Part shown: in pieces, positions 1-64,000 of the stretch
How the letters are laid out: each line of letters starts with the position of its first letter
How positions within the stretch are numbered: position 1 is the stretch's first letter
Sequence record: MZ501067
Direction: 5' to 3' (one strand)
DNA: 64,000 nucleotides
Origin: Escherichia phage FriedrichZschokke
Program-made: the position numbers and the translations under genes
The notes under the pieces: generated by a model
The model's input: the letters and a program-made list of their open reading frames with translations, nothing else
What the model was told of the DNA's origin: nothing
Database searches by the model: none

Positions 1-390
1 ACGAGCATGGCCATGATAATACCCACAATCCATGGCATCTTCGACGTATTGAATCAATTCATAGAACTGTTCACGGGTTAATTGATTGACTTTATCTACA
101 CAACGACGGTCATCTCTTTTTCGCATTGAACTCATACGAATAGTAGTATCATCGTCAATCATCCAGATTCGTTGACCTGCATACATATCAGTAATTGCTT
201 TACGAGTACCGGCAATTCCGTTTACATCATCAGGAATAGTTATAATTTTAGCTCTAGACCCATAGGCATCATAATAAGCTTTTTCTTCATGTTCACGCAC
301 TACAATATGGGGTTCATAATCAGTCGGAAACATATCAAGGGCAGAAACTGCCCCGACACGCTGATAACTTGGAATTACGAATTGAATCAT
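1..390 (-). CDS. Glycosyltransferase, GT-A-like, N-terminal ~130 codons only (3' end runs off the window)
   Basis: Reverse-strand ATG at 390-388 overlaps the gene 42 stop (ATGA). Translation MIQFVIPSYQRVG...RIWMIDDDTTI has a DxD motif typical of GT-A transferases; it does not resemble T4 beta-gt as I recall it. Confidence 0.5.
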   Translation of the reverse strand, partial: MIQFVIPSYQRVGAVSALDMFPTDYEPHIVVREHEEKAYYDAYGSRAKIITIPDDVNGIAGTRKAITDMYAGQRIWMIDDDTTIRMSSMRKRDDRRCVDKVNQLTREQFYELIQYVEDAMDCGYYHGHAR

Positions 391-1127
391 TTCCACTCAC
401 CTTTATAGTCTTTTTTCACAATATGAGTTTCGCCAGTATTCCACCAATGATCAACCAAGTAAAAATGACGAGAATATACATGAAGACTTCCGACATTCCA
501 TATAATAGAACCTGCTTTATACTGACGAGTTGAATCGCCTGCATTCAAATCAGATACTAATTTATCTAATACGTATTTTTGCCATGCATAATCATTACGG
601 AATCCGAAGACCACGTCATTTGAGCGCATGCTTACTACTGCATTGACTTTCTTATCACGAATCAGGTACTGTACTGTATTAGTACACATGAAATCTGACA
701 TACCATCTTTATTGTAGTCAAATTGCATGGATGGACGAGTATAAATCATGATACCACGTCGAGAATCAGAATTTTGACCAAGTTCAGCTAAACACATATC
801 ATACTGGGCATAGTTATCTTCTGACCAGATAGCCCAACCATAATTTGAGTTAATTTCACCTTTAGAAGATGCTACTTGTTGCCAAATCTTTGGTGTTTCA
901 CCTGGAATATCTTTAACAAACAAGCTCTTAGATTTATACCATTCAAGTTCGCGCTGAATGTATTCATCATTAAGAGCGCCAAAAATAAACGGTTCATCTG
1001 CTACAAATGATGCGCCAATAATTTCAATAGTTTTAACACCGGTTTTATCAACTACGAAATCTTTTTCTTTTAATGCAAGCCCCAAATGAAGACGGATTTC
1101 TTCAACTGTCATAGAGTCACTAATCAT
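387..1127 (-). CDS. 42: dCMP hydroxymethylase (thymidylate-synthase fold)
   Basis: 246 aa ORF; length and sequence match T4 gp42 as recalled; lies between imm and the glycosyltransferase as in T-even phages. Confidence 0.92.
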   Translation of the reverse strand: MISDSMTVEEIRLHLGLALKEKDFVVDKTGVKTIEIIGASFVADEPFIFGALNDEYIQRELEWYKSKSLFVKDIPGETPKIWQQVASSKGEINSNYGWAIWSEDNYAQYDMCLAELGQNSDSRRGIMIYTRPSMQFDYNKDGMSDFMCTNTVQYLIRDKKVNAVVSMRSNDVVFGFRNDYAWQKYVLDKLVSDLNAGDSTRQYKAGSIIWNVGSLHVYSRHFYLVDHWWNTGETHIVKKDYKGEWK

Positions 1128-1227
1128 TTAAACCTCAATTGATACATTCATATTTAACTTGTAACAGTAATAAACCCCAACCTAAAATAATAGTTGGAAT
1201 CATAAGAGGAACCGTTACACTATAGTA

Positions 1228-1262
1228 TATACTTATTATAATCATCAAGATTAAAAGCAACA
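1228..1262 (-). promoter_or_regulatory. Middle-type promoter (MotA box GCTTTT, 12 bp spacer, TATAAT) upstream of gene 42
   Basis: Minus strand reads GCTTTTaatcttgatgatTATAAT; the MotA-box/-10 spacing matches the T4 middle-promoter architecture. Confidence 0.4.
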
Positions 1263-1280
1263 CTGCTATAATTTTGCTTT

Positions 1281-1532
1281 TCATTCCTTCTCTCTGATGA
1301 TAATTACCTGATTTGGTTGTGCAGACTTTTTAGTTTCACCCGCAATTGACCAAATAAATGTAATAAACCAACCAATAATTGACCAGTTAAACAGTAAAGA
1401 TGTGAAAAAGATTCCTACTGTCGATTTTGACCCACGCATCAAGGCGATAAACCATGGAAGCATGTATATAATAATAGCCAACACACCTGAAACTAAAACC
1501 ATAAAAATTGAACCTGCTACTAAAGTTTCCAT
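1281..1532 (-). CDS. imm: Superinfection immunity membrane protein Imm
   Basis: 83 aa with two hydrophobic helices (METLVAGSIFMVLVSGVLAIIIYMLPWFIALM...); position immediately upstream of gene 42 as in T4. Confidence 0.8.
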   Translation of the reverse strand: METLVAGSIFMVLVSGVLAIIIYMLPWFIALMRGSKSTVGIFFTSLLFNWSIIGWFITFIWSIAGETKKSAQPNQVIIIREKE

Positions 1533-1539
1533 GTTTTCC

Positions 1540-1920
1540 TCACTTAGTCAAATTTTTTACACATGAATTATAAGAATTCACTACATACTCCATCGGAGCA
1601 TTTTTACCAGTACGCCATTGGTAATTATTAGCCCAATTAGCCCAAAGCTCGGCGCAGTAGTTTTCAATTTTTTCTTCGCGTGTAATTACATCCGAATTAC
1701 GATATGCTTGAGCAGATTCATCTGGACGAATAGCTTCGTCAAAATTCGCCTGCATTTGTTCGACTGTTTGCTTTGGAGCTTCTTTATAACACTTGACATT
1801 AGGATTATAAAATTTGCTTGAACAGTTTACAATTTTTCCTACATCAGACTGATTTACTACCGGTCCTTGAGCTACACAACCAGTAAGACCTAATGCAATA
1901 ACCAAAATAGCGATTTTCAT
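1540..1920 (-). CDS. Putative lipoprotein / secreted protein
   Basis: 126 aa; N-terminal signal sequence with lipobox-like LTGC (MKIAILVIALGLTGC...). Confidence 0.6.
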   Translation of the reverse strand: MKIAILVIALGLTGCVAQGPVVNQSDVGKIVNCSSKFYNPNVKCYKEAPKQTVEQMQANFDEAIRPDESAQAYRNSDVITREEKIENYCAELWANWANNYQWRTGKNAPMEYVVNSYNSCVKNLTK

Positions 1921-1930
1921 AATAATTTCC

Positions 1931-2179
1931 TCAAATGCAAGTAGTAATTACTCCAGTAGTGCTTATGCAGGTATTACCCATTTGCACACCTAAAGATCCA
2001 TTTGTATTCACATGAAGATTATCATCAATTTTAACTGATATTTTACCATTAGTGTGAATAACGGTGCTAGATTCAATCACAGGTTGAGTATCATTTTCAA
2101 CACTAACAAATGGAACTGCTGCTAATGCAACTAAACAAACTGCTAAGCATCCCATAACAATTTTCATTTTATTCTCCAA
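1931..2179 (-). CDS. Small secreted protein
   Basis: 82 aa with N-terminal signal peptide; GGAG Shine-Dalgarno upstream; early promoter directly upstream. Confidence 0.55.
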   Translation of the reverse strand: MENKMKIVMGCLAVCLVALAAVPFVSVENDTQPVIESSTVIHTNGKISVKIDDNLHVNTNGSLGVQMGNTCISTTGVITTCI

Positions 2180-2194
2180 ATCCGTATTAGTTGA

Positions 2195-2240
2195 TAGTTG
2201 TATAGTACCATGGAAGAACAGTCTTGTAAACAGTTTTGTG
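2195..2240 (-). promoter_or_regulatory. Early (sigma70-type) promoter with extended -10
   Basis: Minus strand: -35 TTTACA (2225-2230), 17 bp spacer, TGG-TACTAT -10 (2202-2210), A/T-rich UP-like tract upstream; one copy of a recurrent ~50 nt motif. Confidence 0.55.
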
Positions 2241-2311
2241 AAAATTTTTTAGGGAATTCTAAAGGTCCAGAATCATCTGTTTTTCATAAGTATAGATTTA
2301 TATTACTTGTA

Positions 2312-2335
2312 TGAAAAAGGGACCCGGAGGTCCCT
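2312..2335 (-). terminator. Intrinsic terminator downstream of gene 43
   Basis: Minus RNA agggacc-UCCG-ggucccu followed by UUUUUC. Confidence 0.6.
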
Positions 2336-2347
2336 AGATTTATTCTA

Positions 2348-5044
2348 TCAGCCAAACAGGAAGTCTAACGAAGCTTTTTCTTCATAGTCCATACCAGCCG
2401 ATTCACACATGCCTGCAAGCGGTTTAACAAACGATTTTTGGAACAAAGTTGAGTAGTCAATCCAAGACAGTACGTCAGAACGAATTTCTTTTGGAAGTTC
2501 TGTACCCGACGGCCAAGCAATGCATTTGTCACCAAATGGATTTCCTTCACGCAATGGAAGAACCATTACTTTATTTCCATCCAAAATTGGAGCTACACCT
2601 AAACCGCTAACAGCTCGACGATAAGTTAGCACACCACGAATATGGAACGGACATTTAAATCCTGGCCAACCTTTATCATCATATTTCGCTATATCGTTCG
2701 CAGTTTTTACTTCAGCAATAACTTTATAGTCAAGTTGACGATATTCTTTCTCGAAGTTCTTGTAATATTCTTGGACAGACTCTTCACCTTCCTGAAGAAT
2801 ACGACGAATACTTTCTTCGAGAGCTTCTTGAACCGCTTTAGGTGTTGAACTCTGCTGAGTTTCCATACCCATGATTTTTAGATGTGGTTCAGCAAAACGC
2901 TTATCTTCCATATCATAAACGTTCAGAGCATAACGCTTTTTCGCTTTCCAAAATCCACCAACACCCTTTGAACCGAGCGGAGGGCAAGAAATAGCTTCAC
3001 GGTCCATATGCATCAGATGCTCGCGGTTATTCATATAATCACATAACTCACGATATGCAACATCAATCATAGGTTCCATCTTTTTCTTACCGAACTGATT
3101 CATGAATTCAACTAAATCGTTCTGCTCTTTGAATCGGTCAAGACCAACTTTTTCAATAACTTTATCTACACAAACATATACCGAATCAGTATCACCTGCT
3201 GCGATGAAATCTTCGCCATTAGTTCCACATACTTTATTCAGATACTCATTAATTTTACGAGCAATCCACTGAATACCAACTTGGCCGAAAATTGTGATAG
3301 CAGTAGCATTTCGCAAATCATAGTAACGGAAATGAATATTACCAAGAGCACCGTAAAGGCTGTTAATAAGAATTTTACGGTTCAGCTGATTTGTGTTAGC
3401 AAGTGTAGCCGCTTTTTCACATTCTTCAATCAAACTATTGAGAACAGATTCAGTATAATTCGATAGTTCATTTAAGAAATCATCACTGAACTTAACATAT
3501 CGTTCAACTTCAGGTTTAGTTGAACAAGACCCTGCGCCTTTCATAATAATCTTTTTAATAGCTTCGGCATTCATTTCTTCAGCGAACATTTTCTTTTTCC
3601 AATCTTTACGCTGGAAAAATACTTTAGCGATTTCCTTTGGAATGATACCTTCTTGATGCTTATCATACATCCATCCATTCGGAGAACAAGAATATTCATC
3701 ACTCGGTTTAGGAGCTGTTCCTGCGATATATTCATGAATTGGATGAACTTTAAACTGACCACGAATAGTCTCAGGACTAATGTTAACCTGACGAATAATG
3801 CTCGGATACAGAGACGTCAAGTCAAAACTCATAATATATCGACGAGCAATTGGTTTAGGTTCAAATACGAATGCACCTGGAAAACTTTGTTTAACGTGCG
3901 AACCTTGTTGAGGAATAACCTTATGTTCACCTTTCAATGAGTTAAAAATAATAGCATCCCAAGTTTTAATAGGACTCATTACACCAGAAAAAGGCATTTT
4001 AGCGTAATAAGACATACTTAAAACTAGATCGATAAACCCGCGGATTTTATCAATTGCTTGAACTGATTCTACGTCAATGATGTTATAACTAATGTATCGT
4101 TGATGATTAGTCTCACGAAGTTTATTAATAGGACCATCATACGGTAATTTACCTTTTTTGGTTTCATGTTGAGCAACTGATTCCAAAGAGAATGACGGCA
4201 AATTAGTAAAAGCGAATTTCTTGTACAAATCTAAATAATCAAGAATAGATACGCCATCAATAGAATAAATTTCTTTGCTACCGTACATATTTTGAATTAG
4301 TTTAGATTTTACTCGACCGATTGGAGAGAAACGTTTCATACTACGTTCACCGAGAACCATTTTAACGCGATTCATGATATACGGAACGTCAAATCCCTCA
4401 ATATTCCAACCAGTAAAAATAGCAGGTCGTTTCTGTTCCCAAAGATTAATATATTCCATGAGCATATCACGCTCATTATCGAATGGCATATAAATTACTC
4501 GGTCAAGAATTTCTTGAGGAACTTCATCACCACCTTCACAGTCAAGCTTAGCAGCTAACTTTGCATCCCATTTTGATACTGAACCGTACATTGAATTCAA
4601 AAGGTCGAAAACATAAAAACGATCATCAATTGAATCGTAATGAGTGATAGCATCAATTTCATATTCAGCTTTCATTGGGTCAGGAAATTTATCACCAGTA
4701 ACCTCAATGTCACAGTTAGCTACACGAACAAATTTTCGGTCATAAACAATTTCTGAACCGTATGTATCACTGATATAAGCGAGTTTAAAATCGTTCATAC
4801 CGAGAGCTTCGAGACCGATGTCTTCCATTCGTTTCATCCAATCTCGAGCATCTTTCATTGATGGAAATTTTTGAGGAGCGCAGTTTTTACCATAGATGTC
4901 TTTGTACTTTGACTCTTCCTTACAATGCCTAAACATAGTTGGAAGATATTCTACTTCACGAGTACGTTCCTTTCCGTTTTCATCAATATAACGTTCAACA
5001 ATGTTATTTCCGACTGTTTCGATAGAGATATAAAATTCTTTCAT
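2348..5044 (-). CDS. 43: DNA polymerase (family B)
   Basis: 898 aa ORF; length and sequence match T4 gp43 as recalled; synteny with regA-62-44-45. Confidence 0.97.
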   Translation of the reverse strand: MKEFYISIETVGNNIVERYIDENGKERTREVEYLPTMFRHCKEESKYKDIYGKNCAPQKFPSMKDARDWMKRMEDIGLEALGMNDFKLAYISDTYGSEIVYDRKFVRVANCDIEVTGDKFPDPMKAEYEIDAITHYDSIDDRFYVFDLLNSMYGSVSKWDAKLAAKLDCEGGDEVPQEILDRVIYMPFDNERDMLMEYINLWEQKRPAIFTGWNIEGFDVPYIMNRVKMVLGERSMKRFSPIGRVKSKLIQNMYGSKEIYSIDGVSILDYLDLYKKFAFTNLPSFSLESVAQHETKKGKLPYDGPINKLRETNHQRYISYNIIDVESVQAIDKIRGFIDLVLSMSYYAKMPFSGVMSPIKTWDAIIFNSLKGEHKVIPQQGSHVKQSFPGAFVFEPKPIARRYIMSFDLTSLYPSIIRQVNISPETIRGQFKVHPIHEYIAGTAPKPSDEYSCSPNGWMYDKHQEGIIPKEIAKVFFQRKDWKKKMFAEEMNAEAIKKIIMKGAGSCSTKPEVERYVKFSDDFLNELSNYTESVLNSLIEECEKAATLANTNQLNRKILINSLYGALGNIHFRYYDLRNATAITIFGQVGIQWIARKINEYLNKVCGTNGEDFIAAGDTDSVYVCVDKVIEKVGLDRFKEQNDLVEFMNQFGKKKMEPMIDVAYRELCDYMNNREHLMHMDREAISCPPLGSKGVGGFWKAKKRYALNVYDMEDKRFAEPHLKIMGMETQQSSTPKAVQEALEESIRRILQEGEESVQEYYKNFEKEYRQLDYKVIAEVKTANDIAKYDDKGWPGFKCPFHIRGVLTYRRAVSGLGVAPILDGNKVMVLPLREGNPFGDKCIAWPSGTELPKEIRSDVLSWIDYSTLFQKSFVKPLAGMCESAGMDYEEKASLDFLFG

Positions 5045-5082
5045 AGATATTCCTTAGTTTATAGCCCGAGTTATTAGGCTCT
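5045..5082 (-). promoter_or_regulatory. Gene 43 translational operator (hairpin plus Shine-Dalgarno)
   Basis: mRNA reads AGCC-UAAUAACUC-GGGCU (5 bp stem, 8 nt loop) then AUAAACUAAGGAAUAUCUAUG; matches the gp43 autoregulatory operator as I recall it. Confidence 0.55.
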
Positions 5083-5100
5083 TGATATATTATACTCCAA

Positions 5101-5122
5101 ATAAGGGGCCGAAGCCCCTTGC
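5101..5122 (-). terminator. Hairpin / weak intrinsic terminator between regA and 43
   Basis: Minus RNA aaggggc-UUCG-gccccuu followed by AUUUGG. Confidence 0.45.
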
Positions 5123-5491
5123 TTAATTACCAATCGTATATTTAGGAACGAGTTTCCATTCATGTTTTTGTTTAAAAGAAATAACTCGGAAGTTATTAGT
5201 TAAATCTTTCATAAAAGTTCTTTGACCAGGAACAATTTCAATCAGTCCCCAATCTTCTAACAGCCATGCAATCGAATCACGACGAACTTCATCTTCTTCT
5301 GTCATTTCAACTTGGCGACCATCCATACGAAGCATTTCTTTAAAATGAACGATATAGTATAGTCCTTTTTTCTGAAGAATATGACAGGACTGATACAGAA
5401 CTTTATCTTTATTATTAGCAATTCCCATACGAGTCAAAGTTTCTTTTACTTTCAGAAAATCTTCAGGTTTTTTAAGAGTAATTTCAATCAT
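5123..5491 (-). CDS. regA: Translational repressor RegA
   Basis: 122 aa; position between 62 and 43; matches T4 RegA length and sequence as recalled. Confidence 0.9.
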   Translation of the reverse strand: MIEITLKKPEDFLKVKETLTRMGIANNKDKVLYQSCHILQKKGLYYIVHFKEMLRMDGRQVEMTEEDEVRRDSIAWLLEDWGLIEIVPGQRTFMKDLTNNFRVISFKQKHEWKLVPKYTIGN

Positions 5492-5492
5492 T

Positions 5493-6056
5493 TTACCATT
5501 CCAATGCTAGTTTTTTGAGTTGTTTCTGTTCTTTTACGTTCTTAGTCACTTCTTTCAAAAAATCATCCGTGACTAATCCTTTAAGTTCTTTTAATACTAA
5601 AGGTAGTTTTCCATTTTTAGTAAGAATTGATTTATAGTTAATTGCATCATTTGTATTAACTTGATACCGCTTAGCAAGTAACTTAATAATCAATACTTCG
5701 GTGGAATCTTCAACTAGTTTTGCCCATTTACCATATCTTTTACCACGAGGAACTGCAGCCATTAGATAATTAAAATGAGCTTCATCACTTAAGCCTGATC
5801 CAATTAAATTCATAGCATATACAGCTGGCATGCACTCTGGAAATTGTGATAATGCATTTTCAACCATGAATTTTGAATAATCTTTTTGAGCAATAGAGCA
5901 TTTAGTTTTATTATTAATAGCTCCAATTATTTCAAAAAATTCATTTTCAGCTTTTTCTTTAAAAGTATCAGCAGCAGATTGGACAGCTGTCCAATCTTTA
6001 GAATACCAAGCAACTTGATGCTCGTTTAATTGAATATCATCTTCAAATAAGCTCAT
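5493..6056 (-). CDS. 62: Clamp loader small subunit
   Basis: 187 aa; immediately downstream of 44. Confidence 0.9.
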
Positions 6057-6057
6057 A

Positions 6058-7017
6058 TCACTTCCACTGCATTTCGCATGCTAATTGAATGAAAAGATAA
6101 GCTAAATGCAATTCAGTATTAGCTGCAATACCATGATACTGATTATTTTCGCCGACAATTTCGTACATACGAATAATACTCTGTGGTGTTACACGTGAAT
6201 AGATTTCTTCGGCAAGTTTACCCACGAACCACGAATAATCGGCTGCATATTTTGGTGCTAAAGCTCTGAGTTGTTTAACATCTTTATTTTTGAGAGACTC
6301 AAGAACATCATCAATAGCACCACGATCGTTAGTAACCAGTGATAAAATACCAGCATCCAAAACACCTTTAGATGAATAGCTATCGAGCTCGCCAATAGTT
6401 TTACGAAAATCAGGAAAATTCTTTTTAACCAAAGCTGCTACAACTTTCATATCAGCTATAGCAATACCTTCATGTTTACAGATTTCAGTCAATCGACGAA
6501 TCATCTGCTTCATCATTTCAATTTTATCTTCATCGGTCGGTTGACCGAACGTAATAACTCGGCAGCGTGACTGAAGTGGTTTAATAATACCATCAATATT
6601 GTTAGCAGTAATAATAATACTACAGTTTGAACTATAAGCTTCCATAAAGGAACGAAGATGTCGCTGAGATTCTGCTAAACCTGAGCGGTCAAATTCATCA
6701 ATAACGATTACTTTTTGACGACCATCAAATGAAGCTGCACTCGCAAAATTAGTTAAAGGACCACGAACGAAATCAATTTTACAGTCTGATCCATTTACAA
6801 ACATCATATCAGCATTTACATCATGACACAATGCTTTTGCTACAGTTGTTTTACCTGTTCCTGGAGAAGGAGAATGAAGAATAATATGTGGAATCTTACC
6901 TTTACTTGTAATAGATTTAAAGGTTTCTTTATCAAAGGCGGGAAGAATACATTCATCGATAGTAGATGGACGATATTTCTGTTCAAGAATGTGTTCTTTT
7001 TCATTTACGGTAATCAT
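6058..7017 (-). CDS. 44: Clamp loader ATPase subunit
   Basis: Walker A GTGKTT and DEFD Walker B; start placed at MITVNEK (319 aa) rather than the 5 codon longer ORF. Confidence 0.92.
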
Positions 7018-7048
7018 AATTTCCTCATTCAAGTTTTAGTGTAAATTA

Positions 7049-7068
7049 TAAAGGGCCGAAGCCCTCTA
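7049..7068 (-). terminator. Hairpin / intrinsic terminator between 45 and 44
   Basis: Minus RNA agggc-UUCG-gcccu followed by UUAUAAUUU. Confidence 0.45.
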
Positions 7069-7755
7069 TTAAAAATCGTGGGTAGAATCAGCTTCAAGAG
7101 CTACTACATAATTCGCATGTTCACCTTCAAATTTAGCAGCACCTTGTTTACCTTTTGCCCAGAGCAGAAGTTTATAATTTCCTGGTTGCATTTTCATATT
7201 TGCCATATTGATAATGAAATTAAATGTATTTTCACCATCATAATCACCAAGAGTCAAAGAATATTTAACACGGGTCAGAGCAGAATCTTCTACTTTATTA
7301 AAACCGTTAATTACGATTTTACCTTCTTTTACCGTGATAGCAATTGTATCAATTTGCAGACCACGAGATACACGCAACAGTTGTTGAAGGTCTTCAGCTT
7401 TAATTTCAGTAACAACAGATGCTACCGGGAATGGAATTGGTTTATTAGGAGCAACTACTGTACTCGGATCGGCTGCTGGCCAAAAAATTGTTGAACGGGC
7501 ATCAGCAATTTTAATATTTCCATCTTCTGACTGGGAAATTTCTGCATCATCATTAACTAGAGACAGAATACCGAGAAAACCGTTCAAATCGTAAATTGCT
7601 ACATCAAAATCAATAACGTCAGAAATATTTGCTTCCGCATAAGTTGTACCATTAACTGCGCGAGTCATAATAAATTGACCGGATTTAAGCATAATACCGG
7701 AGTTAATAGTAGCGAAATTTTTAAGCAGAGCAGTAGTATCTTTAGACAGTTTCAT
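7069..7755 (-). CDS. 45: Sliding clamp
   Basis: 228 aa; synteny and sequence match T4 gp45. Confidence 0.93.
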   Translation of the reverse strand: MKLSKDTTALLKNFATINSGIMLKSGQFIMTRAVNGTTYAEANISDVIDFDVAIYDLNGFLGILSLVNDDAEISQSEDGNIKIADARSTIFWPAADPSTVVAPNKPIPFPVASVVTEIKAEDLQQLLRVSRGLQIDTIAITVKEGKIVINGFNKVEDSALTRVKYSLTLGDYDGENTFNFIINMANMKMQPGNYKLLLWAKGKQGAAKFEGEHANYVVALEADSTHDF

Positions 7756-7810
7756 GTAATTTCCTTCAATTCAAATGAGATTTAATTTTATAACTAATTT
7801 AATAAAGCAA

Positions 7811-8200
7811 TTAACGATTAAAATCAGCCGCAATTGTTTCCGCAACAATTTGAGCAGCAACAATTAGACGTTCATCTGCATTACCACAATAATCATCTTC
7901 AAGGCGTTCACCACATGAAGTCATAATAAATTTAGCACCGGCGTTTAGGGATTCTGTAGTATGTTTGCGCATTAGTTCAATCCATTTATTACTTACTTCA
8001 CGATCGATAGCTTCATAATACGCATGACGAGCAGGTGCAGATTTAATTTTGTTCTGAATAACTTCCATTGCGTTATCAGAAAGAGACAAAACCCATGCTC
8101 GACGAATTTTATTTTGGTTTTGTGGATTTGATTCAGAACGCACGTGTTTTGGCTGAATATCTTTTACGTCAACAGTATAATTCACAGTAATTTTAGTCAT
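7811..8200 (-). CDS. rpbA: RNA polymerase-binding protein RpbA
   Basis: 129 aa; position between 45 and 46. Confidence 0.8.
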
Positions 8201-8209
8201 AATACACCT

Positions 8210-8398
8210 TTAGTCATAATAATCAGTAACAGTCCAAGCTTCATTTCTATTGGACATTATTTTTGTATATTCTGCTTTAAATGCATTCCTAAGCATAGAT
8301 TCAGTAACTATATGCTCTTCATTAGAAAAATTATTTCTCAGAATATATCGTTTTATTTCAGGAAAAGTTAATAAATGCTGTCCAGTTGAATATTCCAT
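8210..8398 (-). CDS. Hypothetical protein (62 aa)
   Basis: ORF on the early strand, tightly packed between rpbA and 46. Confidence 0.5.
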   Translation of the reverse strand: MEYSTGQHLLTFPEIKRYILRNNFSNEEHIVTESMLRNAFKAEYTKIMSNRNEAWTVTDYYD

Positions 8399-8453
8399 GT
8401 TTTTCCTCCATAGAGATTATACTCTAATAAATTAAAGCATAATCTCTTATAAA

Positions 8454-10136
8454 TTAAACCATTACAGTAAATCGACCAACTTTCTTCATTTGAAGATGCT
8501 GACCATATTCTTGTGGGTCATGGTCTTTATGCGAAATTATAAAAACATTAGTATTTTTCATTGAATTTATAATATTCGCTACACCTTTAATACCTTCGGC
8601 ATCAAATGACCCATCAAACACTTCATCGAGTATTAATGTACTAATACTAACACCAGATACAATAGAAGCAATATCACGCCAAGTAAATAAAAGAGCAATA
8701 TCAATTCTTGCCTTTTCACCTTCACTAAATGAAGCATAACTAAAATCTTCACGACCACGGGATTTAATTGTCTCATTAAATTCTTCATCTAATGTAAACA
8801 CATAATCCGCTTCCATTATTTTAAGATAGTGGTTAATCTGCTTATTAAATAATGGAATGTACTTTTTAATAATAGCACCTTTAATACCAGAATCTTTGAG
8901 CATATCAGTCAAAATTCCTCGGTGGTATTTTTCCATTACTAAATTAGTTTTTGTCTTAACAATTTTATCAAGTTCTTCTTGAAGCAGTGCTATTTCATCA
9001 GCATGGTCAATAAACTCAGAAGATGCTTTTTCTATAGCTGCTTTAACTTTTTTAGCTTTATCTACTGTCGTGATTAGAGATTGCTTTTTATTGCGAATAT
9101 CATTTGCCAACGACTGCTGGGTTTTAATATTATCTCGGTATTCATCAACAAGAACTTTTAAATTATCACGGTGTGTTGAAAGCTGTTCAAACGAATGCGT
9201 GCATTCAGAAACTTTATCTTTAATTTTAGAAACAACTTTATCACCGGAACTCAATTGTGACAAACAGGTTGGACATAATCCACCTTCGTGATACATATTA
9301 ATGACTTTATTATACGAGTCAATTTTTGATTTAATTAAAACTGCTTCTTGACCGATTTTATTAAATGCATCAGTCGGGTCTTCGTCTAAAACAATATTAA
9401 CTAATCTTTCATTAGCTTCTTCTATTTCCGATTTTAGCGTTCTAGCTTCTTTTGCCAAATCATCATACATATTTTGCAGACGAGTAAGATTGTCACCCGT
9501 TAATTTTTTCTGGCGTTCAACGTTATCATTATATATTTTAATTTGTTGGATAATACTATCTTTTTTAACATCAAGCACTTGGTTTTGTGAATTTAATTCA
9601 CGTATTAGTGCTTTATTAAGCTTATCCATTTCAGCTAATGTTCCTACCTCAAGCAGGTCTTCCACAAGCTTTCTTCGTGCAGGGGTCGACAAACCCATGA
9701 AAGGGGTATACCCTGCTGTACCAAGGACAACAATCTGCTTGAAACTGGCATATGACATTCCGATAAGCTGTTCAAATTCTGCTTGGAAATCTTTACTGCT
9801 GGCAGATTCATTAAGACGTGTACCGTTAACGGTGATTTCGAAAACGTTTGGTTTTTGTCCTCTTTTGATATAGTACTTTTTCTCATCATATTCCATCCAC
9901 AGTTCAACTAAAAGTTCTTTCTTATTTGTGCTGTTTATTAATTGACCTTTCTTTACATCACGAAATGGTTTGCCAAAAAGCCCAAATGTGATGGCTTCTA
10001 ACATAGTAGACTTACCACCGCCATTTCGTCCAGTAATAAGAGTTTTTTGAACCTTATCTAATTGAATGTCAATAGGATTTCCACCTACTGACATTATATT
10101 TTGATACCTAACTCGGTTTAATTTAAAATTCTTCAC
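8454..10136 (-). CDS. 46: Recombination nuclease subunit (Rad50/SbcC-like ATPase)
   Basis: 560 aa; Walker A GRNGGGKST, long coiled-coil middle, C-terminal signature/Walker B region. Confidence 0.93.
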   Translation of the reverse strand: MKNFKLNRVRYQNIMSVGGNPIDIQLDKVQKTLITGRNGGGKSTMLEAITFGLFGKPFRDVKKGQLINSTNKKELLVELWMEYDEKKYYIKRGQKPNVFEITVNGTRLNESASSKDFQAEFEQLIGMSYASFKQIVVLGTAGYTPFMGLSTPARRKLVEDLLEVGTLAEMDKLNKALIRELNSQNQVLDVKKDSIIQQIKIYNDNVERQKKLTGDNLTRLQNMYDDLAKEARTLKSEIEEANERLVNIVLDEDPTDAFNKIGQEAVLIKSKIDSYNKVINMYHEGGLCPTCLSQLSSGDKVVSKIKDKVSECTHSFEQLSTHRDNLKVLVDEYRDNIKTQQSLANDIRNKKQSLITTVDKAKKVKAAIEKASSEFIDHADEIALLQEELDKIVKTKTNLVMEKYHRGILTDMLKDSGIKGAIIKKYIPLFNKQINHYLKIMEADYVFTLDEEFNETIKSRGREDFSYASFSEGEKARIDIALLFTWRDIASIVSGVSISTLILDEVFDGSFDAEGIKGVANIINSMKNTNVFIISHKDHDPQEYGQHLQMKKVGRFTVMV

Positions 10137-10348
10137 AAAAGATTCCTTTTAATGTATCTTTTAGACCATTCTATCATATCATCATAATCTAAAAAGTATT
10201 CATCAAATTCAGCCATGCAAACAACACCTTGTGCTGCTTTTGATGTGATATAAATTATTCCAACATATCTAGAATCTTCTTCGGTATAATCAATATTTGC
10301 TATGAATTCATCATTAATGTCAAATGTCGAAAACTTCACAGTATGCAT
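10133..10348 (-). CDS. Hypothetical protein (~71 aa)
   Basis: ORF between 46 and 47; start moved to an internal Met to limit overlap with the upstream ORF. Confidence 0.4.
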   Translation of the reverse strand: MHTVKFSTFDINDEFIANIDYTEEDSRYVGIIYITSKAAQGVVCMAEFDEYFLDYDDMIEWSKRYIKRNLL

Positions 10349-10583
10349 CCTTAATACAAGATACAGCCATATCTTGTAATGATTTAGGTGTGTCATTATC
10401 TAAAATGTTGAAGTTAAAAGATACAGCCCAGTCAGTGCAGACTGTAACCTTTTTAATACAATTATCTTCAACCTCTAACGGTTCAAACCAATATTCAATA
10501 ATTTCTTTATGCCCAATATCATCTTTTACTTCGCATTCAAAATGCTGACTCATCATAACATTTTTAAATTCATCAAAAGTCAT
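10320..10583 (-). CDS. Hypothetical protein (87 aa)
   Basis: ORF starting 4 nt inside the end of gene 47 (ATGA-type junction). Confidence 0.5.
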   Translation of the reverse strand: MTFDEFKNVMMSQHFECEVKDDIGHKEIIEYWFEPLEVEDNCIKKVTVCTDWAVSFNFNILDNDTPKSLQDMAVSCIKDAYCEVFDI

Positions 10584-11599
10584 TGTGTTGCCTCTACATA
10601 TAGCTGGTTTGCATATTGAATAAGTGCTTCACGGTCAGAATCAGTGATGTCTGGAATTGCATTAATGTATTCTTCCATCAACGTCTGAAGAGATTGAACT
10701 TCAACTTCTTCACTGTCATCTGACTCGACAGAGTTATCAATTTTTGACACAACTCGTAATGAATGCACAACTTTTTCTAGTTCAGATTCGAACTTCGTTA
10801 GATTTTTGTCTACTTCAGTTACTATAACACGTACTGATAGATTTGTAAAATCTTTATAGTCAATTTTTCCTTTAAATGGATAATGAATTCTACGATGCCA
10901 AGTAGTGTTGTTTGGAATAAATTCCATTCGTTCTGTTTCTGTATCAAACATCCAGAACCCGCGAGGGTCATTCTCGTCACCTGCAGTTAGTGTCCATGGT
11001 GTCCCAATATATCTGACGTTAGCAGCCTCAGAGATAGTATGGAAGTGACCAGACCACACTTCTTTATAAGTCTTAAGGAAATCAGGTTCAAGACCATGAG
11101 ATTTCATTCCTTTATAAAAATAAAATCCGTTCAGTTCCCAGTGACCAACGCAAAAAGAAGCAGATGAAGTTTTGATGTGTTCAAGAATTTCACCAGTATT
11201 TTCTTCACACATCCAAGGAATTAAATCAATTAAACATCCGTCAAAATCTACTGTAGTAGGCTTATCATACACTTTAACATTAGGATATTTAGCCAAAAGC
11301 TCAGTAGAGGCATTTGGAGTTAAAGTATTTTTAAAGTGCATATCATGGTTTCCTACAACAGTATGTAGGGTAATACCAGCATCATCAAGCATTTGAACTA
11401 TTTCACGAGCAAACTCCATAGTTTTATGCGTGATTGCTTTTCGCACATCAAAAATATCGCCGTATTGAATCCAGGTAGTAATTCCATTTTTCTTAGAATA
11501 TTCTATTGCTTGTTTAATTCCATCCAACTGAATGGATTGAACCCACTCATCATCGGCTTTAACACCTAAATGCCAATCACCTAAATTTAAAATTTTCAT
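10580..11599 (-). CDS. 47: Recombination nuclease subunit (Mre11/SbcD-like phosphoesterase)
   Basis: 339 aa; metallophosphoesterase motifs (DWHLG, GDIFD, GNHD, GHxH). Confidence 0.93.
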   Translation of the reverse strand: MKILNLGDWHLGVKADDEWVQSIQLDGIKQAIEYSKKNGITTWIQYGDIFDVRKAITHKTMEFAREIVQMLDDAGITLHTVVGNHDMHFKNTLTPNASTELLAKYPNVKVYDKPTTVDFDGCLIDLIPWMCEENTGEILEHIKTSSASFCVGHWELNGFYFYKGMKSHGLEPDFLKTYKEVWSGHFHTISEAANVRYIGTPWTLTAGDENDPRGFWMFDTETERMEFIPNNTTWHRRIHYPFKGKIDYKDFTNLSVRVIVTEVDKNLTKFESELEKVVHSLRVVSKIDNSVESDDSEEVEVQSLQTLMEEYINAIPDITDSDREALIQYANQLYVEATQ

Positions 11600-11758
11600 A
11601 TATCAAGAACCGTCATTGAAATGCAAAATAAAATTATTGAAATAAACCCATCTGGTGTGCTAAAGAACCCAATCCAACATGCTCTAGTGAATAGATAAAA
11701 TGCGAGAAAAAGTATCACATATCCAAGAAATATCATTATATCAAACTCCGTATAAAGC

Positions 11759-11782
11759 TAAAGGGCCGAAGCCCTTTATTTT
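11759..11782 (-). terminator. Palindromic hairpin / terminator after alpha-gt
   Basis: aaagggc-cgaa-gcccttt is a perfect palindrome with T-rich flanks on both strands. Confidence 0.5.
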
Positions 11783-12978
11783 GTAATAATGTCAAACTGT
11801 TCTTTAAAGCAGAAGCTTGAATCTTGATGTTGATACAAAAATTCATACGCTTTTTCTCGCTCACGGTCATAAAGAGCTCGGTCAGATGACAGTTCTTTAA
11901 TACGCTCGAATGTTGATTCCATATCATTTTCATCAAACCAAATGATACCGCTATCATGCGAGGTCAAAGGAGTATTATCAACACGGAATTTTAAATTTTC
12001 GCCAGTAGATTTCCAAAATACCGGAATTGTTCCACATGCACCAAGCTCAAGATGAGTATATTCTAAAGAGCGCTGTAGATATTTTTTATCCAACTTACTC
12101 AACTGATAACCAAAACCGGATTTACTCATACGTTCAAGCATTTCGCTATTTACATAACGGTCAAGAATTTGCGTTGGCAAATTAGGAGCAATTTTAATTT
12201 GGTCTACTTGATGAAGACGATAATACTCGTATGGAATTCCTTTTTCTTTAATAGGAATGAACGCTGGAGAACGTTCCAGACCTTCCATAATAGTACTTAG
12301 TCCTGCAGGTTTAAGATGTTTTTCATGAAAATCAAACATCTGATAAAAACCTTTCCATGTAGTCGTACGACCAATCCAACGGTTGATATTCATGTTAATT
12401 TCAGAAACATCTTTCCAGTAGGTTGACCGAACCTTCGCAATATCCATAGGAGGCTGAAAGTTATATACTGTCGGTGCTTCTTCAATATCATCAAACAGAG
12501 AAACTGTTTCAGGATACCATTCTTTCATCAGAACTTTATTAAAATCACCATTATCAGAATGGCTAAAAATAACATCAGCTCGACGAACAGTTTCTTCTAA
12601 TCCCAAATTTCGGCGCAAAGAAAGAGAAGAATGGTCATGTTGATAAACTACAACACGAACAGAAGGTTTAATGTTATCAATAATTTTTTTATAGTTATTA
12701 ATAGTGTCTTCTTCAACCGAAGTAGCAGGAACTGAATTGATAATTAGAATATCACAATCATTTACCAGCTTAAGTGTTTTATCATATTCTTTTGCCAATA
12801 AAACCGGAATTGAAAATGATTTATAATCATGCGCGCAATTACGAGTAAATGATTTATCTTTAGCATAAACCAAAGTTACTTCATGACCATTTTTAATAAA
12901 CCAATCACGTTGCTCGAGTGAGAATTTTGTTACACCACAACCTTCAAGACCTCGAGCCATAAAAATACATACTTTCAT
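11776..12978 (-). CDS. agt: DNA alpha-glucosyltransferase
   Basis: 400 aa; sequence and position (after 47) match T-even alpha-gt. Confidence 0.9.
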   Translation of the reverse strand: MKVCIFMARGLEGCGVTKFSLEQRDWFIKNGHEVTLVYAKDKSFTRNCAHDYKSFSIPVLLAKEYDKTLKLVNDCDILIINSVPATSVEEDTINNYKKIIDNIKPSVRVVVYQHDHSSLSLRRNLGLEETVRRADVIFSHSDNGDFNKVLMKEWYPETVSLFDDIEEAPTVYNFQPPMDIAKVRSTYWKDVSEINMNINRWIGRTTTWKGFYQMFDFHEKHLKPAGLSTIMEGLERSPAFIPIKEKGIPYEYYRLHQVDQIKIAPNLPTQILDRYVNSEMLERMSKSGFGYQLSKLDKKYLQRSLEYTHLELGACGTIPVFWKSTGENLKFRVDNTPLTSHDSGIIWFDENDMESTFERIKELSSDRALYDREREKAYEFLYQHQDSSFCFKEQFDIITK

Positions 12979-13027
12979 TTAATATCCTCTTTGTTTTGGT
13001 TTATTTTACCAAAAATTTATAAAGCAA

Positions 13028-13048
13028 TATAGGAGCCGAAGCTCCTAT
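13028..13048 (-). terminator. Hairpin / intrinsic terminator
   Basis: Minus RNA uaggagc-UUCG-gcuccua followed by UAUUGCUUU. Confidence 0.45.
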
Positions 13049-13221
13049 CCACATAATACGCCATACAGAGGCTCATTAGAACTTTTAAATTTTATGCGCT
13101 TATATTTTATAGTTCCTTCTGCTTTAGCTTTATCATGAGACTCTTTAAAGAGTCTCATGATTTCCTCTTTAGAGGAACGAATTTTATTATAATCTATTTC
13201 AGAAGTCTGGGTGTTCATCTT

Positions 13222-13428
13222 TCATAACTGCCACCATTTTTTGACTTGATAAGAATCAACCCACACTTTCATATTAGGGTCTGCTCTTACAATAGGAGGA
13301 TTAACTTCTTTAATTGAACTATCATGGTATTCTTTTTCAGAAATTTTCACACAAAGATGACCATTCAAAGATTCAGTAAATCCTGCATTAATTTTAAGAC
13401 GCTTGAATTTTACGTGTGTAAGCATCAA
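13222..13428 (-). CDS. Hypothetical protein (68 aa)
   Basis: ORF on the early strand. Confidence 0.45.
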   Translation of the reverse strand: MMLTHVKFKRLKINAGFTESLNGHLCVKISEKEYHDSSIKEVNPPIVRADPNMKVWVDSYQVKKWWQL

Positions 13429-13711
13429 TCATATCCTCAATTTGCGATCTAGTAGTCTTCCAAAGAATACTGATGAGTTCATCGTTATATGGCTGTTTTA
13501 GAATATCCCGACTTTTCTTGATAGCATATTCGTATTGAGCAAAATTATTGTTTTCAGCTGCAATCTGAGCGTGCTTATAAAGACGATTCAGTTCGCGTTT
13601 GTTTTTAGACAATAACTTATTTGCTTTTCTTTCTGCTTCAAGACGGTTCTTTTCTTCAATAGAAGAAATAAGCTTTTCCACTTCATCATTAATTTCGGGT
13701 TTATCAGTCAT
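13394..13711 (-). CDS. Hypothetical protein (105 aa)
   Basis: ORF on the early strand; predicted helical, charged. Confidence 0.5.
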   Translation of the reverse strand: MTDKPEINDEVEKLISSIEEKNRLEAERKANKLLSKNKRELNRLYKHAQIAAENNNFAQYEYAIKKSRDILKQPYNDELISILWKTTRSQIEDMIDAYTRKIQAS

Positions 13712-13712
13712 A

Positions 13713-13931
13713 TTATTTCTCTAATATAAAATAAAAATCATCATCTGTTAAATGATACCTGTAATTTAATTCTACACCATTAGATTTAAAAGCGGTATCA
13801 TACGGATTTTCTGGATCAATATCAATGTCAAGAGCTAAAACTTCCCTGAGATACATTTTAAGTAAATAGGGAATAGCTTCAACTTCAGGTATTTCTTCCA
13901 AGAATCCGGAGAGGTTAATCGTTAGCCTCAT
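13713..13931 (-). CDS. Hypothetical protein (72 aa)
   Basis: ORF abutting the upstream gene. Confidence 0.5.
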
Positions 13932-14472
13932 ATAAAAAATCCAAACTAGGAGAATCGTCTACAACACTTTTCTTTTCAGCCCCCGGTGTTCTATAGGTTG
14001 ATTCTTCGTAATGCGTCATTTTATCATAGATGTCTTGAATAAAAGTTTCATCTACTAACGCAACCATATCGTCGTCACGGCTGTCATAGACATTGTGAAC
14101 GAAGTAACTATATTTCTTTGCAACTTCCTTACGTTCTTTTTTAATACGCTGGACGAATGCATTAAAACAAGCTTGAGTTATATACGCATGTGGGTTTTTA
14201 TATTTCGTTTCATCAAAATTGTGAAGCCCCTTAATAGAAGCTTCTATACCATCTGCAATCATTTCTTGTTTCCAAGACTGGGTGTATCCTGAAAAGTTGA
14301 AACGTTTAGATAAGCCTTCTGCAATAAGCATAATGGCTAATCCGATAGTATCATTCTGACGAACTACTTTATTTGGGTCTTTATTATTTGCTAATTCTGT
14401 TTTCCAATCAATAATAGCTTGTAAAAGCTCTTTATTGTTTACGTAATTATATTTAGGCTTAGTTTCTGACAT
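13915..14472 (-). CDS. 55: Late-transcription sigma factor
   Basis: Translation [23 protein letters not shown]...; start set at the MSETK Met (185 aa). Confidence 0.9.
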
Positions 14473-14550
14473 TTTCACCTCTTAGCTCAATTCATAGATC
14501 TATTATATCATAATATTTGAAGATCTATCTTAAAGCATAGAGGATATCAG

Positions 14551-14820
14551 TTATCTAAGTAAACAGTATGCTTGGAATACTTTTTCCATCATCTTTTTAA
14601 ATTCATGAATATCTATATAATGACTAGTTAGATCAGCATGATATAAAAAGTCTAAAAACTTTTCATGTGTACTAACATATTCACTTTCATTTAATTCAGA
14701 AACATGGCTTTCCCAATATCCAACACCAGTCTTATTTGGGAAAAATGAAATTTTCATGTATTGGTCAACATAGAAAATGCCATAATTTTCAATAGTAATA
14801 GAAATATTAATAAATTTCAT
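14551..14820 (-). CDS. Hypothetical protein (89 aa)
   Basis: ORF on the early strand. Confidence 0.5.
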   Translation of the reverse strand: MKFINISITIENYGIFYVDQYMKISFFPNKTGVGYWESHVSELNESEYVSTHEKFLDFLYHADLTSHYIDIHEFKKMMEKVFQAYCLLR

Positions 14821-15032
14821 ACATTCATCAACTTAGCCGCTTCAAGAGCTGCATCTAGTGAATCAAATTGGTCAACGTATTCAATCAATTCGCCATAATT
14901 GGCATATAACCACCATTGGCTAAATTCATACTCAAGGATGAATCCGTTTCCTTCAATTTGAGTTAAACCAATGCCATTTGTATTTACTTCATATCCAGCA
15001 AGACGCAAATCGTTAATAAGAGCTTCGTTCAT
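14817..15032 (-). CDS. Hypothetical protein (71 aa)
   Basis: ORF with ATGA overlap to its neighbour. Confidence 0.5.
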   Translation of the reverse strand: MNEALINDLRLAGYEVNTNGIGLTQIEGNGFILEYEFSQWWLYANYGELIEYVDQFDSLDAALEAAKLMNV

Positions 15033-15034
15033 AA

Positions 15035-15361
15035 TTATACCTTAGTAATTTTCAGGTCTGCAAATTTTTTCTTGCGTTGATTTTTCATGCGACGAATAGT
15101 TTTATCGGAAATTTCATGCTTTTGATAAGCTTTAGATTCTACACCAAAAGCTTTAACATCAAATTCTGACAAGATATATTGAACCAACAATTCACGGACA
15201 GTATTGCGTCCAATCTTCTGATCATTCTGTTTCATCGTCTGATGAAGCTCTTTTTCCCATTTATCCAAACTTTGAGGAGTTACAATATCGCCTTTTTCTA
15301 GCAAAGAAACTACTTTATCATATGCGTAAGAATTGATGGCGTTTTTAATTTGAATAGTCAT
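15035..15361 (-). CDS. Hypothetical protein (108 aa)
   Basis: ORF on the early strand. Confidence 0.55.
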   Translation of the reverse strand: MTIQIKNAINSYAYDKVVSLLEKGDIVTPQSLDKWEKELHQTMKQNDQKIGRNTVRELLVQYILSEFDVKAFGVESKAYQKHEISDKTIRRMKNQRKKKFADLKITKV

Positions 15362-15394
15362 ACATTATCCTCAATTGCGTTAAAATTTTATTAT

Positions 15395-15415
15395 CCAAAA
15401 AGGGCCGAAGCCCTT
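15395..15415 (-). terminator. Intrinsic terminator
   Basis: Minus RNA aagggc-UUCG-gcccuu followed by UUUUGGAUAA. Confidence 0.55.
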
Positions 15416-15614
15416 AGCTAAACTTTTTGGCACCCTTCCAGCCTTCATACATCATTGCGGCTGATATTAATATTGCTCCTGAACAACTTGAATATTTGTG
15501 ATTCCAAAACCAGTTTAGAAAAACTTCGTCATCAATACCTTGTGCTATCATATTTTCAAAGAACTGACGACGAGCTTCGGCAATTCGCTGCGATAATTTA
15601 GATTCAGGATTCAT
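15414..15614 (-). CDS. Hypothetical protein (66 aa)
   Basis: ORF on the early strand. Confidence 0.5.
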   Translation of the reverse strand: MNPESKLSQRIAEARRQFFENMIAQGIDDEVFLNWFWNHKYSSCSGAILISAAMMYEGWKGAKKFS

Positions 15615-15753
15615 TTAAATTTTCCAATTACCGTTTTCATCAATGAATTTAATCCAGTCATTTACTGACCACTTAGTTGTATCGCCTTTTGGAGTAACAT
15701 TTAAAGTATATAGCCCTTGCTTAAAAAGCATTCGTTTGATATTCATATTTTCC

Positions 15754-16047
15754 TCAGCTGTAACGATAACACTCGTTTGATTTACGTTTAGCAACTCGTT
15801 GAGAAGTATTATAATCAAAATCATCGTCAATGTAAACTGATTTTTTCAACTTTCTTACTTCACCACGTAATTGGCGATTTAGCTCATCTTTAACTTCTGA
15901 ATCAATACCTTTCATTCTACGCCATTTATCTGAGCGAAAAATGTTTTCAACCATATCTTTATGACTTACCCCATCAGGAGCTTTACGCTTTCCGAAATAG
16001 TCATAATCACGAACTTTCAAGTCTTTACGACGATACGTTTTACCCAT
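15754..16047 (-). CDS. Hypothetical basic protein (~97 aa)
   Basis: Start placed at MGKTYRRK with AGGAAA Shine-Dalgarno; the longer listed ORF would overlap its upstream neighbour. Confidence 0.5.
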   Translation of the reverse strand: MGKTYRRKDLKVRDYDYFGKRKAPDGVSHKDMVENIFRSDKWRRMKGIDSEVKDELNRQLRGEVRKLKKSVYIDDDFDYNTSQRVAKRKSNECYRYS

Positions 16048-16222
16048 GGAGTTTAATTTCCTTAGCAACTGAACTAAATGCAGCACGATCGCAAATCATG
16101 CGTTTATGTAACTTGAGTATAATATAGCAAACTTCAAAACTATTTACATGAGTAACACGAACAGCATTACCATTAATGAGATAATACTGTCCCTTTTTAA
16201 TTTCTTTATCAACCATAACCAT
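16040..16222 (-). CDS. Hypothetical protein (60 aa)
   Basis: ORF directly downstream of an early promoter. Confidence 0.45.
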   Translation of the reverse strand: MVMVDKEIKKGQYYLINGNAVRVTHVNSFEVCYIILKLHKRMICDRAAFSSVAKEIKLHG

Positions 16223-16245
16223 ATCAATTCCTCAAAGGTAATTCA

Positions 16246-16290
16246 TATGTTAATAATACCACGGTTTGAACTTGTTGTAAACAACTTTGT
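16246..16290 (-). promoter_or_regulatory. Early promoter
   Basis: Minus strand: -35 TTTACA (16276-16281), 17 bp spacer, TGG-TATTAT -10. Confidence 0.5.
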
Positions 16291-16349
16291 GAAAAATATT
16301 TCAGGGAATGATAAGAAAGGAACGATAGCTTAGAATGGTAATATACAGA

Positions 16350-16378
16350 ATGTAAGAAAGAAAGGCCCAGAGGGCCCA
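16350..16378 (-). terminator. Intrinsic terminator
   Basis: Minus RNA gggcc-cucu-gggcc followed by UUUCUUUCUUAC. Confidence 0.55.
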
Positions 16379-16380
16379 TC

Positions 16381-16701
16381 TTAGTCTTCTATGATATCTC
16401 TATCATATCCAAGTGAAATGAGAGTTTCTTTGAAGTGTTTAATGTTCTTTTGTCTGGAATCATTAATGAAAATGACTGGATAACGAATGTTAAGAGATGT
16501 GAATCCAGCGCGTTTAGCAAGAGATACAATCAGTTGACGATCATACTCAATCTTACCATTATTAGTAAGAACTTTATAAAAAGTAAAAGGAGCATTGAGC
16601 TCCTTTAGAAGTTTTGTAACTGATTGACATCCAGGACAACGACCTACTTCATCTGGAATTCCATAGACTTCAATCTTATTCTTTAAGTTCGAGTTTTGTT
16701 C
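16381..16701 (-). CDS. nrdH: Glutaredoxin-like protein (NrdH-type redoxin)
   Basis: CPGC redox motif in KIEVYGIPDEVGRCPGCQ; no in-frame ATG near the conserved N-terminus; GTG at 16701-16699 with AAGGA 10 nt upstream is the likely start (107 aa). Confidence 0.6.
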   Translation of the reverse strand, partial: EQNSNLKNKIEVYGIPDEVGRCPGCQSVTKLLKELNAPFTFYKVLTNNGKIEYDRQLIVSLAKRAGFTSLNIRYPVIFINDSRQKNIKHFKETLISLGYDRDIIED

Positions 16702-16987
16702 CACGAGAAATAATTCCTTGGTAAGCCCAATAAGGAGGATTAACAGAATCCTCACCAGAGTTTTCTTCAGGAAAATAAACCTGGATAACGAAGCCGGATT
16801 CATCAAAGGTAAAATAAACCGTAGGCAGTTCACCTAACAAATCGGCACGAGCGTTGATTTCTTCGAGGTCTTGTTCACGTCCAGCCCAGAAGATTGGGTT
16901 CAGACTACATTCATAGAAATAATAGTCATTACCGAACATATCAAAACCATTCCAACTCTCTACTACATACCGCTCAAAACTAATCAT
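16676..16987 (-). CDS. Hypothetical protein (103 aa)
   Basis: ORF whose 3' end overlaps the NrdH-like start in another frame. Confidence 0.55.
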   Translation of the reverse strand: MISFERYVVESWNGFDMFGNDYYFYECSLNPIFWAGREQDLEEINARADLLGELPTVYFTFDESGFVIQVYFPEENSGEDSVNPPYWAYQGIISRGTKLELKE

Positions 16988-16989
16988 AA

Positions 16990-17205
16990 TTAATCCTTTT
17001 TATCAAGAACCGCATTCAGCTTGTTAGTAATTTTATCCAGACGCTCATTGAACTCACTAGAAGATAAGCCCTTTTCTGGAGAAATTAAACTAATCACGAA
17101 AAATACAACAATAAAAGGAATAAGAAAAATAGCTCCAACTGCCATAAACAGAAAGAACGTTACAGTTGTAAGAAAATCAGCTAAACCTTTACGAAATTTA
17201 TACAT
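16990..17205 (-). CDS. Small membrane protein (71 aa)
   Basis: One strongly hydrophobic helix (FFLFMAVGAIFLIPFIVVFFVISLI). Confidence 0.55.
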   Translation of the reverse strand: MYKFRKGLADFLTTVTFFLFMAVGAIFLIPFIVVFFVISLISPEKGLSSSEFNERLDKITNKLNAVLDKKD

Positions 17206-17320
17206 ATTTTACCCTTAATTGATTAACCAAGCATTGATAAGCACTAAACTATATTGCGAATAAAATTCTGGACCAAAATGAAAAATCATATCATTTATAG
17301 TATCCATAATGTAATTCAAT

Positions 17321-17791
17321 TTAATCATGTGTCCACACCCCATCGGTATTTGACCAAAGTCGCTGATTATCTGATCCTCGCCACAGCTTTTTAGTCGGAA
17401 GATTTTTCTCATACTTCCCATCAATAATAACATCAACATATTTAAGCATTTCTAGTTGTTTAATATCTTCAAACTTATATCCTGTCCACAACCAAATGCT
17501 TTTATTGGGATAAAGATTTTTTACTGTTTGAACCACAGAGTGAATCACGTCTCTGTTATCAGGATAAAGAGGGTCACCTCCGGTTATAGTTAATCCTTCT
17601 ATATAATCATTATTCAAACATTCAATTAATTGTTCTAGTGTTTCACCAGTGAATGGAATACCATTTCTAGCATTCCATGTTGATTTATTATAACACCCTT
17701 CGCATTTATGCAAACAACCTGTAACGAAAAGAACGACCCTGCATCCAGGGCCATTCACAAAATCGCAAGGATAAAATCTATCATAATTCAT
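17321..17791 (-). CDS. nrdG: Anaerobic ribonucleotide reductase activase (radical SAM)
   Basis: 156 aa; CxxxCxxC-type cluster (GCLHKCEGC); overlaps nrdD stop by ATGA. Confidence 0.9.
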   Translation of the reverse strand: MNYDRFYPCDFVNGPGCRVVLFVTGCLHKCEGCYNKSTWNARNGIPFTGETLEQLIECLNNDYIEGLTITGGDPLYPDNRDVIHSVVQTVKNLYPNKSIWLWTGYKFEDIKQLEMLKYVDVIIDGKYEKNLPTKKLWRGSDNQRLWSNTDGVWTHD

Positions 17792-19605
17792 TGGTGTTTA
17801 ACCCTATGCATGATTTCTTTATTTTTGCCGAGATTAAATCCGCGTTCGTTCGGATTTCCCAAATAACCACATGTTCTTCTTATTGTGTTCATCTTTTTAG
17901 GATCAGTTTCTCCACAAATAGAACAAACAAATCCATTTTCAGTAGGAGTCATTTCATGGGTACTTCCACATGTAAAACATTTATCTACTGGCATATTAAC
18001 ACCAAAATAATCTAAATGTTGTGCAGCATAATCCCATACAGCCTCAAGACCTTTTAAGTTATTTTTCATATCAGGAAGTTCAACATAAGAAATGTGACCA
18101 CCTGTCGCAATGAAATGATATGGCGCTTCACGAGAAATCTTTTCAAACTGAGTAATATTTTCTTCTACTGAAACGTGGAAACTGTTAGTGTACCAGCCTT
18201 TATCGGTAACATCTTTTACACTTCCATATTTTTCTGTATCAAGTTTACAGAAGCGATAACAAAGGTTTTCAGCAGGAGTAGAATACAAACTAAAAGCAAA
18301 CCCAGTTCTTTCAGTCCACTGTTTAAGACGAGCATTCATTTTAGTTAAAATTTCTCGTCCAATATCACGACCGACAAGAATATTCAATTCGTGAATACCA
18401 ATGTATCCTAAGGACACTGAACTTCTACCATTTTTAAATAACTCAATTATATCGTCATCAGGTTTAAGACGAACCCCGAATGCACCTTCTTGGTAAAGAA
18501 TAGGAGCAACAGTCGCTTTAACTCCTTTTAAGGAACTAATTCTACACATCAATGCTTCAAAACATAAATCCATTCGTTCATTGAACAATTCAACAAATTT
18601 CTGCTCATTGAATTGAGTTCCAATATAAGAATCTAATGCGATACGAGGAAGATTCAGTGTTACAACACCGAGATTATTACGTCCATCAAGAATTTCATTA
18701 CCGGTTGAATCTTTCCACACACTCAAGAAACTACGACAACCCATTGGAGAAACAGGAATAGATGAGCCGGTGATAGCTTTATTGTTCTTAGCCGAAATGA
18801 TGTCAGGATACATTCTTTTGCTTGCGCACTCTAAAGCAAGCTGCTTAATATCATAGTTCGGGTCGTCTTTATAAAGATTAATACCTTCTTCAACGAACAT
18901 AACAAGTTTAGGGAAAATAGGAGTTATCCCATCACGACCAAGACCTTTAATACGATTTTTCAGAATTGCTTTCTGAATCATTCGTTCAGTCCAGTCAGTT
19001 CCCGTACCAAATGTAATTGTTACAAAGGGTGTTTGTCCGTTTGAACTAAAGAGAGTATTTACTTCATATTCATAAGCTTGGAATGCATCGTATACATCTT
19101 TTTCTGTTTTAGATTGAGCATAATTCAATGCATCAGCGATTTGCCATTTTTCTGCATCCTCAATATGTTTTGCATAGGTGCGTTTAACATAAGGAGAAAG
19201 TACTTTATCTACATTAGCAAAAGTCGTTCCGCCGTATTGGTGGGAAGCAACCTGTGCAGTAATTTGTGCCATAATTGCAGTAGCAACGCCAATTGATTTA
19301 GGAGTTTCAATCTGCGCATTACCTAGCTTAAATCCGTTCTCAAGCATTCCTTTTAAATCTACTAAACAACAATTAGTAAATGGAAGAGCAGGGGAATAAT
19401 CAATATCGTGGAAATGAATAATTCCGCTTTCATGCGCTTTCATAATAAAAGACGGGACCATATTTTTGGCAATGTGTTTAGACACAATACCAGCCATAAG
19501 GTCCCGTTGAGTTGGAAAAACACGAGAATCTTTATTGGCATTCTCGTTTAAAAGGTCTTTATTAGTTTTATGAATCAATCCTTCAATTTCTTTTTCAATT
19601 GTCAT
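17788..19605 (-). CDS. nrdD: Anaerobic ribonucleoside-triphosphate reductase (class III), uninterrupted
   Basis: 605 aa continuous ORF; C-terminal glycyl-radical motif RRTCGYLG and Cys-rich Zn ribbon; no intron or endonuclease insert. Confidence 0.95.
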   Translation of the reverse strand: MTIEKEIEGLIHKTNKDLLNENANKDSRVFPTQRDLMAGIVSKHIAKNMVPSFIMKAHESGIIHFHDIDYSPALPFTNCCLVDLKGMLENGFKLGNAQIETPKSIGVATAIMAQITAQVASHQYGGTTFANVDKVLSPYVKRTYAKHIEDAEKWQIADALNYAQSKTEKDVYDAFQAYEYEVNTLFSSNGQTPFVTITFGTGTDWTERMIQKAILKNRIKGLGRDGITPIFPKLVMFVEEGINLYKDDPNYDIKQLALECASKRMYPDIISAKNNKAITGSSIPVSPMGCRSFLSVWKDSTGNEILDGRNNLGVVTLNLPRIALDSYIGTQFNEQKFVELFNERMDLCFEALMCRISSLKGVKATVAPILYQEGAFGVRLKPDDDIIELFKNGRSSVSLGYIGIHELNILVGRDIGREILTKMNARLKQWTERTGFAFSLYSTPAENLCYRFCKLDTEKYGSVKDVTDKGWYTNSFHVSVEENITQFEKISREAPYHFIATGGHISYVELPDMKNNLKGLEAVWDYAAQHLDYFGVNMPVDKCFTCGSTHEMTPTENGFVCSICGETDPKKMNTIRRTCGYLGNPNERGFNLGKNKEIMHRVKHQ

Positions 19606-20075
19606 TTTAAACTCTTTCTAAGCTGCTTCTTAAATGAAGCTATTAACTGTGTTTTGGTGTCAGATTCATTATATTCAAATCCTCTTTGAAGCATCTCGGC
19701 CATCATTTCCTCTTTTCCTAAACGAGAAAATTCCTTTGATTTATCTCCAACAAAGTTAGGGTGAATATTATTTTGGGTGTAATCGGATTTTAAATAAGTA
19801 AGTAAATTTTCTAACCATTCAAGATAATCAACACCTTGTCCCTTTAAGCCAGAACGATTAAATTTATGCTTCATTTGACCTTCTGCGGCATTGCAGAGAT
19901 TACAAAGCAATCCACGTACCTTTCCTGCTTTTGGTCCATTTAATTCATGGTCATGGTCGAGGTGATTAGCTTGAACGTCAGGATTTAGTTCTCGTTGGCA
20001 AATTAAGCATTTACCATTTTGTGCATCATAAAATTTCTGTTTTTCTTCTTTATATAATTTGCCAGTCAATAACAT
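19602..20075 (-). CDS. 49: Endonuclease VII (Holliday junction resolvase)
   Basis: 157 aa, MLLTGKLYKEEKQKFYDAQNGKCLICQREL...; sequence matches T4 endo VII as recalled. Confidence 0.92.
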   Translation of the reverse strand: MLLTGKLYKEEKQKFYDAQNGKCLICQRELNPDVQANHLDHDHELNGPKAGKVRGLLCNLCNAAEGQMKHKFNRSGLKGQGVDYLEWLENLLTYLKSDYTQNNIHPNFVGDKSKEFSRLGKEEMMAEMLQRGFEYNESDTKTQLIASFKKQLRKSLK

Positions 20076-20117
20076 AATAAAACCCTTACCTTAAATAGAT
20101 AAGGGTATTTATTATTT

Positions 20118-20603
20118 TCAAGTATTGTAAAACATTTGATGCAATCGCTTATATTGCCGAATCTTTTGGTCAGAAAAAGAAATTTGAGTTTCAAGCCATT
20201 CAATGTATTCTGCGGCAGCTTGCATCAGGTTACCTTCATAGCCATCGTTATTTTCTTGCGCAGCTAATTTAGCTAATGCGTATGAAATACGTTCACCTTG
20301 AAAATCGGCTTTAGGCTTCTGAACAACTTGATTAGTTCGCTCTACAACTTCTTCAATTTCGCCATTTTCAACGGATTCAGTATTCCATAAGCACCAATAC
20401 GTAATTGGCTTATCGTAGATGTTAATAATCTTTCCATCAGAAAGTTCAATTTCAATAATTCCAGTATCAGGCTCTATATCATCTTCACATTCTTTTGCAA
20501 GTTCACGAACTTTAAAGACAGTACCTGCGCTAAGTTCCGGCCAGTAATTACACAGCCCTGTATCAGCACGATTAATTCTAAACCACTTATCTACTGTAAT
20601 CAT
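20118..20603 (-). CDS. Hypothetical protein (~161 aa), in the position of T4 pin
   Basis: ORF downstream of gene 49; start placed at the second Met; functional identity not verified. Confidence 0.5.
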   Translation of the reverse strand: MITVDKWFRINRADTGLCNYWPELSAGTVFKVRELAKECEDDIEPDTGIIEIELSDGKIINIYDKPITYWCLWNTESVENGEIEEVVERTNQVVQKPKADFQGERISYALAKLAAQENNDGYEGNLMQAAAEYIEWLETQISFSDQKIRQYKRLHQMFYNT

Positions 20604-20726
20604 GTCCCATCTCCATATCAATTAAGTCATTTATCGTTGGTTCATTATATACTGTTTCTTCATCAGTGTAAACCGGTTCTTCCGGCTCTGGCTCTACAGT
20701 TTCCCATCTAGCCGCCCACCAAGGTT

Positions 20727-21047
20727 TTATAGCGTAATCCATTCTCGTACTATCTGAGTTACTACACGTTCACGGGGCTCGACTAGTTCAACAGTCGGAA
20801 CTGCATAATACCAGTCAGAATGGTAAGAACCCGAACGGCATTCATTTACGGAAACATGTACGTTATGTTTTGGACTAAAATAAACACACTGACGATATTG
20901 ACATTTACCATCTTGCACCCAGTCTTCTATTTCGACAGGTTTAAGATAATCGGAAAAATCGAAATCATAGTTTTCCGAAAATGCATCATGGTCTTCAATG
21001 ATTTCGCTCAGAACTGCATCAACATCTAATTTATTTTCAATAGTCAT
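20727..21047 (-). CDS. Hypothetical protein (106 aa), acidic, Cys-containing
   Basis: ORF on the early strand. Confidence 0.5.
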   Translation of the reverse strand: MTIENKLDVDAVLSEIIEDHDAFSENYDFDFSDYLKPVEIEDWVQDGKCQYRQCVYFSPKHNVHVSVNECRSGSYHSDWYYAVPTVELVEPRERVVTQIVREWITL

Positions 21048-21057
21048 TTTTCACCAA

Positions 21058-21267
21058 TTAATTTCGCAATTTATTAAGTTCTTCATAATCAATCCAGGAT
21101 TCTAATCCTGATGGCAAATCAGATTCAATTTCCCAAAGAAGTTCTTCAATTTTATGAAGACGATCTAGTTCTTCAGCAGGAATAGTAACCATTGACGGAG
21201 CTCTTGCTACATTAATATCGTAAATCATATTTACCCCAGTTTGACCATACAATCGCCGTATTTCCAC
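21058..21267 (-). CDS. Hypothetical protein (69 aa)
   Basis: ORF on the early strand. Confidence 0.5.
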   Translation of the reverse strand: MEIRRLYGQTGVNMIYDINVARAPSMVTIPAEELDRLHKIEELLWEIESDLPSGLESWIDYEELNKLRN

Positions 21268-21446
21268 TTAGAAATAGACTTTTCACCGTTAGAATAATAA
21301 ACTTCAAGTTTAGCACGATTATTTTTAATTTGAATAACCTTTGCTGTCATCAAAGTTCCATACCCATAATAAACTGCAACTTCATCACCTACATATACCG
21401 CGCTTCCGCGGTAATCGTGAATATAGTCAGTTCCTTCGAGCATCAT
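21231..21446 (-). CDS. Hypothetical protein (71 aa)
   Basis: ORF with ATGA overlap to nrdC. Confidence 0.5.
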   Translation of the reverse strand: MMLEGTDYIHDYRGSAVYVGDEVAVYYGYGTLMTAKVIQIKNNRAKLEVYYSNGEKSISKWKYGDCMVKLG

Positions 21447-21706
21447 TTAAAATATTCTCGCAGTTGGTCAAATCCACCAATATGACTTCCATCAGGAGCA
21501 AATACCTGGGGCATTGTCAAGCCGATTTGAGTATCACGACCTAGTTTAGTCAGAAGCTCAGCAATTTTCTCATCATCAAAAACACCTTTTTCCGGCATAA
21601 TGTTGATAAATTCAAACGGCTGTTTCTTCACGGTCAAAAGACGTTTTGCATTATCGCAATACACACATTTATGAATGTTGCTATCATAACCATATACTTT
21701 AAACAT
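21443..21706 (-). CDS. nrdC: Thioredoxin (glutaredoxin-fold)
   Basis: 87 aa; CVYC active site (MFKVYGYDSNIHKCVYCDNAKRLL...); matches T4 thioredoxin. Confidence 0.9.
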   Translation of the reverse strand: MFKVYGYDSNIHKCVYCDNAKRLLTVKKQPFEFINIMPEKGVFDDEKIAELLTKLGRDTQIGLTMPQVFAPDGSHIGGFDQLREYFK

Positions 21707-21707
21707 A

Positions 21708-21950
21708 TTATTCCTTAATTCCTAGTACTTGTTTAAAAGTCTCGTCGTAATCAAGACTTTGGCCCGTTTGTTCTTTATGTTTGTATATAATATCACTTAC
21801 TTCTGATAGCATATTTTTATATGAACGAGTTAAAGCAGATTTAAGCACGCTGTATCTATCAGGAAATTTACCATGTTCATTATAATAAGCTATTGCTAAT
21901 TCACGGACTGCCTTTTCAGCAGCCTCCATATATTCTTTACGCTTGGTCAT
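21708..21950 (-). CDS. Hypothetical protein (~80 aa)
   Basis: ORF trimmed to an internal Met to avoid a long overlap with the upstream ORF. Confidence 0.4.
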
Positions 21951-22254
21951 TTTCTTCTCGGTCAAATCGGTGTTTACAATGGCGACATTTATAACGAAGA
22001 TTACTAGTCTGCCAATGGACCAATTGCACCTGTTCAGTACCGCATTCAGGGCAATTAGGAACGTTTTTAGAAGCTCTTTCACGTCGTTCAACCATAGCCA
22101 TAATAGCGTCCCAGGCCGGCGGTTTAAAATCTAAATCGTCGCAGCCGTGAATCTTTCCACGCATTTCCATATCATCTTCCTCACCAGCCATAATAATTTT
22201 AATTAAACTGGAATTACTTGAAGCTGCAATGTCTTCTAATAAACGCTTTTTCAT
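21937..22254 (-). CDS. Zinc-ribbon protein (105 aa)
   Basis: CPECG...CRHCKHRF four-Cys motif. Confidence 0.55.
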
Positions 22255-23180
22255 TTCAATACCTCAATAGCATTACGTAAACCATTTGCTTTTGCATTAA
22301 GAGCTTTTAACAATTTGGTGTGTTCTGCAATTTGGGCTTCAACTTCAATCAAACGGGCATTGAGATATTCACGTTCTTCACTCAGATTATCAACCTTTTC
22401 TACTTTAGGCTCTTTTACAACTGTCTTATATGTATTAGGGTTCTTCAGTTTAATTAGAATGCGTGAACTGTATAACATTGAACCATTATCTTCGGTTTCG
22501 TCATACATTTCCACTACGTCCATAATTTTTAACATCATGCGGAGTTTATAAGACAACGAACGAATAGTTTTGTTGTGCTTATTAATTTCTTTAGCTGTCA
22601 TGGTGCCAAGATTACGTGAGTAATAATAAGGAACCTGGATATTAATTAATACTGATGAACCACCTGGCTTGTGTGTTACTTCATCAGCAATAACCCAGTC
22701 CTTAACATGAACTGTATTTGTACGGTCATCGCCCGCGGTAAATAGTTTGCGAGCATGCTTAAAAAGCATATTCACTTGGTCATTGAATTGACAAGCAAAT
22801 TTATCAGCAAATTTAGTTTCAGGAATGGTAGAAAACCAATCAGCCAAATGAGTCTTTTTAACATCATTAACAATAGTAAATTCAACAAAATCGGTTATAG
22901 ATGTCTCAGATTTAATGAAGCTCGGCTTCATAAAGTTTTTAATGTTCTCATGAGCTACAGTAGAAGATAACATACGAGAACGTTTAAACCATTCAAGCAA
23001 ATTGCCTAACGAATGAGAATAAGCGTTTTGAGTATCTTTACAGATATGATTTTCCCGACCAACATATTGAAGGAAATCACGAAGAATATTATTGATTACT
23101 GCTCTGTGCCCGATCTGATAATTACGGTGTTTAGTAATAAGACTGTCAAAATAATCAATATAATGTTTACGAGTTTTCAT
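22251..23180 (-). CDS. Unknown-function protein with C-terminal coiled coil (A, 309 aa)
   Basis: N-terminal MKTRKHY...; last ~45 aa strongly heptad-like ([42 protein letters not shown]). Confidence 0.6.
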   Translation of the reverse strand: MKTRKHYIDYFDSLITKHRNYQIGHRAVINNILRDFLQYVGRENHICKDTQNAYSHSLGNLLEWFKRSRMLSSTVAHENIKNFMKPSFIKSETSITDFVEFTIVNDVKKTHLADWFSTIPETKFADKFACQFNDQVNMLFKHARKLFTAGDDRTNTVHVKDWVIADEVTHKPGGSSVLINIQVPYYYSRNLGTMTAKEINKHNKTIRSLSYKLRMMLKIMDVVEMYDETEDNGSMLYSSRILIKLKNPNTYKTVVKEPKVEKVDNLSEEREYLNARLIEVEAQIAEHTKLLKALNAKANGLRNAIEVLK

Positions 23181-23234
23181 GTTCTTCTCACTTGGTTAAT
23201 GATTTATACTCCGAGCCATCCTTGGCTTTAAATT

Positions 23235-24233
23235 TTACTTAATTAACTGTAAAGCCTGTTCTAAACGATCAAGACGATTAACAGATTCTTCCCAAATCCT
23301 TTTAGCCTGCTCATATTCTTTCTGCGCTTTATTAGAAATTTCTAGAACTTCTTTATAAGCTTTTTCTAATGCAATAACTTCTGGACGAATTTCTACCGGT
23401 TCAGGTGAATCATCAAGATTATTCATTAGTTCCTCAAGGGTAGTTTCTTCTTTAGGAGTATTCACAATTTCCTCACATTTTTGTTGATAAATTTCTTTAT
23501 CAGTAGGTGAATAAGCACATTTCACTTCACGAAGACTAATTACAATTTTATATCCTTCCCATCCGCATATATTCTTAAAAGGATATGTATGAATATTTTC
23601 TACCGTTTCCATACAAAGTAATGCAGTCTCTAACTGACGAGTTATAGTGCTAGCAATTGAGAAAAATTTATTAATATTCTTTTGGTTAGCGTTTGGTGTA
23701 AAAAATCCATAATTCACAAAAATAGCTACTTTATTTTCATCAAGATCATATTCTTTTACGATAATCATATCAGAAGCCAAAGGATGAATTTGACGATAAT
23801 CGCCATAACATAATTTAGAAGCTGATTTTAGAATTTGTCCTTTGAAAAGTCTGAAATTACTAATCCAACGGCGAGTAAAAATATTCTCAGGGTCTTCTTT
23901 ATTAAGATGATAAGAATTAACATCACCGAACCAATTATATCCTACTACATCTTTGGTTCGTTTAATTTCTTTCCCAAAATTACCAAGAATATCCCGATTA
24001 ACCAAATATGAAAGAAGACGAGACTCTTTAAAGGTTTTCTTGATAACATCTTTATCTACACGGCTAGAAATTTTACGAATTTCATGAATAAATTTAGCAG
24101 AAGAAACAATACTTGCATCAACACTATTGAGCCACTGATTGATAATAGAAAGAACGCTATTTTGACCAAACATCGGTATAGCTTTATCATCAATAACTCT
24201 ATTGAATGATTTAATATATTCGTTGCGAGTCAT
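23235..24233 (-). CDS. Unknown-function protein with C-terminal coiled coil (B, ~332 aa)
   Basis: Start placed at MTRNEYIKSF (downstream of the promoter); C-terminal ...KAQKEYEQAKRIWEESVNRLDRLEQALQLIK. Confidence 0.6.
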   Translation of the reverse strand: MTRNEYIKSFNRVIDDKAIPMFGQNSVLSIINQWLNSVDASIVSSAKFIHEIRKISSRVDKDVIKKTFKESRLLSYLVNRDILGNFGKEIKRTKDVVGYNWFGDVNSYHLNKEDPENIFTRRWISNFRLFKGQILKSASKLCYGDYRQIHPLASDMIIVKEYDLDENKVAIFVNYGFFTPNANQKNINKFFSIASTITRQLETALLCMETVENIHTYPFKNICGWEGYKIVISLREVKCAYSPTDKEIYQQKCEEIVNTPKEETTLEELMNNLDDSPEPVEIRPEVIALEKAYKEVLEISNKAQKEYEQAKRIWEESVNRLDRLEQALQLIK

Positions 24234-24254
24234 ATTAATCTCCTCAGTAGAAAG

Positions 24255-24295
24255 TAAGAACATTATACCACATCCTTGTGGCGAAGTAAACTAGT
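24255..24295 (-). promoter_or_regulatory. Early promoter
   Basis: Minus strand: -35 TTTACT, 17 bp spacer, consensus -10 TATAAT (24262-24267). Confidence 0.5.
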
Positions 24296-25310
24296 TTAGT
24301 GCATTTAGTGCGTTGTTCAATTTAGAACGTTGCTTCGTGAGATTTTTTACTTTTTCTTGAGCTTTTTCTAGCATCTTTTCAGCTTCTAACGCTTCATTAG
24401 TTGCTTTAACGAGTTCATCATCTACTGCCTTGATAGACTTCTCAATCGCATCCGCGTGCCATTTTTCAACAGGTTTAAGACTAGGATTTTCAACAGGAAG
24501 AAAATTCACTTTATTAAATTTCCATGCATCTTTATTACCTGAACTATACATCCAAAATTTAGGATCGTTTGATGAGCAATTAGATAAATTTAAGTTATCT
24601 TGTACTTCCTGCTTTTTCTCTTGCGTGACTTCGTCTTTTCTCAAAAAATCATATTTAAATGAAACGATCATATCAAGTTCATATGTTGTTGTATGTTCCC
24701 AATTTCGCTCAAAACGAGGTAAAATCTTAGATTGAACAGCAGCAACAACATCCATATACTTAAATGCTTCTGTCAGCTGTGATTTAAGACATTCACAAAT
24801 TGAACGAGAATTTTTAGTATTAGGTTTAAAGCTAATTCGTGCAGTTCTATTATTTTCTTTAGATGGTCTTACTTCCATTTGAAGAGTATAACCATCAAAT
24901 TTCAGATTCTTTAAGTTAATATCAGAGCCTTTTAATCGACTAGCAGTAGACAAAATTTGCTTTAATTGTTTACGAAATAGAGCAATAAATCTCCATTCAA
25001 TACGATAATGATTTGGATTAAAAAATCCTGTTGATAAATCAACCTTACTCTGACCAACGCCTTGAACAAATAGAGGATTTTTATAATCAATAGTTTTACA
25101 GAAATCGGTGAGCTGCTCACGAGCAGTCATTTGTGTAATATATCCCGCTTTACTAAAATGACGTAACCATTCACTGCTATTCATATACTTAAAGTGAATG
25201 GAACTATTAACTCTATCAGGGTCTAAATTATTTTGGTACAAAAATGTCATAACATTACGGGTATAGCTGGCATTACGAACCATATCTTCAATTTGAGAAC
25301 GAGTTTTCAT
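24291..25310 (-). CDS. Unknown-function protein with C-terminal coiled coil (C, 339 aa)
   Basis: N-terminal MKTRSQIEDM...; C-terminal ...EALEAEKMLEKAQEKVKNLTKQRSKLNNALNALN. Confidence 0.6.
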   Translation of the reverse strand: MKTRSQIEDMVRNASYTRNVMTFLYQNNLDPDRVNSSIHFKYMNSSEWLRHFSKAGYITQMTAREQLTDFCKTIDYKNPLFVQGVGQSKVDLSTGFFNPNHYRIEWRFIALFRKQLKQILSTASRLKGSDINLKNLKFDGYTLQMEVRPSKENNRTARISFKPNTKNSRSICECLKSQLTEAFKYMDVVAAVQSKILPRFERNWEHTTTYELDMIVSFKYDFLRKDEVTQEKKQEVQDNLNLSNCSSNDPKFWMYSSGNKDAWKFNKVNFLPVENPSLKPVEKWHADAIEKSIKAVDDELVKATNEALEAEKMLEKAQEKVKNLTKQRSKLNNALNALN

Positions 25311-25318
25311 AGTGTTCC

Positions 25319-26227
25319 TTAAGATTTAAGTAAATCAACAATTTTAATTAATTTTTCACGCTCAGATTTAGCTTTACTACTCAATCCAGATAGTCTGAAA
25401 ATTTCATCGTCATACTGTTGAATAGAAATATTCAGCTCTTCAATTTGCTTATTAAAATAATCAATTTGCTCAGAATGTTTTTCATTACTGCGAACTGGTA
25501 CAGGTTTTGTAGGCAATTTAGTTAAACTGGATTCATCCGGGCGATAAATTAAAATACAACTTGAACCAATCGGGCATTTAGCACCAGACACATATTCTAA
25601 TGTTCCGGCTTCTTTTAAAACTTCAAAAGCTAAACAGAGATGATGCCCCATATTAACATAATCTGTAGAGCGAGCTCTGACGTAATAATCATCGCCGCGA
25701 ATACTAAATTTAAAGCATTTAAGGTCTTCTGTATTATTGGTCTTAAAAATCATTTGTTTATCTAGACCTTTAGCTAATCGAGCGCCTAATGCTAATAATC
25801 GTCGTTGATTTTCCCACAAATCTGCGATCATTTGGTCAAATGATAATTTCGGCATTAGTCGACCGTAAAGATCATAGCCTTTATTATAATTGCGAAGAAT
25901 TTCACTCGCGTTAATACGAGACAATGCTCCAATTTTATTAAGGGCTTTCATGATGCGATTAGATAAACCCATTCCAGACCCGTTTGTTCGTTGTAAATGT
26001 TTATCTAATCCAAACCCAATATCAACTTTAAATTTATCTAAAATTTCAGCATGAACATCTCTGTCAATAACATTCAAATCCAAAGTTGGGTTAAATCTAT
26101 GAAAAAATTTATCTGGCTCTCCACGACGAAGTACAGTCCATTCATTCAATTTTTTATTAACTAAAGATTTAATTACTGCATTGACATTATTAATTACTAC
26201 TGACATATTTTCCTCACTCAATTTCAA
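25319..26227 (-). CDS. Unknown-function protein with C-terminal coiled coil (D, 302 aa)
   Basis: C-terminal ...QIEELNISIQQYDDEIFRLSGLSSKAKSEREKLIKIVDLLKS. Confidence 0.6.
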   Translation of the reverse strand: MKLSEENMSVVINNVNAVIKSLVNKKLNEWTVLRRGEPDKFFHRFNPTLDLNVIDRDVHAEILDKFKVDIGFGLDKHLQRTNGSGMGLSNRIMKALNKIGALSRINASEILRNYNKGYDLYGRLMPKLSFDQMIADLWENQRRLLALGARLAKGLDKQMIFKTNNTEDLKCFKFSIRGDDYYVRARSTDYVNMGHHLCLAFEVLKEAGTLEYVSGAKCPIGSSCILIYRPDESSLTKLPTKPVPVRSNEKHSEQIDYFNKQIEELNISIQQYDDEIFRLSGLSSKAKSEREKLIKIVDLLKS

Positions 26228-26621
26228 TTTTACTAAATACGCAGAATATGATGGAAAAGACTATATAAGCACCGCATACAGATTGAACTAATACCATTCC
26301 AAAGAACCAAACAATATTATCAAACAATGTCTGTTTTACGTCGAAAGGACGTAAACTTACAGTAATATTATCGCCTTTTTCTATTGATGAATACATCTCT
26401 GGGGAAATATATTCACTAAATCTATAACCGTCTTTGAGTTCATATACGGCAATAAACGATAAACTAGACCCCTTTCCTTGAGTTCCTGTAAAGGTATTAA
26501 CCACAGTAACATCATAATCTTTATAATGCATATAATCATTAATTGCGTAATAACCATATGCAATTGCTATACATAAACAACATATCAATAAATTCAATCT
26601 TTTAATTATCAACTGTTTCAT
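26214..26621 (-). CDS. Membrane protein (135 aa)
   Basis: N- and C-terminal hydrophobic helices flanking a soluble middle. Confidence 0.55.
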   Translation of the reverse strand: MKQLIIKRLNLLICCLCIAIAYGYYAINDYMHYKDYDVTVVNTFTGTQGKGSSLSFIAVYELKDGYRFSEYISPEMYSSIEKGDNITVSLRPFDVKQTLFDNIVWFFGMVLVQSVCGAYIVFSIIFCVFSKIEIE

Positions 26622-26644
26622 AATAATCTCAATTAAAAGGGCTT

Positions 26645-26680
26645 AGAACCATTATACCATCCTTGGTATAAAGCGGTTAT
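26645..26680 (-). promoter_or_regulatory. Middle-type promoter (MotA box GCTTTA, 12 bp, TATAAT)
   Basis: Minus strand reads ccGCTTTAtaccaaggatggTATAATgg. Confidence 0.45.
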
Positions 26681-27204
26681 GCGAGTACCGTCTTTAACCG
26701 TTCTTCAAACTTCCGAAGAGTATTTTGGCGTTCAGCTCTTTGCTTTTTGTAAGTTTCAATACGCTCTGAAATGAGAGTGTATCGTTCATTTACTGATTCT
26801 TTCATAAAATCAGGAATTTCACGAGAAGCTTTAATCTCGTCAAATTTATCAATAACAGCTTGCTCTTCAGCAATTAAGTTATCATACATCAAAATATCTT
26901 TCTTGATGAACTCAATATCTTCTTGAGTTACACGAGATAACTTAGATGCTTTATCCTTTTTGTACTGTTCATTAGTATCACGAGACCAGTGTAATGTACG
27001 ATTTTTATTCGTATTCTTATAAATTTCTACAATACCAATCTCATCAATAATAACGATCCAATTCCAACGGGATTTGTAAATTTGTCCTCCATCAACTGTG
27101 ATTTCACCTCCGATTGAGATGTCATTAAAGAACTTGCTTTGTGCTTCAGATTTAAATTTACCATCGTTGTAATTTACCAAGTTGAAAATATCTTTAGCGT
27201 TCAT
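26677..27204 (-). CDS. Hypothetical protein (175 aa)
   Basis: ORF with GGAGG Shine-Dalgarno; early promoter upstream. Confidence 0.55.
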   Translation of the reverse strand: MNAKDIFNLVNYNDGKFKSEAQSKFFNDISIGGEITVDGGQIYKSRWNWIVIIDEIGIVEIYKNTNKNRTLHWSRDTNEQYKKDKASKLSRVTQEDIEFIKKDILMYDNLIAEEQAVIDKFDEIKASREIPDFMKESVNERYTLISERIETYKKQRAERQNTLRKFEERLKTVLA

Positions 27205-27225
27205 TTTCTGTTCCTCCGTAGTTGA

Positions 27226-27270
27226 TAGTTGTATAGTACCACAGAGGAACAGTCTTGTAAACCACTAAAA
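27226..27270 (-). promoter_or_regulatory. Early promoter
   Basis: Minus strand: -35 TTTACA (27256-27261), 17 bp spacer, TGG-TACTAT -10 (27233-27241). Confidence 0.55.
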
Positions 27271-27579
27271 GAAGCTTCTTTCACAATTTTTTCCACTGAA
27301 CCACGCGCTCACTGCTTTCTTAGTCTCAGGAGCAGTGTTATCCATAAACCATTCAAAGGCAGCCTTTTTATGATTCTGGAGGGCTTCTCGGGCTTTAATC
27401 TGCTCACGGTCTATTAACACTAACATGTGAGCCTTTCTTGTCACCAAGGGCTTCTTATGATTCTTGGAGTATTCCCAGTCATTTGTCCAACGCATTGTCG
27501 TTGCGAACTGATGAACCGCGTCTTTAATTTTAGTTTCGTAAATTTCACGAGCCTTTGAGTATAACATCACTACCTCCAT
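27265..27579 (-). CDS. Hypothetical protein (104 aa)
   Basis: ORF on the early strand. Confidence 0.5.
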   Translation of the reverse strand: MEVVMLYSKAREIYETKIKDAVHQFATTMRWTNDWEYSKNHKKPLVTRKAHMLVLIDREQIKAREALQNHKKAAFEWFMDNTAPETKKAVSAWFSGKNCERSFF

Positions 27580-27668
27580 TTACCAGTTTAATTCTAATCA
27601 TCTTTTTGATGGCAGTCCATATAATCTATTTCTGAACTGCCTTTTTGTCATAGAAGTCCTCTTATGAA

Positions 27669-28637
27669 TTATTTCAGAAGAGTAACCTCAGCAATTTCTT
27701 CCCAACCGTTTTTGTCGGTCATAATAAAGTCAGCAAGATAAAGAGCAGTACGCAGTGAAACATTACGTAAACGGTTAACATTGACTTTCATCCATGATAA
27801 TGCTTTATAAGTTTCTTCATCAGAAAGACCGCGTTTTTGCATCATGTCAGTTGAAAGAATAACATCTTCAACCCTGACCATAATTTCTTCATTAGTGTGA
27901 ACACCCAAATCCAAATAAACTGAGCGGGACACTAATGCTTGTAAATGTGGAGCAAGTTTAGTACCACGGTCTAATTCGCGGTCAATGTCAACGTTTGTGA
28001 TAAAAACAATCGTTCCTTTAAATTCAAACTCACGCTCAATGCCTTTTTCTTCTAAGTAAGAAGATGCGGTGCTCCAGCAGACTTTACGGGTCTCTCCAGT
28101 GTCCAGAGCGGCTTTTAGAAGATTAAGAATGTCCATATCAGAGAAAACATCCACATCATCAATCAAAAGGACATAATTCTCTTCACGATTATTCCAAAGC
28201 TGTTCATAAAGACCGATACCAGAGATTTTACCATTAATGCTTTTATATTCAATGTATCCAATATCATTTGCTTTATTTAAAGCTTTATCTAAAGAATACG
28301 TTTTACCAATACCCGCCGCACCAGAGATAATTAATGAACGAATGTTTCCGTTAATAATACCATTCGTCATCATTCCCATAACATTAAATCTTTTATTAAT
28401 GCGGGTTTTCATGTCTTCATACGATTCTTTAACTTCTTCAACTTTTACACCATCATATGAAATGTCTGATTTGTAAACCCAAACACCGCGACGCTTACCG
28501 TCAATTTCAACAAAAACTTTACCATCTCCTTGTGCATCTACCGGAGCATTATCTGGGAACCATTCGCCTAAGAGCTCAAAAGTTCCAGAGATTTCTTTAC
28601 CGAAGTAGATACCCTTATTGATAGTTACAGTTTTCAT
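27669..28637 (-). CDS. P-loop NTPase (AAA-like), unknown function
   Basis: 322 aa; Walker A GAAGIGKT and Walker B VLLIDDVD; ~100 aa N-terminal domain precedes the ATPase core. Confidence 0.65.
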   Translation of the reverse strand: MKTVTINKGIYFGKEISGTFELLGEWFPDNAPVDAQGDGKVFVEIDGKRRGVWVYKSDISYDGVKVEEVKESYEDMKTRINKRFNVMGMMTNGIINGNIRSLIISGAAGIGKTYSLDKALNKANDIGYIEYKSINGKISGIGLYEQLWNNREENYVLLIDDVDVFSDMDILNLLKAALDTGETRKVCWSTASSYLEEKGIEREFEFKGTIVFITNVDIDRELDRGTKLAPHLQALVSRSVYLDLGVHTNEEIMVRVEDVILSTDMMQKRGLSDEETYKALSWMKVNVNRLRNVSLRTALYLADFIMTDKNGWEEIAEVTLLK

Positions 28638-28694
28638 TTTATTCTCCTTTGATTTGATAGGACTACTATAACATAGTCCTATCAGTTTGTATAC

Positions 28695-28895
28695 TTATTT
28701 TGACATTTCTTCGATGTCACGACGATACCCGTCACGAACTTCACGAAGAGCTTCAAGGCCACACATAGGCTCGATACCAGTAATGTGAACTTGATTAATC
28801 TGATACTCTACATCTTCTAACTGAGCGAAAACATAACGACGTTCAGCTGCACACCCAGATTTAGCTTTACCGAAACGTTTATTCAAAGTAGTCAT
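28695..28895 (-). CDS. Hypothetical protein (66 aa)
   Basis: ORF on the early strand. Confidence 0.5.
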   Translation of the reverse strand: MTTLNKRFGKAKSGCAAERRYVFAQLEDVEYQINQVHITGIEPMCGLEALREVRDGYRRDIEEMSK

Positions 28896-28926
28896 TTTGT
28901 ATCTCCAATTTACTCATTTGTTTTGA

Positions 28927-28970
28927 TAGTTGTATAGTACCATAAAGCTTTATGCTTGTAAACAGTTTTG
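28927..28970 (-). promoter_or_regulatory. Early promoter
   Basis: Minus strand: -35 TTTACA (28958-28963), 18 bp spacer, TGG-TACTAT -10. Confidence 0.5.
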
Positions 28971-28980
28971 TGAAAAATTT

Positions 28981-29011
28981 TTGAAATAAAAAAGGGAGCC
29001 CGAAGGCTCCC
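28981..29011 (-). terminator. Strong intrinsic terminator
   Basis: Minus RNA gggagcc-UUCG-ggcuccc followed by UUUUUUAUUU. Confidence 0.7.
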
Positions 29012-29013
29012 TA

Positions 29014-29562
29014 TCATTTATAATAACTTCGGTGGTTTTCAAGATAGACCTTCTCAAGGAAGTCATCCCAGAAACTCATGTCTACTGTTTTAGGCATACC
29101 GTTCTTAGAAGCTTCAGTAGATGCTGCTTCTACTTGATCGACCACATCTTCCAAAAACTCTTGAACTGTTTTAAATGGATGTTTACCCAACTTCACGTCG
29201 AGAATAAATGGAGCATCTTGAAGTGGATAGACTAAGTCACCAGTTTTGTAAATTTCCAATAGTTGGAGTCCACCACGACAAGCATGACTTAGTGCTTTCC
29301 AATCAATGCCTTCATTGGCTTCGGCCTTACGAGCACGTTCACCGTATTCAGCATCTAATTTGTTCAGTGACTGCTTAAGCTCAATAAGAGAAAGCGTTGT
29401 CTGATATTTACGACCCAACACAGTGTAGAACGTTTGTGGGCCTGTTTTCTCATGATTATGGAACACCCATTCACAGAATTCGTTTTCTGGAAGACGATGC
29501 TTAATATCTTCAACTTTAGTACGACGCTGCTTAATGGAACCGTCTTCTTGGTAATCAACCAT
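29014..29562 (-). CDS. Hypothetical protein (182 aa)
   Basis: ORF starting at the ATG embedded in the CAATG junction at 29560-29564; plausible globular sequence throughout. Confidence 0.55.
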   Translation of the reverse strand: MVDYQEDGSIKQRRTKVEDIKHRLPENEFCEWVFHNHEKTGPQTFYTVLGRKYQTTLSLIELKQSLNKLDAEYGERARKAEANEGIDWKALSHACRGGLQLLEIYKTGDLVYPLQDAPFILDVKLGKHPFKTVQEFLEDVVDQVEAASTEASKNGMPKTVDMSFWDDFLEKVYLENHRSYYK

Positions 29563-30026
29563 TGCTCAGGGATTTGATTAACTACTTTCAATACATCACG
29601 TAATGCAGCCAAACGAGAACCCTTGACGCCGTATTTAGAAGCTTGCTTGCGGACATATCCTAAATATGATTTCATGTTAGTCGTATAAAAACGAGAACGG
29701 TTGTCTTGAATAAACTTCCACACATCAGGCAAATCGGATTTAACCACTAGTTCAGGTGGAGTGTGAAGCATATCCAACGCTACAGTTTCACCATCTGCTG
29801 CTAATTTAAAGAAATATTTAAGACTGTATAGTTCATGGTCAATATCATCTTTAGTGTTTTTAGATGATGTATTGTTAGTATTTTTACTCATATGCTCTTT
29901 AACATTTCCGATAAGAATATCACGAGCAGGAGGAACAAAGATTTCTTTAAAATCTACATCAGATTCTGGGGTAGAAGTTCCATAAAGATGACTACCAAAA
30001 TAGCTTTTCATTACTGTTTTCATCAT
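29364..30026 (-). CDS. Nucleotidyltransferase-fold protein (Pol-beta superfamily), 3' end uncertain
   Basis: N-terminal GSHLYGTSTPESDVDF (GS...DxD NTase signature). The ORF runs 66 codons past a CAATG junction into low-complexity sequence overlapping the next gene; the native end is probably near 29562. Confidence 0.5.
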   Translation of the reverse strand: MMKTVMKSYFGSHLYGTSTPESDVDFKEIFVPPARDILIGNVKEHMSKNTNNTSSKNTKDDIDHELYSLKYFFKLAADGETVALDMLHTPPELVVKSDLPDVWKFIQDNRSRFYTTNMKSYLGYVRKQASKYGVKGSRLAALRDVLKVVNQIPEQWLITKKTVPLSSVVLKLKILSIVFQKTNSVNGCSIIMRKQAHKRSTLCWVVNIRQRFLLLSLSSH

Positions 30027-30484
30027 TCAGCCTTATATTCAATAACAGGACATACTTTAGCTTTACGAGCTTTTAAAAATTCAACGATAACCGATTTCTT
30101 GGGTTGAATAGGAGGTAAACCTTTATACGCCCTATCAATATTTTCTACGTGTAAAGCATAATCCTTTTTCCATTTATAATCTTTATATTTTTCACGCAAA
30201 TGTGCAGGAATAACAAATGAACCGATAATAAGTAAAACAACCAAAAGCGCAAGTATAAATGCTGATGGAAGCAAAGTCCATAAACTACCAAAAATAATCC
30301 AACGTTGTAGGCTTTCTGCACAAATAATTGTTAGCCCTACGAGTATAGCACATCCAAAAATAGAAACGAAAAATGTAGGAATGGCAATAGACCAAAAATA
30401 TGCGCACAGTGTCTTAGGTCGTTGCCATTCATCGTTAAACAATTTGAATAATTTATAGTGCCAAGAGTTTTCATTAATAATCAT
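30023..30484 (-). CDS. Membrane protein (153 aa)
   Basis: Two to three hydrophobic helices (FWSIAIPTFFVSIFGCAILVGLTIICA; LLPSAFILALLVVLLIIGSFVI). Confidence 0.55.
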   Translation of the reverse strand: MIINENSWHYKLFKLFNDEWQRPKTLCAYFWSIAIPTFFVSIFGCAILVGLTIICAESLQRWIIFGSLWTLLPSAFILALLVVLLIIGSFVIPAHLREKYKDYKWKKDYALHVENIDRAYKGLPPIQPKKSVIVEFLKARKAKVCPVIEYKAE

Positions 30485-30486
30485 AA

Positions 30487-31008
30487 TTATTCTTTCATTG
30501 AAGGCGTAACGGTTGTTAAATACTTAATCATAGCTTCAGCTTCTGATTTTGATAGTGAAATTTCTTCACCGTTTTGGCGAATAGAAACAAAATCTGGATG
30601 ACGATCACCACCAGCTTTTAAAACACACATATAAGTATCAGCTTCGCCTTCAATATTTGAAATGATTGAAGCAGTTCCACATGAATGAGGTTTTTGATAA
30701 ATCAATACAGCTTTTCTTCCACCATTTGACTGTTCATAGGCTTTTAATACATCAAGCAAATCAGTTCTTTTATCAATAGCTAAGATGTTATTTTCATCTT
30801 CAATATTAAATCCTTCGGATACTTCATAAAGAGTTACCCATAAATCACCGATGTCAATAACAGCATTTACTTTTCCACGGCTTTCAAGAGTATGACAAAT
30901 TTTCTTGATTTCGTCATAACTCATTTTAATAATATCATCTCCTTGACTAAGGAAGATGTCATTTTTAAATTCAACACGAATTAAACCGCTTCCACTTGAA
31001 ATAAACAT
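30487..31008 (-). CDS. Hypothetical protein (173 aa), paralog 1 of a tandem pair
   Basis: C-terminus ...ISLSKSEAEAMIKYLTTVTPSMKE resembles the C-terminus of the adjacent 184 aa ORF. Confidence 0.55.
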   Translation of the reverse strand: MFISSGSGLIRVEFKNDIFLSQGDDIIKMSYDEIKKICHTLESRGKVNAVIDIGDLWVTLYEVSEGFNIEDENNILAIDKRTDLLDVLKAYEQSNGGRKAVLIYQKPHSCGTASIISNIEGEADTYMCVLKAGGDRHPDFVSIRQNGEEISLSKSEAEAMIKYLTTVTPSMKE

Positions 31009-31014
31009 ATTTCC

Positions 31015-31569
31015 TCACTTTGAAATCATAGTTGGAATAACAGAATCAAGATAAGTCTTTAGTGCAATAGCTTCGTCTTTGGTAAATGTGACAATATGTG
31101 CTCGAGAATCATCAATTTGACGAATAGTTAAGACATCTCCATCTTCATAACATTTTGATACGTTTAAAACAGTTTCATCATTCTGATTGCAAGCGTTAGT
31201 AATAATAGCATTGCAATTTTTAAACCATTTTAAACTATGTTTTCTTTCATTAGAATAATAAAAATATTTAATCTTATCTATAAAACTATCCCAATGGATA
31301 ACTGATAAGCATATTGACTCGCTTTCAATATTAAATCCTGGGCATGAAGAATAAAAATGAATTTTATGCTCATCATTAATGCTTACAATTTTATCAGTAT
31401 AAGGATTTTCAATTTGGGTTAAATGAATGATTTCACTAGGCGTAAAATATAGCATATCGTCTTCTTGTGTCAAACGATACATATTATTTACTTTTTCTAT
31501 AGCCAATTCACCAAAAAGTGAACTAACTTCTAATACTAATCGTTTCATATTAATCCTTTTTATTGGCAC
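31015..31569 (-). CDS. Hypothetical protein (184 aa), paralog 2 of a tandem pair
   Basis: C-terminus ...VTFTKDEAIALKTYLDSVIPTMISK. Confidence 0.55.
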   Translation of the reverse strand: MPIKRINMKRLVLEVSSLFGELAIEKVNNMYRLTQEDDMLYFTPSEIIHLTQIENPYTDKIVSINDEHKIHFYSSCPGFNIESESICLSVIHWDSFIDKIKYFYYSNERKHSLKWFKNCNAIITNACNQNDETVLNVSKCYEDGDVLTIRQIDDSRAHIVTFTKDEAIALKTYLDSVIPTMISK

Positions 31570-31828
31570 GAATTTGTTCTAAAATTTTAGAGTATTCCTT
31601 TGTATCAGATTTACGTACAATCGATACACTATACGGCATACTATCGGTGTCTTTTATAAAGCGTTCCAAATGACACTCTAATAAAATTTCTGGATTATAA
31701 ATCGTGTACATCAAATTACCTGTTGCTCCACGATATTGACAGATTTCTACTGATTGAACACCATTCCATAATTTTGTTAAGACCAAATCACCTACTTCTA
31801 ATTTAGGAAAGCCCATGTTATTCACCAA
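31550..31828 (-). CDS. Hypothetical protein (92 aa)
   Basis: ORF on the early strand. Confidence 0.5.
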   Translation of the reverse strand: MVNNMGFPKLEVGDLVLTKLWNGVQSVEICQYRGATGNLMYTIYNPEILLECHLERFIKDTDSMPYSVSIVRKSDTKEYSKILEQIRANKKD

Positions 31829-32003
31829 TTAAAGTTTCAATATAAGAATCAAGATTTACTTTAGCTTCTTCCATAAGAGTTTTGTATTTAATCTTGTTAG
31901 CATGTCCGGAGAAAGCTGATTCATCAATAACTGTTGATGTATGAACAGCTCTACTATACGTCTCAATTAATTCTCTTAATTTAAAAGCCTGCTCACTTGT
32001 CAT
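31818..32003 (-). CDS. Hypothetical protein (61 aa)
   Basis: ORF on the early strand. Confidence 0.45.
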   Translation of the reverse strand: MTSEQAFKLRELIETYSRAVHTSTVIDESAFSGHANKIKYKTLMEEAKVNLDSYIETLIGE

Positions 32004-32128
32004 TACATACTCCTTTGAATCATATCAATAATATTGTTCACCAGATTATAGGTAAACATTGGGTAATTATATTGAATCATCACATATATAACAAACAAAA
32101 CTTTCATTCTCTTCTCCTTGACAGTTGA

Positions 32129-32170
32129 CAAGATTACTATACCATAACCTTGCCAACTTGTAAACCGTTA
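32129..32170 (-). promoter_or_regulatory. Early promoter
   Basis: Minus strand: -35 TTTACA (32159-32164), 17 bp spacer, -10 TATAGT. Confidence 0.45.
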
Positions 32171-32341
32171 AATGTTGTTTTCAATAAAATTCTGAAGCTT
32201 TGTGTGAGCATCAACCATGATTTTCATTTCTTCCTTTGCGAAAGCTGTATCTCTTTCCCGAGCAGAATACTCATAGTCAGAAACTGCATTAGCATATTCT
32301 TCAATTAGCTTCATTAAAAACATCTGCTTTTCAGTTTTCAT
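32168..32341 (-). CDS. Small hypothetical protein (~57 aa)
   Basis: ORF read by hand from the reverse strand (MKTEKQMFLMKLIEEYANAV...); below the length cut-off of the supplied ORF track. Confidence 0.35.
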   Translation of the reverse strand: MKTEKQMFLMKLIEEYANAVSDYEYSARERDTAFAKEEMKIMVDAHTKLQNFIENNI

Positions 32342-32525
32342 TATTCCACCTAATCATTTCAAGATATTGAACTAACTTAGCTTTAGATTTATCCAAATCC
32401 TTTTTAGCTGCTTCTATACCGTCGTATGAATATCCTTCACAATGCTCAACTGCTAATTGATATGAATCTATTTCAATATCACGTGCTAATTTAATGATTT
32501 TTTCAAACTGTTCGCGTGTTAGCAT
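32331..32525 (-). CDS. Hypothetical protein (64 aa)
   Basis: ORF on the early strand. Confidence 0.45.
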   Translation of the reverse strand: MLTREQFEKIIKLARDIEIDSYQLAVEHCEGYSYDGIEAAKKDLDKSKAKLVQYLEMIRWNNEN

Positions 32526-32527
32526 AA

Positions 32528-32767
32528 TTAAACTCTCGTATTATGATCGATAATTTCATCAAGAAACATATCTAACGCTTCTAAAGCATTATCAACTTTA
32601 GTTTCAAAGTCTTTAATGCCTTTATTCGAAATACCCGATGAATACCAAGCAAAGTCAATCAGCTCTTCATCTGCTCTACGAATTGAAGCCACTAATTCCT
32701 TGATTTTATCTGCTCGCTCTATACTAATCATTATTCCACCACATATGACAGAGAGAATATTGCACAC
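32528..32767 (-). CDS. Hypothetical protein (79 aa)
   Basis: ORF on the early strand. Confidence 0.45.
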
Positions 32768-32919
32768 GCCATATGCGTTGCAGCTTCATCACACATATTA
32801 TAACGTTTCTTCAAAACTTCAACAAGTTCTTCACTAGTAACTTCATCCATGTCGACGAAAAAATCACCATTAATGATGACGTAGATATTTCCTTCTTGAT
32901 TGAGTGCTTCAATTTTCAT
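32731..32919 (-). CDS. Hypothetical protein (~62 aa)
   Basis: Start placed at MKIEALNQ with AGGAGAA Shine-Dalgarno, downstream of the promoter at 32940-32980. Confidence 0.45.
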
Positions 32920-32939
32920 GATGTTCTCCTCTTTATTCG

Positions 32940-32980
32940 ATAGTTGTATAGTACCACAACTCAAACGGAAAGTAAACCGG
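32940..32980 (-). promoter_or_regulatory. Early promoter
   Basis: Minus strand: TGG-TACTAT -10 (32947-32955) with TTTACT-like -35 about 18 bp upstream. Confidence 0.45.
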
Positions 32981-33010
32981 TAAAATGAAAAAAGTCTCCC
33001 GAAGGAGACT
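32981..33010 (-). terminator. Strong intrinsic terminator
   Basis: Minus RNA agucucc-UUCG-ggagacu followed by UUUUUCAUUUU. Confidence 0.7.
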
Positions 33011-33014
33011 AATG

Positions 33015-33401
33015 TTATTCGAGGGAAAGAAGATACTTACTCTGGTAAAACATTCCAGTAATATCATCTATCGTGCTTTGAATGGCTGGAGGCATTTCTT
33101 TATAAATGCTGTTAGATTGGTCTAGTATGCGATCAATCATTTTAATTGTGTCGGTAGGAAGTTTACTGGCATCTGGAATTGAAGGTGTGTATTTTCTACC
33201 AGAATACCCCAAATATTGCTCACCAAATTTATCAATCAAATCTGGCAACTCGGAGAAAATAAAATCGTATGCTTTGTGTCTAGCATAACTTTTAGTTTCA
33301 AAATGTGCAGAATGAAAATAAGCTTGTGCAGCCATTAATAAACCTAAGTATTCATCTGCCTTTGAAGGTTTTCCACTTTGTGAAAAGTCGCTGAATTTCA
33401 T
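33015..33401 (-). CDS. Hypothetical protein (128 aa)
   Basis: ORF with ATGA overlap to rI. Confidence 0.55.
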
Positions 33402-33691
33402 TCAGTCTCCAATTTAATGTTCATAATTCTAGCGTATGATTGTGCCATCTCCGCGCCTCGTTCTATACATTCAAAATCAGAAGAGCACGGGTCATTTTTA
33501 TAGGTCGTTCTCATAAAACTATAGAATTGTTCAGACGATTCTACGCTTTTATTTTCAAAAAGCATATAAACATGTCTAATACCAGATTCCATAAATTTAT
33601 CAAAATGAGGATTGACATTCGCTTCAATCGATGGAGATAAAACAAATGACAATCCTAGCATGGCAAATAGTGCCGTTGCTTTTAAGGCCAT
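33398..33691 (-). CDS. rI: Lysis-inhibition regulator RI (signal-anchored periplasmic protein)
   Basis: 97 aa, MALKATALFAMLGLSFVLSPSIEA...; matches T4 RI as recalled. Confidence 0.85.
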   Translation of the reverse strand: MALKATALFAMLGLSFVLSPSIEANVNPHFDKFMESGIRHVYMLFENKSVESSEQFYSFMRTTYKNDPCSSDFECIERGAEMAQSYARIMNIKLETE

Positions 33692-33703
33692 AAAGGCCTC
33701 CTA

Positions 33704-33916
33704 TCATTTTTGTCCTGTATTTACTTTATGCCGATGCACGGCCTTAACTTTATCAAGGTATTTTTCAAAATTTCGCAATCTAGTATAGTCTGCCGGAGAT
33801 TGGTTGAGTGATACTTCTCGACGCAAAGCTGAAATAACATTTCCAACTTCCCTACGAATTTCATCTAATTGAAGCACAGTAAGATTGCGAAGTTGCTTTT
33901 CAGTTAATTGTAGCAT
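33704..33916 (-). CDS. Hypothetical protein (70 aa)
   Basis: ORF preceded by a TATAAATA late-promoter motif. Confidence 0.5.
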
Positions 33917-33942
33917 ATATACCCCTTTAGTTAGATAAACCT

Positions 33943-33950
33943 ATTTATAA
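33943..33950 (-). promoter_or_regulatory. Late promoter core (TATAAATA)
   Basis: Exact TATAAATA on the minus strand about 27 nt upstream of the ORF start at 33916. Confidence 0.5.
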
Positions 33951-33958
33951 CTTTTGCA

Positions 33959-34540
33959 CTAACCGAGCTTTTTAGTTAATTCATTCCAATGTTTTCTACA
34001 CAAAGAAACATAAATTTCATCACCAATACAGATTTGATTACCTTCTTTAACTGGTGTTCCATCTTCCATTAATCGAGCTGTCATAATCGCTTTTTTGCCG
34101 CAATGACAAACTGCCTTTAGTTCAATAAGTTTATCTGCAATCGCTAAAAGTTCTTTAGAACCTTCAAACAATTTTCCAGCGAAATCAGTCCTTAATCCAT
34201 AAGCCATAACAGGAACATTATATGTATCAACAATTCGGCTCAATTGATGTACTTGTTCAGTTTTTAAAAATTGGGCTTCATCTACAAATACGCAATGAAT
34301 ATCTTTTTGTGCTTCAGCCCATTTATAGAACTCGAAAATATCCATATCATCTGTAATAATATTCGCTTCCTGTTTAATTCCAATGCGAGAAACGACTTCG
34401 CAGACAGAATCGCGAGTATCAATAGCAGGCTTAAGAACTAATACACTCATTCCACGTTCTTTATAATTATGTGCAGCAGTCAAAAGAGAAGCAGATTTTC
34501 CAGCATTCATTGCTGCATAAGTAAAAATTAAACTCGCCAT
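33959..34540 (-). CDS. tk: Thymidine kinase
   Basis: 193 aa; P-loop NAGKSAS; C-terminal Zn-binding Cys pairs; matches T4 Tk. Confidence 0.93.
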   Translation of the reverse strand: MASLIFTYAAMNAGKSASLLTAAHNYKERGMSVLVLKPAIDTRDSVCEVVSRIGIKQEANIITDDMDIFEFYKWAEAQKDIHCVFVDEAQFLKTEQVHQLSRIVDTYNVPVMAYGLRTDFAGKLFEGSKELLAIADKLIELKAVCHCGKKAIMTARLMEDGTPVKEGNQICIGDEIYVSLCRKHWNELTKKLG

Positions 34541-34549
34541 ATCACCTTC

Positions 34550-34735
34550 TTAAAGCGTATTCACATAAGCTATTAATTCATTTTCTTTCTTATCAAACCG
34601 ATCAGCAAATTCTTCCTGCTGTTCGGGAGATAGCGGGCCGTATTCATCATAAAAGGTGTTTGCTTCTATATGCTCATCTAGAAGTTCATGGATAAGCTCA
34701 AACAATTTATCTTTTTGTTCTTTACTCAGACTCAT
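34550..34735 (-). CDS. Hypothetical acidic protein (61 aa)
   Basis: ORF on the early strand. Confidence 0.5.
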   Translation of the reverse strand: MSLSKEQKDKLFELIHELLDEHIEANTFYDEYGPLSPEQQEEFADRFDKKENELIAYVNTL

Positions 34736-34901
34736 ATATTAATTTCCAGGAGTTTTAAAATAATTCGCTTTTGCTTAAATATTTCCATAGTTAAATGACC
34801 AGTATCTTTTTGACCGATTCCAATGGCAAAACCTTTATTAACAGCGAGTTCAATTAAATTATCAAGCTCACGTAACACTTCGTATTGTAACTCAAAACTA
34901 T

Positions 34902-35129
34902 TCATTTTGGTTTACCTTCTTTAACGAAATCAGGATAAGGATAAAATCCTGAATAAAATCCTTCACCTTTATGATTGATGCATCCTTTATTAGAACAATA
35001 GCACCAATAATCGAAATCACAAGCCATTTCATCATTACATAAAGCAAAAACAACAGGCCATTTACACTTTTCACAATGGGCATTTTTAAGAATACTAGTT
35101 TGGCTCATAACCATGTAACCTTTAAGCAA
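34902..35129 (-). CDS. Cys-rich small protein (up to 75 aa; start uncertain)
   Basis: Multiple CxxC pairs (CEKCKW..., CYCSNKGC). Confidence 0.45.
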   Translation of the reverse strand: MLKGYMVMSQTSILKNAHCEKCKWPVVFALCNDEMACDFDYWCYCSNKGCINHKGEGFYSGFYPYPDFVKEGKPK

Positions 35130-35317
35130 TATTCTTCTACATGTTGTTTACGACCTTTCTTATCAATAAAGGTATATTCAACGAATGTTCCAATGTAGTC
35201 TTTATCTACATCATGTGGACTATTAATTGGACATTTAGTACGGCAAATGCGTTCCCATTGACGAATAATTTCCACTTTGTTTTTAGGATCAAACGGATGT
35301 GGGTAATGTACTTTCAT
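35105..35317 (-). CDS. Hypothetical protein (70 aa)
   Basis: ORF on the early strand. Confidence 0.5.
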   Translation of the reverse strand: MKVHYPHPFDPKNKVEIIRQWERICRTKCPINSPHDVDKDYIGTFVEYTFIDKKGRKQHVEEYCLKVTWL

Positions 35318-35768
35318 AATCCACCACTATTAAATCAATATCAGGAGTAAACATGTCGATTAATTTAGAAACCTTATCCCAATCGCCGCCAGCAATACCA
35401 CAACCTATGCGTGGAATGTAAATTACTGGTTTAAACAAAAGGGTTTCTGCCTGTAGATTTAATTCTATCATGCAGTTTACTAAAGCACCATAATCAAGAT
35501 TAGGACCTGGTTCGTATTGCGTATACAGGTTATAGCATATACCAAAACCATTAGGTTTATGTTTAAAAACAATAGACATATCGCCTAATTTATCACGAGA
35601 ACCGTACTCAGTAGTGGTTTTATCTATTTCTAAAATTTTGGGATAGGCTCTTGCTAATTGACCAGCTACACCTGAACCCATAGTATGAAAACAATTGCAC
35701 CCGTGCGCAATAATATTACCTTGAAGAAATAGGGCGACAATATCGCCCTTGATATATTTTACAATCAT
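35289..35768 (-). CDS. Macro-domain-like protein (predicted ADP-ribose binding/processing)
   Basis: 159 aa; GDIV...NIIAHGCNCFHTMGSGVAGQLA and later IGCGIAGGDW fit the two glycine-rich loops of macro domains (cf. DAIVNAAN...GGGGVxxAI and GxYGYP). Confidence 0.6.
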   Translation of the reverse strand: MIVKYIKGDIVALFLQGNIIAHGCNCFHTMGSGVAGQLARAYPKILEIDKTTTEYGSRDKLGDMSIVFKHKPNGFGICYNLYTQYEPGPNLDYGALVNCMIELNLQAETLLFKPVIYIPRIGCGIAGGDWDKVSKLIDMFTPDIDLIVVDYESTLPTSV

Positions 35769-36106
35769 CTAGTACTCAATCCTCGATTATAAGAATCTAC
35801 CAAACGGTCAACCATTGAATGACAAGCGGCTTTATCTTTCTCCTCCGCAACTGAACATTCTAAGGTATTCCACTTTTTAGCATATCGTTTTAACAATGTA
35901 TCATTTTTGTATCTGCTTGATTTATCTCTTTCTCCGTCTTTATATGCATATATTAATTTCTGCGCAAATTCAGCTTGGCATGCTTTATTTTTCCCGCAAT
36001 AATCCGCTGCAGTACGGTTTACATACTCTCTAATTTCAGTATATGATGTATCTGCTAACGCAGAAAATGAAATTAATCCTATACATAAAACCAAAATTTT
36101 AGTCAT
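35765..36106 (-). CDS. Secreted protein (113 aa)
   Basis: N-terminal signal peptide (MTKILVLCIGLISFSALA); several Cys. Confidence 0.55.
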   Translation of the reverse strand: MTKILVLCIGLISFSALADTSYTEIREYVNRTAADYCGKNKACQAEFAQKLIYAYKDGERDKSSRYKNDTLLKRYAKKWNTLECSVAEEKDKAACHSMVDRLVDSYNRGLSTR

Positions 36107-36644
36107 TTACTATTTCCAAAAGTTTATTATTTTTAAGGTAATTAGCCTTTTCTAGGACTTCAGAAGCATATTTAGAACCTGCTTTAACATTCCATCCCGA
36201 ATTATAAGAGGATATTGCTTTTCTTATATCGCCCTTATGTATATTTAACCAATAAGAAAGTTCAATGTACGCCCAGGAAGCTGAATTGGACCGTTTATTC
36301 AACATTCTTTTTATTTCAGCATCGGTCATATTATAACCAAGTTCCTTAACTCTTGCTCGCATAGTAGGCAAATAATTTTGGAACATTCCGTAGGCGTGAT
36401 GCTTTGGTTTAGATTTTAAATTAACTCCGCCAGAGCTTTCTTGCCATAAAATAGCAGCCATTATATGACCTAATCCGCTCTTGTGGATATTTTTATGTGT
36501 TTTATATTTTCCATCCTTAGAAAATTGTTCCCCGAATTGATACGCGTAACGCATGTTATCGAGTTGGACATTACTGAAAGTATGCTCGGAGCTATGTGCC
36601 ATCATTGAAATGGCCAATAGACCAGCGAGTAGTGCTTTTCTCAT
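36099..36644 (-). CDS. Secreted lytic transglycosylase-like protein (SLT domain)
   Basis: 181 aa; signal peptide; QESSGG...YGMFQ motif typical of the SLT catalytic region. Confidence 0.6.
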   Translation of the reverse strand: MRKALLAGLLAISMMAHSSEHTFSNVQLDNMRYAYQFGEQFSKDGKYKTHKNIHKSGLGHIMAAILWQESSGGVNLKSKPKHHAYGMFQNYLPTMRARVKELGYNMTDAEIKRMLNKRSNSASWAYIELSYWLNIHKGDIRKAISSYNSGWNVKAGSKYASEVLEKANYLKNNKLLEIVND

Positions 36645-36651
36645 GCTTACC

Positions 36652-37113
36652 TCATTGAGTTTTAATTACTGCTTTAGAAGCCTTTCCTGGTAAACGACGA
36701 CTGTTGATAATTGCCATCCTGCATTGAAGTGACGGGTCTTTGAACTTCTCATTAGGCTTACAAACCGTAAATCCAAGCCAAAGATTTCCATCTGTGATTT
36801 CTAAACGTCCAGGACGATATTCAACCCCATCAATAAAATCCTCGTCAATGTCAGGACGCGGAGGCATACTCAGGAATTCATTAACTTCTAAAACATGGTC
36901 TTTTATTTTATGGAATAATTCAAAAACATATGTCTCATCAATCTCCCGTTGAATTGCACGATCAAGAAGATGTTGAGAATATTTTAGATGAAACGATGAG
37001 ACTCCTGCTGCTTTTGATGCCTCACGAATCTCATTGTTAATTTGACGAAACTCCGACTCAAAGTGACGACGAAGCTTATTTCGACGGATAAAAACTTCTG
37101 TATTGATAGTCAT
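36652..37113 (-). CDS. regB: Endoribonuclease RegB
   Basis: 153 aa; position and length match T4 RegB; early promoter upstream. Confidence 0.75.
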   Translation of the reverse strand: MTINTEVFIRRNKLRRHFESEFRQINNEIREASKAAGVSSFHLKYSQHLLDRAIQREIDETYVFELFHKIKDHVLEVNEFLSMPPRPDIDEDFIDGVEYRPGRLEITDGNLWLGFTVCKPNEKFKDPSLQCRMAIINSRRLPGKASKAVIKTQ

Positions 37114-37134
37114 GTTGTTCTCCTCTTAACTGAT

Positions 37135-37175
37135 AGAAAAATTATACCACAGTCAAGAGGAAAAGTAAACAGTTA
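37135..37175 (-). promoter_or_regulatory. Early promoter
   Basis: Minus strand: -35 TTTACT, 17 bp spacer, consensus -10 TATAAT (37141-37146). Confidence 0.5.
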
Positions 37176-37451
37176 TTCTTTAAATCTAATCAATTTATTC
37201 ATAGACTTTGAAACTTCTGCACGAACCTCATGTAAGTTTTTAAGCTGTTCAAGACGCTGCTCATAGTAAGCAATTTCATCTTCTTCGAGACAGTCCTGTG
37301 AATCTTCTTTAAGATAGCGTGCATAGTCCTGGAAAGCTTTACGGACTACTTCCTGGAAGTCATCAAGACTTTGAATTTTCTTAGGAGCGGCAGATACACG
37401 ACGAGGGGCAGTATAATACTCATAACCAAACCCTGCACTTAATTGAGCCAT
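37173..37451 (-). CDS. Hypothetical protein (~92 aa)
   Basis: ORF trimmed to an internal Met (MAQLSAGF...). Confidence 0.45.
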
Positions 37452-37717
37452 TAGTATTTTTCCTCTGGTTGGAACACAGCACGGCAAGCCCACATACTTG
37501 CTTCTTTGAGTTTCGTTTTAGCAATAGTTAACTGATCGAGGCTTTCGGCGTAATTCTTCGCGAGTTCATCATCTTCACAGCTATCAAATGCTTCCCAGAA
37601 TTCATCGTATAAAGCGTCAAAGATAAGTCCTAAACGAACTTCAGCGTCTTTGATAGCATTCACTTTACCGATTTTCTCTTCAGTATGCGGCTTATAACCT
37701 TTAATGTCTTCAATCAT
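37451..37717 (-). CDS. Hypothetical protein (~88 aa)
   Basis: ORF trimmed to an internal Met (MIEDIKGY...). Confidence 0.45.
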
Positions 37718-37931
37718 ATTTGACTTCCTCACCAGTACATAAATCGTATTCAACTAAACGAATAGGTTCATGAATGCCATATCCCTGAACAGAAATTTCT
37801 GTAGTAGGATAAATTCCATCAATATCACCCATATTCCACGCTTCGTTAAATTGCTGTTCGCCTGAATTACTAAACCACTCGGCGAAAGCATTTAGCACAT
37901 CTTTAGAACCTTCAATAATTATCTTTGCCAT
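37710..37931 (-). CDS. Hypothetical protein (73 aa)
   Basis: ORF with ATGA overlap to the GrcA-like gene. Confidence 0.5.
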   Translation of the reverse strand: MAKIIIEGSKDVLNAFAEWFSNSGEQQFNEAWNMGDIDGIYPTTEISVQGYGIHEPIRLVEYDLCTGEEVKYD

Positions 37932-38293
37932 TATAAGCTCTCAGTAAAGGTACGAGCAATAACGTCGCGCTGCTGTTCCGGAGTCAGAGAGTTAAAGCGA
38001 ACTGCATAACCGGATACACGGATGGTCAGCTGCGGATATTTTTCCGGATGCTTAACTGCATCTTCCAGAGTTTCACGACGCAGAACGTTAACGTTCAGGT
38101 GTTGACCACCTTCAATTTTAACTGTAGGCTGTGGCTCAATTTCAATTTCACGAGCATGCAAACCGTAGAAAATTTCTGGGTCTACAAAAGAGTCCTCTTT
38201 AAAGGTTTTAGAGACAATAATTCGTGCTTGAATACCATCTTCAAAATAAATAGTACCTTTATGTGTGCCTTCAAGAATTTGATATGCTTTCAT
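37931..38293 (-). CDS. grcA: Autonomous glycyl-radical cofactor (GrcA/YfiD-like)
   Basis: 120 aa; C-terminal ~60 aa (...[33 protein letters not shown]) carries the RVSGY glycyl-radical motif and appears near-identical to E. coli GrcA as recalled. Confidence 0.8.
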
Positions 38294-38300
38294 ATAAACC

Positions 38301-38627
38301 TCAATTAGAAAATAAATTTATCCAAGATTGTTCTTTAATTAAAAATGGCTCAGAATCATATGCCATTAAACTTTGGGTGATTAGTCCTTTAAAAGGTCCA
38401 TCAATAAATTCCATGGTAAAATATGGAATTTTATTCATTAACTGTGCGTTAGGAGCAGTGCACAAAACTCTGCATCCTTTGAATACACCTTTTTGTAATT
38501 TGTATTGCTTGGGATAAAATTCGCTTAAAATGTTGTTATTTGCCAAAATTTCAAAATGATTTACCAATTTATTTTTAATAGTTTTTGGCGAAAAATAGAG
38601 ATATTCGAAAAGCTGTGTGTCTGTCAT
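38301..38627 (-). CDS. Hypothetical protein (~108 aa)
   Basis: ORF trimmed to an internal Met. Confidence 0.45.
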
Positions 38628-39223
38628 TATTGCATTCCGATTACGAAAAACTGTGGACGAGTAATACCACCAATGCAACATTTACTATTACAGCAGTAGT
38701 GTACAGTGTCAATATGGACGCTATAAATCTTATCCATATCAGGAGATTTGACAGGCTCATCAATTATATACAAAATTCGCGAAAGCGATAAACCTCTGAA
38801 CTTGCTTCCTTTATTACCAATAAAACTGCGTACAGAATCAGTAAATAAACGAAAACGTATATCATCATTAGAATAACGCGAAAATTCCTTTTTAATGTTA
38901 TTTGCAGAAATTTTAGCGTAAGCTGAAGTATTAGAAAGAACAATAACTGTTCCGCCATCATACAGCCAATTAGCAGCAAAGTTAGTCACAGCAATTGATT
39001 TACCAGATTGACGTCCACCATCTATACGAAGTGTGCAGTACTGCTTAAGTAATTCTTCAAATGGCGGGATATATTCGTTTTTACAAATTTCTTCTACTCT
39101 AGCATCAGAATGGTGTGTAAAAGCATTCATCAGGGATAGATACGGGCCAGTTAAAAATGTTCTCATATTTTCTCTCTTAATTTTTGGGCCATTCCATGGC
39201 ACATGAGTTGTCCATTCCTGCAT
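38627..39223 (-). CDS. P-loop NTPase-like protein (198 aa)
   Basis: Walker A-like GGRQSGKS and Walker B-like LYIIDE; C-terminal Cys cluster. Confidence 0.5.
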   Translation of the reverse strand: MQEWTTHVPWNGPKIKRENMRTFLTGPYLSLMNAFTHHSDARVEEICKNEYIPPFEELLKQYCTLRIDGGRQSGKSIAVTNFAANWLYDGGTVIVLSNTSAYAKISANNIKKEFSRYSNDDIRFRLFTDSVRSFIGNKGSKFRGLSLSRILYIIDEPVKSPDMDKIYSVHIDTVHYCCNSKCCIGGITRPQFFVIGMQ

Positions 39224-39301
39224 TACCCATTACCGCGCTTTGGCTCGACCTTATCACAGGTTGACGGGAATACCTCAAATGAGGTCCAGGCTGTTCCCAT
39301 A

Positions 39302-39775
39302 TTATTTGAACGATTTAACGTACTGAATAGAACCTTTACTATTTACAAAGGCAATTTTACCATTTTTACTATACATGGTAGCAGTACGTTGATAACCATA
39401 AGTTTGTTTACCAGATTGATAACCAACTAATGCGAAATTATCTTCGCCCATTTTATTCTGTTTAGCGCGAATGCGTTCATGACCATGTGCCATAAGAACC
39501 TTAGCATCACCGGTTGCAATGGATCGACGAGTTTTTTCATCTTCAACTGTATTAACAAAGTCGTCAAATGAATCAAATTTAGCATGAGATTTATTATACA
39601 GTTTTCCATCTACTGCATAATTATATCCCTGTACATCCATCTCAACTTCTGTACCATCATCCAATACAGCAGTGATTTTTTGACCTTTTTTAAATTTCAA
39701 AAGATCAGTAAAAGATTCAGCAATAATTTGAGAATTAATAGCTGCTTCAGTGATAAATTCTTGATATGTTTTCAT
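39302..39775 (-). CDS. ipIII: Capsid internal protein (IPIII-like)
   Basis: 157 aa; N-terminal capsid-targeting sequence MKTYQEFITE shared with the adjacent IP gene; basic. Confidence 0.7.
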   Translation of the reverse strand: MKTYQEFITEAAINSQIIAESFTDLLKFKKGQKITAVLDDGTEVEMDVQGYNYAVDGKLYNKSHAKFDSFDDFVNTVEDEKTRRSIATGDAKVLMAHGHERIRAKQNKMGEDNFALVGYQSGKQTYGYQRTATMYSKNGKIAFVNSKGSIQYVKSFK

Positions 39776-39791
39776 ATGATTCCTTTAATTT

Positions 39792-40109
39792 TTATTCTTT
39801 AGGAAAATTTTTAGAATATGCGTCGTAAAGCTTATTTCCAATACGACGAAAAACTCTAGCTGCAAAACGATTTTCTGGGTTTTTAATCATAATTTGCATC
39901 ATATAAGTACCCGCGTCTGAAAGAGCTTCTTCATAGTACCCGTTAATTTCTTTAAGAGTCCTACGTTTACCACCAGGACCATCAACAGTGATTTTCCATT
40001 TACCTGTAGAAGTGCGACTCGGCGGCTCAACTTGTTCAATCCAAATATAACCGCCTTCTACACGTTGTCCTGCAGCAGATTCTGCAATAAATTCTTGATA
40101 TGTTTTCAT
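39792..40109 (-). CDS. ipII: Capsid internal protein (IPII-like)
   Basis: 105 aa; N-terminal capsid-targeting sequence MKTYQEFIAE. Confidence 0.7.
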   Translation of the reverse strand: MKTYQEFIAESAAGQRVEGGYIWIEQVEPPSRTSTGKWKITVDGPGGKRRTLKEINGYYEEALSDAGTYMMQIMIKNPENRFAARVFRRIGNKLYDAYSKNFPKE

Positions 40110-40118
40110 ATGTTTCCT

Positions 40119-40535
40119 TTAAATGTAAATATTTTTACCGTAATACTTATACCAATGTGGTTTCATTAAAATTTTTTCATCAAGTCGTTGTTGACTCAAT
40201 TTAATAGCTGATTTGCATGGATTATAATCATTTTTCCATTCTACTGGAATATCGCTGATGTCAGGAACTTCAGTATCTTTTATACTGAACCCTCGTTTTA
40301 AGCATTCCGTTATAATGTCTAATTGACGCTTTCGCAAAAATTCTAACTTATCGTAAAAGAAAGTAACATGACCAGAACCTAAAATAAATTTAGAAGATAT
40401 TTTAAAATCTTTAACGCGCTTACCGTTTGCCACATGCTTACGAACTATACCAAAAACACGCGGCAATTCACGGTATTCTGCGATTAAATGTTGATCAGCA
40501 AGTTCAGATACTAAAGTCAAATTAATACGAGTCAT
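40119..40535 (-). CDS. denV: Endonuclease V (pyrimidine-dimer DNA glycosylase)
   Basis: 138 aa, [17 protein letters not shown]...; matches T4 DenV. Confidence 0.93.
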
Positions 40536-40554
40536 TTTATCCCTCCAAGTAACT

Positions 40555-40594
40555 GTGAATATACTATCACAATTCTAGGAGAAAGTAAACAACT

Positions 40595-40595
<1 letters not shown>
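40555..40595 (-). promoter_or_regulatory. Early promoter
   Basis: Minus strand: -35 TTTACT, 17 bp spacer, -10 TAGTAT. Confidence 0.45.
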
Positions 40596-41563
<968 letters not shown>

Positions 41564-41582
<19 letters not shown>

Positions 41583-42052
41583 TCAGTGATAAAGTTATTT
41601 AAATTTTGAGTATATTTCTTTTCATCAAAAATCCTTTGTTGTCTGCGTAGCCGCCATGGCATTTCAATGAACGTGTACCATATCCCAGATAATATTGCTG
41701 CTGTAAAAATATTAACAAGTATGGTTAAAAGAATCCAATCTCCTATTCTGTCCATTGGATTTTTTATAAAAAAGTAAAATACGAATGATGTCACAGGAAA
41801 ACTAATAATGTACCACAGAATCATAATTTTATCTGTGAACCAATCAGCATTTGTTAACTTAGCACGACCATTATGAATACACACGAATTTATCATCTGTT
41901 ATAATAGATGGCTTAGCTGCTTGATATCCCATTCTAAACTCCCTAATCAACAAATTTTTCATATCTTCGGAACAACCATTCCAGTCAACTCTATTAACTG
42001 AAATGCCATCATCCCCATCATCTAAATCATACCAGCGAGTTTTTAAAATCAT
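41564..42052 (-). CDS. Membrane protein (162 aa) with C-terminal FITECRKLK motif
   Basis: Two hydrophobic helices; C-terminus NNFITECRKLK. Confidence 0.55.
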
Positions 42053-42423
42053 TTAATTTTCCTACAATCATTCACGAATTCTTTCATTGATTCATTTTCA
42101 ATATAAGACATGTAGTTATTATATTCTTTTAATTGTATTTTGTAATCCTTTTTTCTTTGCCAATTTATTTTAAAATTATCATAATGAAAATATAAAATGA
42201 TACTAAAGAATGAAAATAATGAAATTGCTATAGTATAATGAAGTTCACTCCAAACTTCTATTATATCTACTATACCGCTGACGTTACTGCGGATGTTTAA
42301 AATAATACAGTCAATCATTAATCCAATAAGACTACCAGCAAGAGCTGCAGCCAACGCCACAGCAAAAATTAAAAATGACTCAGAAAAAGAATATTTGACT
42401 TTATTTAGTTTTGGCTTTTGCAT
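42049..42423 (-). CDS. Membrane protein (124 aa) with C-terminal FVNDCRKIK motif
   Basis: Two hydrophobic helices; C-terminus KEFVNDCRKIK. Confidence 0.55.
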   Translation of the reverse strand: MQKPKLNKVKYSFSESFLIFAVALAAALAGSLIGLMIDCIILNIRSNVSGIVDIIEVWSELHYTIAISLFSFFSIILYFHYDNFKINWQRKKDYKIQLKEYNNYMSYIENESMKEFVNDCRKIK

Positions 42424-42797
42424 CGTGATTCCTTAACAAATTTCATAATTTCATTAAATTCATACATATTTAGTTTAAGCTGGTGTTCCTTTTTAATCTT
42501 TTTACACTGAGCTTTCCATTCACGTACACGTTTACGATAATGCCTTCCTTGATACCAATATCCTACCCAATTTACAGGTACCAATAAAAATGGAACTACT
42601 AATGGAAGAATTAATACTAACAAAAATATTACGCCAGATTTAATATCAGTCATAAAGTCTATAACCATTCCAACAATCAATAGAATTACAAATGATATAG
42701 CTGTCACAGGACCTATTAATACATCAGTAGGAATTAGCTGACGTTTTAGTTCATACTTCACAGGTTCACTTGGAAGGTATAGTGATGGCTTTGACAT
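42405..42797 (-). CDS. Membrane protein (~130 aa) with C-terminal FVKESRCK motif
   Basis: Two hydrophobic helices; start trimmed to an internal Met; still overlaps its upstream neighbour. Confidence 0.5.
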   Translation of the reverse strand: MSKPSLYLPSEPVKYELKRQLIPTDVLIGPVTAISFVILLIVGMVIDFMTDIKSGVIFLLVLILPLVVPFLLVPVNWVGYWYQGRHYRKRVREWKAQCKKIKKEHQLKLNMYEFNEIMKFVKESRCKSQN

Positions 42798-43371
42798 ATT
42801 CTCTACATTCCTTAACAAATTTTTCTAATAATAAATCGCTTTCAAAATTAGGATTTTCTACGAATTTATCAAAAAGATCATCAACAATAGTTAAGATATT
42901 CTTTTTACTAAGAATACGTTTATTTTCATGCTTTGTTTCAGAATCAACTATAAGAGTAAAGAAATATTTCTTGCCCTGAAATTTTACAGTAGTATCAATA
43001 TAGAATAAATTTGACTTTTGTAAATTACGTTTAAACCATGCATCACTTAAACTATAAACACCAAGATAATCATAATCGTCGTTTAAATAACATACTGTCC
43101 ATTCAGGAGAAATGAAATCAGTAAATTCAACATCAAAATCACATGTTAATGAATGAATTGATTCAATACTGTTAATAAGTATTCCAGGACGTATTAAAGA
43201 CTTTTTACCTTTATAAAATCCAGAAAGACTTTCATCAGTTTCATATGAAGAACCCCAATAATAATTACGTCCTTCTGCCATACGTTTAAGAGCATTTAAT
43301 AATTGGTCTGGAACATCAACCTGTCTTTGGAACTCTTCAAACATTGAATTGAAATCACTTTGCATTTTCAT
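42766..43371 (-). CDS. Hypothetical protein (201 aa) with near-C-terminal FVKECRE motif
   Basis: Soluble; ...LLEKFVKECREYVKAITIPSK. Confidence 0.55.
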   Translation of the reverse strand: MKMQSDFNSMFEEFQRQVDVPDQLLNALKRMAEGRNYYWGSSYETDESLSGFYKGKKSLIRPGILINSIESIHSLTCDFDVEFTDFISPEWTVCYLNDDYDYLGVYSLSDAWFKRNLQKSNLFYIDTTVKFQGKKYFFTLIVDSETKHENKRILSKKNILTIVDDLFDKFVENPNFESDLLLEKFVKECREYVKAITIPSK

Positions 43372-43392
43372 TCCTACTTACTCCAAGTAATA

Positions 43393-43408
43393 GGGGCCGA
43401 AGCCCCTT
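43393..43408 (-). terminator. Hairpin / weak terminator
   Basis: Minus RNA aggggc-UUCG-gccccu with a modestly U-rich tail. Confidence 0.4.
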
Positions 43409-43412
43409 ATCA

Positions 43413-44006
43413 TTATTTCAGAGAATTAATGTATTCCTGAACATCGGCAGAGGTAGTTTCAACCCCAGAAATATTGCCATTAAAGGTTTCAACTCGAGCA
43501 AGAGTATCTTCAATATCAACCTTAGTCAGTGCTGCAATTTCAACTACATCATCAGCAGTACTAATTCCAAGGGCATTTGCTGCACGAGTTTCACGGATAT
43601 ATTCCAATTTAACTGCAAGTTCTTGGCGAGCATCATCCAATTCAACTACTTTCTTGGCGATTTCAATTCGCATTTCAGCATAACCATCAGCTTTAGTAGT
43701 CAACTGTTCAGCTGTTCGACGATATAGCAAGCCGAGTTTAGCATGCATTGTTACATCTTGACCTTCAGAAAGAAGCTTGCGAATTTCACGCTCTTTTGAT
43801 TCGGCCTGTCGATTCTTTTCGACAATAAGTTCACGAATACGTTTTTCTTCATTAATAGATTTAACAGAAGCAGTTTTTAGATCTTTAATCTTATCAAGTA
43901 GTTTTGCTGCCGCAGCAGTATACTGTTCTTCAACAGATAGATTTTTAGCCATAGCAGAACCAAGTTTAGTGCGAATAAACTCAACAATTTTCTTCAGTGT
44001 GTTCAT
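43413..44006 (-). CDS. Coiled-coil protein (197 aa), PspA/IM30-like by composition
   Basis: Entirely helical, charged, heptad-rich; resemblance to PspA judged by eye only. Confidence 0.5.
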
Positions 44007-44063
44007 AGTATTTCCTTAGGTTGGTATAATTAGATAATATCACGTTTCTAATAGATTGTAAAC

Positions 44064-44399
44064 TTATTCTTCGTCTAGCTCGTCGATAAAGGCGTCGATG
44101 GCCTCGACAACGGCATCATTGATAGCCAATAAAATAAAATCATCGTCAGTACCTTTAGAAGATTTTAAAGCATTGATATATGCTTGGTTGGCGAGTTCCC
44201 AAGCCTTTTTAAAATAAGGAGCTTCATCATCGGGGCCAACGAAACGTACGCCTTCAAAGATACGGTTAGCATAATCCAATACCCAATGTACAGGTATGTT
44301 TTGAGAACGTTCGTTAAACTCTTTAAATTCCTTAGATTCAAAAAGCTCTTCAGGATAATCATTTCTATTACAAAAAGCTTTACTAAAGTTACGTTTCAT
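44064..44399 (-). CDS. Hypothetical protein (111 aa)
   Basis: ORF downstream of an early promoter. Confidence 0.5.
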   Translation of the reverse strand: MKRNFSKAFCNRNDYPEELFESKEFKEFNERSQNIPVHWVLDYANRIFEGVRFVGPDDEAPYFKKAWELANQAYINALKSSKGTDDDFILLAINDAVVEAIDAFIDELDEE

Positions 44400-44419
44400 A
44401 ATGTTTTCCTTGTGATGAT

Positions 44420-44460
44420 AAGTCTATAGTAACGCCTTCATACTTAGATGTAAACTATTT
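44420..44460 (-). promoter_or_regulatory. Early promoter
   Basis: Minus strand: -35 TTTACA (44449-44454), 17 bp spacer, -10 TACTAT (44426-44431). Confidence 0.5.
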
Positions 44461-44610
44461 CAACATCGCCTTTTGCTGTTTTATAACCTTCAGCCCAAGA
44501 TACAACCGAGTTTTTATCTGAAGATTCAAATTCTGGCATTGGGCTTTCGCCAATGTTCACGCAGTATGTTTCTTCATTTTCGTCGAACCAAATAATTAAA
44601 GTAGTCATTT
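44449..44610 (-). CDS. Small hypothetical protein (~53 aa)
   Basis: ORF read by hand (MTTLIIWFDENEETYCVNIGESPMPEF...); below the track cut-off. Confidence 0.35.
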
Positions 44611-44676
44611 ATTTCTCCGTTTCTGTATTTGTTTTGATAAGTCTATAATAACACCATCCTTGGTGTTTGTACACAA

Positions 44677-44952
44677 TTATTTCATATTATTGAAATATTC
44701 TTCTGCGATTTCGTCGTTATCATGGTAAACTTTAGAAGACAGTTTAACATAACCTTCAGCAGTGAACATGTTAATCACAACCTTTACAGTATACCACTGA
44801 CCATCTTCATTACCCATTACTGCGTAAGTTTCAAACATCGGATGGTCAGGACCGATAACTTTAATATCATTCACTGTACGACCGAAATCTTCTGAAACAC
44901 ATTTCATAAAGAAGTTGAACAGTTCGCCGTAATTATCCATTTTATTCTCCAA
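44677..44952 (-). CDS. Hypothetical protein (91 aa)
   Basis: First ORF downstream of the early promoter at 44977-45020. Confidence 0.5.
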   Translation of the reverse strand: MENKMDNYGELFNFFMKCVSEDFGRTVNDIKVIGPDHPMFETYAVMGNEDGQWYTVKVVINMFTAEGYVKLSSKVYHDNDEIAEEYFNNMK

Positions 44953-44976
44953 GTTGTTTTCTGTATCAGTAGTTGA

Positions 44977-45020
44977 TATTGATATAGTACCATGGAAGAA
45001 CAGGGATGTAAACAGTTTTG
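44977..45020 (-). promoter_or_regulatory. Early promoter
   Basis: Minus strand: -35 TTTACA (45007-45012), 17 bp spacer, TGG-TACTAT -10 (44984-44992). Confidence 0.55.
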
Positions 45021-45140
45021 TGAAAAAATTTTTTAAAAAGTTTTGGGGAATTCTGGGGCAGGGAGGGGCAATTAAAGGATAGGATAATATATTATAACGG
45101 GTAGAAACTAAATGATGTCTGGAGAGGCCCAGAAAGGCCT

Positions 45141-45176
45141 AGATGCCAAAAAGCCCCAACCTTTCGGTCGGGGCTA
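45141..45176 (-). terminator. Intrinsic terminator at the end of the tRNA / small-RNA transcription unit
   Basis: Minus RNA agcccc(gacc)-GAAA-(gguu)ggggcu followed by UUUUGGCAUCU. Confidence 0.6.
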
Positions 45177-45227
45177 AGCCTTGCGGCAACCTTGTCGGGG
45201 TTCCACCTGCTAAGGCAAGTGTTTGTA

Positions 45228-45318
45228 CGAAACGCCGGGATTCGAACCCGGTTATTAAGCAGTTGACGCTACTCAATATTTTTAAAAGGCCATATCTCGA
45301 CCATATCCGAACGTTCCG
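45228..45318 (-). ncRNA. tRNA-like element / possible small stable RNA (no anticodon arm recognised)
   Basis: Perfect T-arm (CCGGG-UUCGAAU-CCCGG) and a 7 bp acceptor-like helix (45312-45318 with 45228-45234), but the interior does not fold as D and anticodon arms by eye. Confidence 0.25.
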
Positions 45319-45491
45319 TCAAAAACGCTACTCGGCTTACGGCAAAGATATTTCCTCGAATCGATAATTCGGTGCGCCGTTTCTGCTGTGATGTAAGGGG
45401 ATATTAACAAATCATAAAGATTTATTAAGACCAGTCCTTACTCAGGGAACATCAGTCCGACGTCTTGCCGGTAGCGACCCGGCTTCTTGTT

Positions 45492-45567
45492 TGGTCGAGG
45501 CAGTAGGGATCGAACCTACGACCCAGGACTTAGAAGGTCCTTGCTCTTCCTTCTGAGCTATGCCCCG
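45492..45567 (-). tRNA. tRNA-Arg (anticodon UCU)
   Basis: Hand-folded cloverleaf: 7 bp acceptor, T-loop UUCGAUC, anticodon loop CUUCUAA; CCA encoded. Confidence 0.85.
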
Positions 45568-45571
45568 TAAT

Positions 45572-45647
45572 TGGGGTGACCGATGGGAGTCGAACCCATG
45601 ACTACGAGAATCACAATCTCGAGTTCTACCAACTGAACTACGGCCAC
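45572..45647 (-). tRNA. tRNA-His (anticodon GUG)
   Basis: Hand-folded cloverleaf: anticodon loop UUGUGAU, discriminator C73, CCA encoded; no G at position -1 (U instead). Confidence 0.75.
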
Positions 45648-45761
45648 ATTAATACCTACTCCAACAATCAAGATGTCTTCACACGAAATTAAGAGAAGAG
45701 TGATCAGTTCAACCCCTATAATCGCGTCAAGTAGATATTAATGTGACAGTTGTCACAAATT

Positions 45762-45836
45762 TGGCGGACGTGATAGGATTCGAACCTATAACCAATCGCT
45801 TAACAGGCGATCGCTCTGCCATTGAGCTACACATCC
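45762..45836 (-). tRNA. tRNA-Asn (anticodon GUU)
   Basis: Hand-folded cloverleaf: anticodon loop CUGUUAA, T-loop UUCGAAU, CCA encoded. Confidence 0.8.
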
Positions 45837-45840
45837 AAAT

Positions 45841-45927
45841 TGGTGGGGAGTGGTGGAGTCGAACCACCCGAGTCGCAATGACAATGGATTTACAGTCCAC
45901 ACCGCTACCTCTACGGGATAACTCCCC
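45841..45927 (-). tRNA. tRNA-Tyr (anticodon GUA), long variable arm
   Basis: 87 nt; perfect acceptor GGGGAGU/ACUCCCC; anticodon loop CUGUAAA; variable region resembles E. coli tRNA-Tyr; CCA encoded. Confidence 0.8.
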
Positions 45928-45940
45928 TTAATTCTTAATT

Positions 45941-46015
45941 TGGTGGCCCTGGGTGGAATTGAACCACCATCTGGCGATTATGAGTCGCTTGCTTGAACCT
46001 TCCAGCTACAGGGCC
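45941..46015 (-). tRNA. tRNA-Ile (anticodon CAU, lysidine-type; Met not excluded)
   Basis: Anticodon stem-loop AGCGA-CUCAUAA-UCGCC closely resembles E. coli tRNA-Ile2; paired head-to-tail with tRNA-Thr as in the T4 Thr-Ile dimer. Confidence 0.75.
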
Positions 46016-46016
46016 T

Positions 46017-46092
46017 TGGTGCTGATTGACGGAATCGAACCGCCGACCTTCTCATTACAAGTGAGTTGCTCTACCTACTGAGCTAAATCAGC
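46017..46092 (-). tRNA. tRNA-Thr (anticodon UGU)
   Basis: Hand-folded cloverleaf: anticodon loop CUUGUAA; CCA encoded. Confidence 0.8.
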
Positions 46093-46097
46093 AAAAC

Positions 46098-46187
46098 TGG
46101 CGGAGGCGATAGGATTTGAACCTATGAGTCGCCGGAGCGACTGCCGGTTTTCAAGACCGGTGCATTAAACCACTCTGCCACGCCTCC
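46098..46187 (-). tRNA. tRNA-Ser (anticodon UGA), long variable arm
   Basis: 90 nt; anticodon stem-loop CCGGU-CUUGAAA-ACCGG; CCA encoded. Confidence 0.8.
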
Positions 46188-46189
46188 AG

Positions 46190-46263
46190 TCTCCATACAA
46201 GGATTTGAACCTTGGACCTCCTGATCCCAAATCAGGCGCTCTACCAAACTGAGCTACACGGAG
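46190..46263 (-). tRNA. tRNA-Pro (anticodon UGG)
   Basis: Anticodon loop UUUGGGA; CCA not encoded; 2 nt from tRNA-Ser (dimeric precursor arrangement). Confidence 0.8.
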
Positions 46264-46273
46264 TAAATTAAAT

Positions 46274-46347
<74 letters not shown>

Positions 46348-46352
46348 AAATT

Positions 46353-46439
46353 TGGTGCGAGAAGTGGGACTCGAACCCACAAGGAAATCATTCCGCAGCA
46401 TTTTAAGTGCTGTGCCTTTACCAATTTGACCATTCTCGC
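46353..46439 (-). tRNA. tRNA-Leu (anticodon UAA), long variable arm
   Basis: 87 nt; anticodon stem-loop CAGCA-CUUAAAA-UGCUG; CCA encoded; 1 nt from tRNA-Gln. Confidence 0.8.
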
Positions 46440-46440
46440 G

Positions 46441-46513
46441 CTGGGAATAAAGGACTCGAACCTTTGCATCCTGGAATCAAAATCCAGTGCCTTACCAACT
46501 TGGCTAATTCCCA
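46441..46513 (-). tRNA. tRNA-Gln (anticodon UUG)
   Basis: UGGGAAU acceptor; anticodon stem-loop CUGGA-UUUUGAU-UCCAG; resembles E. coli tRNA-Gln; CCA not encoded. Confidence 0.85.
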
Positions 46514-46610
46514 ATTATTAACAAAGGCTCTTAAGCAAGAACCCTTGATGATAGAGGGTATTAATCAGTGCGGTATGAGTTAATAATAACAAATAATTCT
46601 TAAAGCATAT

Positions 46611-46904
46611 TTACCATTTATGATAATACATATTTACGATGCATTCAAGACCCAAAGGATTCTTGAAAATATCATATTCAAGAGGACCTTTTTCTGTTTC
46701 AATAAAGAAATCAAAATTTACTGTATTAAATTTACGGTCTTCCTTTACTAATTTAACTTGAGAAGATGAACGGTCAATGTAAACCTTTTCAACTTCAAAA
46801 CATGTTAAAATGCCATAATCATCAATCAAGGCTTTAGCTGCTTCTTGATCATATTTATATCCATTTTCAATGGATGATACTTTCGCATAAAGAATCATTA
46901 TCAA
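46611..46904 (-). CDS. Hypothetical protein (97 aa)
   Basis: ORF immediately upstream of the tRNA cluster. Confidence 0.5.
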   Translation of the reverse strand: MIMILYAKVSSIENGYKYDQEAAKALIDDYGILTCFEVEKVYIDRSSSQVKLVKEDRKFNTVNFDFFIETEKGPLEYDIFKNPLGLECIVNMYYHKW

Positions 46905-47284
46905 CCTTCATCAACAATAGTGTGCGTATTGGCATTAACTATTTGCCACCAATCAAAGCGATTAAAACCATACATCGGTTTGTTTTCATTTTCTTTGATA
47001 ATGTCACGGAGTTCATCTTCGGTAGCGGCTTTCGCTATTAAATCAGCATATCCACCACGAGGATAATAATTATCACCTGCAAAAAGTAAAAAGTTTGGTT
47101 TAATGTTATTGAACTCTTCAAGAGTAATAACTTTTCCTGATGGTAGTTGAACAATCTCTACATATTTATATCCCAATTTTTGAGCAGCATCTACTGCTTC
47201 AAGCAAAGTATCATGAGCCCATCCAATTTGACAACCTGGCTTTTCAGATGGATTAGCCTGATAATCCGCATACACTTTGTACAT
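46901..47284 (-). CDS. Hypothetical protein (~127 aa)
   Basis: ORF trimmed to an internal Met (MYKVYADYQ...). Confidence 0.5.
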   Translation of the reverse strand: MYKVYADYQANPSEKPGCQIGWAHDTLLEAVDAAQKLGYKYVEIVQLPSGKVITLEEFNNIKPNFLLFAGDNYYPRGGYADLIAKAATEDELRDIIKENENKPMYGFNRFDWWQIVNANTHTIVDEG

Positions 47285-47285
47285 T

Positions 47286-47471
47286 CTATTCACCTTTAGA
47301 AATTTTATCCATAACGATAGCAATTAAACCAATTAAAAATGCTACTACAAGTGAAAAAACATTTTCTGCTGTAGTCAATAATCCGCATATAAATCCAACA
47401 AACATTGAAAAACTAAAAGCGGAAGCAGAAATTGCAATAGCAACATTTCGAATTAATTCACAACGTTTCAT
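47286..47471 (-). CDS. Small membrane protein (61 aa)
   Basis: Two hydrophobic segments; early promoter directly upstream. Confidence 0.5.
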   Translation of the reverse strand: MKRCELIRNVAIAISASAFSFSMFVGFICGLLTTAENVFSLVVAFLIGLIAIVMDKISKGE

Positions 47472-47492
47472 TTTATTCTCCTCAGTAGTTGA

Positions 47493-47535
47493 TAGGGTAA
47501 TAGTATCACAACTAAAACCCTATGTAAACAACTTT
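47493..47535 (-). promoter_or_regulatory. Early promoter
   Basis: Minus strand: -35 TTTACA (47523-47528), 17 bp spacer, TGA-TACTAT -10 (47500-47508). Confidence 0.5.
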
Positions 47536-47547
47536 GTGAAATATTTA

Positions 47548-47835
47548 TTACAAAAGATTTTTAGCAATAATCTTGAGATGTGCCGCAGAAATGTGTTTAG
47601 CTTTAAACAACGCAGTTTCTTCAGCAGGAGAGATAACGATTGTAGCACCATCCTTTTTAGCAGACCACCCATCACCTAGGTAAACAGTACCTTTGATTTC
47701 TTCGCCATCAACCAGACTAATCATTGGTTTACCTTCTCGTCCTTTATTTGCTTTAATAACTTCAGAAGTAAGAGTAGCCTCGGTAATGGTAGAAACCGGG
47801 GTAGTTGTAGAAGTAAATTCTTTGAAAGTTTTCAT
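47548..47835 (-). CDS. ipI: Capsid internal protein I
   Basis: 95 aa; N-terminal capsid-targeting-type leader MKTFKEF...; matches T4 IPI as recalled. Confidence 0.85.
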   Translation of the reverse strand: MKTFKEFTSTTTPVSTITEATLTSEVIKANKGREGKPMISLVDGEEIKGTVYLGDGWSAKKDGATIVISPAEETALFKAKHISAAHLKIIAKNLL

Positions 47836-47858
47836 TTTATTTTCCTAATTAATTTTGA

Positions 47859-47900
47859 TGAGATAATAGTATCACTACCTCATCAACGTGTAAACAACTT
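47859..47900 (-). promoter_or_regulatory. Early promoter
   Basis: Minus strand: -35 TTTACA (47889-47894), 17 bp spacer, TGA-TACTAT -10 (47866-47874). Confidence 0.5.
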
Positions 47901-47907
47901 TGTGAAA

Positions 47908-48604
<697 letters not shown>

Positions 48605-48605
<1 letters not shown>

Positions 48606-49318
48606 TATAGTACCTTTAGTGTATTTTTAATTTTAGAAAAAAGCTCTTCAAGAGAACCATCGTTTGTAATTACTAAATCGCCATCACGAATTGGCAATCC
48701 AGCTTCTGTAATATGAGTATCATTGGATTTTTGACCAGGACGAACTACATGAATTACTGTAGCACCCATCGCCCTAGCCGCATCCATTTCATGATCTTGA
48801 CGAGTATCAGGAACGATATAATAATCATAACCTGAGTTAAATTTATCAAGATAATCTAAAGCAAATAATTTTACCCAATACATGCGGTCGAAGTTATTAA
48901 CAATCAAATCCGTACCTAGGGCTTGCATCAGACGACGGACTGACCATTGATCTTCAATATTATTTATAACGTCAGCAATCTTGTTAAATGCTACGAAATT
49001 AACTGCGTCATCAAAAACAAACACACCTTTAATTGGGCTTTTACTATTAAGATAGCAAAATGCTTGTTCCATAATCGTAATTACTTCTAATTTAGTCAGA
49101 TTTAAATTAGTTTCACGATCATAGTCAATTCCTTCAAACTCTTTACGAGTTAAACAAGGATAGTCAGTGTTTGCTGCAAATACACCCCATGCATAAGCCA
49201 ATGCATCTTTAATAGGACCAGCAAGTTGATATTTAACTGCAGAATAATTGCTCATGATAAAATCTGCAGTAGTATCTTTTCCACTACGCTTTACACCACT
49301 TAAAAAGATTAGTTTCAT
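48605..49318 (-). CDS. 1: Deoxynucleoside monophosphate kinase
   Basis: P-loop LSGVKRSGKDT; start placed at MKLIFLSG. Confidence 0.9.
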
Positions 49319-49367
49319 ATGTTTCTCCTCAAATTTAATTAAGATTATAACACACAAAACTGAAGCA

Positions 49368-49898
49368 TTAAACTTCTGCTATAATTTTTCCATCTTTTTC
49401 TACTTGAAAATACGTATAAGGAATCGTTGCTGTGCATACTAAGGCTGGGTCTGAATCTTCTGTGTAGCTAAATTCTACTTCAGATAGGTCAGAAACCCAA
49501 GGCTTATAAAAATTTATTGACATCACGATTTCAGTTTTGCTATTATCTAAGATGTAAAGCGTAATGTACTCAGGACCTGTTTTTTGGGCAGTATTTTCAC
49601 CTGTAAGATAGTTACTAGTTCCTAGCATCCATTCATACATTCCTATCCACGACTTAAGTTCTTCATCAACTATAAATCTCACGATGAGTGGATCATACTC
49701 GAATGTAACACCAGGACGTTGTGCTCGGCCCAGTCCAAACGGCCCAGTCACGGTATCAGTAACAGGTATTCTAATTCCCGGAATAGGAACTGACTGAGCA
49801 TTTAAAGTAAAAGCAGATGTAGTATTACTATGCGGTATTGATACTACAAAGTTAGTTGTATTTGCTTGGTTAAAAATTTGTTGCAGAGCTTGCGACAT
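49368..49898 (-). CDS. 3: Tail completion / sheath stabiliser protein
   Basis: Start placed at MSQALQQIF (176 aa), consistent with T4 gp3 length. Confidence 0.75.
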   Translation of the reverse strand: MSQALQQIFNQANTTNFVVSIPHSNTTSAFTLNAQSVPIPGIRIPVTDTVTGPFGLGRAQRPGVTFEYDPLIVRFIVDEELKSWIGMYEWMLGTSNYLTGENTAQKTGPEYITLYILDNSKTEIVMSINFYKPWVSDLSEVEFSYTEDSDPALVCTATIPYTYFQVEKDGKIIAEV

Positions 49899-50004
49899 AT
49901 ATTCCTCATAATGCTTTATAACTGTTGGTGGTATAATGGGTCTAAGTCCCTTCCATTCAATTCCATTTAGAACAAACAATAGAAAAGAATGGAAGATAAT
50001 AGAA

Positions 50005-50829
50005 TTAGATATTTGACCAGACTTTGTTTGCAGAGAAACGTTTTCCTTTTGAAACGAACTGCTGAAGTGGCATTAACACAACGTTCGCCCAGTCTTTCGG
50101 GGCGATTTCAACAAGGCTACCCATAATATTACCAGGTATATATGCCTTAATCATTTGGTCTGCACCCCTAAATCCTTTCACTTGACTCCAATCAATTTTT
50201 AATTTCGTTTTATTAGTAATAGTAGGTGTATTTGCATATTGCTTTAAAAGCTCTTCTAGAAATTGCTGACGAGCTTTAGGTGGAATATAGTGCAAGTTCA
50301 ATCCGTACATTAAGTTATGCTTACCTAAACCAAGATAAATTATCAAAGGAAATTTATCCCAGTAAGGAAGAGTTTCCTTGTGTTTAGCATCATAAGCAAA
50401 AGCATATATTCGTCCCGGCTGCGGGCGAACAACTTTATGTCCTTTTACTTGCTTAATAGTTTCAGCAAACCACTTTCTGGTTTTATTATTAATTGCTGCA
50501 CCTTCATTACGAATTTTATCGCGCAATGTTTGTCTGAATGAATTTATCATAAGCAGTTGTCTTTCTTGCTTATTGAGTTTATTCATTGGTTTTGATTCAA
50601 GCTTTTGAATCTTTTCAGCCGTTTTAATTCCTGAAGCATATTTTGACATTGCTGAAGTAAACGTAGAGTATTTGATTCCTCTTTCTTCAGCAAATTGCTT
50701 TCCTGTCATTCCTTTTGCTTTGGCCTTTTTATATTCAAGACCTATCTGAATCCATTTCTTTTCGTTTAATGATTGCTTAACCTTTGGAACTTGGGGAGTG
50801 CTTTCATTAATTATTTGAAAAATAGCCAT
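50005..50829 (-). CDS. 2: DNA end-protector protein
   Basis: 274 aa; synteny 1-3-2-4. Confidence 0.8.
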
Positions 50830-51281
50830 TATGCCCCCTTAAAGCCAAGAGCTCGTAATCCATCTTCTGTTAGAATTCTAAATTTTATTCCACGCTTTTC
50901 AGCTAAAGCTTGCGCTGCTTTCCATTTGTCGGTATTAACGGAATATGTATAAATTTCATTCATAAATCTTTTCTTCGCTGCGGTTGTTAGATGTGCTGGT
51001 TTAACTGGTGGTTGTGTTTCTTTTTTAGGTTTTATTTCAATAAAAAATTCTTGTCCAGAAGAATCTTTCATCCAAATATCCATGAAGTATCTACGTTTTT
51101 TCCCTTCTGCATTACAAAAATAAGGAATTACTGCTGTTTCACTACCCCATGCAATAATTTCTGGATTTTTATCTAACCATTCAAAAAAGAATTTTTCCCA
51201 ATTTGATCTATACGTAATTTTTTTAGGGTCACCTCTATACTTTGATATATTTTTAGGAACCCATTTTCCAGAATATGCCAT
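50829..51281 (-). CDS. 4: Head completion protein
   Basis: 150 aa; ATGA-type junction with gene 2. Confidence 0.8.
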
Positions 51282-51292
51282 TGGATTCTCCT

Positions 51293-51300
51293 TATAAATA
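51293..51300 (+). promoter_or_regulatory. Late promoter core (TATAAATA) for gene 53
   Basis: Exact TATAAATA 29 nt upstream of the gene 53 ATG. Confidence 0.6.
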
Positions 51301-51307
51301 GATAATA

Positions 51308-51315
51308 TATTTATA
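51308..51315 (-). promoter_or_regulatory. Late promoter core (TATAAATA) for gene 4, divergent from the gene 53 promoter
   Basis: Exact TATAAATA on the minus strand ~27 nt upstream of the gene 4 ATG. Confidence 0.55.
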
Positions 51316-51328
51316 AACAGGAGGGCCC

Positions 51329-51919
51329 ATGCTCTTTACATTTTTTGATCCGATTGAATATGCGGCCAAAACGGTGAATAAAAACGCGCCGACTATTCCT
51401 ATGACAGATATTTTTAGAAACTATAAAGACTATTTTAAACGCGCTCTTGCGGGATACCGCTTACGTACTTATTATATTAAAGGTTCACCACGCCCGGAAG
51501 AATTAGCAAATGCTATATATGGAAATCCGCAGTTGTATTGGGTTTTATTGATGTGTAATGATAATTATGATCCGTATTATGGATGGATTACTTCGCAAGA
51601 AGCTGCTTATCAAGCATCTATACAAAAATACAAAAACGTAGGTGGAGACCAAATAGTATATCATGTGAATGAGAATGGTGAAAAATTTTATAATTTAATA
51701 TCATACGATGATAATCCATATGTTTGGTATGACAAAGGTGATAAAGCTAGAAAATATCCTCAATATGAAGGAGCACTTGCTGCGGTAGATACGTATGAAG
51801 CTGCTGTTCTTGAAAATGAAAAACTTCGTCAAATAAAAATAATAGCAAAATCAGACATCAATTCATTTATGAACGACCTTATACGTATAATGGAGAAATC
51901 TTATGGAAATGATAAGTAA
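51329..51919 (+). CDS. 53: Baseplate wedge protein
   Basis: 196 aa; first plus-strand late gene; synteny 53-5-6-7-8. Confidence 0.9.
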   Translation: MLFTFFDPIEYAAKTVNKNAPTIPMTDIFRNYKDYFKRALAGYRLRTYYIKGSPRPEELANAIYGNPQLYWVLLMCNDNYDPYYGWITSQEAAYQASIQKYKNVGGDQIVYHVNENGEKFYNLISYDDNPYVWYDKGDKARKYPQYEGALAAVDTYEAAVLENEKLRQIKIIAKSDINSFMNDLIRIMEKSYGNDK

Positions 51920-53630
51920 TAACCTTAATTGGTTTGTTGGTGTTGTTGAAGATAGAATGGACCCATTAAAATTAGGTCGTGTTCGTGTTCGTGTAGTTGG
52001 TCTGCATCCACCTCAAAGAGCACAAGGCGACGTAATGGGTATTCCAACTGATAAATTACCATGGATGTCAGTTATTCAACCTATAACTTCTGCAGCAATG
52101 TCAGGAATTGGAGGTTCTGTTACAGGGCCAGTAGAAGGAACTAGAGTTTATGGTCATTTTTTGGACAAATGGAAAACTAACGGAATTGTCCTTGGCACGT
52201 ATGGTGGGATAGTTCGCGAAAAACCTAATAGACTTGAAGGATTTTCTGACCCAACCGGGCAGTATCCTAGACGTTTAGGAAATGATACTAACGTACTAAA
52301 CCAAGGCGGAGAAGTAGGATATGATTCCTCTTCTAACGTTATTCAAGATAGTAACTTAGACACCGCAATAAATCCCGATGATAGACCACTATCAGAGATT
52401 CCAACCGATGATAATCCAAATATGTCAATGGCTGAAATGCTTCGCCGTGATGAAGGATTAAGACTAAAAGTTTATTGGGATACCGAAGGATATCCGACAA
52501 TTGGCATTGGTCATCTTATCATGAAGCAGCCAGTTCGTGATATGGCCCAAATTAATAAAGTTTTATCAAAACAAGTTGGTCGTGAAATTACCGGAAATCC
52601 AGGTTCTATTACAATGGAAGAAGCGGTAGCTTTATTTGAGCGTGATTTGGCTGATATGCAACGTGACATTAAATCACATTCTAAAGTTGGCCCAGTTTGG
52701 CAAGCAGTTAATCGTTCTCGTCAAATGGCGTTAGAAAATATGGCATTTCAGATGGGTGTTGGCGGTGTAGCTAAATTTAACACAATGTTAACTGCCATGT
52801 TAGCAGGAGATTGGGAAAAAGCATATAAAGCCGGTCGTGATTCATTGTGGTATCAACAAACAAAAGGCCGTGCATCCCGTGTTACCATGATTATTCTTAC
52901 GGGGAATTTGGAATCATATGGTGTTGAAGTGAAAACTCCAGCTAGGTCTTTATCGGCAATGGCTGCGACTGTAACTAAATCTTCTGACCCTGCTGACCCT
53001 CCTATTCCAAATGACTCGAGAATTTTATTCAAAGAACCAGTTTCTTCATATAAAGGCGAATATCCTTATGTGCATACAATGGAAACTGAAAGTGGACATA
53101 TTCAGGAATTTGATGATACCCCTGGGCAAGAACGATATAGATTAGTTCATCCAACTGGAACTTATGAAGAAGTATCACCGTCAGGGAGAAGAACAAGAAA
53201 AACTGTTGATAATTTGTATGATATAACCAACGCTGATGGTAATTTTTTGGTAGCCGGCGATAAAAAGACTAACGTCGGTGGATCAGAAATTTATTACAAC
53301 ATGGATAATCGTCTTCACCAAATAGATGGAAGCAATACAATATTTGTACGTGGCGATGAAACTAAGACGGTTGAAGGTAATGGAACTATCCTAGTTAAAG
53401 GTAATGTTACTATTGTAGTTGAAGGTAATGCTGACATTACAGTTAAAGGAGATGCTACCACTTTAGTTGAAGGAAATCAGACTAATACAGTAAATGGAAA
53501 TCTTTCTTGGAAAGTTGCTGGGACAGTTGATTGGGACGTTGGTGGTGATTGGACAGAAAAAATGGCATCTATGAGTTCTATTTCATCTGGTCAATACACA
53601 ATTGATGGATCGAGGATTGACATTGGCTAA
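51903..53630 (+). CDS. 5: Baseplate central spike with lysozyme domain
   Basis: 575 aa; N-terminal OB region, central T4L-like lysozyme domain (MAEMLRRDEGLRLKVYWDTEGYPTIGIGHL), C-terminal beta-helix VxGxxxxx octapeptide repeats. Confidence 0.95.
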   Translation: MEMISNNLNWFVGVVEDRMDPLKLGRVRVRVVGLHPPQRAQGDVMGIPTDKLPWMSVIQPITSAAMSGIGGSVTGPVEGTRVYGHFLDKWKTNGIVLGTYGGIVREKPNRLEGFSDPTGQYPRRLGNDTNVLNQGGEVGYDSSSNVIQDSNLDTAINPDDRPLSEIPTDDNPNMSMAEMLRRDEGLRLKVYWDTEGYPTIGIGHLIMKQPVRDMAQINKVLSKQVGREITGNPGSITMEEAVALFERDLADMQRDIKSHSKVGPVWQAVNRSRQMALENMAFQMGVGGVAKFNTMLTAMLAGDWEKAYKAGRDSLWYQQTKGRASRVTMIILTGNLESYGVEVKTPARSLSAMAATVTKSSDPADPPIPNDSRILFKEPVSSYKGEYPYVHTMETESGHIQEFDDTPGQERYRLVHPTGTYEEVSPSGRRTRKTVDNLYDITNADGNFLVAGDKKTNVGGSEIYYNMDNRLHQIDGSNTIFVRGDETKTVEGNGTILVKGNVTIVVEGNADITVKGDATTLVEGNQTNTVNGNLSWKVAGTVDWDVGGDWTEKMASMSSISSGQYTIDGSRIDIG

Positions 53631-54159
53631 TATACTTCCAATGAGCGCTGATTTAGGAGAATCCATGGAAGGTTCTTCTATCGACGTCACCTTTACCGCT
53701 CAATTAGAAACAGGTGAAACGTTAGTATCTATAAATATAACTAGTTACGAAGAAACTCCTGGGGTTTTAGTAGAAGAAAATCGCTTATATGGAACATATG
53801 AATCTGTATTTGGTTTCGGAAATGACGCGTTGAAATATCGTTTAGGCGATGAATTTAAAACTGCTGCTTCATGGGAAGAACTTCCTACTGATTCTGATAC
53901 TCAGTTGTATTTGTGGAAAGCTCCTCAAAATCTCCAGAAGACATTCACTTACGAAGTAACATTAATATATGACTACCAAGAACAAAGTGAATCTGGAGGT
54001 TCTGGCAGTAATTCTAGGTCATCTTCTGATACTACTGAACCGACAGATCCTCCTGCTCCAGTAAGAAAAACTCTCGTTAAAAATTATACTAAAACTATAG
54101 TTGGAAATTGGAGTCGTTGGGCTAATAAATTAAGAAGCTATGTGTATGAGAGGTCATAG
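53602..54159 (+). CDS. 5.1: Baseplate-associated protein
   Basis: 185 aa ORF between 5 and 5.4. Confidence 0.65.
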
Positions 54160-54453
54160 ATGTCAGGATTAAGTTATGATAAATGTGTTACTGCTGGTCA
54201 TGAAGCATGGCCTCCAACAGTTGTGAATGCTACACAAAGTAAAGTATTCACTGGAGGAATTGCTGTTCTCGTAGCAGGTGATCCAATTACAGAACATACA
54301 GAAATTAAAAAGCCATATGAAACACATGGCGGAGTGACACAACCCAGAACTTCTAAGGTATATGTCACTGGAAAGAAAGCTGTTCAAATGGCTGATCCAA
54401 TATCATGCGGTGATACTGTGGCTCAGGCATCATCTAAAGTATTCATTAAATAG
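54160..54453 (+). CDS. 5.4: PAAR-repeat spike-tip protein
   Basis: 97 aa; size and position match T4 gp5.4. Confidence 0.8.
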
Positions 54454-54461
54454 GATTTAAA

Positions 54462-56444
54462 ATGGCAAATACCCCTGTAAATTATCAATTAACAAGAACA
54501 GCAAATGCTATTCCCGAGATATTCGTCGGGGGTACGTTTGCTGAAATAAAACAAAACCTCATTGAATGGCTTAATGGCCAAAATGAATTTTTGGATTATG
54601 ATTTTGAAGGCTCAAGATTAAACGTTCTGTGTGACCTTTTGGCTTATAATACATTGTACATTCAGCAGTTTGGTAATGCTGCTGTATATGAAAGCTTTAT
54701 GCGTACTGCTAACTTACGAAGTTCAGTTGTTCAAGCTGCACAAGATAACGGATATTTACCTACTTCAAAATCCGCTGCGCAGACCGAAATTATGTTAACA
54801 TGCACCGACGCATTGAATAGGAATTACATTACTATTCCTCGCGGAACTCGCTTTTTAGCATATGCAAAAGATACTTCTGTTAATCCATATAACTTCGTTT
54901 CTACCGAAGACGTTATTGCCATTCGTGATAAAAATAACCAATATTTTCCGCGTTTAAAATTGGCCCAGGGACGTATAGTAAGAACTGAAATCATTTATGA
55001 TAAATTAACACCTATTATCATTTATGATAAAAATATTGATAGAAACCAGGTTAAATTATATGTTGATGGAGCGGAATGGATTAACTGGACGAGAAAGTCA
55101 ATGGTTCATGCTGGTTCAACATCAACGATTTACTATATGCGTGAAACTATTGATGGAAACACTGAATTCTATTTTGGCGAAGGTGAAATTTCTGTTAATG
55201 CTTCTGAAGGAGCTTTGACCGCTAATTATATCGGAGGTCTTAAACCTACCCAGAACTCTACGATTGTTATTGAGTACATCAGTACTAACGGTGCAGATGC
55301 GAATGGCGCAGTCGGATTTTCATATGCAGATACATTAACAAATATAACTGTCATCAATATTAATGAAAATCCAAACGACGACCCAGATTTTGTCGGAGCA
55401 GATGGCGGCGGTGATCCAGAAGATATTGAGCGTATTCGCGAATTGGGTACTATTAAACGCGAAACCCAGCAACGCTGCGTAACTGCGACTGACTACGATA
55501 CATTCGTTTCAGAGAGATTTGGTTCTATTATTCAAGCTGTTCAGACTTTCACTGATTCTACTAAACCTGGGTATGCATTTATTGCTGCTAAACCTAAATC
55601 AGGATTGTATTTAACTACTGTGCAACGTGAAGATATTAAAAATTATCTCAAAGACTATAATTTAGCTCCTATTACGCCATCAATTATTTCTCCTAATTAT
55701 CTTTTTATTAAGACTAATTTAAAAGTCACATATGCCTTAAATAAGCTGCAAGAATCCGAACAGTGGCTCGAAGGTCAAATAATTGATAAAATTGATCGTT
55801 ATTATACCGAAGATGTAGAAATTTTTAACTCGTCTTTTGCCAAGTCTAAGATGTTGACATATGTAGATGATGCAGATCATTCTATCATTGGTTCATCAGC
55901 GACAATTCAAATTGTTCGTGAAGTACAAAACTTCTATAAAACGCCTGAAGCAGGTATTAAATACAATAATCAAATAAAAGATCGTTCTATGGAATCTAAT
56001 ACGTTTTCATTTAATTCTGGACGAAAGGTTGTAAATCCTGATACTGGTTTAGAAGAAGATGTATTATATGACGTTCGTATAGTATCAACAGACCGAGATT
56101 CTAAAGGAATTGGTAAAGTTATTATTGGTCCATTTGCTTCTGGCGATGTTACAGAAAATGAAAACATTCAGCCGTATACAGGAAACGATTTTAACAAATT
56201 AGCAAATTCTGATGGACGCGACAAATACTATGTTATCGGTGAAATAAATTATCCAGCTGACATGATTTATTGGAATATCGCTAAAATTAATTTAACATCT
56301 GAAAAATTTGAAGTTCAGACTATTGAATTATATTCTGACCCAACCGATGATGTTATCTTTACTCGTGATGGTTCACTGATTGTATTTGAAAATGACTTAC
56401 GTCCACAATACTTAACTATCGATTTGGAGCCTATATCACAATGA
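54462..56444 (+). CDS. 6: Baseplate wedge protein
   Basis: 660 aa. Confidence 0.9.
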   Translation: MANTPVNYQLTRTANAIPEIFVGGTFAEIKQNLIEWLNGQNEFLDYDFEGSRLNVLCDLLAYNTLYIQQFGNAAVYESFMRTANLRSSVVQAAQDNGYLPTSKSAAQTEIMLTCTDALNRNYITIPRGTRFLAYAKDTSVNPYNFVSTEDVIAIRDKNNQYFPRLKLAQGRIVRTEIIYDKLTPIIIYDKNIDRNQVKLYVDGAEWINWTRKSMVHAGSTSTIYYMRETIDGNTEFYFGEGEISVNASEGALTANYIGGLKPTQNSTIVIEYISTNGADANGAVGFSYADTLTNITVININENPNDDPDFVGADGGGDPEDIERIRELGTIKRETQQRCVTATDYDTFVSERFGSIIQAVQTFTDSTKPGYAFIAAKPKSGLYLTTVQREDIKNYLKDYNLAPITPSIISPNYLFIKTNLKVTYALNKLQESEQWLEGQIIDKIDRYYTEDVEIFNSSFAKSKMLTYVDDADHSIIGSSATIQIVREVQNFYKTPEAGIKYNNQIKDRSMESNTFSFNSGRKVVNPDTGLEEDVLYDVRIVSTDRDSKGIGKVIIGPFASGDVTENENIQPYTGNDFNKLANSDGRDKYYVIGEINYPADMIYWNIAKINLTSEKFEVQTIELYSDPTDDVIFTRDGSLIVFENDLRPQYLTIDLEPISQ

Positions 56445-59400
56445 CAGTAAAAGCACCTTCAGTCACTAGTCTCAGAATTTCCAAGTTATCCGCAAATCAG
56501 GTGCAAGTACGCTGGGATGACGTTGGTGCTAATTTCTACTATTTTGTAGAAATCGCTGAGACAAAAACAAACTCGGGGGAAAATCTCCCGAGTAATCAAT
56601 ACAGATGGATTAACTTAGGATATACTGCAAATAACAGCTTCTTTTTTGATGATGCTGATCCATTGACATCATACATTATCAGAGTAGCTACAGCTGCGCA
56701 AGATTTTGAGCAGTCTGATTGGATTTATACCGAAGAGTTTGAAACTTTTGCTACAAATGCTTATACATTTCAAAACATGATTGAAATGCAATTAGCCAAT
56801 AAATTCATTCAGGAAAAATTTACTCTTAATAATTCTGATTATGTTAATTTTAATAATGACACTATAATGGCTGCATTGATGAATGAATCATTTCAATTCA
56901 GCCCATCGTATGTTGATGTTTCATCAATAAGTAATTTTATTATTGGTGAAAATGAGTATCATGAAATACAAGGTTCTATTCAGCAAGTATGTAAGGATAT
57001 TAACCGAGTTTATTTGATGGAATCAGAAGGAATTCTATATCTTTTTGAGCGCTATCAACCTGTAGTTAAAGTATCCAATGATAAAGGACAAACTTGGAAA
57101 GCTGTAAAGCTCTTCAATGACCGTGTAGGATATCCTTTATCTAAGACAGTATATTACCAATCTGCGAACACAACATACGTTCTAGGATACGACAAGATTT
57201 TCTATGGCCGCAAATCTACTGATGTTAGATGGTCAGCTGATGATGTCAGATTTAGTTCACAGGATATAACATTCGCTAAACTTGGTGACCAATTGCATCT
57301 AGGATTTGATGTAGAAATTTTTGCCACTTATGCGACTTTACCAGCGAATGTATACCGCATTGCAGAAGCTATTACTTGCACCGATGATTACATTTACGTT
57401 GTCGCCAGAGACAAAGTTAGATACATAAAAACGAGTAATGCACCTATAGATTCTGATCCATTATCTCCAACATATTCGGAAAGACTTTTTGAACCTGATA
57501 CCATGACTATAACTGGAAATCCTAAAGCAGTATGCTATAAAATGGATTCTATCGGTGATAAAGTTTTTGCTCTTATTATTGGTGAAGTTGAAACATTGAA
57601 TGCTAATCCGAGAACATCAAAAATAATTGATTCTGCTGATAAAGGAATATATGTTTTAAATCATGATGAAAAAACATGGAAAAGAGTTTTTGGTAATACC
57701 GAAGAAGAAAGAAGACGTATTCAACCCGGATATGCGAATATGTCAACTGACGGTAAATTAGTTTCTCTGTCTTCGAGTAATTTTAAATTTTTAAGTGATA
57801 ATGTTGTTAATGACCCTGAAACTGCAGCAAAATATCAGTTAATTGGTGCTGTCAAATATGAATTTCCTCGTGAATGGTTAGCTGATAAGCATTATCATAT
57901 GATGGCATTTATAGCAGATGAAAAGTCTGATTGGGAAACTTTTACTCCTCAGCCGATGAAATACTATGCAGAACCATTCTTTAACTGGTCTAAAAAATCT
58001 AACACACGTTGTTGGATAAACAACTCTGATAGGGTTGTAGTAGTTTATGCTGATTTAAAATACACTAAAGTTATAGAAAATATTCCGGAAACATCACCAG
58101 ATAGATTAGTTCATGAATACTGGGATGATGGCGATTGCACTATAGTAATGCCAAATGTTAAATTCACTGGATTTAAAAAATATGCATCTGGGATGCTTTT
58201 CTATAAAGCCTCTGGTGAAATAATTTCTTACTATGATTTTAACTATCGCGTGAGAGATACAGTAGAAATTATTTGGAAGCCAACTGAAGTATTTTTAAAA
58301 GCATTTTTACAAAACCAAGAGCATGAGACTCCTTGGTCACCAGAAGAAGAGCGTGGATTAGCTGACCCTGATTTAAGACCATTAATTGGCACAATGATGC
58401 CTGATTCTTATTTGTTACAGGATTCGAATTTTGAAGCATTTTGCGAAGCATATATTCAATATCTTTCTGATGGATATGGAACTCAGTATAACAATTTACG
58501 AAATTTAATTCGTAACCAATATCCACGAGAAGAGCATGCATGGGAATATTTGTGGTCAGAGATATATAAAAGAAACATTTATTTAAATGCTGACAAACGC
58601 GATGCTGTTGCGAGATTCTTTGAATCACGTAGCTATGATTTTTATTCTACTAAAGGAATTGAAGCATCATACAAATTTCTTTTTAAAGTTCTTTATAATG
58701 AAGAGGTTGAAATTGAAATTGAATCTGGGGCTGGTACTGAATATGATATAATCGTTCAATCTGATTCTTTGACTGAAGACTTAGTAGGACAAACGATTTA
58801 TACAGCTACAGGAAGATGTAATGTTACTTATATAGAAAGAAGCTATTCTAATGGTAAATTGCAATGGACCGTAACTATTCATAATCTTTTGGGACGATTA
58901 ATTGCTGGTCAAGAAGTTAAAGCAGAAAGACTTCCTAGTTTTGAAGGCGAAATTATTCGTGGAGTTAAAGGAAAGGATTTGCTTCAAAATAATATAGACT
59001 ATATTAATAGAAGTCGATCATATTATGTAATGAAAATTAAATCCAATTTACCTTCTTCTCGTTGGAAATCTGACGTTATTCGTTTTGTTCATCCAGTAGG
59101 ATTTGGATTTATAGCAATTACCCTTTTAACGATGTTTATTAATGTTGGTTTAACTCTTAAACACACAGAGACTATAATTAATAAATACAAAAACTATAAA
59201 TGGGATTCTGGATTGCCTACTGAATATGCTGATAGAGTAGCTAAATTGACTCCAACTGGTGAAATTGAGCATGATTCGGTAACAGGCGAAGCAATTTATG
59301 AGCCTGGCCCAATGGCTGGTGTAGAATATCCTCTTCCTGATGACTATAATGCTGAAAATAATAATTCAATATTTCAAGGTCAATTGCCGTCTGAACGACG

Positions 59401-59539
59401 TAAATTAATGAGTCCTTTATTTGATGCATCTGGAACAACATTTGCGCAATTTAGAGATTTAGTTAATAAACGTCTAAAAGATAATATAGGAAATCCAAGA
59501 GACCCTGAAAATCCAACACAGGTTAAAATAGATGAATGA
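56441..59539 (+). CDS. 7: Baseplate wedge protein
   Basis: 1032 aa. Confidence 0.9.
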   Translation: MTVKAPSVTSLRISKLSANQVQVRWDDVGANFYYFVEIAETKTNSGENLPSNQYRWINLGYTANNSFFFDDADPLTSYIIRVATAAQDFEQSDWIYTEEFETFATNAYTFQNMIEMQLANKFIQEKFTLNNSDYVNFNNDTIMAALMNESFQFSPSYVDVSSISNFIIGENEYHEIQGSIQQVCKDINRVYLMESEGILYLFERYQPVVKVSNDKGQTWKAVKLFNDRVGYPLSKTVYYQSANTTYVLGYDKIFYGRKSTDVRWSADDVRFSSQDITFAKLGDQLHLGFDVEIFATYATLPANVYRIAEAITCTDDYIYVVARDKVRYIKTSNAPIDSDPLSPTYSERLFEPDTMTITGNPKAVCYKMDSIGDKVFALIIGEVETLNANPRTSKIIDSADKGIYVLNHDEKTWKRVFGNTEEERRRIQPGYANMSTDGKLVSLSSSNFKFLSDNVVNDPETAAKYQLIGAVKYEFPREWLADKHYHMMAFIADEKSDWETFTPQPMKYYAEPFFNWSKKSNTRCWINNSDRVVVVYADLKYTKVIENIPETSPDRLVHEYWDDGDCTIVMPNVKFTGFKKYASGMLFYKASGEIISYYDFNYRVRDTVEIIWKPTEVFLKAFLQNQEHETPWSPEEERGLADPDLRPLIGTMMPDSYLLQDSNFEAFCEAYIQYLSDGYGTQYNNLRNLIRNQYPREEHAWEYLWSEIYKRNIYLNADKRDAVARFFESRSYDFYSTKGIEASYKFLFKVLYNEEVEIEIESGAGTEYDIIVQSDSLTEDLVGQTIYTATGRCNVTYIERSYSNGKLQWTVTIHNLLGRLIAGQEVKAERLPSFEGEIIRGVKGKDLLQNNIDYINRSRSYYVMKIKSNLPSSRWKSDVIRFVHPVGFGFIAITLLTMFINVGLTLKHTETIINKYKNYKWDSGLPTEYADRVAKLTPTGEIEHDSVTGEAIYEPGPMAGVEYPLPDDYNAENNNSIFQGQLPSERRKLMSPLFDASGTTFAQFRDLVNKRLKDNIGNPRDPENPTQVKIDE

Positions 59540-60536
59540 TTCAAGTGTTATCTATCGTGCGATAGTTACTTCAAAATTTAGAACAGAAAAAATGTTGAAT
59601 TTTTATAATTCAATTGGAAGTGGTCCGGATAAAAACACTATCTTTATCACATTTGGAAGATCAGAACCGTGGTCATCAAATGAAAATGAGGTGGGCTTTG
59701 CCCCACCTTATCCTACCGATTCTGTATTAGGTGTAACTGACATGTGGACTCATATGATGGGAACAGTAAAAGTTCTTCCATCAATGCTTGATGCTGTTAT
59801 TCCTCGCAGAGATTGGGGAGATACTAGATATCCGGATCCATACACATTTAGAATTAACGATATTGTAGTGTGTAACTCAGCTCCTTACAACGCTACTGAA
59901 TCAGGCGCAGGCTGGTTAGTATATCGTTGTTTAGATGTTCCTGATACCGGAATGTGTTCAATCGCATCTTTAACTGATAAGGATGAATGCCTTAAGTTAG
60001 GTGGAAAATGGACTCCTTCTGCTAGGTCAATGACTCCTCCTGAAGGTCGAGGAGATGCTGAAGGAACAATTGAACCTGGGGACGGATATGTTTGGGAATA
60101 TCTATTTGAGATTCCGCCTGATGTATCTATAAATAGATGCACGAATGAATATATCGTGGTTCCTTGGCCTGAGGAATTAAAAGAAGACCCGACTAGATGG
60201 GGATATGAAGATAATCTCACTTGGCAGCAAGATGATTTTGGATTAATTTACCGTGTTAAGGCAAATACTATCCGTTTTAAAGCATATTTAGATTCAGTTT
60301 ATTTTCCTGAAGCTGCATTGCCAGGAAATAAAGGATTTAGACAAATATCAATAATCACGAATCCTCTTGAAGCTAAAGCTCATCCAAATGACCCAAACGT
60401 TAAAGCTGAAAAGGATTATTATGATCCGGAAGATTTAATGAGGCATTCGGGCGAAATGATTTATATGGAAAATAGGCCACCTATTATTATGGCAATGGAT
60501 CAGACAGAAGAAATCAATATTCTGTTTACATTTTAA
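59532..60536 (+). CDS. 8: Baseplate wedge protein
   Basis: 334 aa. Confidence 0.9.
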   Translation: MNDSSVIYRAIVTSKFRTEKMLNFYNSIGSGPDKNTIFITFGRSEPWSSNENEVGFAPPYPTDSVLGVTDMWTHMMGTVKVLPSMLDAVIPRRDWGDTRYPDPYTFRINDIVVCNSAPYNATESGAGWLVYRCLDVPDTGMCSIASLTDKDECLKLGGKWTPSARSMTPPEGRGDAEGTIEPGDGYVWEYLFEIPPDVSINRCTNEYIVVPWPEELKEDPTRWGYEDNLTWQQDDFGLIYRVKANTIRFKAYLDSVYFPEAALPGNKGFRQISIITNPLEAKAHPNDPNVKAEKDYYDPEDLMRHSGEMIYMENRPPIIMAMDQTEEINILFTF

Positions 60537-60541
60537 ATTAA

Positions 60542-60565
60542 GGGAGCCCATGGGCTCCCTTTTTC
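60542..60565 (+). terminator. Intrinsic terminator after gene 8
   Basis: Plus RNA gggagcc-CAUG-ggcuccc followed by UUUUUCUUU. Confidence 0.65.
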
Positions 60566-60567
60566 TT

Positions 60568-60575
60568 TATAAATA
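60568..60575 (+). promoter_or_regulatory. Late promoter core (TATAAATA) for gene 9
   Basis: Exact TATAAATA 25 nt upstream of the gene 9 ATG. Confidence 0.6.
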
Positions 60576-60599
60576 CTATAAACTCATAAGGAAACCGCT

Positions 60600-61466
60600 A
60601 TGTTCATTCAAGAACCAAAGAAATTGATTGATACCGGCGAAATTGGTAACGCTTCTACTGGTGATATCTTATTCGACGGTGGTAATAAAATTAATAGTGA
60701 TTTTAACGCAATTTATAATGCGTTTGGCGATCAACGTAAAATGGCAGTAGCAAATGGCACCGGAGCAGATGGTCAAATTATCCATGCTACTGGATATTAT
60801 CAAAAACACTCTATTGCAGAGTATGCAACTCCAGTAAAAGTTGGCACTAGGCATGATATTGATACCTCTACCGTAGGTGTTAAAGTTATCATTGAAAGAG
60901 GCGAACTCGGCGATTGTGTTGAATTCATTAATTCTAACGGATCAATATCAGTTACTAATCCTTTGACAATTCAAGCTATTGATTCAATTAAAGGTGTTTC
61001 AGGTAATTTAGTAGTAACTAGCCCATATAGTAAAGTTACTTTACGCTGTATTTCATCTGATAATTCTACGTCGGTTTGGAATTATTCTATTGAAAGTATG
61101 TTTGGACAAAAGGAATCACCAGCTGAAGGTACATGGAATATTTCTACATCTGGATCAGTTGATATTCCACTATTTCATCGCACTGAATACAATATGGCTA
61201 AATTACTAGTTACATGCCAATCGGTAGATGGAAGAAAAATTAAAACAGCAGAAATAAATATTCTTGTGGATACTGTCAATTCAGAGGTAATTTCTTCTGA
61301 ATATGCTGTCATGCGAGTTGGGAATGAAACCGAAGAAGACGAAATCGCTAATATTGCATTTAGTATTAAAGAAAATTACGTAACGGCGACTATAAGTTCT
61401 TCAACTGTCGGTATGAGAGCAGCAGTTAAAGTTATCGCTACGCAGAAAATCGGGGTGGCTCAATAA
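60600..61466 (+). CDS. 9: Baseplate protein, long-tail-fibre socket
   Basis: 288 aa. Confidence 0.9.
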   Translation: MFIQEPKKLIDTGEIGNASTGDILFDGGNKINSDFNAIYNAFGDQRKMAVANGTGADGQIIHATGYYQKHSIAEYATPVKVGTRHDIDTSTVGVKVIIERGELGDCVEFINSNGSISVTNPLTIQAIDSIKGVSGNLVVTSPYSKVTLRCISSDNSTSVWNYSIESMFGQKESPAEGTWNISTSGSVDIPLFHRTEYNMAKLLVTCQSVDGRKIKTAEINILVDTVNSEVISSEYAVMRVGNETEEDEIANIAFSIKENYVTATISSSTVGMRAAVKVIATQKIGVAQ

Positions 61467-63274
61467 TGAAACAAAATATTAATATCGGTAATGTTGTAGA
61501 TGATGGTACCGGTGACTACCTGCGTAAAGGTGGTATAAAAATAAATGAAAACTTTGATGAGCTTTATTATGAACTCGGTGATGGTGATGTTCCATATTCA
61601 GCCGGTGCCTGGAAAACTTATAATGCTTCATCAGGACAAACATTAACAGCAGAATGGGGAAAATCGTACGCTATTAATACATCTTCTGGAAGAGTGACTA
61701 TAAATCTTCCAAAGGGCACAGTTAATGATTACAACAAGGTAATTAGAGCTAGAGACGTATTTGCTACATGGAACGTCAACCCAGTTACACTAGTAGCTGC
61801 TTCCGGAGATACGATTAAAGGGTCTGCAGTACCAGTTGAAATTAATGTTCAATTCAGCGATTTAGAACTAGTGTATTGTGCCCCAGGACGTTGGGAATAT
61901 GTCAAAAATAAACAAATTGACAAAATTACCAGTTCAGACATTAGTAATGTAGCTCGTAAAGAATTTTTAGTCGAAGTCCAAGGACAAACAGACTTTTTAG
62001 ATGTTTTCCGTGGAACCAGTTATAATGTAAATAACATCAGAGTAAAACATCGTGGTAACGAATTGTATTACGGCGATGTGTTTAGCGAAAACAGCGATTT
62101 TGGCTCTCCGGGCGAAAATGAAGGAGAACTAGTTCCTCTTGATGGATTTAATATTCGATTAAGACAGCCTTGTAATATTGGTGACACTGTTCAAATTGAA
62201 ACATTTATGGATGGTGTATCGCAGTGGAGAAGTTCATATACAAGACGTCAAATTAGATTGTTAGATTCAAAATTAACGTCAAAAACTTCTTTAGAAGGAA
62301 GCATTTACGTTACTGATTTATCAACAATGAAATCAATTCCATTTTCAGCTTTTGGATTAATTCCAGGTGAACCTATTAATCCTAATTCTCTTGAGGTTCG
62401 TTTTAATGGAATTTTACAAGAATTGGCTGGAACAGTTGGAATGCCATTATTTCATTGTGTCGGTGCAGATTCAGACGATGAAGTAGAATGCTCTGTTTTA
62501 GGTGGAACTTGGGAACAATCTCATACCGATTATTCAGTTGAAACTGATGAAAACGGCATACCGGAAATTTTACATTTCGATAGAGTATTTGAGCATGGTG
62601 ACATTATCAATATCACCTGGTTTAATAATGATTTGGGTACATTATTAACGAAAGATGAGATTATTGATGAAACTGATAATCTCTATGTATCGCAAGGACC
62701 AGGAGTAGATATTTCCGGTGATGTAAATTTAACAGACTTTGATAAAATTGGATGGCCAAATGTAGAAGCAGTTCAATCTTATCAACGCGAATTTAATGCT
62801 GTTTCAAATATCTTTGATACGATTTATCCTATTGGAACTATATATGAAAACGCTGTTAATCCAAACAACCCTGTTACATATATGGGATTCGGCTCATGGA
62901 AATTATTTGGGCAAGGAAAAGTTTTAGTTGGATGGAATGAAGATATTTCGGATCCGAATTTTGCTCTAAATAACAACGATTTAGATTCTGGCGGAAATCC
63001 TTCGCATACTGCAGGTGGAACAGGTGGTTCTACTTCTGTTACATTGGAAAATGCTAATCTTCCTGCAACTGAAACAGATGAAGAAGTTCTAATAGTTGAT
63101 GAAAATGGATCAGTCATTGTTGGTGGGTGTCAATACGATCCAGATGAATCCGGTCCAATTTACACTAAATACCGTGAAGCTAAAGCATCTACTAACTCTA
63201 CTCACACTCCGCCAACATCAATAACTAACATTCAACCATATATTACAGTTTATCGTTGGATAAGGATTGCATAA
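61466..63274 (+). CDS. 10: Baseplate wedge / short-tail-fibre attachment protein
   Basis: 602 aa. Confidence 0.9.
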
Positions 63275-63933
63275 TGAGTTTACTTAATAATAAAGCGGGA
63301 GTTATTTCCCGCTTAGCCGATTTTCTTGGTTTTAGACCTAAAGCTGGTAATATAGATGTAATGAATCGTCAATCAGTTGGGTCAGTGACAATTTCTCAAT
63401 TAGCGAAAGGATTCTATGAACCAAACGTAGAATCAGCTATTAATGATGTTCATAATTTTTCTATAAAAGACGTTGGTACAATTATTACTAATAAAACTGG
63501 TGTTTCTCCTGAGGGTGTTTCTCAAACCGATTATTGGGCATTTTCTGGAACTGTAACAGACGATTCTCTTCCTCCGGGTTCTCCTGTTACGGTATTAGTA
63601 TTTGGTCTTCCAGTTTCAGCAACTACTGGAATGACGGCAATTGAGTTTGTTGCAAAAGTTCGTGTTGCCCTTCAAGAAGCTATTGCGTCATTTACTGCTA
63701 TTAACTCATATAAAGACCATCCAACAGATGGTAGTAAATTAGAAGTTACTTATTTAGATAATCAAAAACATGTATTAAGCACATATTCTACATATGGAAT
63801 AACTATTTCACAGGAAATTATTTCTGAGTCTAAACCTGGCTACGGTACATGGAATTTATTAGGCGCACAAACTGTAACTTTAGATAATCAGCAGACTCCT
63901 ACAGTATTTTATCATTTTGAGAGAACAGCATGA
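63274..63933 (+). CDS. 11: Baseplate wedge / short-tail-fibre attachment protein
   Basis: Start placed at MSLLNNKAG (219 aa) on a TAATG junction with gene 10. Confidence 0.88.
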
Positions 63934-64000
63934 GTAATAATACATATCAACACGTTTCTAATGAATCTCGTTATGTAAAATTTGATCCTACCGATACGAA
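63930..64000 (+). CDS. 12: Short tail fibre, first ~23 codons only
   Basis: [23 protein letters not shown]... matches the T4 gp12 N-terminus; ATGA junction with gene 11. Confidence 0.85.

Follow-up and report, generated by a model that had tools for sequence, protein, structure and literature searches.

The membrane-repair proteins PspA and Vipp1 (IM30) make up the bacterial branch of the membrane-remodelling ESCRT-III superfamily. In both proteins the amphipathic helix alpha0 anchors the molecule to the membrane, and helices alpha4 and alpha5 mediate inter-subunit contacts within the polymer, alpha5 being important for them. The hairpin of Escherichia coli PspA (residues 1-144, PDB 4WHE) is also the domain that binds PspF. 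PspA has membrane partners in PspB and PspC, as LiaH has in LiaI. T4 is the best-studied lytic phage, and about half of its genes remain without a function; one of its genes, e.6, has been connected with PspA before. Gp163 of Klebsiella phage Metamorpho, stated to be a T4 e.6 homologue, matched PspA 4WHE at 99.9% in HHpred in 2021 (PMC7862958), and phrog_1203, the family of Gp_125 from the Salmonella Kuttervirus SeF3a, was named PspA-like and suggested to be anti-Abi in 2022 (PMC9409062). Both papers used HHpred or HHsearch and gave the homology as annotation remarks. The kinship of e.6 with PspA is therefore already in print and is independently confirmed here; the value of the present analysis lies in its controlled confirmation and in correcting a 'host specificity protein' label, and what is new is a tail motif that points to candidate partners of e.6.

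The window analysed here, 64,000 nucleotides from Escherichia phage FriedrichZschokke (MZ501067), is of a Tequatrovirus (T4-type) genome. The reading frame under study lies on the minus strand, with its ATG start at 44006 and its stop at 43413-43415; an earlier note made from the sequence had placed it exactly, and had its length of 197 aa right (Table 1). It is orthologous to T4 gene e.6, with 99.5% amino acid identity, and it matches phrog_1203 from end to end (E 1.1e-87). Homologues were found by tblastn in 1106 phage records, at identities from 100% down to about 30% and with length maintained. These homologues, the end-to-end family match and the detection of the T4 protein by mass spectrometry (PMC9697503 supplement) establish e.6 as a real gene. 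The description of the protein in the earlier note as entirely charged helix is slightly overstated: 34% of the residues are D, E, K or R, some 83% of the AlphaFold model is helical by DSSP, and residues 146-185 are of low confidence and partly non-helical. Proline, cysteine and tryptophan are absent.

Table 1. Features of the e.6 locus and its neighbours, in window coordinates
Feature	Position	Strand	Basis
e.6 CDS, 197 aa + stop, very probably a divergent PspA/IM30 (ESCRT-III superfamily) homologue	43413..44006	-	ORF list
e.6 residues 3-22, predicted helix in register with PspA/Vipp1 alpha0	43941..44000	-	DSSP, alignments
e.6 residues 25-145, predicted alpha1 / alpha2+3 hairpin, ESCRT-III fold core	43572..43934	-	AlphaFold, Foldseek
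e.6 residues 146-197, C-terminal region, shorter than PspA alpha4/alpha5	43416..43571	-	AlphaFold, alignments
e.5, 201 aa, no predicted TM segment, tail ...LEKFVKECREYVKAITIPSK, next gene downstream of e.6	42766..43371	-	phrog_2607
e.4, small membrane protein, tail variant ...KFVKESRCKSQN	42405..42818	-	ORF list, PHROGs, tail motif
e.3, small membrane protein, tail ...EFVNDCRKIK	42049..42423	-	ORF list, PHROGs, tail motif
e.2, membrane protein, 162 aa, intact here, carries tail	41564..42052	-	ORF list, PHROGs, tail motif
Promoter-like site TTTACA-N17-TATTAT with TG, G in front (GTTTACA)	44034..44062	-	consensus scan + sequence
RBS AAGGA, 7 nt ahead of e.6 ATG	44013..44017	-	read from sequence
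Stem-loop AGGGGC-UUCG-GCCCCU, between e.6 stop and e.5 start	43392..43407	-	sequence

Searches with the window protein as a single sequence gave no match to PF04012 (PspA_IM30) at E<=1 in Pfam, thus falling short of the gathering threshold, no PspA match in NCBIfam and no sequence match in the PDB; in Pfam, NCBIfam, PDB and PADLOC they returned just weak, scattered coiled-coil families. Because a single e.6 sequence fails to reach PspA in Pfam or the PDB, the kinship is remote, and membership in the PspA family rests on profiles and transitivity. A first profile, built from 30 sequences that were at least 47% identical, was shallow and reached Vipp1 only at E 1.4-3.4; distant members from an exhaustive representative search had to be added before Vipp1 became significant. 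That search yielded 45 representatives of the e.6 family, all of about 195-209 aa when full length, and since none of them is a longer canonical PspA, HMMER alone provides no bridge to the bacterial proteins. With a 50-sequence family profile, the best eight matches among PDB sequences are Vipp1 or PspA (E 7.6e-5 to 2e-3), and the alignment is colinear, pairing residues 1-146 with 1-147.

Spurious matches are a common hazard for coiled-coil proteins. One could accordingly regard e.6 as a generic charged coiled coil whose resemblance to PspA and Vipp1 stems from heptad composition, a reading that fits the lack of a single-sequence PspA match, the high HMMER bias in the profile alignments to PDB sequences (16-18 bits) and the many other coiled-coil families that show weak E-values in profile and Pfam searches. 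However, the matches are not local: they keep register from residue 1 and span the full length, and PspA/Vipp1 proteins take all of the top eight places in the profile search and again in the fold search described below. Two remote members of the family, P0065 and P0066 (e.6-profile E 1.5e-21 and 2.9e-20), which come from Ackermannviridae-type phages, score 35.1 and 39.0 bits against PF04012 and so exceed Pfam's curated gathering score of 33.9. The P0066 gene, whose phage contig also bears uvsX- and DnaB-like genes, has a precomputed PF04012 match; with P0066 as the tblastn query, Kuttervirus proteins are connected to the e.6 annotated in 44RR2.8t (E 2e-9) and to the e.6 region of RB43 (E 1e-18). 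The earlier note had proposed a profile comparison with the PspA family as a check on its guess, and an hhalign comparison between the e.6 family and aligned PspA/Vipp1 sequences gave a probability of 91.5% (E 8.7e-7, 169 columns). The real pair scored 44.6 and the reversed and column-shuffled controls at most 20.8; the reversed controls, which retain composition and heptad spacing, aligned over only 33 columns and did not reach half the real score. The published HHpred and HHsearch results agree with the homology as well. Chance resemblance is largely refuted by these controls and we regard it as very improbable, whereas it is highly likely that e.6 is a true, remote and shortened homologue of bacterial PspA and Vipp1.

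The AlphaFold model of e.6 shows an alpha0 helix followed by a long hairpin, with DSSP helices at residues 3-22, 25-80 and 86-145 and three short ones of low model confidence in the C-terminal region (156-161, 165-175 and 186-196). Residues 81-85 (SEGQD) form the turn of the hairpin, and pLDDT is 81-94 for residues 31-130 and 75 for residues 131-140. In a Foldseek search of the PDB with this model, Vipp1 takes each of the first eight places; archaeal CdvB comes next, and PspA itself (7abk) follows at rank 26. Among the BFVD matches are a giant-virus Snf7 and an Acinetobacter phage ME3 protein named 'PspA/IM30 family protein'. The predicted hairpin superposes on that of Vipp1 (6zvs_A) with an rmsd of 2.8 A over 120 columns, and at the hairpin tip the motif G-x-[DE]...A-x-x-L lines up with PspA and Vipp1. 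Global TM-scores against Vipp1 are 0.45-0.54; the open conformations of the solved polymers keep them low. The model thus predicts the ESCRT-III core fold, an alpha1 / alpha2+3 hairpin, and the PspA/IM30-like character that had been guessed from composition is borne out by profile comparison and structure prediction. The first helix is aligned from residue 1 with Vipp1 alpha0, has a pLDDT of about 49 and carries a net charge of +3, with a moderate hydrophobic moment (muH 0.38) that is not distinguishable from that of shuffled sequences (p 0.16).

Comparison with E. coli PspA reveals the same order of elements: alpha0, a linker at residues 22-25, the alpha1/alpha2-3 hairpin with its tip near residue 80, and short C-terminal helices. 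The two proteins are similar in size (197 and 222 aa) and charge (34% and 37%), and the alpha0-alpha1 linker, the hairpin-tip Gly and the C-terminal L-x-x-L-K are in register. In contrast to these similarities, the identity is about 13-14%, the linker reads K-N-x-S-x-E where PspA conserves K-A-E-D-P, and e.6 is about 25 residues shorter, mostly in the alpha4/alpha5 region and at the C-terminus. Within the C-terminal region the e.6 family conserves G147, T174-F175, Y192 and an S-L-K end; hhalign places e.6 ARVETFNG opposite PspA ARFESFER, and MAFFT places VQEYINSLK beneath PspA ISEQLAQLKAK. The best profile and fold matches of e.6 are cyanobacterial Vipp1/IM30 proteins (Synechocystis sll0617, Nostoc punctiforme; 7O3W, 6ZVR, 8QBR, 9EOM), which differ from it in having longer alpha4/alpha5 helices and an extra C-terminal helix, alpha6. 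The Kuttervirus members of the family are nearer to canonical PspA than e.6 is and pass the Pfam threshold. Archaeal CdvB and eukaryotic ESCRT-III (Snf7/CHMP) share the superfamily fold, and CdvB chains occupy ranks 9-20 of the fold search, but these matches are much weaker (E 0.04-0.1), e.6 shows no evident MIM motif or Vps4/MIT partner, and those systems act in scission, not repair. Carriage of the PspA family by a phage is not unique to e.6, since Acinetobacter phage vB_AbaM_ME3 encodes another such protein (BFVD A0A172Q0S7). It shares 15% identity with e.6, its fold matches weakly (E 8e-3, TM 0.46), and it is probably a separate, more canonical acquisition.

The shortening of alpha4/alpha5 has functional implications. 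Because alpha5 is important for polymer contacts in Vipp1 and PspA, polymerisation of e.6 is not assured. If those contacts have been lost, which the short C-terminal region could mean, e.6 might act on protein rather than lipid, its hairpin binding host PspF or PspB/PspC and so manipulating or blocking the phage-shock response; the PspF-binding hairpin is exactly the part that e.6 conserves. However, T4 shuts off host transcription early, so that little would be gained from control of the host sigma-54 regulon. In addition, homologues of e.6 in phages of Aeromonas, Serratia, Klebsiella and other hosts have a mutual identity of 20-30%, which ill fits mimicry of one interface, and the low identity to E. 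coli PspA also argues against such a role. We consider it quite improbable.

We favour the explanation that e.6 is a PspA/Vipp1 homologue that protects the membrane during infection, and as a whole we judge this explanation to be rather probable. The mechanism that we propose for this protection we would put at slightly less than an even chance. In it, e.6 would attach to the inner membrane from the cytoplasmic side, as PspA does, by means of its hairpin and cationic N-terminal helix, and would polymerise there into ESCRT-III-type assemblies; these would seal or stabilise the stressed membrane, so that the proton-motive force is kept. T4 shuts off host gene expression; the infected cell would therefore be unable to induce its own sigma-54-dependent psp operon, and the phage would thus provide e.6 as an effector of its own. 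The leaks to be countered could arise from genome injection, from the phage's own early membrane proteins and from membrane-targeting abortive-infection effectors, and e.6 may also avert premature holin firing triggered by loss of the proton-motive force. If e.6 is a working protein of the ESCRT-III/PspA type, then a virus carries its own membrane repair into a cell whose stress responses are silenced. This would bear on how lysis timing is guarded against premature holin triggering, and on the use of PspA-like proteins by phages against membrane-targeting abortive-infection systems.

The expression and fitness of e.6 bear on its role. The promoter-like site ahead of the gene resembles T4 early promoters, and from its sequence it may serve as one; this agrees with the classification of T4 e.6 RNA as early (PMC9697503 supplement). 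In this respect e.6, on a lytic phage with an early-promoter-like site, is unlike E. coli PspA, which is encoded in a sigma-54 psp operon with pspF, pspB and pspC. A published knock-down of T4 e.6 was scored 'Not Fit', with no fitness cost in the laboratory host. Dispensability in a K-12/B-type laboratory host is expected of a conditional anti-defence gene, and this, together with early expression and a location among small early accessory genes of unknown function, would suit a protein dedicated to counter-defence: a PspA-derived anti-Abi factor that neutralises membrane-depolarising or perforating suicide effectors (Rex-type, TM-effector CBASS/retron, AbiZ-like) rather than one that provides general upkeep. 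The biochemistry would be that of the mechanism above and the biological target would differ. An anti-Abi role has already been put forward in print for phrog_1203 (PMC9409062), although it is a proposal only, and neither e.6 nor its neighbours matched in PADLOC, whose models are of defence rather than anti-defence. Moreover, e.6 is very broadly conserved, with its length kept, across T4-type phages and Ackermannviridae, a pattern that one would sooner expect of a core-accessory physiological function than of fast-turnover anti-defence genes. We view dedicated counter-defence as somewhat unlikely.

Early expression also bears on the names under which e.6 homologues are filed. Numerous GenBank and UniRef records (one refers to ACLAME family 1259) give product names such as 'host specificity protein' or 'tail completion protein', which would make e.6 a virion or host-range component. 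Virion genes are late, whereas e.6 has an early promoter-like site and belongs to the early RNA class, and it sits among early accessory genes, outside the structural module. We rejected the tail/host-specificity label, as no likeness to tail, fibre or baseplate proteins was found in Pfam, PHROGs, the PDB or BFVD beyond mislabelled homologues. A virion role has next to no chance of being correct, and the 'host specificity' name appears to be a propagated annotation without evidence.

If e.6 protects the membrane as PspA does, partners might be sought among its neighbours. No pspF, pspB or pspC, and no partner of the LiaI/LiaF type, lies near e.6, which sets the locus apart from a classical Psp operon. 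Pfam gives no significant family for e.2-e.5, e.7 or e.8, and the PHROGs to which these genes belong are of unknown function; e.5 homologues have a precomputed match to Pfam PF26876. The earlier note had placed e.6 directly beside a block of membrane proteins with a shared C-terminal tail, and this is essentially right: the tail is present on the neighbour e.5, and e.4, e.3 and e.2 have both TM segments and tail; only the immediate neighbour, e.5, departs from the description, in having no predicted TM segment. The tail, F-[IV]-x-x-C-[R/K], is common to e.2, e.3 and e.5, with an S-variant in e.4, and is found in no other of the window's 337 ORFs. The AF2 model of e.5 is poor (pLDDT 56), with the tail predicted as helical. 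The small membrane proteins e.2-e.4 could be analogous partners of e.6; Pfam and PHROG searches gave no PspB/C homology for them.

The association of e.6 with this tail extends well beyond the window. In 44RR2.8t, Aeromonas phage 65.2, Moonvirus CF1, SonariX and a metagenomic T4-type contig, the next gene downstream of the e.6 homologue likewise carries this tail, and the distance is 30-44 nt in Tequatrovirus, Moonvirus, Biquartavirus, Ishigurovirus, SonariX and the metagenomic contig. The tail is the best-conserved part of this otherwise barely alignable downstream gene. In the Kuttervirus homologues the next gene is instead a membrane protein of phrog_11433, which is not e.5-like. The recurrence of the tail next to distant e.6 homologues, an arrangement that recalls PspA with PspB/PspC or LiaH with LiaI, suggests a phage Psp-like module and makes e.5 a candidate partner of e.6. 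By analogy with the PspC C-terminus binding PspA, or LiaI anchoring LiaH, e.6 could be the effector of a membrane-stress module in which the tail helix of e.2-e.5 serves as a docking motif for the e.6 polymer at the inner membrane; in this specific form we think the idea unlikely. We also considered that the tail might merely reflect start signals of the following gene that overlap it, but its conservation at the protein level across different gene arrangements argues against this. Lastly, no T-run follows the stem-loop between e.6 and e.5 on the coding strand, so that a role in RNA stabilisation or processing is more likely for this hairpin than strong termination.

The 197-aa ORF is orthologous to e.6 of T4 (99.5% amino acid identity), annotated in T4 as 'conserved hypothetical protein', and the genome in the window is that of a T4-type phage (Tequatrovirus). 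With the 594-nt gene as query, megablast matched 638 phage records, with 100% identity to phages slur02/04/11/13, PhiZZ23 and others. The genes run in the order of T4: denV, lysozyme e, nudE, e.2, e.3, e.4, e.5, e.6, e.7, a 54-aa ORF, e.8 and the tRNA cluster.

The earlier note had proposed, from pattern alone, that this protein has PspA/IM30-like character. Our analysis bears this out: e.6 of T4-type phages is a remote member of the PspA/IM30 family, in the ESCRT-III superfamily. The single e.6 sequence matched neither PF04012 at E<=1 nor anything in NCBIfam, the PDB sequences or PADLOC, and along its full length it falls in phrog_1203, a PHROG of unknown function. Homologues were gathered first with a word-indexed search, which gave 48 proteins, from T4-type phages only, and then with a profile search run exhaustively against 1.84 billion representatives, which found just 45, the weakest at E up to 3e-4. 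All of the latter are about 195-209 aa when complete, and the family is thus narrow and constant in length. A profile of 30 closer sequences reached Vipp1 at E 1.4-3.4 only, yet the alignment was already full-length and in register. Once distant members were added, in a profile of 50 sequences, the top eight matches among PDB sequences were all Vipp1/PspA (Synechocystis sll0617 and Nostoc Vipp1; E 7.6e-5 to 2e-3), with 1-146 aligned to 1-147. When the 50 members were each compared with Pfam, PspA_IM30 was among the families matched most often (by four members, level with three other families), and its matches were much more significant than those of any other family (best E 8.9e-10). Two distant members from Ackermannviridae-type phages, P0065 and P0066, exceed its gathering score (35.1 and 39.0 bits vs 33.9), their residues 6-146 falling on profile positions 2-143. 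Both are genuine full-length members of the e.6 family (e.6-profile E 1.5e-21 and 2.9e-20). P0066 is about 77-85% identical to Ackermannviridae phage proteins, its gene lies on phage contigs adjoining uvsX- and DnaB-type genes, and tblastn with it recovers the gene annotated as e.6 in Aeromonas phage 44RR2.8t (E 2e-9) and the e.6 region of RB43 (E 1e-18).

Comparison by hhalign of the e.6 family with a PspA/Vipp1 alignment (E. coli-type PspA sequences plus the two Vipp1 sequences from the PDB-sequence comparison) gave a probability of 91.5% and E 8.7e-7 over 169 columns, placing e.6 residues 1-177 on PspA 1-172. Because coiled coils are notorious for false matches, we reran hhalign locally with controls. 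The real pair scored 44.6 over 170 columns; reversing the PspA/Vipp1 alignment gave 20.2 and reversing the e.6 alignment 20.8 (33 columns each), and 30+ column shuffles reached at most 20.1. Since the controls reached 20.8 at most, neither composition nor heptad spacing explains the match.

The predicted structure points the same way. An AlphaFold2 model built on the 30-sequence alignment (mean pLDDT 74.7) has helices at 3-22, 25-80 and 86-145, with pLDDT 81-94 across residues 31-130; three further helices, 156-161, 165-175 and 186-196, are short and of low confidence. As modelled, this is the layout of PspA/Vipp1: alpha0, an alpha1/alpha2-3 hairpin and short C-terminal helices. In Foldseek against the PDB, Vipp1 occupies ranks 1-8 throughout (E 3.7e-4 to 7e-3), archaeal CdvB/CdvB2 follow from rank 9 and PspA 7abk comes 26th; superposition of the hairpin on 6zvs_A gives an rmsd of 2.8 A over 120 columns. 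Among predicted viral structures the top matches are e.6 homologues, one labelled 'tail completion protein', and the next are a 'PspA/IM30 family protein' of Acinetobacter phage ME3 and giant-virus Snf7. The description of the ORF as a charged, all-helical protein holds for its composition (34% D/E/K/R, with Pro, Cys and Trp all absent), but the C-terminal quarter has no confident helix. In a multiple alignment, e.6 and E. coli PspA stay in one register from end to end: the alpha0-alpha1 linker reads K-N-x-S-x-E in e.6 and K-A-E-D-P-E/Q in PspA, a Gly is aligned at the hairpin tip, ARVETF is aligned with ARFESF, and the C-terminal EYINSLK lies beneath EQLAQLK. The phage protein is ~25 residues shorter, mainly in alpha4/alpha5.

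This homology has been published twice, both times as an annotation remark from HHpred/HHsearch comparisons, and is not a novel finding. Klebsiella phage Metamorpho gp163, which 'is a homolog of T4 protein e.6', matched E. coli PspA 4WHE_A at 99.9% in HHpred (genome announcement, PMC7862958), and Kuttervirus SeF3a Gp_125, a member of phrog_1203 like e.6 of the window, was described as homologous to PspA (Gendre et al. 2022, PMC9409062). In a 2025 review of ESCRT-III-like systems in bacteria and archaea, phage appears solely as a stress trigger (PMC7619361). Many GenBank/UniRef entries for e.6 homologues carry the label 'host specificity protein', one citing ACLAME 1259, and one (Klebsiella phage UPM 2146) carries 'tail completion protein'. 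A virion role is unsupported by sequence, fold, promoter or gene position, and these labels look like propagated mis-annotation.

The e.6 ATG is preceded by an AAGGA ribosome-binding site and, further upstream, by GTTTACA-N17-TATTAT, a site resembling the early promoters of T4. The e.5 start lies 42 nt past the e.6 stop, with a perfect tetraloop hairpin between them; no T-run follows it on the coding strand, and it is probably an element for RNA stability or processing rather than a terminator. T4 e.6 (T4p129, P39224) is classed as 'early RNA, middle protein', and is thus transcribed early and detected by mass spectrometry; e.4, e.5, e.7 and e.8 are early/early (PMC9697503 supplement).

Homology and predicted fold suggest that e.6 would act like PspA, binding the inner membrane by means of the hairpin and the cationic helix at its N-terminus, polymerising and limiting ion leakage. 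T4 rapidly blocks host transcription, and induction of host pspA, which depends on sigma-54/PspF, is therefore impossible. The membrane is stressed during infection by genome injection, by early membrane proteins of the phage and by superinfection, and collapse of the PMF fires the T4 holin; a PspA supplied by the phage would guard against energy loss and premature lysis. Against membrane protection stand the poor modelling of alpha0, whose amphipathicity is no better than that of shuffles (muH 0.38, p 0.16), and the alpha4/alpha5 region: in Vipp1/PspA it matters for polymer contacts, and in e.6 it is shorter and modelled with uncertainty. The main rival makes e.6 an anti-abortive-infection factor, as proposed for Gp_125, a putative novel anti-Abi factor preventing PMF dissipation (PMC9409062). 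It is compatible with the dCas13d knock-down of e.6, scored 'Not Fit' (no fitness cost in the laboratory host), as was that of each of e.2-e.8; the same supplement lists e.6 as of unknown function, phrog_1203 (PMC11879866). A predicted ESCRT-III-like protein in model phage T4 is of moderate interest and deserves experiment, but it overturns no expectations.

Candidate partners come from the neighbouring genes. The ORF was said to lie beside membrane proteins sharing a C-terminal tail; its neighbour e.5 does have the tail, but TM segments are predicted in e.2-e.4 and none in e.5. Strict F-[IVL]-x-x-C-[RK] occurs within the last 30 residues of 3 of the 337 window ORFs of at least 40 aa (e.2, e.3, e.5); the shared tail F-[IV]-x-x-C-[R/K], with the Ser variant of e.4 included, is exclusive to the four consecutive genes e.2-e.5. 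In distant T4-type phages with an e.6 homologue, the motif ends the gene starting 30-44 nt downstream, and it is the best-conserved part of otherwise highly divergent, barely alignable proteins, joined only through weak PHROG cross-matches (phrog_13418, phrog_10830). In the Ackermannviridae the following gene differs: it encodes either a phrog_11433 membrane protein or a small protein that lacks the strict motif. A poor AlphaFold model of e.5 (pLDDT 56) suggests a mixed alpha/beta protein with the tail on its C-terminal helix. Because the gene pair is conserved and the motif is common to adjacent small membrane proteins, the tail could bring e.6 to the membrane, and may be a docking motif for this PspA-like protein, by analogy with the partner pairs PspC-PspA and LiaI-LiaH. 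The motif yields concrete candidate partners.

Features of the e.6 region in the window and in compared loci
Feature	Coordinates	Strand	Remark
e.6	43413-44006	-	197 aa
e.2-e.5, tail-bearing block	41564-43371	-
e.2	41564-42052	-	intact 162-aa membrane protein; tail FITECRKLK
e.3			tail FVNDCRKIK
e.4			Ser variant, tail FVKESRCKSQN
e.5	42766-43371	-	tail FVKECREYVK; homologues carry precomputed Pfam PF26876
Hairpin GGGGC-UUCG-GCCCC	43392-43407		between e.6 stop and e.5 start
54-aa ORF	44444-44608	-	between e.7 and e.8; phrog_5461, E 2e-35
tRNA genes (11)	45492-46513	-	Arg, His, Asn, Tyr, Met, Thr, Ser, Pro, Gly, Leu, Gln
44RR2.8t ORF055c			downstream of e.6 homologue; FVDYCRR
Aeromonas phage 65.2 APU01760			downstream of e.6 homologue; FIKECR
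Aeromonas phage 65.2 APU01759			next gene; FVNECR
Moonvirus CF1, 214-aa protein			downstream of e.6 homologue; FINLCR
Moonvirus CF1, TM protein			three genes downstream; FIENCK
SonariX, two genes			downstream of e.6 homologue; FINYCR, FIRICRK
Metagenomic T4-type contig (L012)			downstream of e.6 homologue; FIDECK
RB43 (L003) ORF268			one gene further on; FIHSCKK
Tail-bearing genes near e.6 homologues	L007:5630-6418; L008:5646-6933; L012:4039-4605; L003:4780-5397; L015:4653-5318 and 5876-6229; L016:4648-5292 and 5708-6076
e.2, T4 strain GT7	L002:6947-7434		A-run 1 nt shorter
RB43 'e.6'	L003:4001-4447		annotated 294 nt

Several annotation differences emerged alongside. In T4 GT7 the A-run of e.2 is 1 nt shorter (TTTTTTAT-AAAAATCC), and the frame is shifted, so the annotated T4 e.2 has just 102 aa; the C-terminal part, with the second TM segment and the FITECRKLK tail, forms an ORF of its own (63 aa). 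In RB43 (NC_007023) the gene annotated as 'e.6' encodes just 97 aa, the tblastn match begins 153 nt upstream of its annotated start, and in another RB43 record, HE858210, the match is almost full-length; a wrong start or a frameshift in the RefSeq CDS is probable. The segB homing-endonuclease gene is absent inside the window tRNA cluster, predicted ORFs overlapping the tRNA genes are unlikely to be real genes, and T4 GT7 has 8 tRNA genes against the 11 of the window. The 54-aa ORF is annotated in phage slur04; the T4 GT7 annotation lacks an equivalent, and its e.8-e.7 gap is just 56 nt.

What the first reader, a model, noticed from the sequence alone, without database searches (positions are those of the whole stretch)
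45180..45491. Structured non-coding region with a tRNA-like 3' handle downstream of tRNA-Arg
Between tRNA-Arg and the terminator there is no plausible ORF, but there is a perfect T-arm (CCGGG-UUCGAAU-CCCGG at 45235-45251), an adjacent 7 bp acceptor-like helix, and further GC-rich hairpins. This could be a small stable RNA processed with the tRNAs, or a degenerate tRNA. A palindrome (TGTGACAGTTGTCACA, 45744-45759) sits in the Asn-His spacer.
Basis: partly seen in the sequence, partly recalled or inferred. Interest (0 to 1): 0.45.

Follow-up and report, generated by a model that had tools for sequence, protein, structure and literature searches.

The report
T4 stable RNAs rnaC and rnaD
The flagged stretch holds this T4-like phage's copies of two small stable RNAs known since the 1970s (species 1 and species 2, genes rnaC and rnaD); one is a tRNA look-alike cut out of the tRNA precursor, and what either RNA does is still unknown.

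Summary
The window is a Tequatrovirus (T4-like) genome. Its 11-tRNA cluster lies on the minus strand.

Window 45180-45491 aligns base for base with two annotated T4/RB6 genes:
- rnaD (species 2 RNA), window 45371-45490.
- rnaC (species 1 RNA), window 45226-45364, 98.6% identical to T4.
- Trailer hairpins and the operon terminator (45148-45175) follow.

The perfect T-arm (45235-45251) is the 3' part of rnaC. On 30 distinct homologues, 93% of cells pair and 25 of 43 pairs show compensatory changes. The result is a cloverleaf-like four-way junction:
- a 7-bp acceptor-like stem made by the RNA's own 5' and 3' ends;
- a canonical T arm;
- a roughly 70-nt irregular hairpin in the D-arm position;
- a 10-bp hairpin in the anticodon-arm position.

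The loops of the last two hairpins are complementary (UUGACG/CGUCAA) and probably kiss.

It is not a decoding tRNA, a tmRNA or a decaying pseudogene, and it has no Rfam family. rnaD is a 5' hairpin plus a long hairpin with a swappable tip.

The biogenesis (RNase P handle) is well grounded. The literature still states that the function is unknown. My guess of a tRNA-shaped protein decoy or scaffold is weak.

The parts
45492..45567 (-). tRNA-Arg (UCU), the last tRNA of the 11-tRNA cluster. Its encoded CCA ends at 45492, one base before rnaD.
   Evidence: ARAGORN; Rfam tRNA 63.9 bits
45371..45490 (-). rnaD, the species 2 stable RNA homologue (120 nt). It has a 5' hairpin and a long irregular hairpin with an invariant base and a variable tip.
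   Evidence: Alignment to the annotated T4 misc_RNA rnaD and RB6 ncRNA rnaD. 734 phage records match. Consensus fold on 17 sequences: 23 pairs, 5 with compensatory changes. Folding z = -3.8.
45467..45483 (-). rnaD 5' hairpin GCCGG-GUCGCUA-CCGGC. The loop is invariant. The closing pair covaries, and the whole stem is swapped in phage PM2 (AUAGG-GUCGCUC-CCUAU).
   Evidence: Its reverse complement is the '+ strand terminator-like' hit.
45365..45370 (-). 6-nt spacer GAAUUA between rnaD and rnaC, ending in U just before the acceptor-like stem. It is the leader removed at the inferred RNase P site.
   Evidence: Alignment to T4 gene boundaries; a U or A at this position in all homologues
45226..45364 (-). 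rnaC, the species 1 stable RNA homologue (139 nt by the T4 annotation; ends uncertain by about 1 nt). It is a tRNA-like four-way junction RNA.
   Evidence: Alignment to the annotated T4 and RB6 rnaC. 98.6% identical to T4 records and 100% to RB3, RB10 and Aplg8. Covariance model score 168.5 bits. Structure statistics.
45357..45363 (-). rnaC acceptor-like stem, 5' strand CGAUUCG
   Evidence: Pairs with 45228-45234. A-U to G-C covariation (14 versus 15 sequences) and C-G to A-U. The two U.U positions are U-A in PM2.
45287..45356 (-). rnaC 5' domain in the D-arm position: helices P2-P5 with internal loops and apical loop UGAC
   Evidence: 21 pairs, most with compensatory changes; helices 94-100% paired
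45317..45322 (-). UUGACG at the tip of the 5' domain; proposed kissing partner of 45263-45268
   Evidence: 6/6 complementary. 99.4% of cells paired in 30 sequences. A-U to G-C in the Klebsiella-phage clade and G.U in BMB16. Slid controls 17-51%.
45279..45286 (-). Conserved single-stranded linker UUUAAAAA
   Evidence: Unpaired in the consensus structure and conserved in sequence
45253..45278 (-). rnaC P6: a 10-bp hairpin with loop CGUCAA (45263-45268), in the anticodon-arm position, 1 nt from the T arm
   Evidence: 7 of 10 pairs have compensatory changes; 96% paired
45235..45251 (-). rnaC T arm CCGGG-UUCGAAU-CCCGG
   Evidence: Stem 100% paired with G-C to U-A covariation. The loop departs from the T-loop consensus in Kanagawavirus (UGCAUGC) and PM2 (UUCGGUC).
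45228..45234 (-). rnaC acceptor-like stem, 3' strand CGUUUCG. It is followed by U45227 in the discriminator position and then ACA, where CCA would stand.
   Evidence: PM2 and the Klebsiella-phage clade encode U-CCA here.
45176..45225 (-). 3' trailer with two small hairpins, between rnaC and the terminator. It is conserved in Tequatrovirus and RB69 but absent where rnaC is followed by another tRNA.
45148..45175 (-). Intrinsic terminator of the tRNA/stable-RNA operon (AGCCCCGACC-GAAA-GGUUGGGGCU + UUUU)
   Evidence: Terminator annotated at the homologous site in Aplg8. [quoted passage not shown]
45742..45757 (.). Palindrome TGTGACAGTTGTCACA just downstream of tRNA-Asn. It is lineage-specific and not part of rnaC or rnaD.

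Best explanation
The interval carries the two 'stable RNA' genes of T-even phages. rnaD (species 2) lies at 45371-45490 and rnaC (species 1) at 45226-45364. Both are on the minus strand, at the 3' end of the polycistronic tRNA transcript that stops at the terminator at 45148-45175.

Shown here:
- Homology to the annotated T4 and RB6 genes.
- A covariation-backed fold of rnaC. Its own 5' and 3' ends form a 7-position acceptor-like stem stacked on a canonical T arm. The D-arm and anticodon-arm positions are taken by a roughly 70-nt irregular hairpin and a 10-bp hairpin.
- Absence of any conserved ORF.

Inferred from the anatomy plus established tRNA-processing knowledge:
- The acceptor/T-arm minihelix, preceded by U at -1, is an RNase P substrate. 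One RNase P cut would create the rnaC 5' end and free the rnaD 3' end.
- rnaD would then be trimmed back 6 nt to its basal helix.
- The rnaC 3' end would be trimmed to the foot of the acceptor stem.
- The rnaD 5' end would arise from the cut that matures the CCA end of tRNA-Arg.

Inferred from complementarity and one covarying pair: the tips of the two non-tRNA hairpins (UUGACG and CGUCAA) kiss. This locks the body and hides the would-be anticodon loop, so rnaC cannot decode.

Speculative: rnaC acts as a tRNA-shaped decoy or scaffold for a tRNA-binding protein, either a host processing or modification enzyme or a tRNA-targeting defence factor. rnaD would be an independent structured RNA that affects host-dependent fitness.
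For: Identity:
- Base-for-base alignment to T4 rnaC/rnaD and RB6 rnaC/rnaD.
- 745 phage records match rnaC and 734 match rnaD, several of them annotated rnaC/rnaD.

Transcription and stability:
- The T4 primary transcript covers the tRNAs plus species I and II RNAs and ends after species I (PMC2330249).
- RNAC/RNAD were detected by RNA-seq and Northern blot (PMC9697503).

Structure:
- RNAalifold gives 41 pairs, 24 with compensatory changes.
- On 30 distinct sequences, 93.3% of cells pair, against 40-50% when partners are slid. 25 pairs have double changes, and 0 of 500 shuffles reach any measure.
- The acceptor stem uses the mature 5' end, with A-U to G-C, C-G to A-U and U.U to U-A changes.
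- Kissing loops.

tRNA likeness:
- The rnaC covariance model also picks up ordinary tRNAs end to end at 15-35 bits.
- Annotators have called the locus tRNA-Met (PG7) or tRNA-Lys (G4507).
- rnaC homologues always sit inside tRNA clusters.

Selection: 490 of 745 records are at least 99% identical in rnaC.

Hint of host-dependent function: one SNP in rnaD arose in all lines of a T4-like phage evolved on a semi-permissive E. coli host (PMC12685909).
Against: - Function is explicitly 'unknown' in reviews and recent papers. Nothing here identifies a partner.
- RNase P cleavage of the species 2-species 1 precursor is my recollection of 1970s-80s work. I could not retrieve it from the held library.
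- The T4 annotation starts rnaC one base upstream of the first acceptor pair and ends it at U-A, so the mature ends do not match a textbook tRNA.
- T4-likes encode ACA rather than CCA after the discriminator.
- The T-loop consensus is broken in two lineages, so full tRNA mimicry is not universally kept.
- The kissing interaction rests on a single evolutionary event plus invariant complementarity.
- From memory: T4 deletions removing the tRNA region are viable in laboratory hosts.
Confidence: 0.9

Rival explanations
1. Purely cis-acting operon furniture. rnaC and rnaD would have no trans function and would only guide processing and protect the tRNA precursor from 3' exonucleases. Their stability would be a by-product.
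For: In this window and in T4 they lie at the 3' end of the operon, next to the terminator. The tRNA-like handle clearly serves processing. No function has been found in 50 years.
Against: In Karamvirus and Gelderlandvirus, rnaC lies between tRNA-Trp and tRNA-Gly, not at the 3' end. Dhakavirus keeps rnaD without rnaC. Loops and linkers unrelated to the processing handle are invariant, and the body covaries. Conservation exceeds that of neighbouring sequence.
Confidence: 0.15
2. rnaC is a chargeable or CCA-tailed tRNA-like RNA. It would work like the tRNA-like domain of tmRNA or a viral tRNA-like structure, through aminoacylation or EF-Tu or ribosome binding.
For: It has an acceptor/T-arm minihelix with a discriminator U. 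PM2 and the Klebsiella-phage clade encode U-CCA directly after the stem. Some T4 tRNAs also lack an encoded CCA and receive it after transcription (PMC11143913).
Against: 25 of 30 sequences have ACA, not CCA. The T4 annotation ends the RNA at U-A. There are two U.U mismatches in the stem. There is no tmRNA call, no tag ORF and no Rfam tmRNA or tRNA hit. No known synthetase identity set is evident (my reading).
Confidence: 0.07
3. They are trans-acting base-pairing small RNAs that regulate host or phage mRNAs.
For: They are called 'small regulatory RNAs' in PMC9697503. Conserved single-stranded stretches exist: UUUAAAAA in rnaC and the GUCGCUA loop in rnaD.
Against: No target is known. [quoted passage not shown] The exposed segments are short or AU-only. 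The two best-conserved rnaC loops pair with each other. The compact tRNA-like fold is unlike typical Hfq-dependent sRNAs.
Confidence: 0.08
4. It is a degenerate tRNA pseudogene, a decaying remnant with no function.
For: It has a T arm and acceptor helix without D or anticodon arms. There is a weak tRNA-Sec hit (16.6 bits, against a threshold of 47).
Against: It is near-invariant in hundreds of phages. Compensatory changes maintain helices that no tRNA has. A stable transcript is seen in T4. The tRNA-Sec hit relies on the internal pairing, which fails covariation.
Confidence: 0.02
5. The interval encodes small proteins, as many GenBank records annotate.
For: ORFs of 42-74 aa are present. 'Hypothetical protein' features lie over the region in many records.
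Against: No frame is open across homologues; T4, PM2 and the Proteus phage have stops in all six frames. The substitution pattern is pairwise-compensatory. The largest ORF is antisense to the operon.
Confidence: 0.01

Closest known systems
Bacteriophage T4 rnaC (species 1 RNA; T4s001, NC_000866 70908-71046)
   Same: Same gene. It is 139 nt, 98.6% identical, in the same position at the tail of the tRNA operon before the terminator, and on the same strand relative to its neighbours.
   Different: Two substitutions. Here the upstream cluster is of the T2/RB3 type (Met, Tyr, Asn, plus His) and lacks segB and tRNA-Ile.
Bacteriophage T4 rnaD (species 2 RNA; T4s002, NC_000866 71053-71171)
   Same: Same gene and position, directly after tRNA-Arg. 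The 5' 50 nt and 3' 25 nt are invariant.
   Different: Only about 86% identical to T4, because the hairpin tip differs. The base after the 3' ACC is G here and A in T4, so no CCA is encoded.
Canonical tRNA (Rfam RF00005)
   Same: A 7-position acceptor stem directly abutting a 5-bp T stem with a UUCGAAU loop, a discriminator base, a location in a tRNA cluster and a cloverleaf-like four-way junction.
   Different: No D arm, no 7-nt anticodon loop, no variable region and no encoded CCA. There are two U.U mismatches in the acceptor stem. It is 139 nt long and is not called by ARAGORN or Rfam.
tRNA-like domain of tmRNA, and other RNase P-processed tRNA mimics (the tRNA-like module of YrlA, mascRNA, plant-virus tRNA-like structures)
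   Same: The principle is shared: a non-decoding RNA borrows an acceptor/T-arm module, so that tRNA enzymes process or bind it.
   Different: No sequence or covariance-model similarity to any of these families. No tag reading frame, no Ro-binding helix, and no 3' pseudoknot of the plant-virus type. The YrlA and mascRNA weak hits fall on the real tRNAs, not on rnaC.
phi29 pRNA (packaging RNA)
   Same: A phage-encoded stable RNA of roughly 120-170 nt in which two loops are complementary. In pRNA the loop-loop pairing is intermolecular (from memory).
   Different: There is no homology. T4 DNA packaging works in defined systems without RNA (from memory). In rnaC the loop pairing may be intramolecular.

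Membership tests
T4 rnaC / species 1 RNA | Sequence homology over the full length to the annotated T4 gene | tested here: met
   137 of 139 nt identical to T4 and 100% to RB3, RB10 and Aplg8 rnaC
T4 rnaC / species 1 RNA | Location in the tRNA operon, same strand, downstream of tRNA-Arg and rnaD, upstream of the operon terminator | tested here: met
T4 rnaC / species 1 RNA | Accumulates as a stable, processed transcript of about 140 nt in infected cells | not testable with these tools
   Shown for T4 (PMC9697503). Inferred here from 98.6% identity.
T4 rnaD / species 2 RNA | Sequence homology to the annotated T4 gene, immediately 3' of tRNA-Arg | tested here: met
   The conserved 5' and 3' cores are identical, and the tip is variable as in other members.
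tRNA (RF00005) | Scores above the Rfam gathering threshold, or is called by ARAGORN | tested here: not met
   No ARAGORN call in 45180-45491. No tRNA hit even at E up to 10; only tRNA-Sec at 16.6 bits against a threshold of 47.
tRNA (RF00005) | Acceptor stem plus T arm with the T-loop consensus | tested here: met
   (with two U.U mismatches in the acceptor stem)
tRNA (RF00005) | D arm and anticodon arm with a 7-nt loop presenting an anticodon | tested here: not met
   These are replaced by a roughly 70-nt hairpin and a 10-bp stem with a 6-nt loop. That loop is complementary to the other loop.
tRNA (RF00005) | 3' CCA end, encoded or added, and aminoacylation | tested here: inconclusive
   ACA is encoded in 25 of 30 sequences and CCA in 5 of 30. 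Post-transcriptional addition and charging cannot be tested here.
tmRNA | tRNA-like domain plus a tag-peptide reading frame and pseudoknots; called by ARAGORN or Rfam | tested here: not met
   No tmRNA call and no Rfam hit
RNase P substrate (functional class) | Coaxial acceptor/T-stem minihelix of about 12 bp with a 5' leader, cleaved at position +1 | tested here: inconclusive
   The geometry is present and conserved, with U at -1. Cleavage itself is not testable here. I recall the classical p2Sp1 experiments but could not retrieve them.

The most novel reading that the evidence does not exclude
rnaC would be the founding member of an uncatalogued (not in Rfam) family of tRNA-shaped decoy RNAs, restricted to Tevenvirinae. 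Its acceptor/T-arm module would recruit tRNA enzymes, and in some lineages a CCA end. A kissing-loop-locked body would hide the anticodon position, letting the RNA titrate or redirect a host tRNA-binding factor such as a tRNA-targeting defence nuclease or a modification enzyme. rnaD would be a second, independently mobile module whose sequence tunes growth on particular hosts.
Probability: 0.12. Interest if true: 0.65.

Novelty: already known. Interest (0 to 1): 0.22.

Why it matters
As a discovery it does not matter: these are the species 1 and species 2 RNAs of T-even phages, sequenced in the 1970s and annotated in the T4 reference genome.

What remains of interest is that their function is still unknown after 50 years, although rnaC is among the most conserved non-coding sequences in this phage group.

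The comparative work here gives concrete handles for experiments:
- a covariation-backed four-way-junction model;
- the correct acceptor partner;
- a candidate kissing-loop tertiary contact;
- lineages that encode a CCA end;
- evidence that rnaC and rnaD occur independently of each other.

It also shows that many database records mis-annotate the locus as hypothetical proteins or as tRNA-Met or tRNA-Lys, and that Rfam lacks both families.

Tried and rejected
- Rfam 15 at gathering thresholds on the whole window and on eight related loci, and at E up to 10 on 45000-45800. Only tRNAs pass. The weak hits (tRNA-Sec 16.6 bits, isrK, anti-hemB, ceN54) are far below threshold.
- ARAGORN finds no tRNA or tmRNA in the interval.
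- The internal acceptor partner CGGAACG (45317-45311), which underlies the tRNA-Sec hit and gives a neat 93-nt 'tRNA'. I rejected it because its covariation is below all 500 shuffles and 13 of 30 sequences have an A.C mismatch.
- The pattern scan of bacterial genomes gave 28 hits. All are about 90-nt ordinary tRNAs at 35 bits or less with the rnaC model, mostly from Bartonella and other Alphaproteobacteria. There is no bacterial homologue.
- The metagenome pattern scan gave 14 hits. Three are true rnaC homologues (111-166 bits) and the rest are chance.
- Literature searches for functional work (rnaC/rnaD, species 1/I RNA, p2Sp1) returned only statements that the function is unknown. The classical papers and the Miller 2003 T4 genome review are not in the held library.
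- The consensus terminator scanner did not call the minus-strand terminator. It instead flagged the reverse complement of the rnaD hairpin on the plus strand. I rely on folding and on the Aplg8 annotation instead.
- I looked by eye for rnaC-rnaD intermolecular pairing (rnaD loop GUCGCUA against rnaC UAGCG). It is not conserved in PM2, and the two genes occur separately, so I dropped it.
- The coding hypothesis fails: no frame is conserved.

Full report
**What the window is.** ARAGORN and Rfam find 11 tRNA genes on the minus strand at 45492-46513. The order is Gln, Leu, Gly, Pro, Ser, Thr, Met, Tyr, Asn, His, Arg. BLAST of 45100-45500 against phage genomes hits 804 records, almost all Tequatrovirus and related T4-like phages of Escherichia, Shigella and Yersinia. 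The best is Escherichia phage vB_EcoM-101117BS1 at 99.8%. Several hits carry the annotations 'rnaC' and 'rnaD' under the match.

**Checking the observation.**
- The sequence CCGGG-UUCGAAU-CCCGG is at 45235-45251 on the minus strand, exactly as stated.
- A scan for a perfect 5-bp stem around a T-loop-like heptamer finds ten sites in 64 kb. All lie in the minus-strand tRNA region: nine in tRNAs, plus this one. Shuffles give 0.2.
- The seven bases after the T stem (CGUUUCG, 45234-45228) can pair with two different upstream segments, discussed below.
- The RNA segments fold more stably than shuffles: rnaC z = -4.6, rnaD z = -3.8, trailer plus terminator z = -4.0.
- Mechanical ORFs of up to 74 aa exist, but no frame is conserved in homologues.
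- The terminator hairpin plus U-run is at 45148-45175. The homologous site is annotated as a terminator in phage Aplg8.
- The palindrome is real but sits at 45742-45757, 2 nt below the stated coordinates.

**Identity.** The T4 reference (NC_000866) annotates, on the same strand and directly after tRNA-Arg, misc_RNA rnaD ('species 2 RNA', 119 nt) and rnaC ('species 1 RNA', 139 nt). RB6 and Aplg8 do likewise. Aligning the window with T4 and RB6 transfers the gene boundaries:
- rnaD = window 45371-45490.
- A 6-nt spacer, GAAUUA.
- rnaC = window 45226-45364.
- A 50-nt trailer, then the terminator.

rnaC differs from T4 at two positions. It is identical to the rnaC of RB3, RB10 and Aplg8. rnaD is about 86% identical to T4 because the tip of its long hairpin varies.

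**What the literature says.**
- A 2010 review says the biological roles of RNAC and RNAD are unknown, and that no trans-acting regulatory RNA of T4 has been characterised (PMC3014915).
- A 2022 transcriptome study classes them as late-accumulating RNAs 'of yet unknown functions' and confirms them by Northern blot (PMC9697503).
- A 2025 evolution study found one SNP in rnaD in every line of a T4-like phage adapted to a semi-permissive E. coli strain (PMC12685909). This is the only functional hint I found.
- The classical papers are not in the held library. What I say about them is from memory. They include the species 1 sequence by Paddock and Abelson (1975) and the processing of the species 2-species 1 precursor 'p2Sp1' by RNase P and RNase E.

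**Distribution.**
- rnaC matches 745 phage records: 490 at 99% or more, 190 at 95-99%, and 65 at 60-90%.
- The divergent copies are in Kanagawavirus, Karamvirus, Gelderlandvirus, Mosugukvirus and a Klebsiella phage. There they always lie inside the tRNA cluster, for example between tRNA-Trp and tRNA-Gly in PG7 and Pet-CM3-4.
- In PG7 the locus is annotated as a 95-nt 'tRNA-Met', and in G4507 as 'tRNA-Lys'.
- A covariance model built from 14 sequences scores true homologues at 110-178 bits and ordinary tRNAs at 35 bits or less.
- All 28 bacterial-genome pattern hits fall in the tRNA class. Only 3 of 14 metagenome hits are real.
- The family appears confined to Tevenvirinae phages and has no Rfam entry.
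- Dhakavirus phages have rnaD but no rnaC. Karam-, Kanagawa- and Gelderlandvirus have rnaC without an adjacent rnaD. The two RNAs are therefore independent modules.

**Structure of rnaC.** RNAalifold on 14 sequences gives 41 pairs, 24 with compensatory changes. On the model-based alignment of 30 distinct sequences:
- 93.3% of cells are paired, against 40-50% when the 3' partners are slid by 1-3 columns.
- 25 of 43 pairs show double changes.
- 0 of 500 shuffles reach any of the five measures.

In window coordinates the helices are:
- **P1**, the acceptor-like stem: 45363-45357 with 45234-45228.
- **P2 to P5**, an irregular hairpin: 45356-45287, with apical loop UGAC.
- **Linker**, single-stranded UUUAAAAA: 45286-45279.
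- **P6**, a 10-bp hairpin: 45278-45253, with loop CGUCAA.
- **One unpaired A**: 45252.
- **T arm**: 45251-45235.

P1 has two central U.U mismatches in most phages, and these are U-A pairs in PM2. Its third pair switches between A-U (14 sequences) and G-C (15). Its first pair is A-U in PM2.

The alternative internal partner (45317-45311) pairs well in T4-likes. It is contradicted by evolution: there are A.C mismatches in 13 of 30 sequences, and its covariation score is below all shuffles.

So the T arm, together with the RNA's own two ends, forms a tRNA-like acceptor/T minihelix. The rest is not tRNA-like. The T-loop consensus itself is relaxed in Kanagawavirus and PM2.

**A probable tertiary contact.** The tip of the 5' domain (UUGACG, 45322-45317) is the exact complement of the P6 loop (CGUCAA, 45268-45263).
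- Across 30 sequences, 99.4% of cells pair.
- In the Klebsiella-phage clade the middle A-U is G-C on both sides. BMB16 has G.U.
- Slid controls give 17-51%.
- That is one evolutionary event plus invariant complementarity. It is suggestive, not proven, and the pairing could be intra- or intermolecular.

**The 3' end of rnaC.** After the acceptor strand comes U (the discriminator position). ACA follows in 25 of 30 sequences. PM2 and the four Klebsiella-clade sequences encode CCA instead. The T4 annotation ends the RNA at U-A. Whether a CCA is ever added, or the RNA is ever charged, cannot be decided here.

**Structure of rnaD.** Seventeen distinct sequences share an invariant 5' half and an invariant 3' 25 nt. 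The intervening hairpin tip comes in three or four unrelated versions, each of which still folds as a hairpin.
- The consensus has 23 pairs, five with compensatory changes.
- It consists of a 5' hairpin, GCCGG-GUCGCUA-CCGGC (45483-45467), and a long hairpin closed by GUCGUCG/CGGCG-AC.
- Weak but specific matches to the core occur in long tRNA-cluster spacers of the Klebsiella phage and of PM2. In PM2 the 5' hairpin keeps its loop with a completely different stem.
- rnaD has no tRNA-like feature that I could find.

**How it most likely works.**
- Shown: the identity, the operon context, the fold, and the lack of coding capacity.
- Inferred: RNase P recognises the acceptor/T minihelix of rnaC, which is preceded by U at -1. 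It cuts at about 45364/45363, making the rnaC 5' end and releasing rnaD. Exonucleases then trim rnaD back to its basal helix. The rnaC 3' trailer is removed down to the foot of the stem. The compact, end-paired, tRNA-like shape explains the RNA's stability.
- Context: this fits general knowledge of RNase P substrates and of T4 tRNA maturation (PMC11143913), and my recollection of the p2Sp1 experiments.
- Speculative: given the strong conservation of elements that play no part in processing, rnaC probably has a trans role. A tRNA-shaped protein decoy or scaffold is my preferred guess. rnaD may modulate growth on particular hosts.

**Verdict.** The finding is a correct rediscovery of known genes. 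Novelty: already known. Interest is low to moderate. It comes only from the unresolved function and from the structural details above, which could guide experiments and an Rfam submission.

Noticed in passing
window 45648-45741 (-), upstream of tRNA-His: The roughly 100-nt leader directly in front of tRNA-His folds stably (z = -4.4). It is 81-88% conserved in Enterobacter and Klebsiella T4-like phages, always just upstream of tRNA-His. A long stem that abuts the tRNA 5' end shows compensatory changes (window UUAAUAUCUACU/AGUAGGUAUUAA; Pet-CM3-4 UCAAUAUUUACU/AGUAAAUAUUGA; a short version in IME523). It has no Rfam hit. It may be a processing element tied to the unusual G-1 end of tRNA-His, or another stable RNA.
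   Followed up: partly
Only its right half is conserved in other genera, so the hairpin is lineage-specific.
   Followed up: yes
L016:1044-1120 (Klebsiella phage kv_tblp5); L008:540-593 and about 676-692 (Pectobacterium phage PM2): The long (450-600 nt) tRNA-cluster spacers of distant T4-like phages contain rnaD-like cores. In PM2 there is also an extra uncalled T-arm-like hairpin, GGAG-UUCGAAU-CUCC. The two spacers also share other conserved blocks (for example AACAAAGAUUA...GUGCACG...UAUGAGAG). These clusters may hold more uncatalogued structured RNAs.
   Followed up: partly
window 45263-45268 and 45317-45322 (-): Two conserved rnaC loops are exact complements (CGUCAA/UUGACG), with one covarying pair in the Klebsiella-phage clade. 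This is a candidate kissing-loop contact, intra- or intermolecular.
   Followed up: yes
L008:1419-1574, L016:1501-1657, L025, L026, L028: In PM2 and the Klebsiella-phage clade the rnaC homologue encodes U-CCA after the acceptor-like stem. All T4-like, Karam-, Kanagawa- and Gelderlandvirus copies have U-ACA.
   Followed up: partly
GenBank records under hits H1-H34, H93, H98: Many phage records annotate 'hypothetical protein' over rnaC or rnaD. Two call rnaC a tRNA: a 95-nt tRNA-Met in PG7 and tRNA-Lys in G4507. These are likely mis-annotations.
   Followed up: partly
window 45467-45483 (+): The only terminator-like hit of the consensus scanner is the reverse complement of the rnaD 5' hairpin followed by a T-rich run on the plus strand. 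It could stop antisense transcription, or it could be coincidental.
   Followed up: no
window 45176-45205 (-): The trailer before the terminator contains a partial copy of the terminator stem (ACCCCGAC-AAGGUUG, against GCCCCGACCGAAAGGUUGGGGC). It may be a degenerate tandem terminator or allow an alternative pairing.
   Followed up: no
L020, L021 (Dhakavirus) compared with L004-L007: rnaD occurs without rnaC in Dhakavirus phages. rnaC occurs without an adjacent rnaD in Karam-, Kanagawa- and Gelderlandvirus. The two stable RNAs are therefore separable modules.
   Followed up: yes

What the first reader, a model, noticed from the sequence alone, without database searches (positions are those of the whole stretch)
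51281..51329. Back-to-back late promoters at the early/late strand switch
Exact TATAAATA boxes face in opposite directions 7 nt apart (plus 51293-51300, minus 51308-51315), serving gene 53 and gene 4 respectively. This is the point where coding switches from the minus to the plus strand.
Basis: partly seen in the sequence, partly recalled or inferred. Interest (0 to 1): 0.28.

Follow-up and report, generated by a model that had tools for sequence, protein, structure and literature searches.

The report
Face-to-face T4 late promoters, genes 4/53
The two TATAAATA boxes are real and are almost certainly the ordinary late promoters of phage T4 genes 53 and 4, but they point toward each other and cross rather than standing back-to-back, an arrangement already predicted for relatives of T4 and kept in most of them.

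Summary
The window is a T4-type phage (Tequatrovirus). Its 47-nt gene 4/gene 53 intergenic region is identical to T4's. Both exact TATAAATA boxes sit where stated (+ 51293-51300, - 51315->51308, 7 nt apart), at the only strand switch in the window.

They fit the definition of a gp55-dependent T4 late promoter. The octamer is exact, the following segment is A/T-rich, and each box lies 28 or 26 nt from its cognate ATG, the usual T4 distance. Genes 4 and 53 are late at RNA and protein level in T4, and gp55 and gp45 are encoded in the window.

In 29 distinct intergenic sequences, only the two boxes and parts of the two Shine-Dalgarno sites are conserved.

- The boxes face each other. The + box lies next to gene 4 and the - box next to gene 53. 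Both predicted start sites fall in the 7-nt spacer, so the promoters overlap and cannot be occupied together.
- Both flanking units are late, so this is not an early/late boundary.

The pair was already predicted for RB69 (Nolan 2006). No 5'-end data could be reached. Verdict: ordinary and already known. One untested extra: the palindrome may mask the ribosome site of gene 4 on read-through RNA.

The parts
50829..51281 (-). Gene 4 (gp4, head completion/closure protein, 150 aa). First gene of the leftward late unit 4-2-3.
   Evidence: ORF. PHROG head closure, E 1.8e-62. Matches T4 gene 4 at 76885-77337.
51288..51291 (-). Shine-Dalgarno GGAG of gene 4 (CTCC on the + strand), 6 nt before its ATG and 1 nt after the complement of the + box.
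   Evidence: Sequence. The left-hand CTCC block is only partly conserved in the 29-sequence alignment; the consensus line reaches its 70-90% threshold at two of its positions.
51293..51300 (+). Late-promoter box TATAAATA (-13 to -6) of the rightward promoter serving gene 53 and downstream baseplate genes.
   Evidence: Exact match. 28 nt to the gene 53 ATG, the modal T4 distance. ATAAATA is conserved at 90% or more in 29 distinct intergenic sequences.
51301..51307 (.). 7-nt A/T-rich spacer GATAATA holding both predicted start sites (+ strand about 51305-51307; - strand about 51303-51302). It would be melted by either open complex.
   Evidence: The start site is inferred from the box lying at -13..-6 (PMC1524935) and the bubble spanning -12..+2 (PMC7892883). 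Spacer sequence and length vary between phages (6-15 nt).
51308..51315 (-). Late-promoter box TATAAATA (-13 to -6) of the leftward promoter serving gene 4, and probably 2 and 3.
   Evidence: Exact match. 26 nt to the gene 4 ATG. TATTTATA is conserved at 90% or more. No other box with one mismatch or fewer lies directly in front of genes 2 or 3.
51320..51324 (+). Shine-Dalgarno GGAGG of gene 53, 4 nt before its ATG.
   Evidence: Sequence. GG is conserved at 90% or more and the following AG at 70% or more.
51329..51919 (+). Gene 53 (gp53, baseplate wedge subunit, 196 aa). First gene of the rightward late unit.
   Evidence: Pfam Phage_gp53, E 1.9e-103. Matches T4 gene 53 at 77385-77975.
51287..51324 (.). 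Imperfect palindrome: anti-SD, box, spacer, box, SD. RNA reading through it in either direction can fold into a hairpin that pairs the downstream gene's SD.
   Evidence: strand folding gives -10.8 kcal/mol, z -3.65 for the + sense and -13 kcal/mol for the - sense read-through. RNA starting in the spacer folds at only -1.3 kcal/mol.
13915..14478 (-). Gene 55 (late sigma factor gp55), the trans-acting factor that reads the boxes.
   Evidence: PHROG late sigma transcription factor, E 3.7e-69.
7069..7755 (-). Gene 45 (sliding clamp gp45), the activator of late transcription.
   Evidence: Pfam gp45-slide_C, E 1.6e-51, and DNA_PPF, E 8.3e-34.

Best explanation
The 47-nt gap between genes 4 and 53 carries two overlapping gp55-dependent T4 late promoters arranged face-to-face. 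Host RNA polymerase carrying gp55, helped by gp33 and the gp45 clamp, recognises TATAAATA on the non-template strand at -13..-6.

Bound on the + strand box (51293-51300), it should start at about 51305-51307 and transcribe rightward into 53, 5 and the following baseplate genes. Bound on the - strand box (51315->51308), it should start at about 51303-51302 and transcribe leftward into 4, 2 and 3.

Each box lies at +3..+10 of the other promoter, and both open complexes melt the same 7-nt spacer. Only one polymerase can therefore occupy the site at a time, and the two promoters fire alternately. The crossing follows from fitting two canonical box-to-ATG distances (26-28 nt) into 47 nt.

Shown here: the sequence, its geometry, its conservation, the spacing statistics, the presence of gp55 and gp45, and the late expression class of the T4 orthologues.

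Inferred: the exact start sites, mutual exclusion, and dependence of genes 2 and 3 on the leftward promoter.
For: - The boxes are exact and the intergenic region is identical to T4's.
- The definition is met. The octamer lies at -13..-6 (PMC1524935). The segment after the box is A/T-rich, 6 of 7 on both strands (PMC2988020). gp55 flips A-12, A-9 and the base at -8 (the third A of the box), and the bubble spans -12..+2 (PMC7892883).
- The box-to-ATG gaps of 28 and 26 nt equal those at T4 genes 20, 22, 24, segE, inh and alt (27-28 nt), and are close to gene 9 and the distal gene e box in the window (24 and 26 nt).
- The layout recurs across lineages. The same crossed layout is found in Mosig-, Dhaka-, Kanagawa-, Braga-, Lazarus-, Karam- and Tegunavirus. 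It is present in 44 of 68 distinct IMG/VR gp53-upstream sequences, with spacers of 0-15 nt.
- Only the functional elements are conserved. In a MAFFT alignment anchored on the two start codons, only ATAAATA, TATTTATA and parts of the two SDs are conserved.
- Nolan et al. 2006 independently predicted Pl:80613(+) and Pl:80684(-) in RB69. These bracket its 4/53 gap with the + model on the left.
- T4 genes 3, 4, 53 and 5 are late at transcript and protein level (PMC9697503 Table S2).
- gp55 and gp45 are encoded in the window.
- There is no sigma-70-type match at the site.
Against: - No primary 5'-end data for this site could be reached. The TSS table of the T4 dRNA-seq preprint is not held and the T4 GenBank records carry no promoter features.
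- Geiduschek and Kassavetis warn that not all listed T4 late sites have been shown to be active in vivo.
- TATAAATA is not over-represented in this AT-rich window, and 5 of the 11 copies lie inside ORFs, so the octamer alone proves nothing.
- RB43/Slopekvirus-like, Aeromonas and Schizo-T4 phages lack the pair.
- The base predicted at +1 is T on both strands, so the real starts are probably at adjacent A residues.
Confidence: 0.88

Rival explanations
1. Only one box is a working promoter. The other is kept as the complementary arm of an inverted repeat, either an RNA hairpin or a protein site, and its gene is transcribed from elsewhere.
For: The two boxes are reverse complements, so a selected hairpin would generate the second box automatically. 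Read-through RNA folds at -10.8 to -21 kcal/mol in several phages. In Krischvirus the right-hand box is degenerate (TATTTATC).
Against: - Both boxes sit at the canonical 26-28 nt from their own ATG.
- No other box with one mismatch or fewer lies in front of genes 4, 2 or 3. None lies between the junction and gene 53, and nothing on the + strand lies upstream of it.
- Both genes are late.
- The spacer varies from 6 to 15 nt while both boxes stay exact. A stem would tolerate compensatory changes, and none are seen in the boxes.
Confidence: 0.06
2. The palindrome is mainly an operator for a DNA-binding protein. One candidate is T4 DsbA, reported to bind A/T-rich sites overlapping two late promoters.
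For: The region has near-dyad symmetry. The review says DsbA sites overlap two late promoters (PMC2988020). The T4 record notes that DsbA 'facilitates transcription from some late promoters'.
Against: Which promoters DsbA binds could not be established here. Its affinity is reported as micromolar and the gene as non-essential. The variable spacer length of 6-15 nt fits poorly with a fixed dimeric operator. The conserved letters are exactly the promoter octamer.
Confidence: 0.03
3. It is a chance A/T-rich palindrome with no function.
For: The octamer occurs at the chance rate in the window, 11 against 10.6 expected.
Against: The pair arises in 6.5e-5 of shuffles of the spacer itself. Both boxes are conserved in genera whose flanking intergenic sequence has diverged.
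Confidence: 0.02
4. These are sigma-70 early promoters or MotA-dependent middle promoters that use TATAAA as a -10 hexamer.
For: TATAAA matches TATAAT at 5 of 6 positions.
Against: The consensus scan reports no -35/-10 pair at the site. I saw no MotA box (TGCTT) about 30 nt upstream on either strand when reading. Early and middle transcripts all have one polarity, so the + box could not be one. Genes 4 and 53 are late.
Confidence: 0.01

Closest known systems
Bacteriophage T4 late promoters (gp55/gp33/gp45-dependent; TATAAATA at -13..-6)
   Same: The octamer is exact on both strands and the downstream segment is A/T-rich. No -35 element is needed. The distance to the start codon is canonical, the downstream genes are late virion genes, and the phage encodes gp55 and gp45. 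Equivalent sites were predicted in RB69 by Nolan et al. 2006.
   Different: Nothing differs in kind. The only peculiarity is that two such promoters interpenetrate, each box lying at +3..+10 of the other.
Other divergent late junctions of T4: inh/segE and 26/51
   Same: inh/segE has the same face-to-face layout: TATAAATA, 6 nt, then TATTTATT, with gaps of 28 and 27 nt to the ATGs. The intergenic regions at all three junctions are 47-50 nt long.
   Different: 26/51 uses the opposite, back-to-back layout with boxes overlapping by 4 bp (TATTTATAAATA) and shorter box-to-ATG gaps of 17 and 21 nt. Two IMG/VR phages use that layout at 4/53 instead, with a 66-67 nt gap.
Bacterial sigma-70 bidirectional promoters (Warman, Grainger and co-workers; PMC12825309)
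   Same: Both are pseudo-symmetrical short DNA that drives divergent transcription. Polymerase bound in one orientation sterically excludes the other, and competition matters only at high activity.
   Different: In those promoters the start sites lie either side of, or within, one shared -10 element, typically 18, 10 or 23 bp apart. Here there are two separate -10-like boxes, the start sites lie between them, and the transcripts overlap by about 5 nt. The sigma factor is gp55, with no -35 element.
Late-promoter-inside-hairpin translational gating of T4 genes e, soc, 49 and I-TevI (PMC3014915)
   Same: A late promoter lies in the DNA that encodes the 5' arm of a hairpin sequestering the downstream SD. 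Long read-through RNA is masked, while RNA started at the late promoter lacks the arm. The 4/53 palindrome has this anatomy for gene 4.
   Different: Here the 5' arm is the other gene's SD complement plus the other promoter box, so the hairpin may be only a by-product of the symmetry. Neither early read-through into gene 4 nor translational masking has been shown.

Membership tests
T4 late promoter (gp55-dependent) | Octamer TATAAATA (A tolerated at -13) | tested here: met
   Exact on the + strand at 51293-51300 and on the - strand at 51315->51308. Definition from PMC1524935 and PMC2988020.
T4 late promoter (gp55-dependent) | A/T-rich segment immediately downstream of the box (the region that melts) | tested here: met
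   GATAATA on the + strand and TATTATC on the - strand, 6 of 7 A/T each. Criterion.
T4 late promoter (gp55-dependent) | Box placed about one helical turn upstream of a mapped primary 5' end (-13..-6) | not testable with these tools
   No 5'-end data are held. Indirectly, the box-to-ATG gaps of 28 and 26 nt match the T4 mode.
T4 late promoter (gp55-dependent) | Genome encodes gp55 and the gp45 clamp (and gp33) | tested here: met
   gp55 at 13915-14478 and gp45 at 7069-7755. Gene 33 lies outside the window (T4 149193-149531), so it was not seen here.
T4 late promoter (gp55-dependent) | Downstream genes expressed late, dependent on genes 55 and 33 and on replication | tested here: inconclusive
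   T4 orthologues 4, 53, 3 and 5 are late at RNA and protein level (PMC9697503 Table S2). Dependence on 55 and 33 at this site could not be tested.
T4 late promoter (gp55-dependent) | Conserved at the orthologous position in related phages | tested here: met
   RB69 prediction.
Sigma-70-type bidirectional promoter with a shared -10 element | Divergent start sites either side of, or within, one shared -10 element (18, 10 or 23 bp apart) | tested here: not met
   There are two separate boxes 7 nt apart, with the predicted starts between them. Definition. T4 26/51 would fit, with 23 bp predicted.
Gene e-type translational gate (late promoter within an SD-sequestering hairpin) | Hairpin pairs the SD or AUG in upstream-initiated RNA and is absent from late-promoter RNA | tested here: met
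   - strand read-through RNA folds at -13 kcal/mol with GGAG paired. RNA starting at 51303 folds at -1.3 kcal/mol. The same holds in IME08, ZX14 and KARL-1 (-16 to -21 kcal/mol, z -3 to -6).
Gene e-type translational gate (late promoter within an SD-sequestering hairpin) | Early or middle transcripts really read into the gene and are poorly translated | not testable with these tools
   Early genes repEB and repEA lie upstream on the - strand, and no terminator-like site was found between repEB and the junction. However, gene 4 RNA is classed late, and repEA and repEB were not detected.

The most novel reading that the evidence does not exclude
The face-to-face layout may be more than compact packing. 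Each promoter box and each SD complement forms the 5' arm of a hairpin for the opposite gene. The junction could therefore act as a translational gate of the gene e / I-TevI type. RNA reading through from the early repEA/repEB-oriE region would carry gene 4 (or a homing-endonuclease gene inserted at its ATG) with a masked ribosome site. Only RNA started in the spacer by gp55-polymerase would be translated. In addition, the overlap would force strictly alternate firing of the head/tail-completion unit and the baseplate unit.
Probability: 0.25. Interest if true: 0.35.

Novelty: already known. Interest (0 to 1): 0.15.

Why it matters
It matters little beyond correct annotation. The site marks the start of the two divergent late transcription units 4-2-3 and 53-5-6..., next to oriE.

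It gives a clean natural example of two minimal (8-bp) promoters that overlap completely. That could be used to measure polymerase competition in the clamp-activated T4 late system.

Some phage records (a20, IME08) annotate gene 4 and gene 53 starts that overlap and swallow this promoter region. Recognising the conserved layout of SD, box, spacer, box, SD would correct those starts.

Tried and rejected
- Promoter features in GenBank records: T4 NC_000866 and AF158101, the original X14845 entry and VR7 HM563683 carry none.
- Published T4 start-site maps: the dRNA-seq preprint 10.1101/2024.04.04.588121 reports 150 T4 start sites, but the held supplement has no TSS table.
- Papers not held: Miller et al. 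2003 (PMC150520) and Vaiskunaite et al. 1999 (PMC94188). That the T4 late-promoter list includes these two sites therefore rests on my memory only.
- Literature searches for 'gene 53' with 'late promoter', and for cappable-seq on T4, gave nothing specific.
- DsbA lead: which two late promoters it footprints could not be found.
- Sigma-70 or middle promoter reading: rejected (and the sequence).
- The 'terminator-like' hairpin over the gene 53 SD/AUG (51320-51337): -6.6 kcal/mol, z -1.08, not distinguishable from shuffles.
- Enrichment of the octamer in the window as evidence: rejected, 11 against 10.6 expected.

Full report
**Identity of the window.** A 1151-nt query across the site matches 656 phage records, the best at 99.6% (Escherichia phages slur03, slur14 and SholemSchwarzbard, genus Tequatrovirus). 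The order of genes is 1, 3, 2, 4 on the - strand and 53, 5 on the + strand, as in T4. The 47-nt gap between gene 4 and gene 53 is letter-for-letter that of T4 NC_000866 (77338-77384). Window coordinate plus 26056 gives the T4 coordinate. Gene identities were confirmed by profile searches:
- gp53, Pfam Phage_gp53, E 1.9e-103
- gp4, PHROG head closure
- gp2, PHROG DNA end protector
- gp3, Pfam gp19-like tail protein

**The observation.** TATAAATA lies on the + strand at 51293-51300 and on the - strand at 51315->51308, with 7 nt (GATAATA) between the two boxes. Gene 4 starts at 51281 and gene 53 at 51329. All real genes to the left are on the - strand and all to the right are on the + strand. The coordinates, the spacing and the strand switch are therefore all correct.

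**Is it more than chance?** The octamer alone is not enriched: 11 copies against 10.6 expected from dinucleotide shuffles. Placement is what counts.
- Six of the 11 copies are intergenic and lie 13-28 nt upstream of a same-strand start codon: genes 53, 4, 9, gene e (twice) and a small ORF. The Poisson tail for this is about 8e-8.
- Shuffling the 47-nt spacer itself yields both orientations together in 6.5e-5 of 2 million trials.

**What defines a T4 late promoter.** The promoter is an 8-bp TATA box about one helical turn upstream of the start. It is followed by an A/T-rich segment and has no -35 element. About 50 sites are listed for T4, 32 of them perfect. Late transcripts have either polarity (PMC2988020). 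The box occupies -13..-6, and A is often tolerated at -13 (PMC1524935). In the cryo-EM open complex, gp55 flips the non-template A-12, A-9 and the base at -8. DNA is melted from -12 to +2, and gp33 and gp45 sit upstream (PMC7892883).

Both boxes here meet the sequence criteria, and the 7-nt spacer is 6/7 A/T on each strand. The window also encodes gp55 (13915-14478) and gp45 (7069-7755).

**Geometry.** The + box is the left-hand one, 1 nt from the complement of gene 4's GGAG. The - box is the right-hand one, 4 nt from gene 53's GGAGG. The boxes therefore point at each other.

Counting 6 nt from each box gives +1 at 51306 (+) and 51302 (-). Both positions are T on their own strand, so adjacent A residues (51305 or 51307, and 51303) are the likelier starts. 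Three consequences follow:
- Both starts lie inside the spacer, and the two RNAs would overlap by about 5 nt.
- Each box lies at +3..+10 of the other promoter.
- The two melted regions (51294-51307 and 51314-51301) share the whole spacer.

Two polymerases cannot occupy the site together. This is an inference from the published footprint, not a measurement.

**Why the boxes cross.** The distance from box to ATG is 28 nt for gene 53 and 26 nt for gene 4. This equals the modal distance at other T4 late boxes: gene 20, 28 nt; gene 22, 27; gene 24, 27; segE, 28; inh, 27; alt, 28. In the window, gene 9 has 24 nt and the distal gene e box 26 nt. Two units of 8 + about 27 nt cannot fit side by side in 47 nt, so they must interpenetrate.

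**Conservation.** In 16 annotated phages the same crossed layout is present in several genera:
- Mosigvirus, spacer 7
- Dhakavirus, spacer 7
- Kanagawavirus, spacer 10
- a Klebsiella phage, spacer 10
- Bragavirus, spacer 10
- Lazarusvirus of Acinetobacter, spacer 15

Karamvirus and Tegunavirus have the accepted AATAAATA variant on the + side. Krischvirus has TATTTATC on the right.

A profile-guided scan of IMG/VR gave 74 full-length gp53 loci (L023-L096 of the 80 returned) with 68 distinct upstream sequences. Their layouts are:

| Layout | Count |
|---|---|
| Face-to-face pair | 44 |
| Back-to-back palindrome TATTTATAAATA | 2 |
| + box only | 2 |
| Neither box | 20 |

Among the face-to-face pairs the spacers were 7 nt (19 sequences), 10 nt (13), 11 nt (3), 15 nt (3), 9 nt (2), and 0, 6, 12 and 14 nt (one each). 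The 20 sequences with neither box are RB43/Slopekvirus-like, Aeromonas and Schizo-T4 types, several of which have a different gene order.

A MAFFT alignment of 29 distinct gene 4/gene 53 gaps was anchored only on the two start codons. The columns conserved at 90% or more are ATAAATA, TATTTATA and part of the right-hand GGAG. The left-hand CTCC is only partly conserved, and spacer sequence and length drift.

**Prior knowledge.** Nolan et al. 2006 list predicted RB69 late promoters Pl:80613 (+, 80613-80655) and Pl:80684 (-, 80642-80684). These bracket the RB69 4/53 gap (80627-80687). The + model is on the left and the two models overlap at their downstream ends, which is the face-to-face layout. 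The same table contains similar overlapping +/- pairs in RB49, RB43 and Aeh1, and a second RB69 pair at the 26/51 junction. I recall that the T4 late-promoter list of Miller et al. 2003 includes promoters for genes 4 and 53, but that paper is not held, so this is memory and not a tool result.

**Expression.** In time-resolved RNA-seq and proteomics of T4, genes 3, 4, 53 and 5 are 'late' at both levels. Gene 2 is late as protein and 'middle' as RNA, and gene 1 RNA is 'early' (PMC9697503 Table S2). So both units flanking the switch are late, and the phrase 'early/late strand switch' is not apt. No box with one mismatch or fewer lies directly in front of genes 2 or 3. The leftward promoter probably serves all of 4-2-3.

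**Comparison inside T4.** T4 has two further divergent late junctions.
- inh/segE shows the same face-to-face design: TATAAATA, 6 nt, TATTTATT, with gaps of 28 and 27 nt to the ATGs.
- 26/51 shows the opposite design, a genuine back-to-back pair fused into the 12-bp palindrome TATTTATAAATA, with shorter gaps of 17 and 21 nt.

26/51 resembles the sigma-70 bidirectional promoters of Warman and Grainger. In those, a shared -10 element gives divergent starts 18, 10 or 23 bp apart. Polymerase bound one way blocks the other, and this has measurable effect only at high activity (PMC12825309). The 4/53 pair does not meet that definition (two boxes, starts between them), but it should obey the same steric logic.

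**A possible extra layer (inferred, untested).** The elements are mirror images: anti-SD, box, spacer, box, SD. RNA that reads through the junction can therefore fold into a hairpin that pairs the downstream SD:

| RNA | Free energy (kcal/mol) | z |
|---|---|---|
| Window, + sense read-through | -10.8 | -3.65 |
| Window, - sense read-through (covers gene 4's GGAG) | -13 | -1.14 |
| IME08, - sense | -20.6 | -3.62 |
| ZX14, - sense | -15.9 | -2.97 |
| KARL-1, - sense | -21 | -6.08 |
| Window, RNA beginning in the spacer | -1.3 | not significant |

This is the anatomy of the documented gates at T4 genes e, soc, 49 and I-TevI, where early read-through RNA is masked and late-promoter RNA is translated (PMC3014915). 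Early genes repEA and repEB and oriE lie upstream on the - strand, and no terminator-like site lies between repEB and the junction.

Against this reading, the hairpin is an automatic by-product of the symmetry. No complementarity beyond the constrained elements is visible. Gene 4 RNA is classed late, and repEA and repEB were not detected in the RNA-seq. I give this reading about 25%.

**Rivals.**
- A chance palindrome is excluded by conservation.
- A sigma-70 or MotA promoter is excluded by the scan, by polarity and by timing.
- A protein operator such as a DsbA site cannot be excluded as an additional role. It fits poorly with spacers of 6-15 nt and could not be documented.
- 'Only one box is functional' is unlikely. 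Both boxes sit at canonical distance, both genes are late, and neither gene has an alternative box.

**Verdict.** The promoter interpretation is well supported but not proven by 5' mapping. The descriptors 'back-to-back' and 'early/late' are wrong. This is a textbook class of element at a position already predicted in the literature: ordinary, with a mildly interesting geometry.

Noticed in passing
L010:1440-1510, L014:1430-1510, L028, L051, L057, L066 (compare the HEG-free relatives L058, L029, L067): In at least five lineages an HNH homing-endonuclease gene (MDY..HY..L..RA...HHIIPRCMGG) sits immediately left of the junction. In two matched pairs its ATG lies at exactly the position of gene 4's ATG in HEG-free relatives (L028 vs L029, both at 649; L066 vs L067, both at 647). 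The endonuclease therefore inherits gene 4's SD, the leftward late box and the palindrome. T4 segE likewise sits at a face-to-face late junction.
   Followed up: partly
L021:12021-12042 (T4 112021-112042) and L021:16450-16461 (T4 116450-116461): T4 inh/segE has a second face-to-face late pair (TATAAATA, 6 nt, TATTTATT). T4 and RB69 26/51 have a back-to-back pair fused into the palindrome TATTTATAAATA.
   Followed up: partly
window 41103-41110 and 41116-41123 (-): Two tandem exact late boxes lie 13 and 26 nt upstream of the 164-aa ORF 40595-41089. This matches the two published late promoters of the T4 lysozyme gene e and its hairpin gate.
   Followed up: no
window 46852, 47163, 48961 (-); 53730, 60128 (+): Five exact TATAAATA copies lie inside ORFs, 258-1899 nt from the next listed ORF start on the same strand. 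Whether any is an internal late promoter is unknown. They show that the octamer alone is not diagnostic.
   Followed up: no
window 49899-50004 and 50829: No late box with one mismatch or fewer lies directly in front of gene 2 or gene 3, so both probably depend on the gene 4 promoter. The gap between genes 2 and 3 is about 106 nt and unexplained. T4 gene 2 RNA is classed 'middle' although genes 4 and 3 are 'late'.
   Followed up: partly
window 53346-53513 (+): Six copies of a 24-nt-period direct repeat lie inside gene 5, where the translation shows a repeating 8-residue motif near the C-terminus. They lie within about 50-200 nt of the position equivalent to the annotated T4 oriE (79355), which is described as having evenly spaced direct repeats.
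   Followed up: partly
window 51320-51337 (+): A hairpin over gene 53's SD and AUG (GGAGGGC/GCUCUUU) was flagged as terminator-like. It folds at -6.6 kcal/mol with z -1.08, not different from shuffled sequence.
   Followed up: yes
L004:990-2076 (phage a20) and L006:1005-2103 (IME08): The deposited annotations give gene 4 and gene 53 starts that overlap each other and swallow the promoter region (for example a20 head closure at 197 aa instead of about 150). These are probably mis-called starts. RB69 has the expected starts, with TTG for gene 53.
   Followed up: no
L013:1440-1500, L070-L076, L081, L084, L095: RB43/Slopekvirus-like phages have no TATAAATA pair at the 4/53 junction. They carry CCTAAATA on the + strand (the CTAAATA late-promoter variant described for Aeh1) and nothing recognisable for gene 4.
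   Followed up: no
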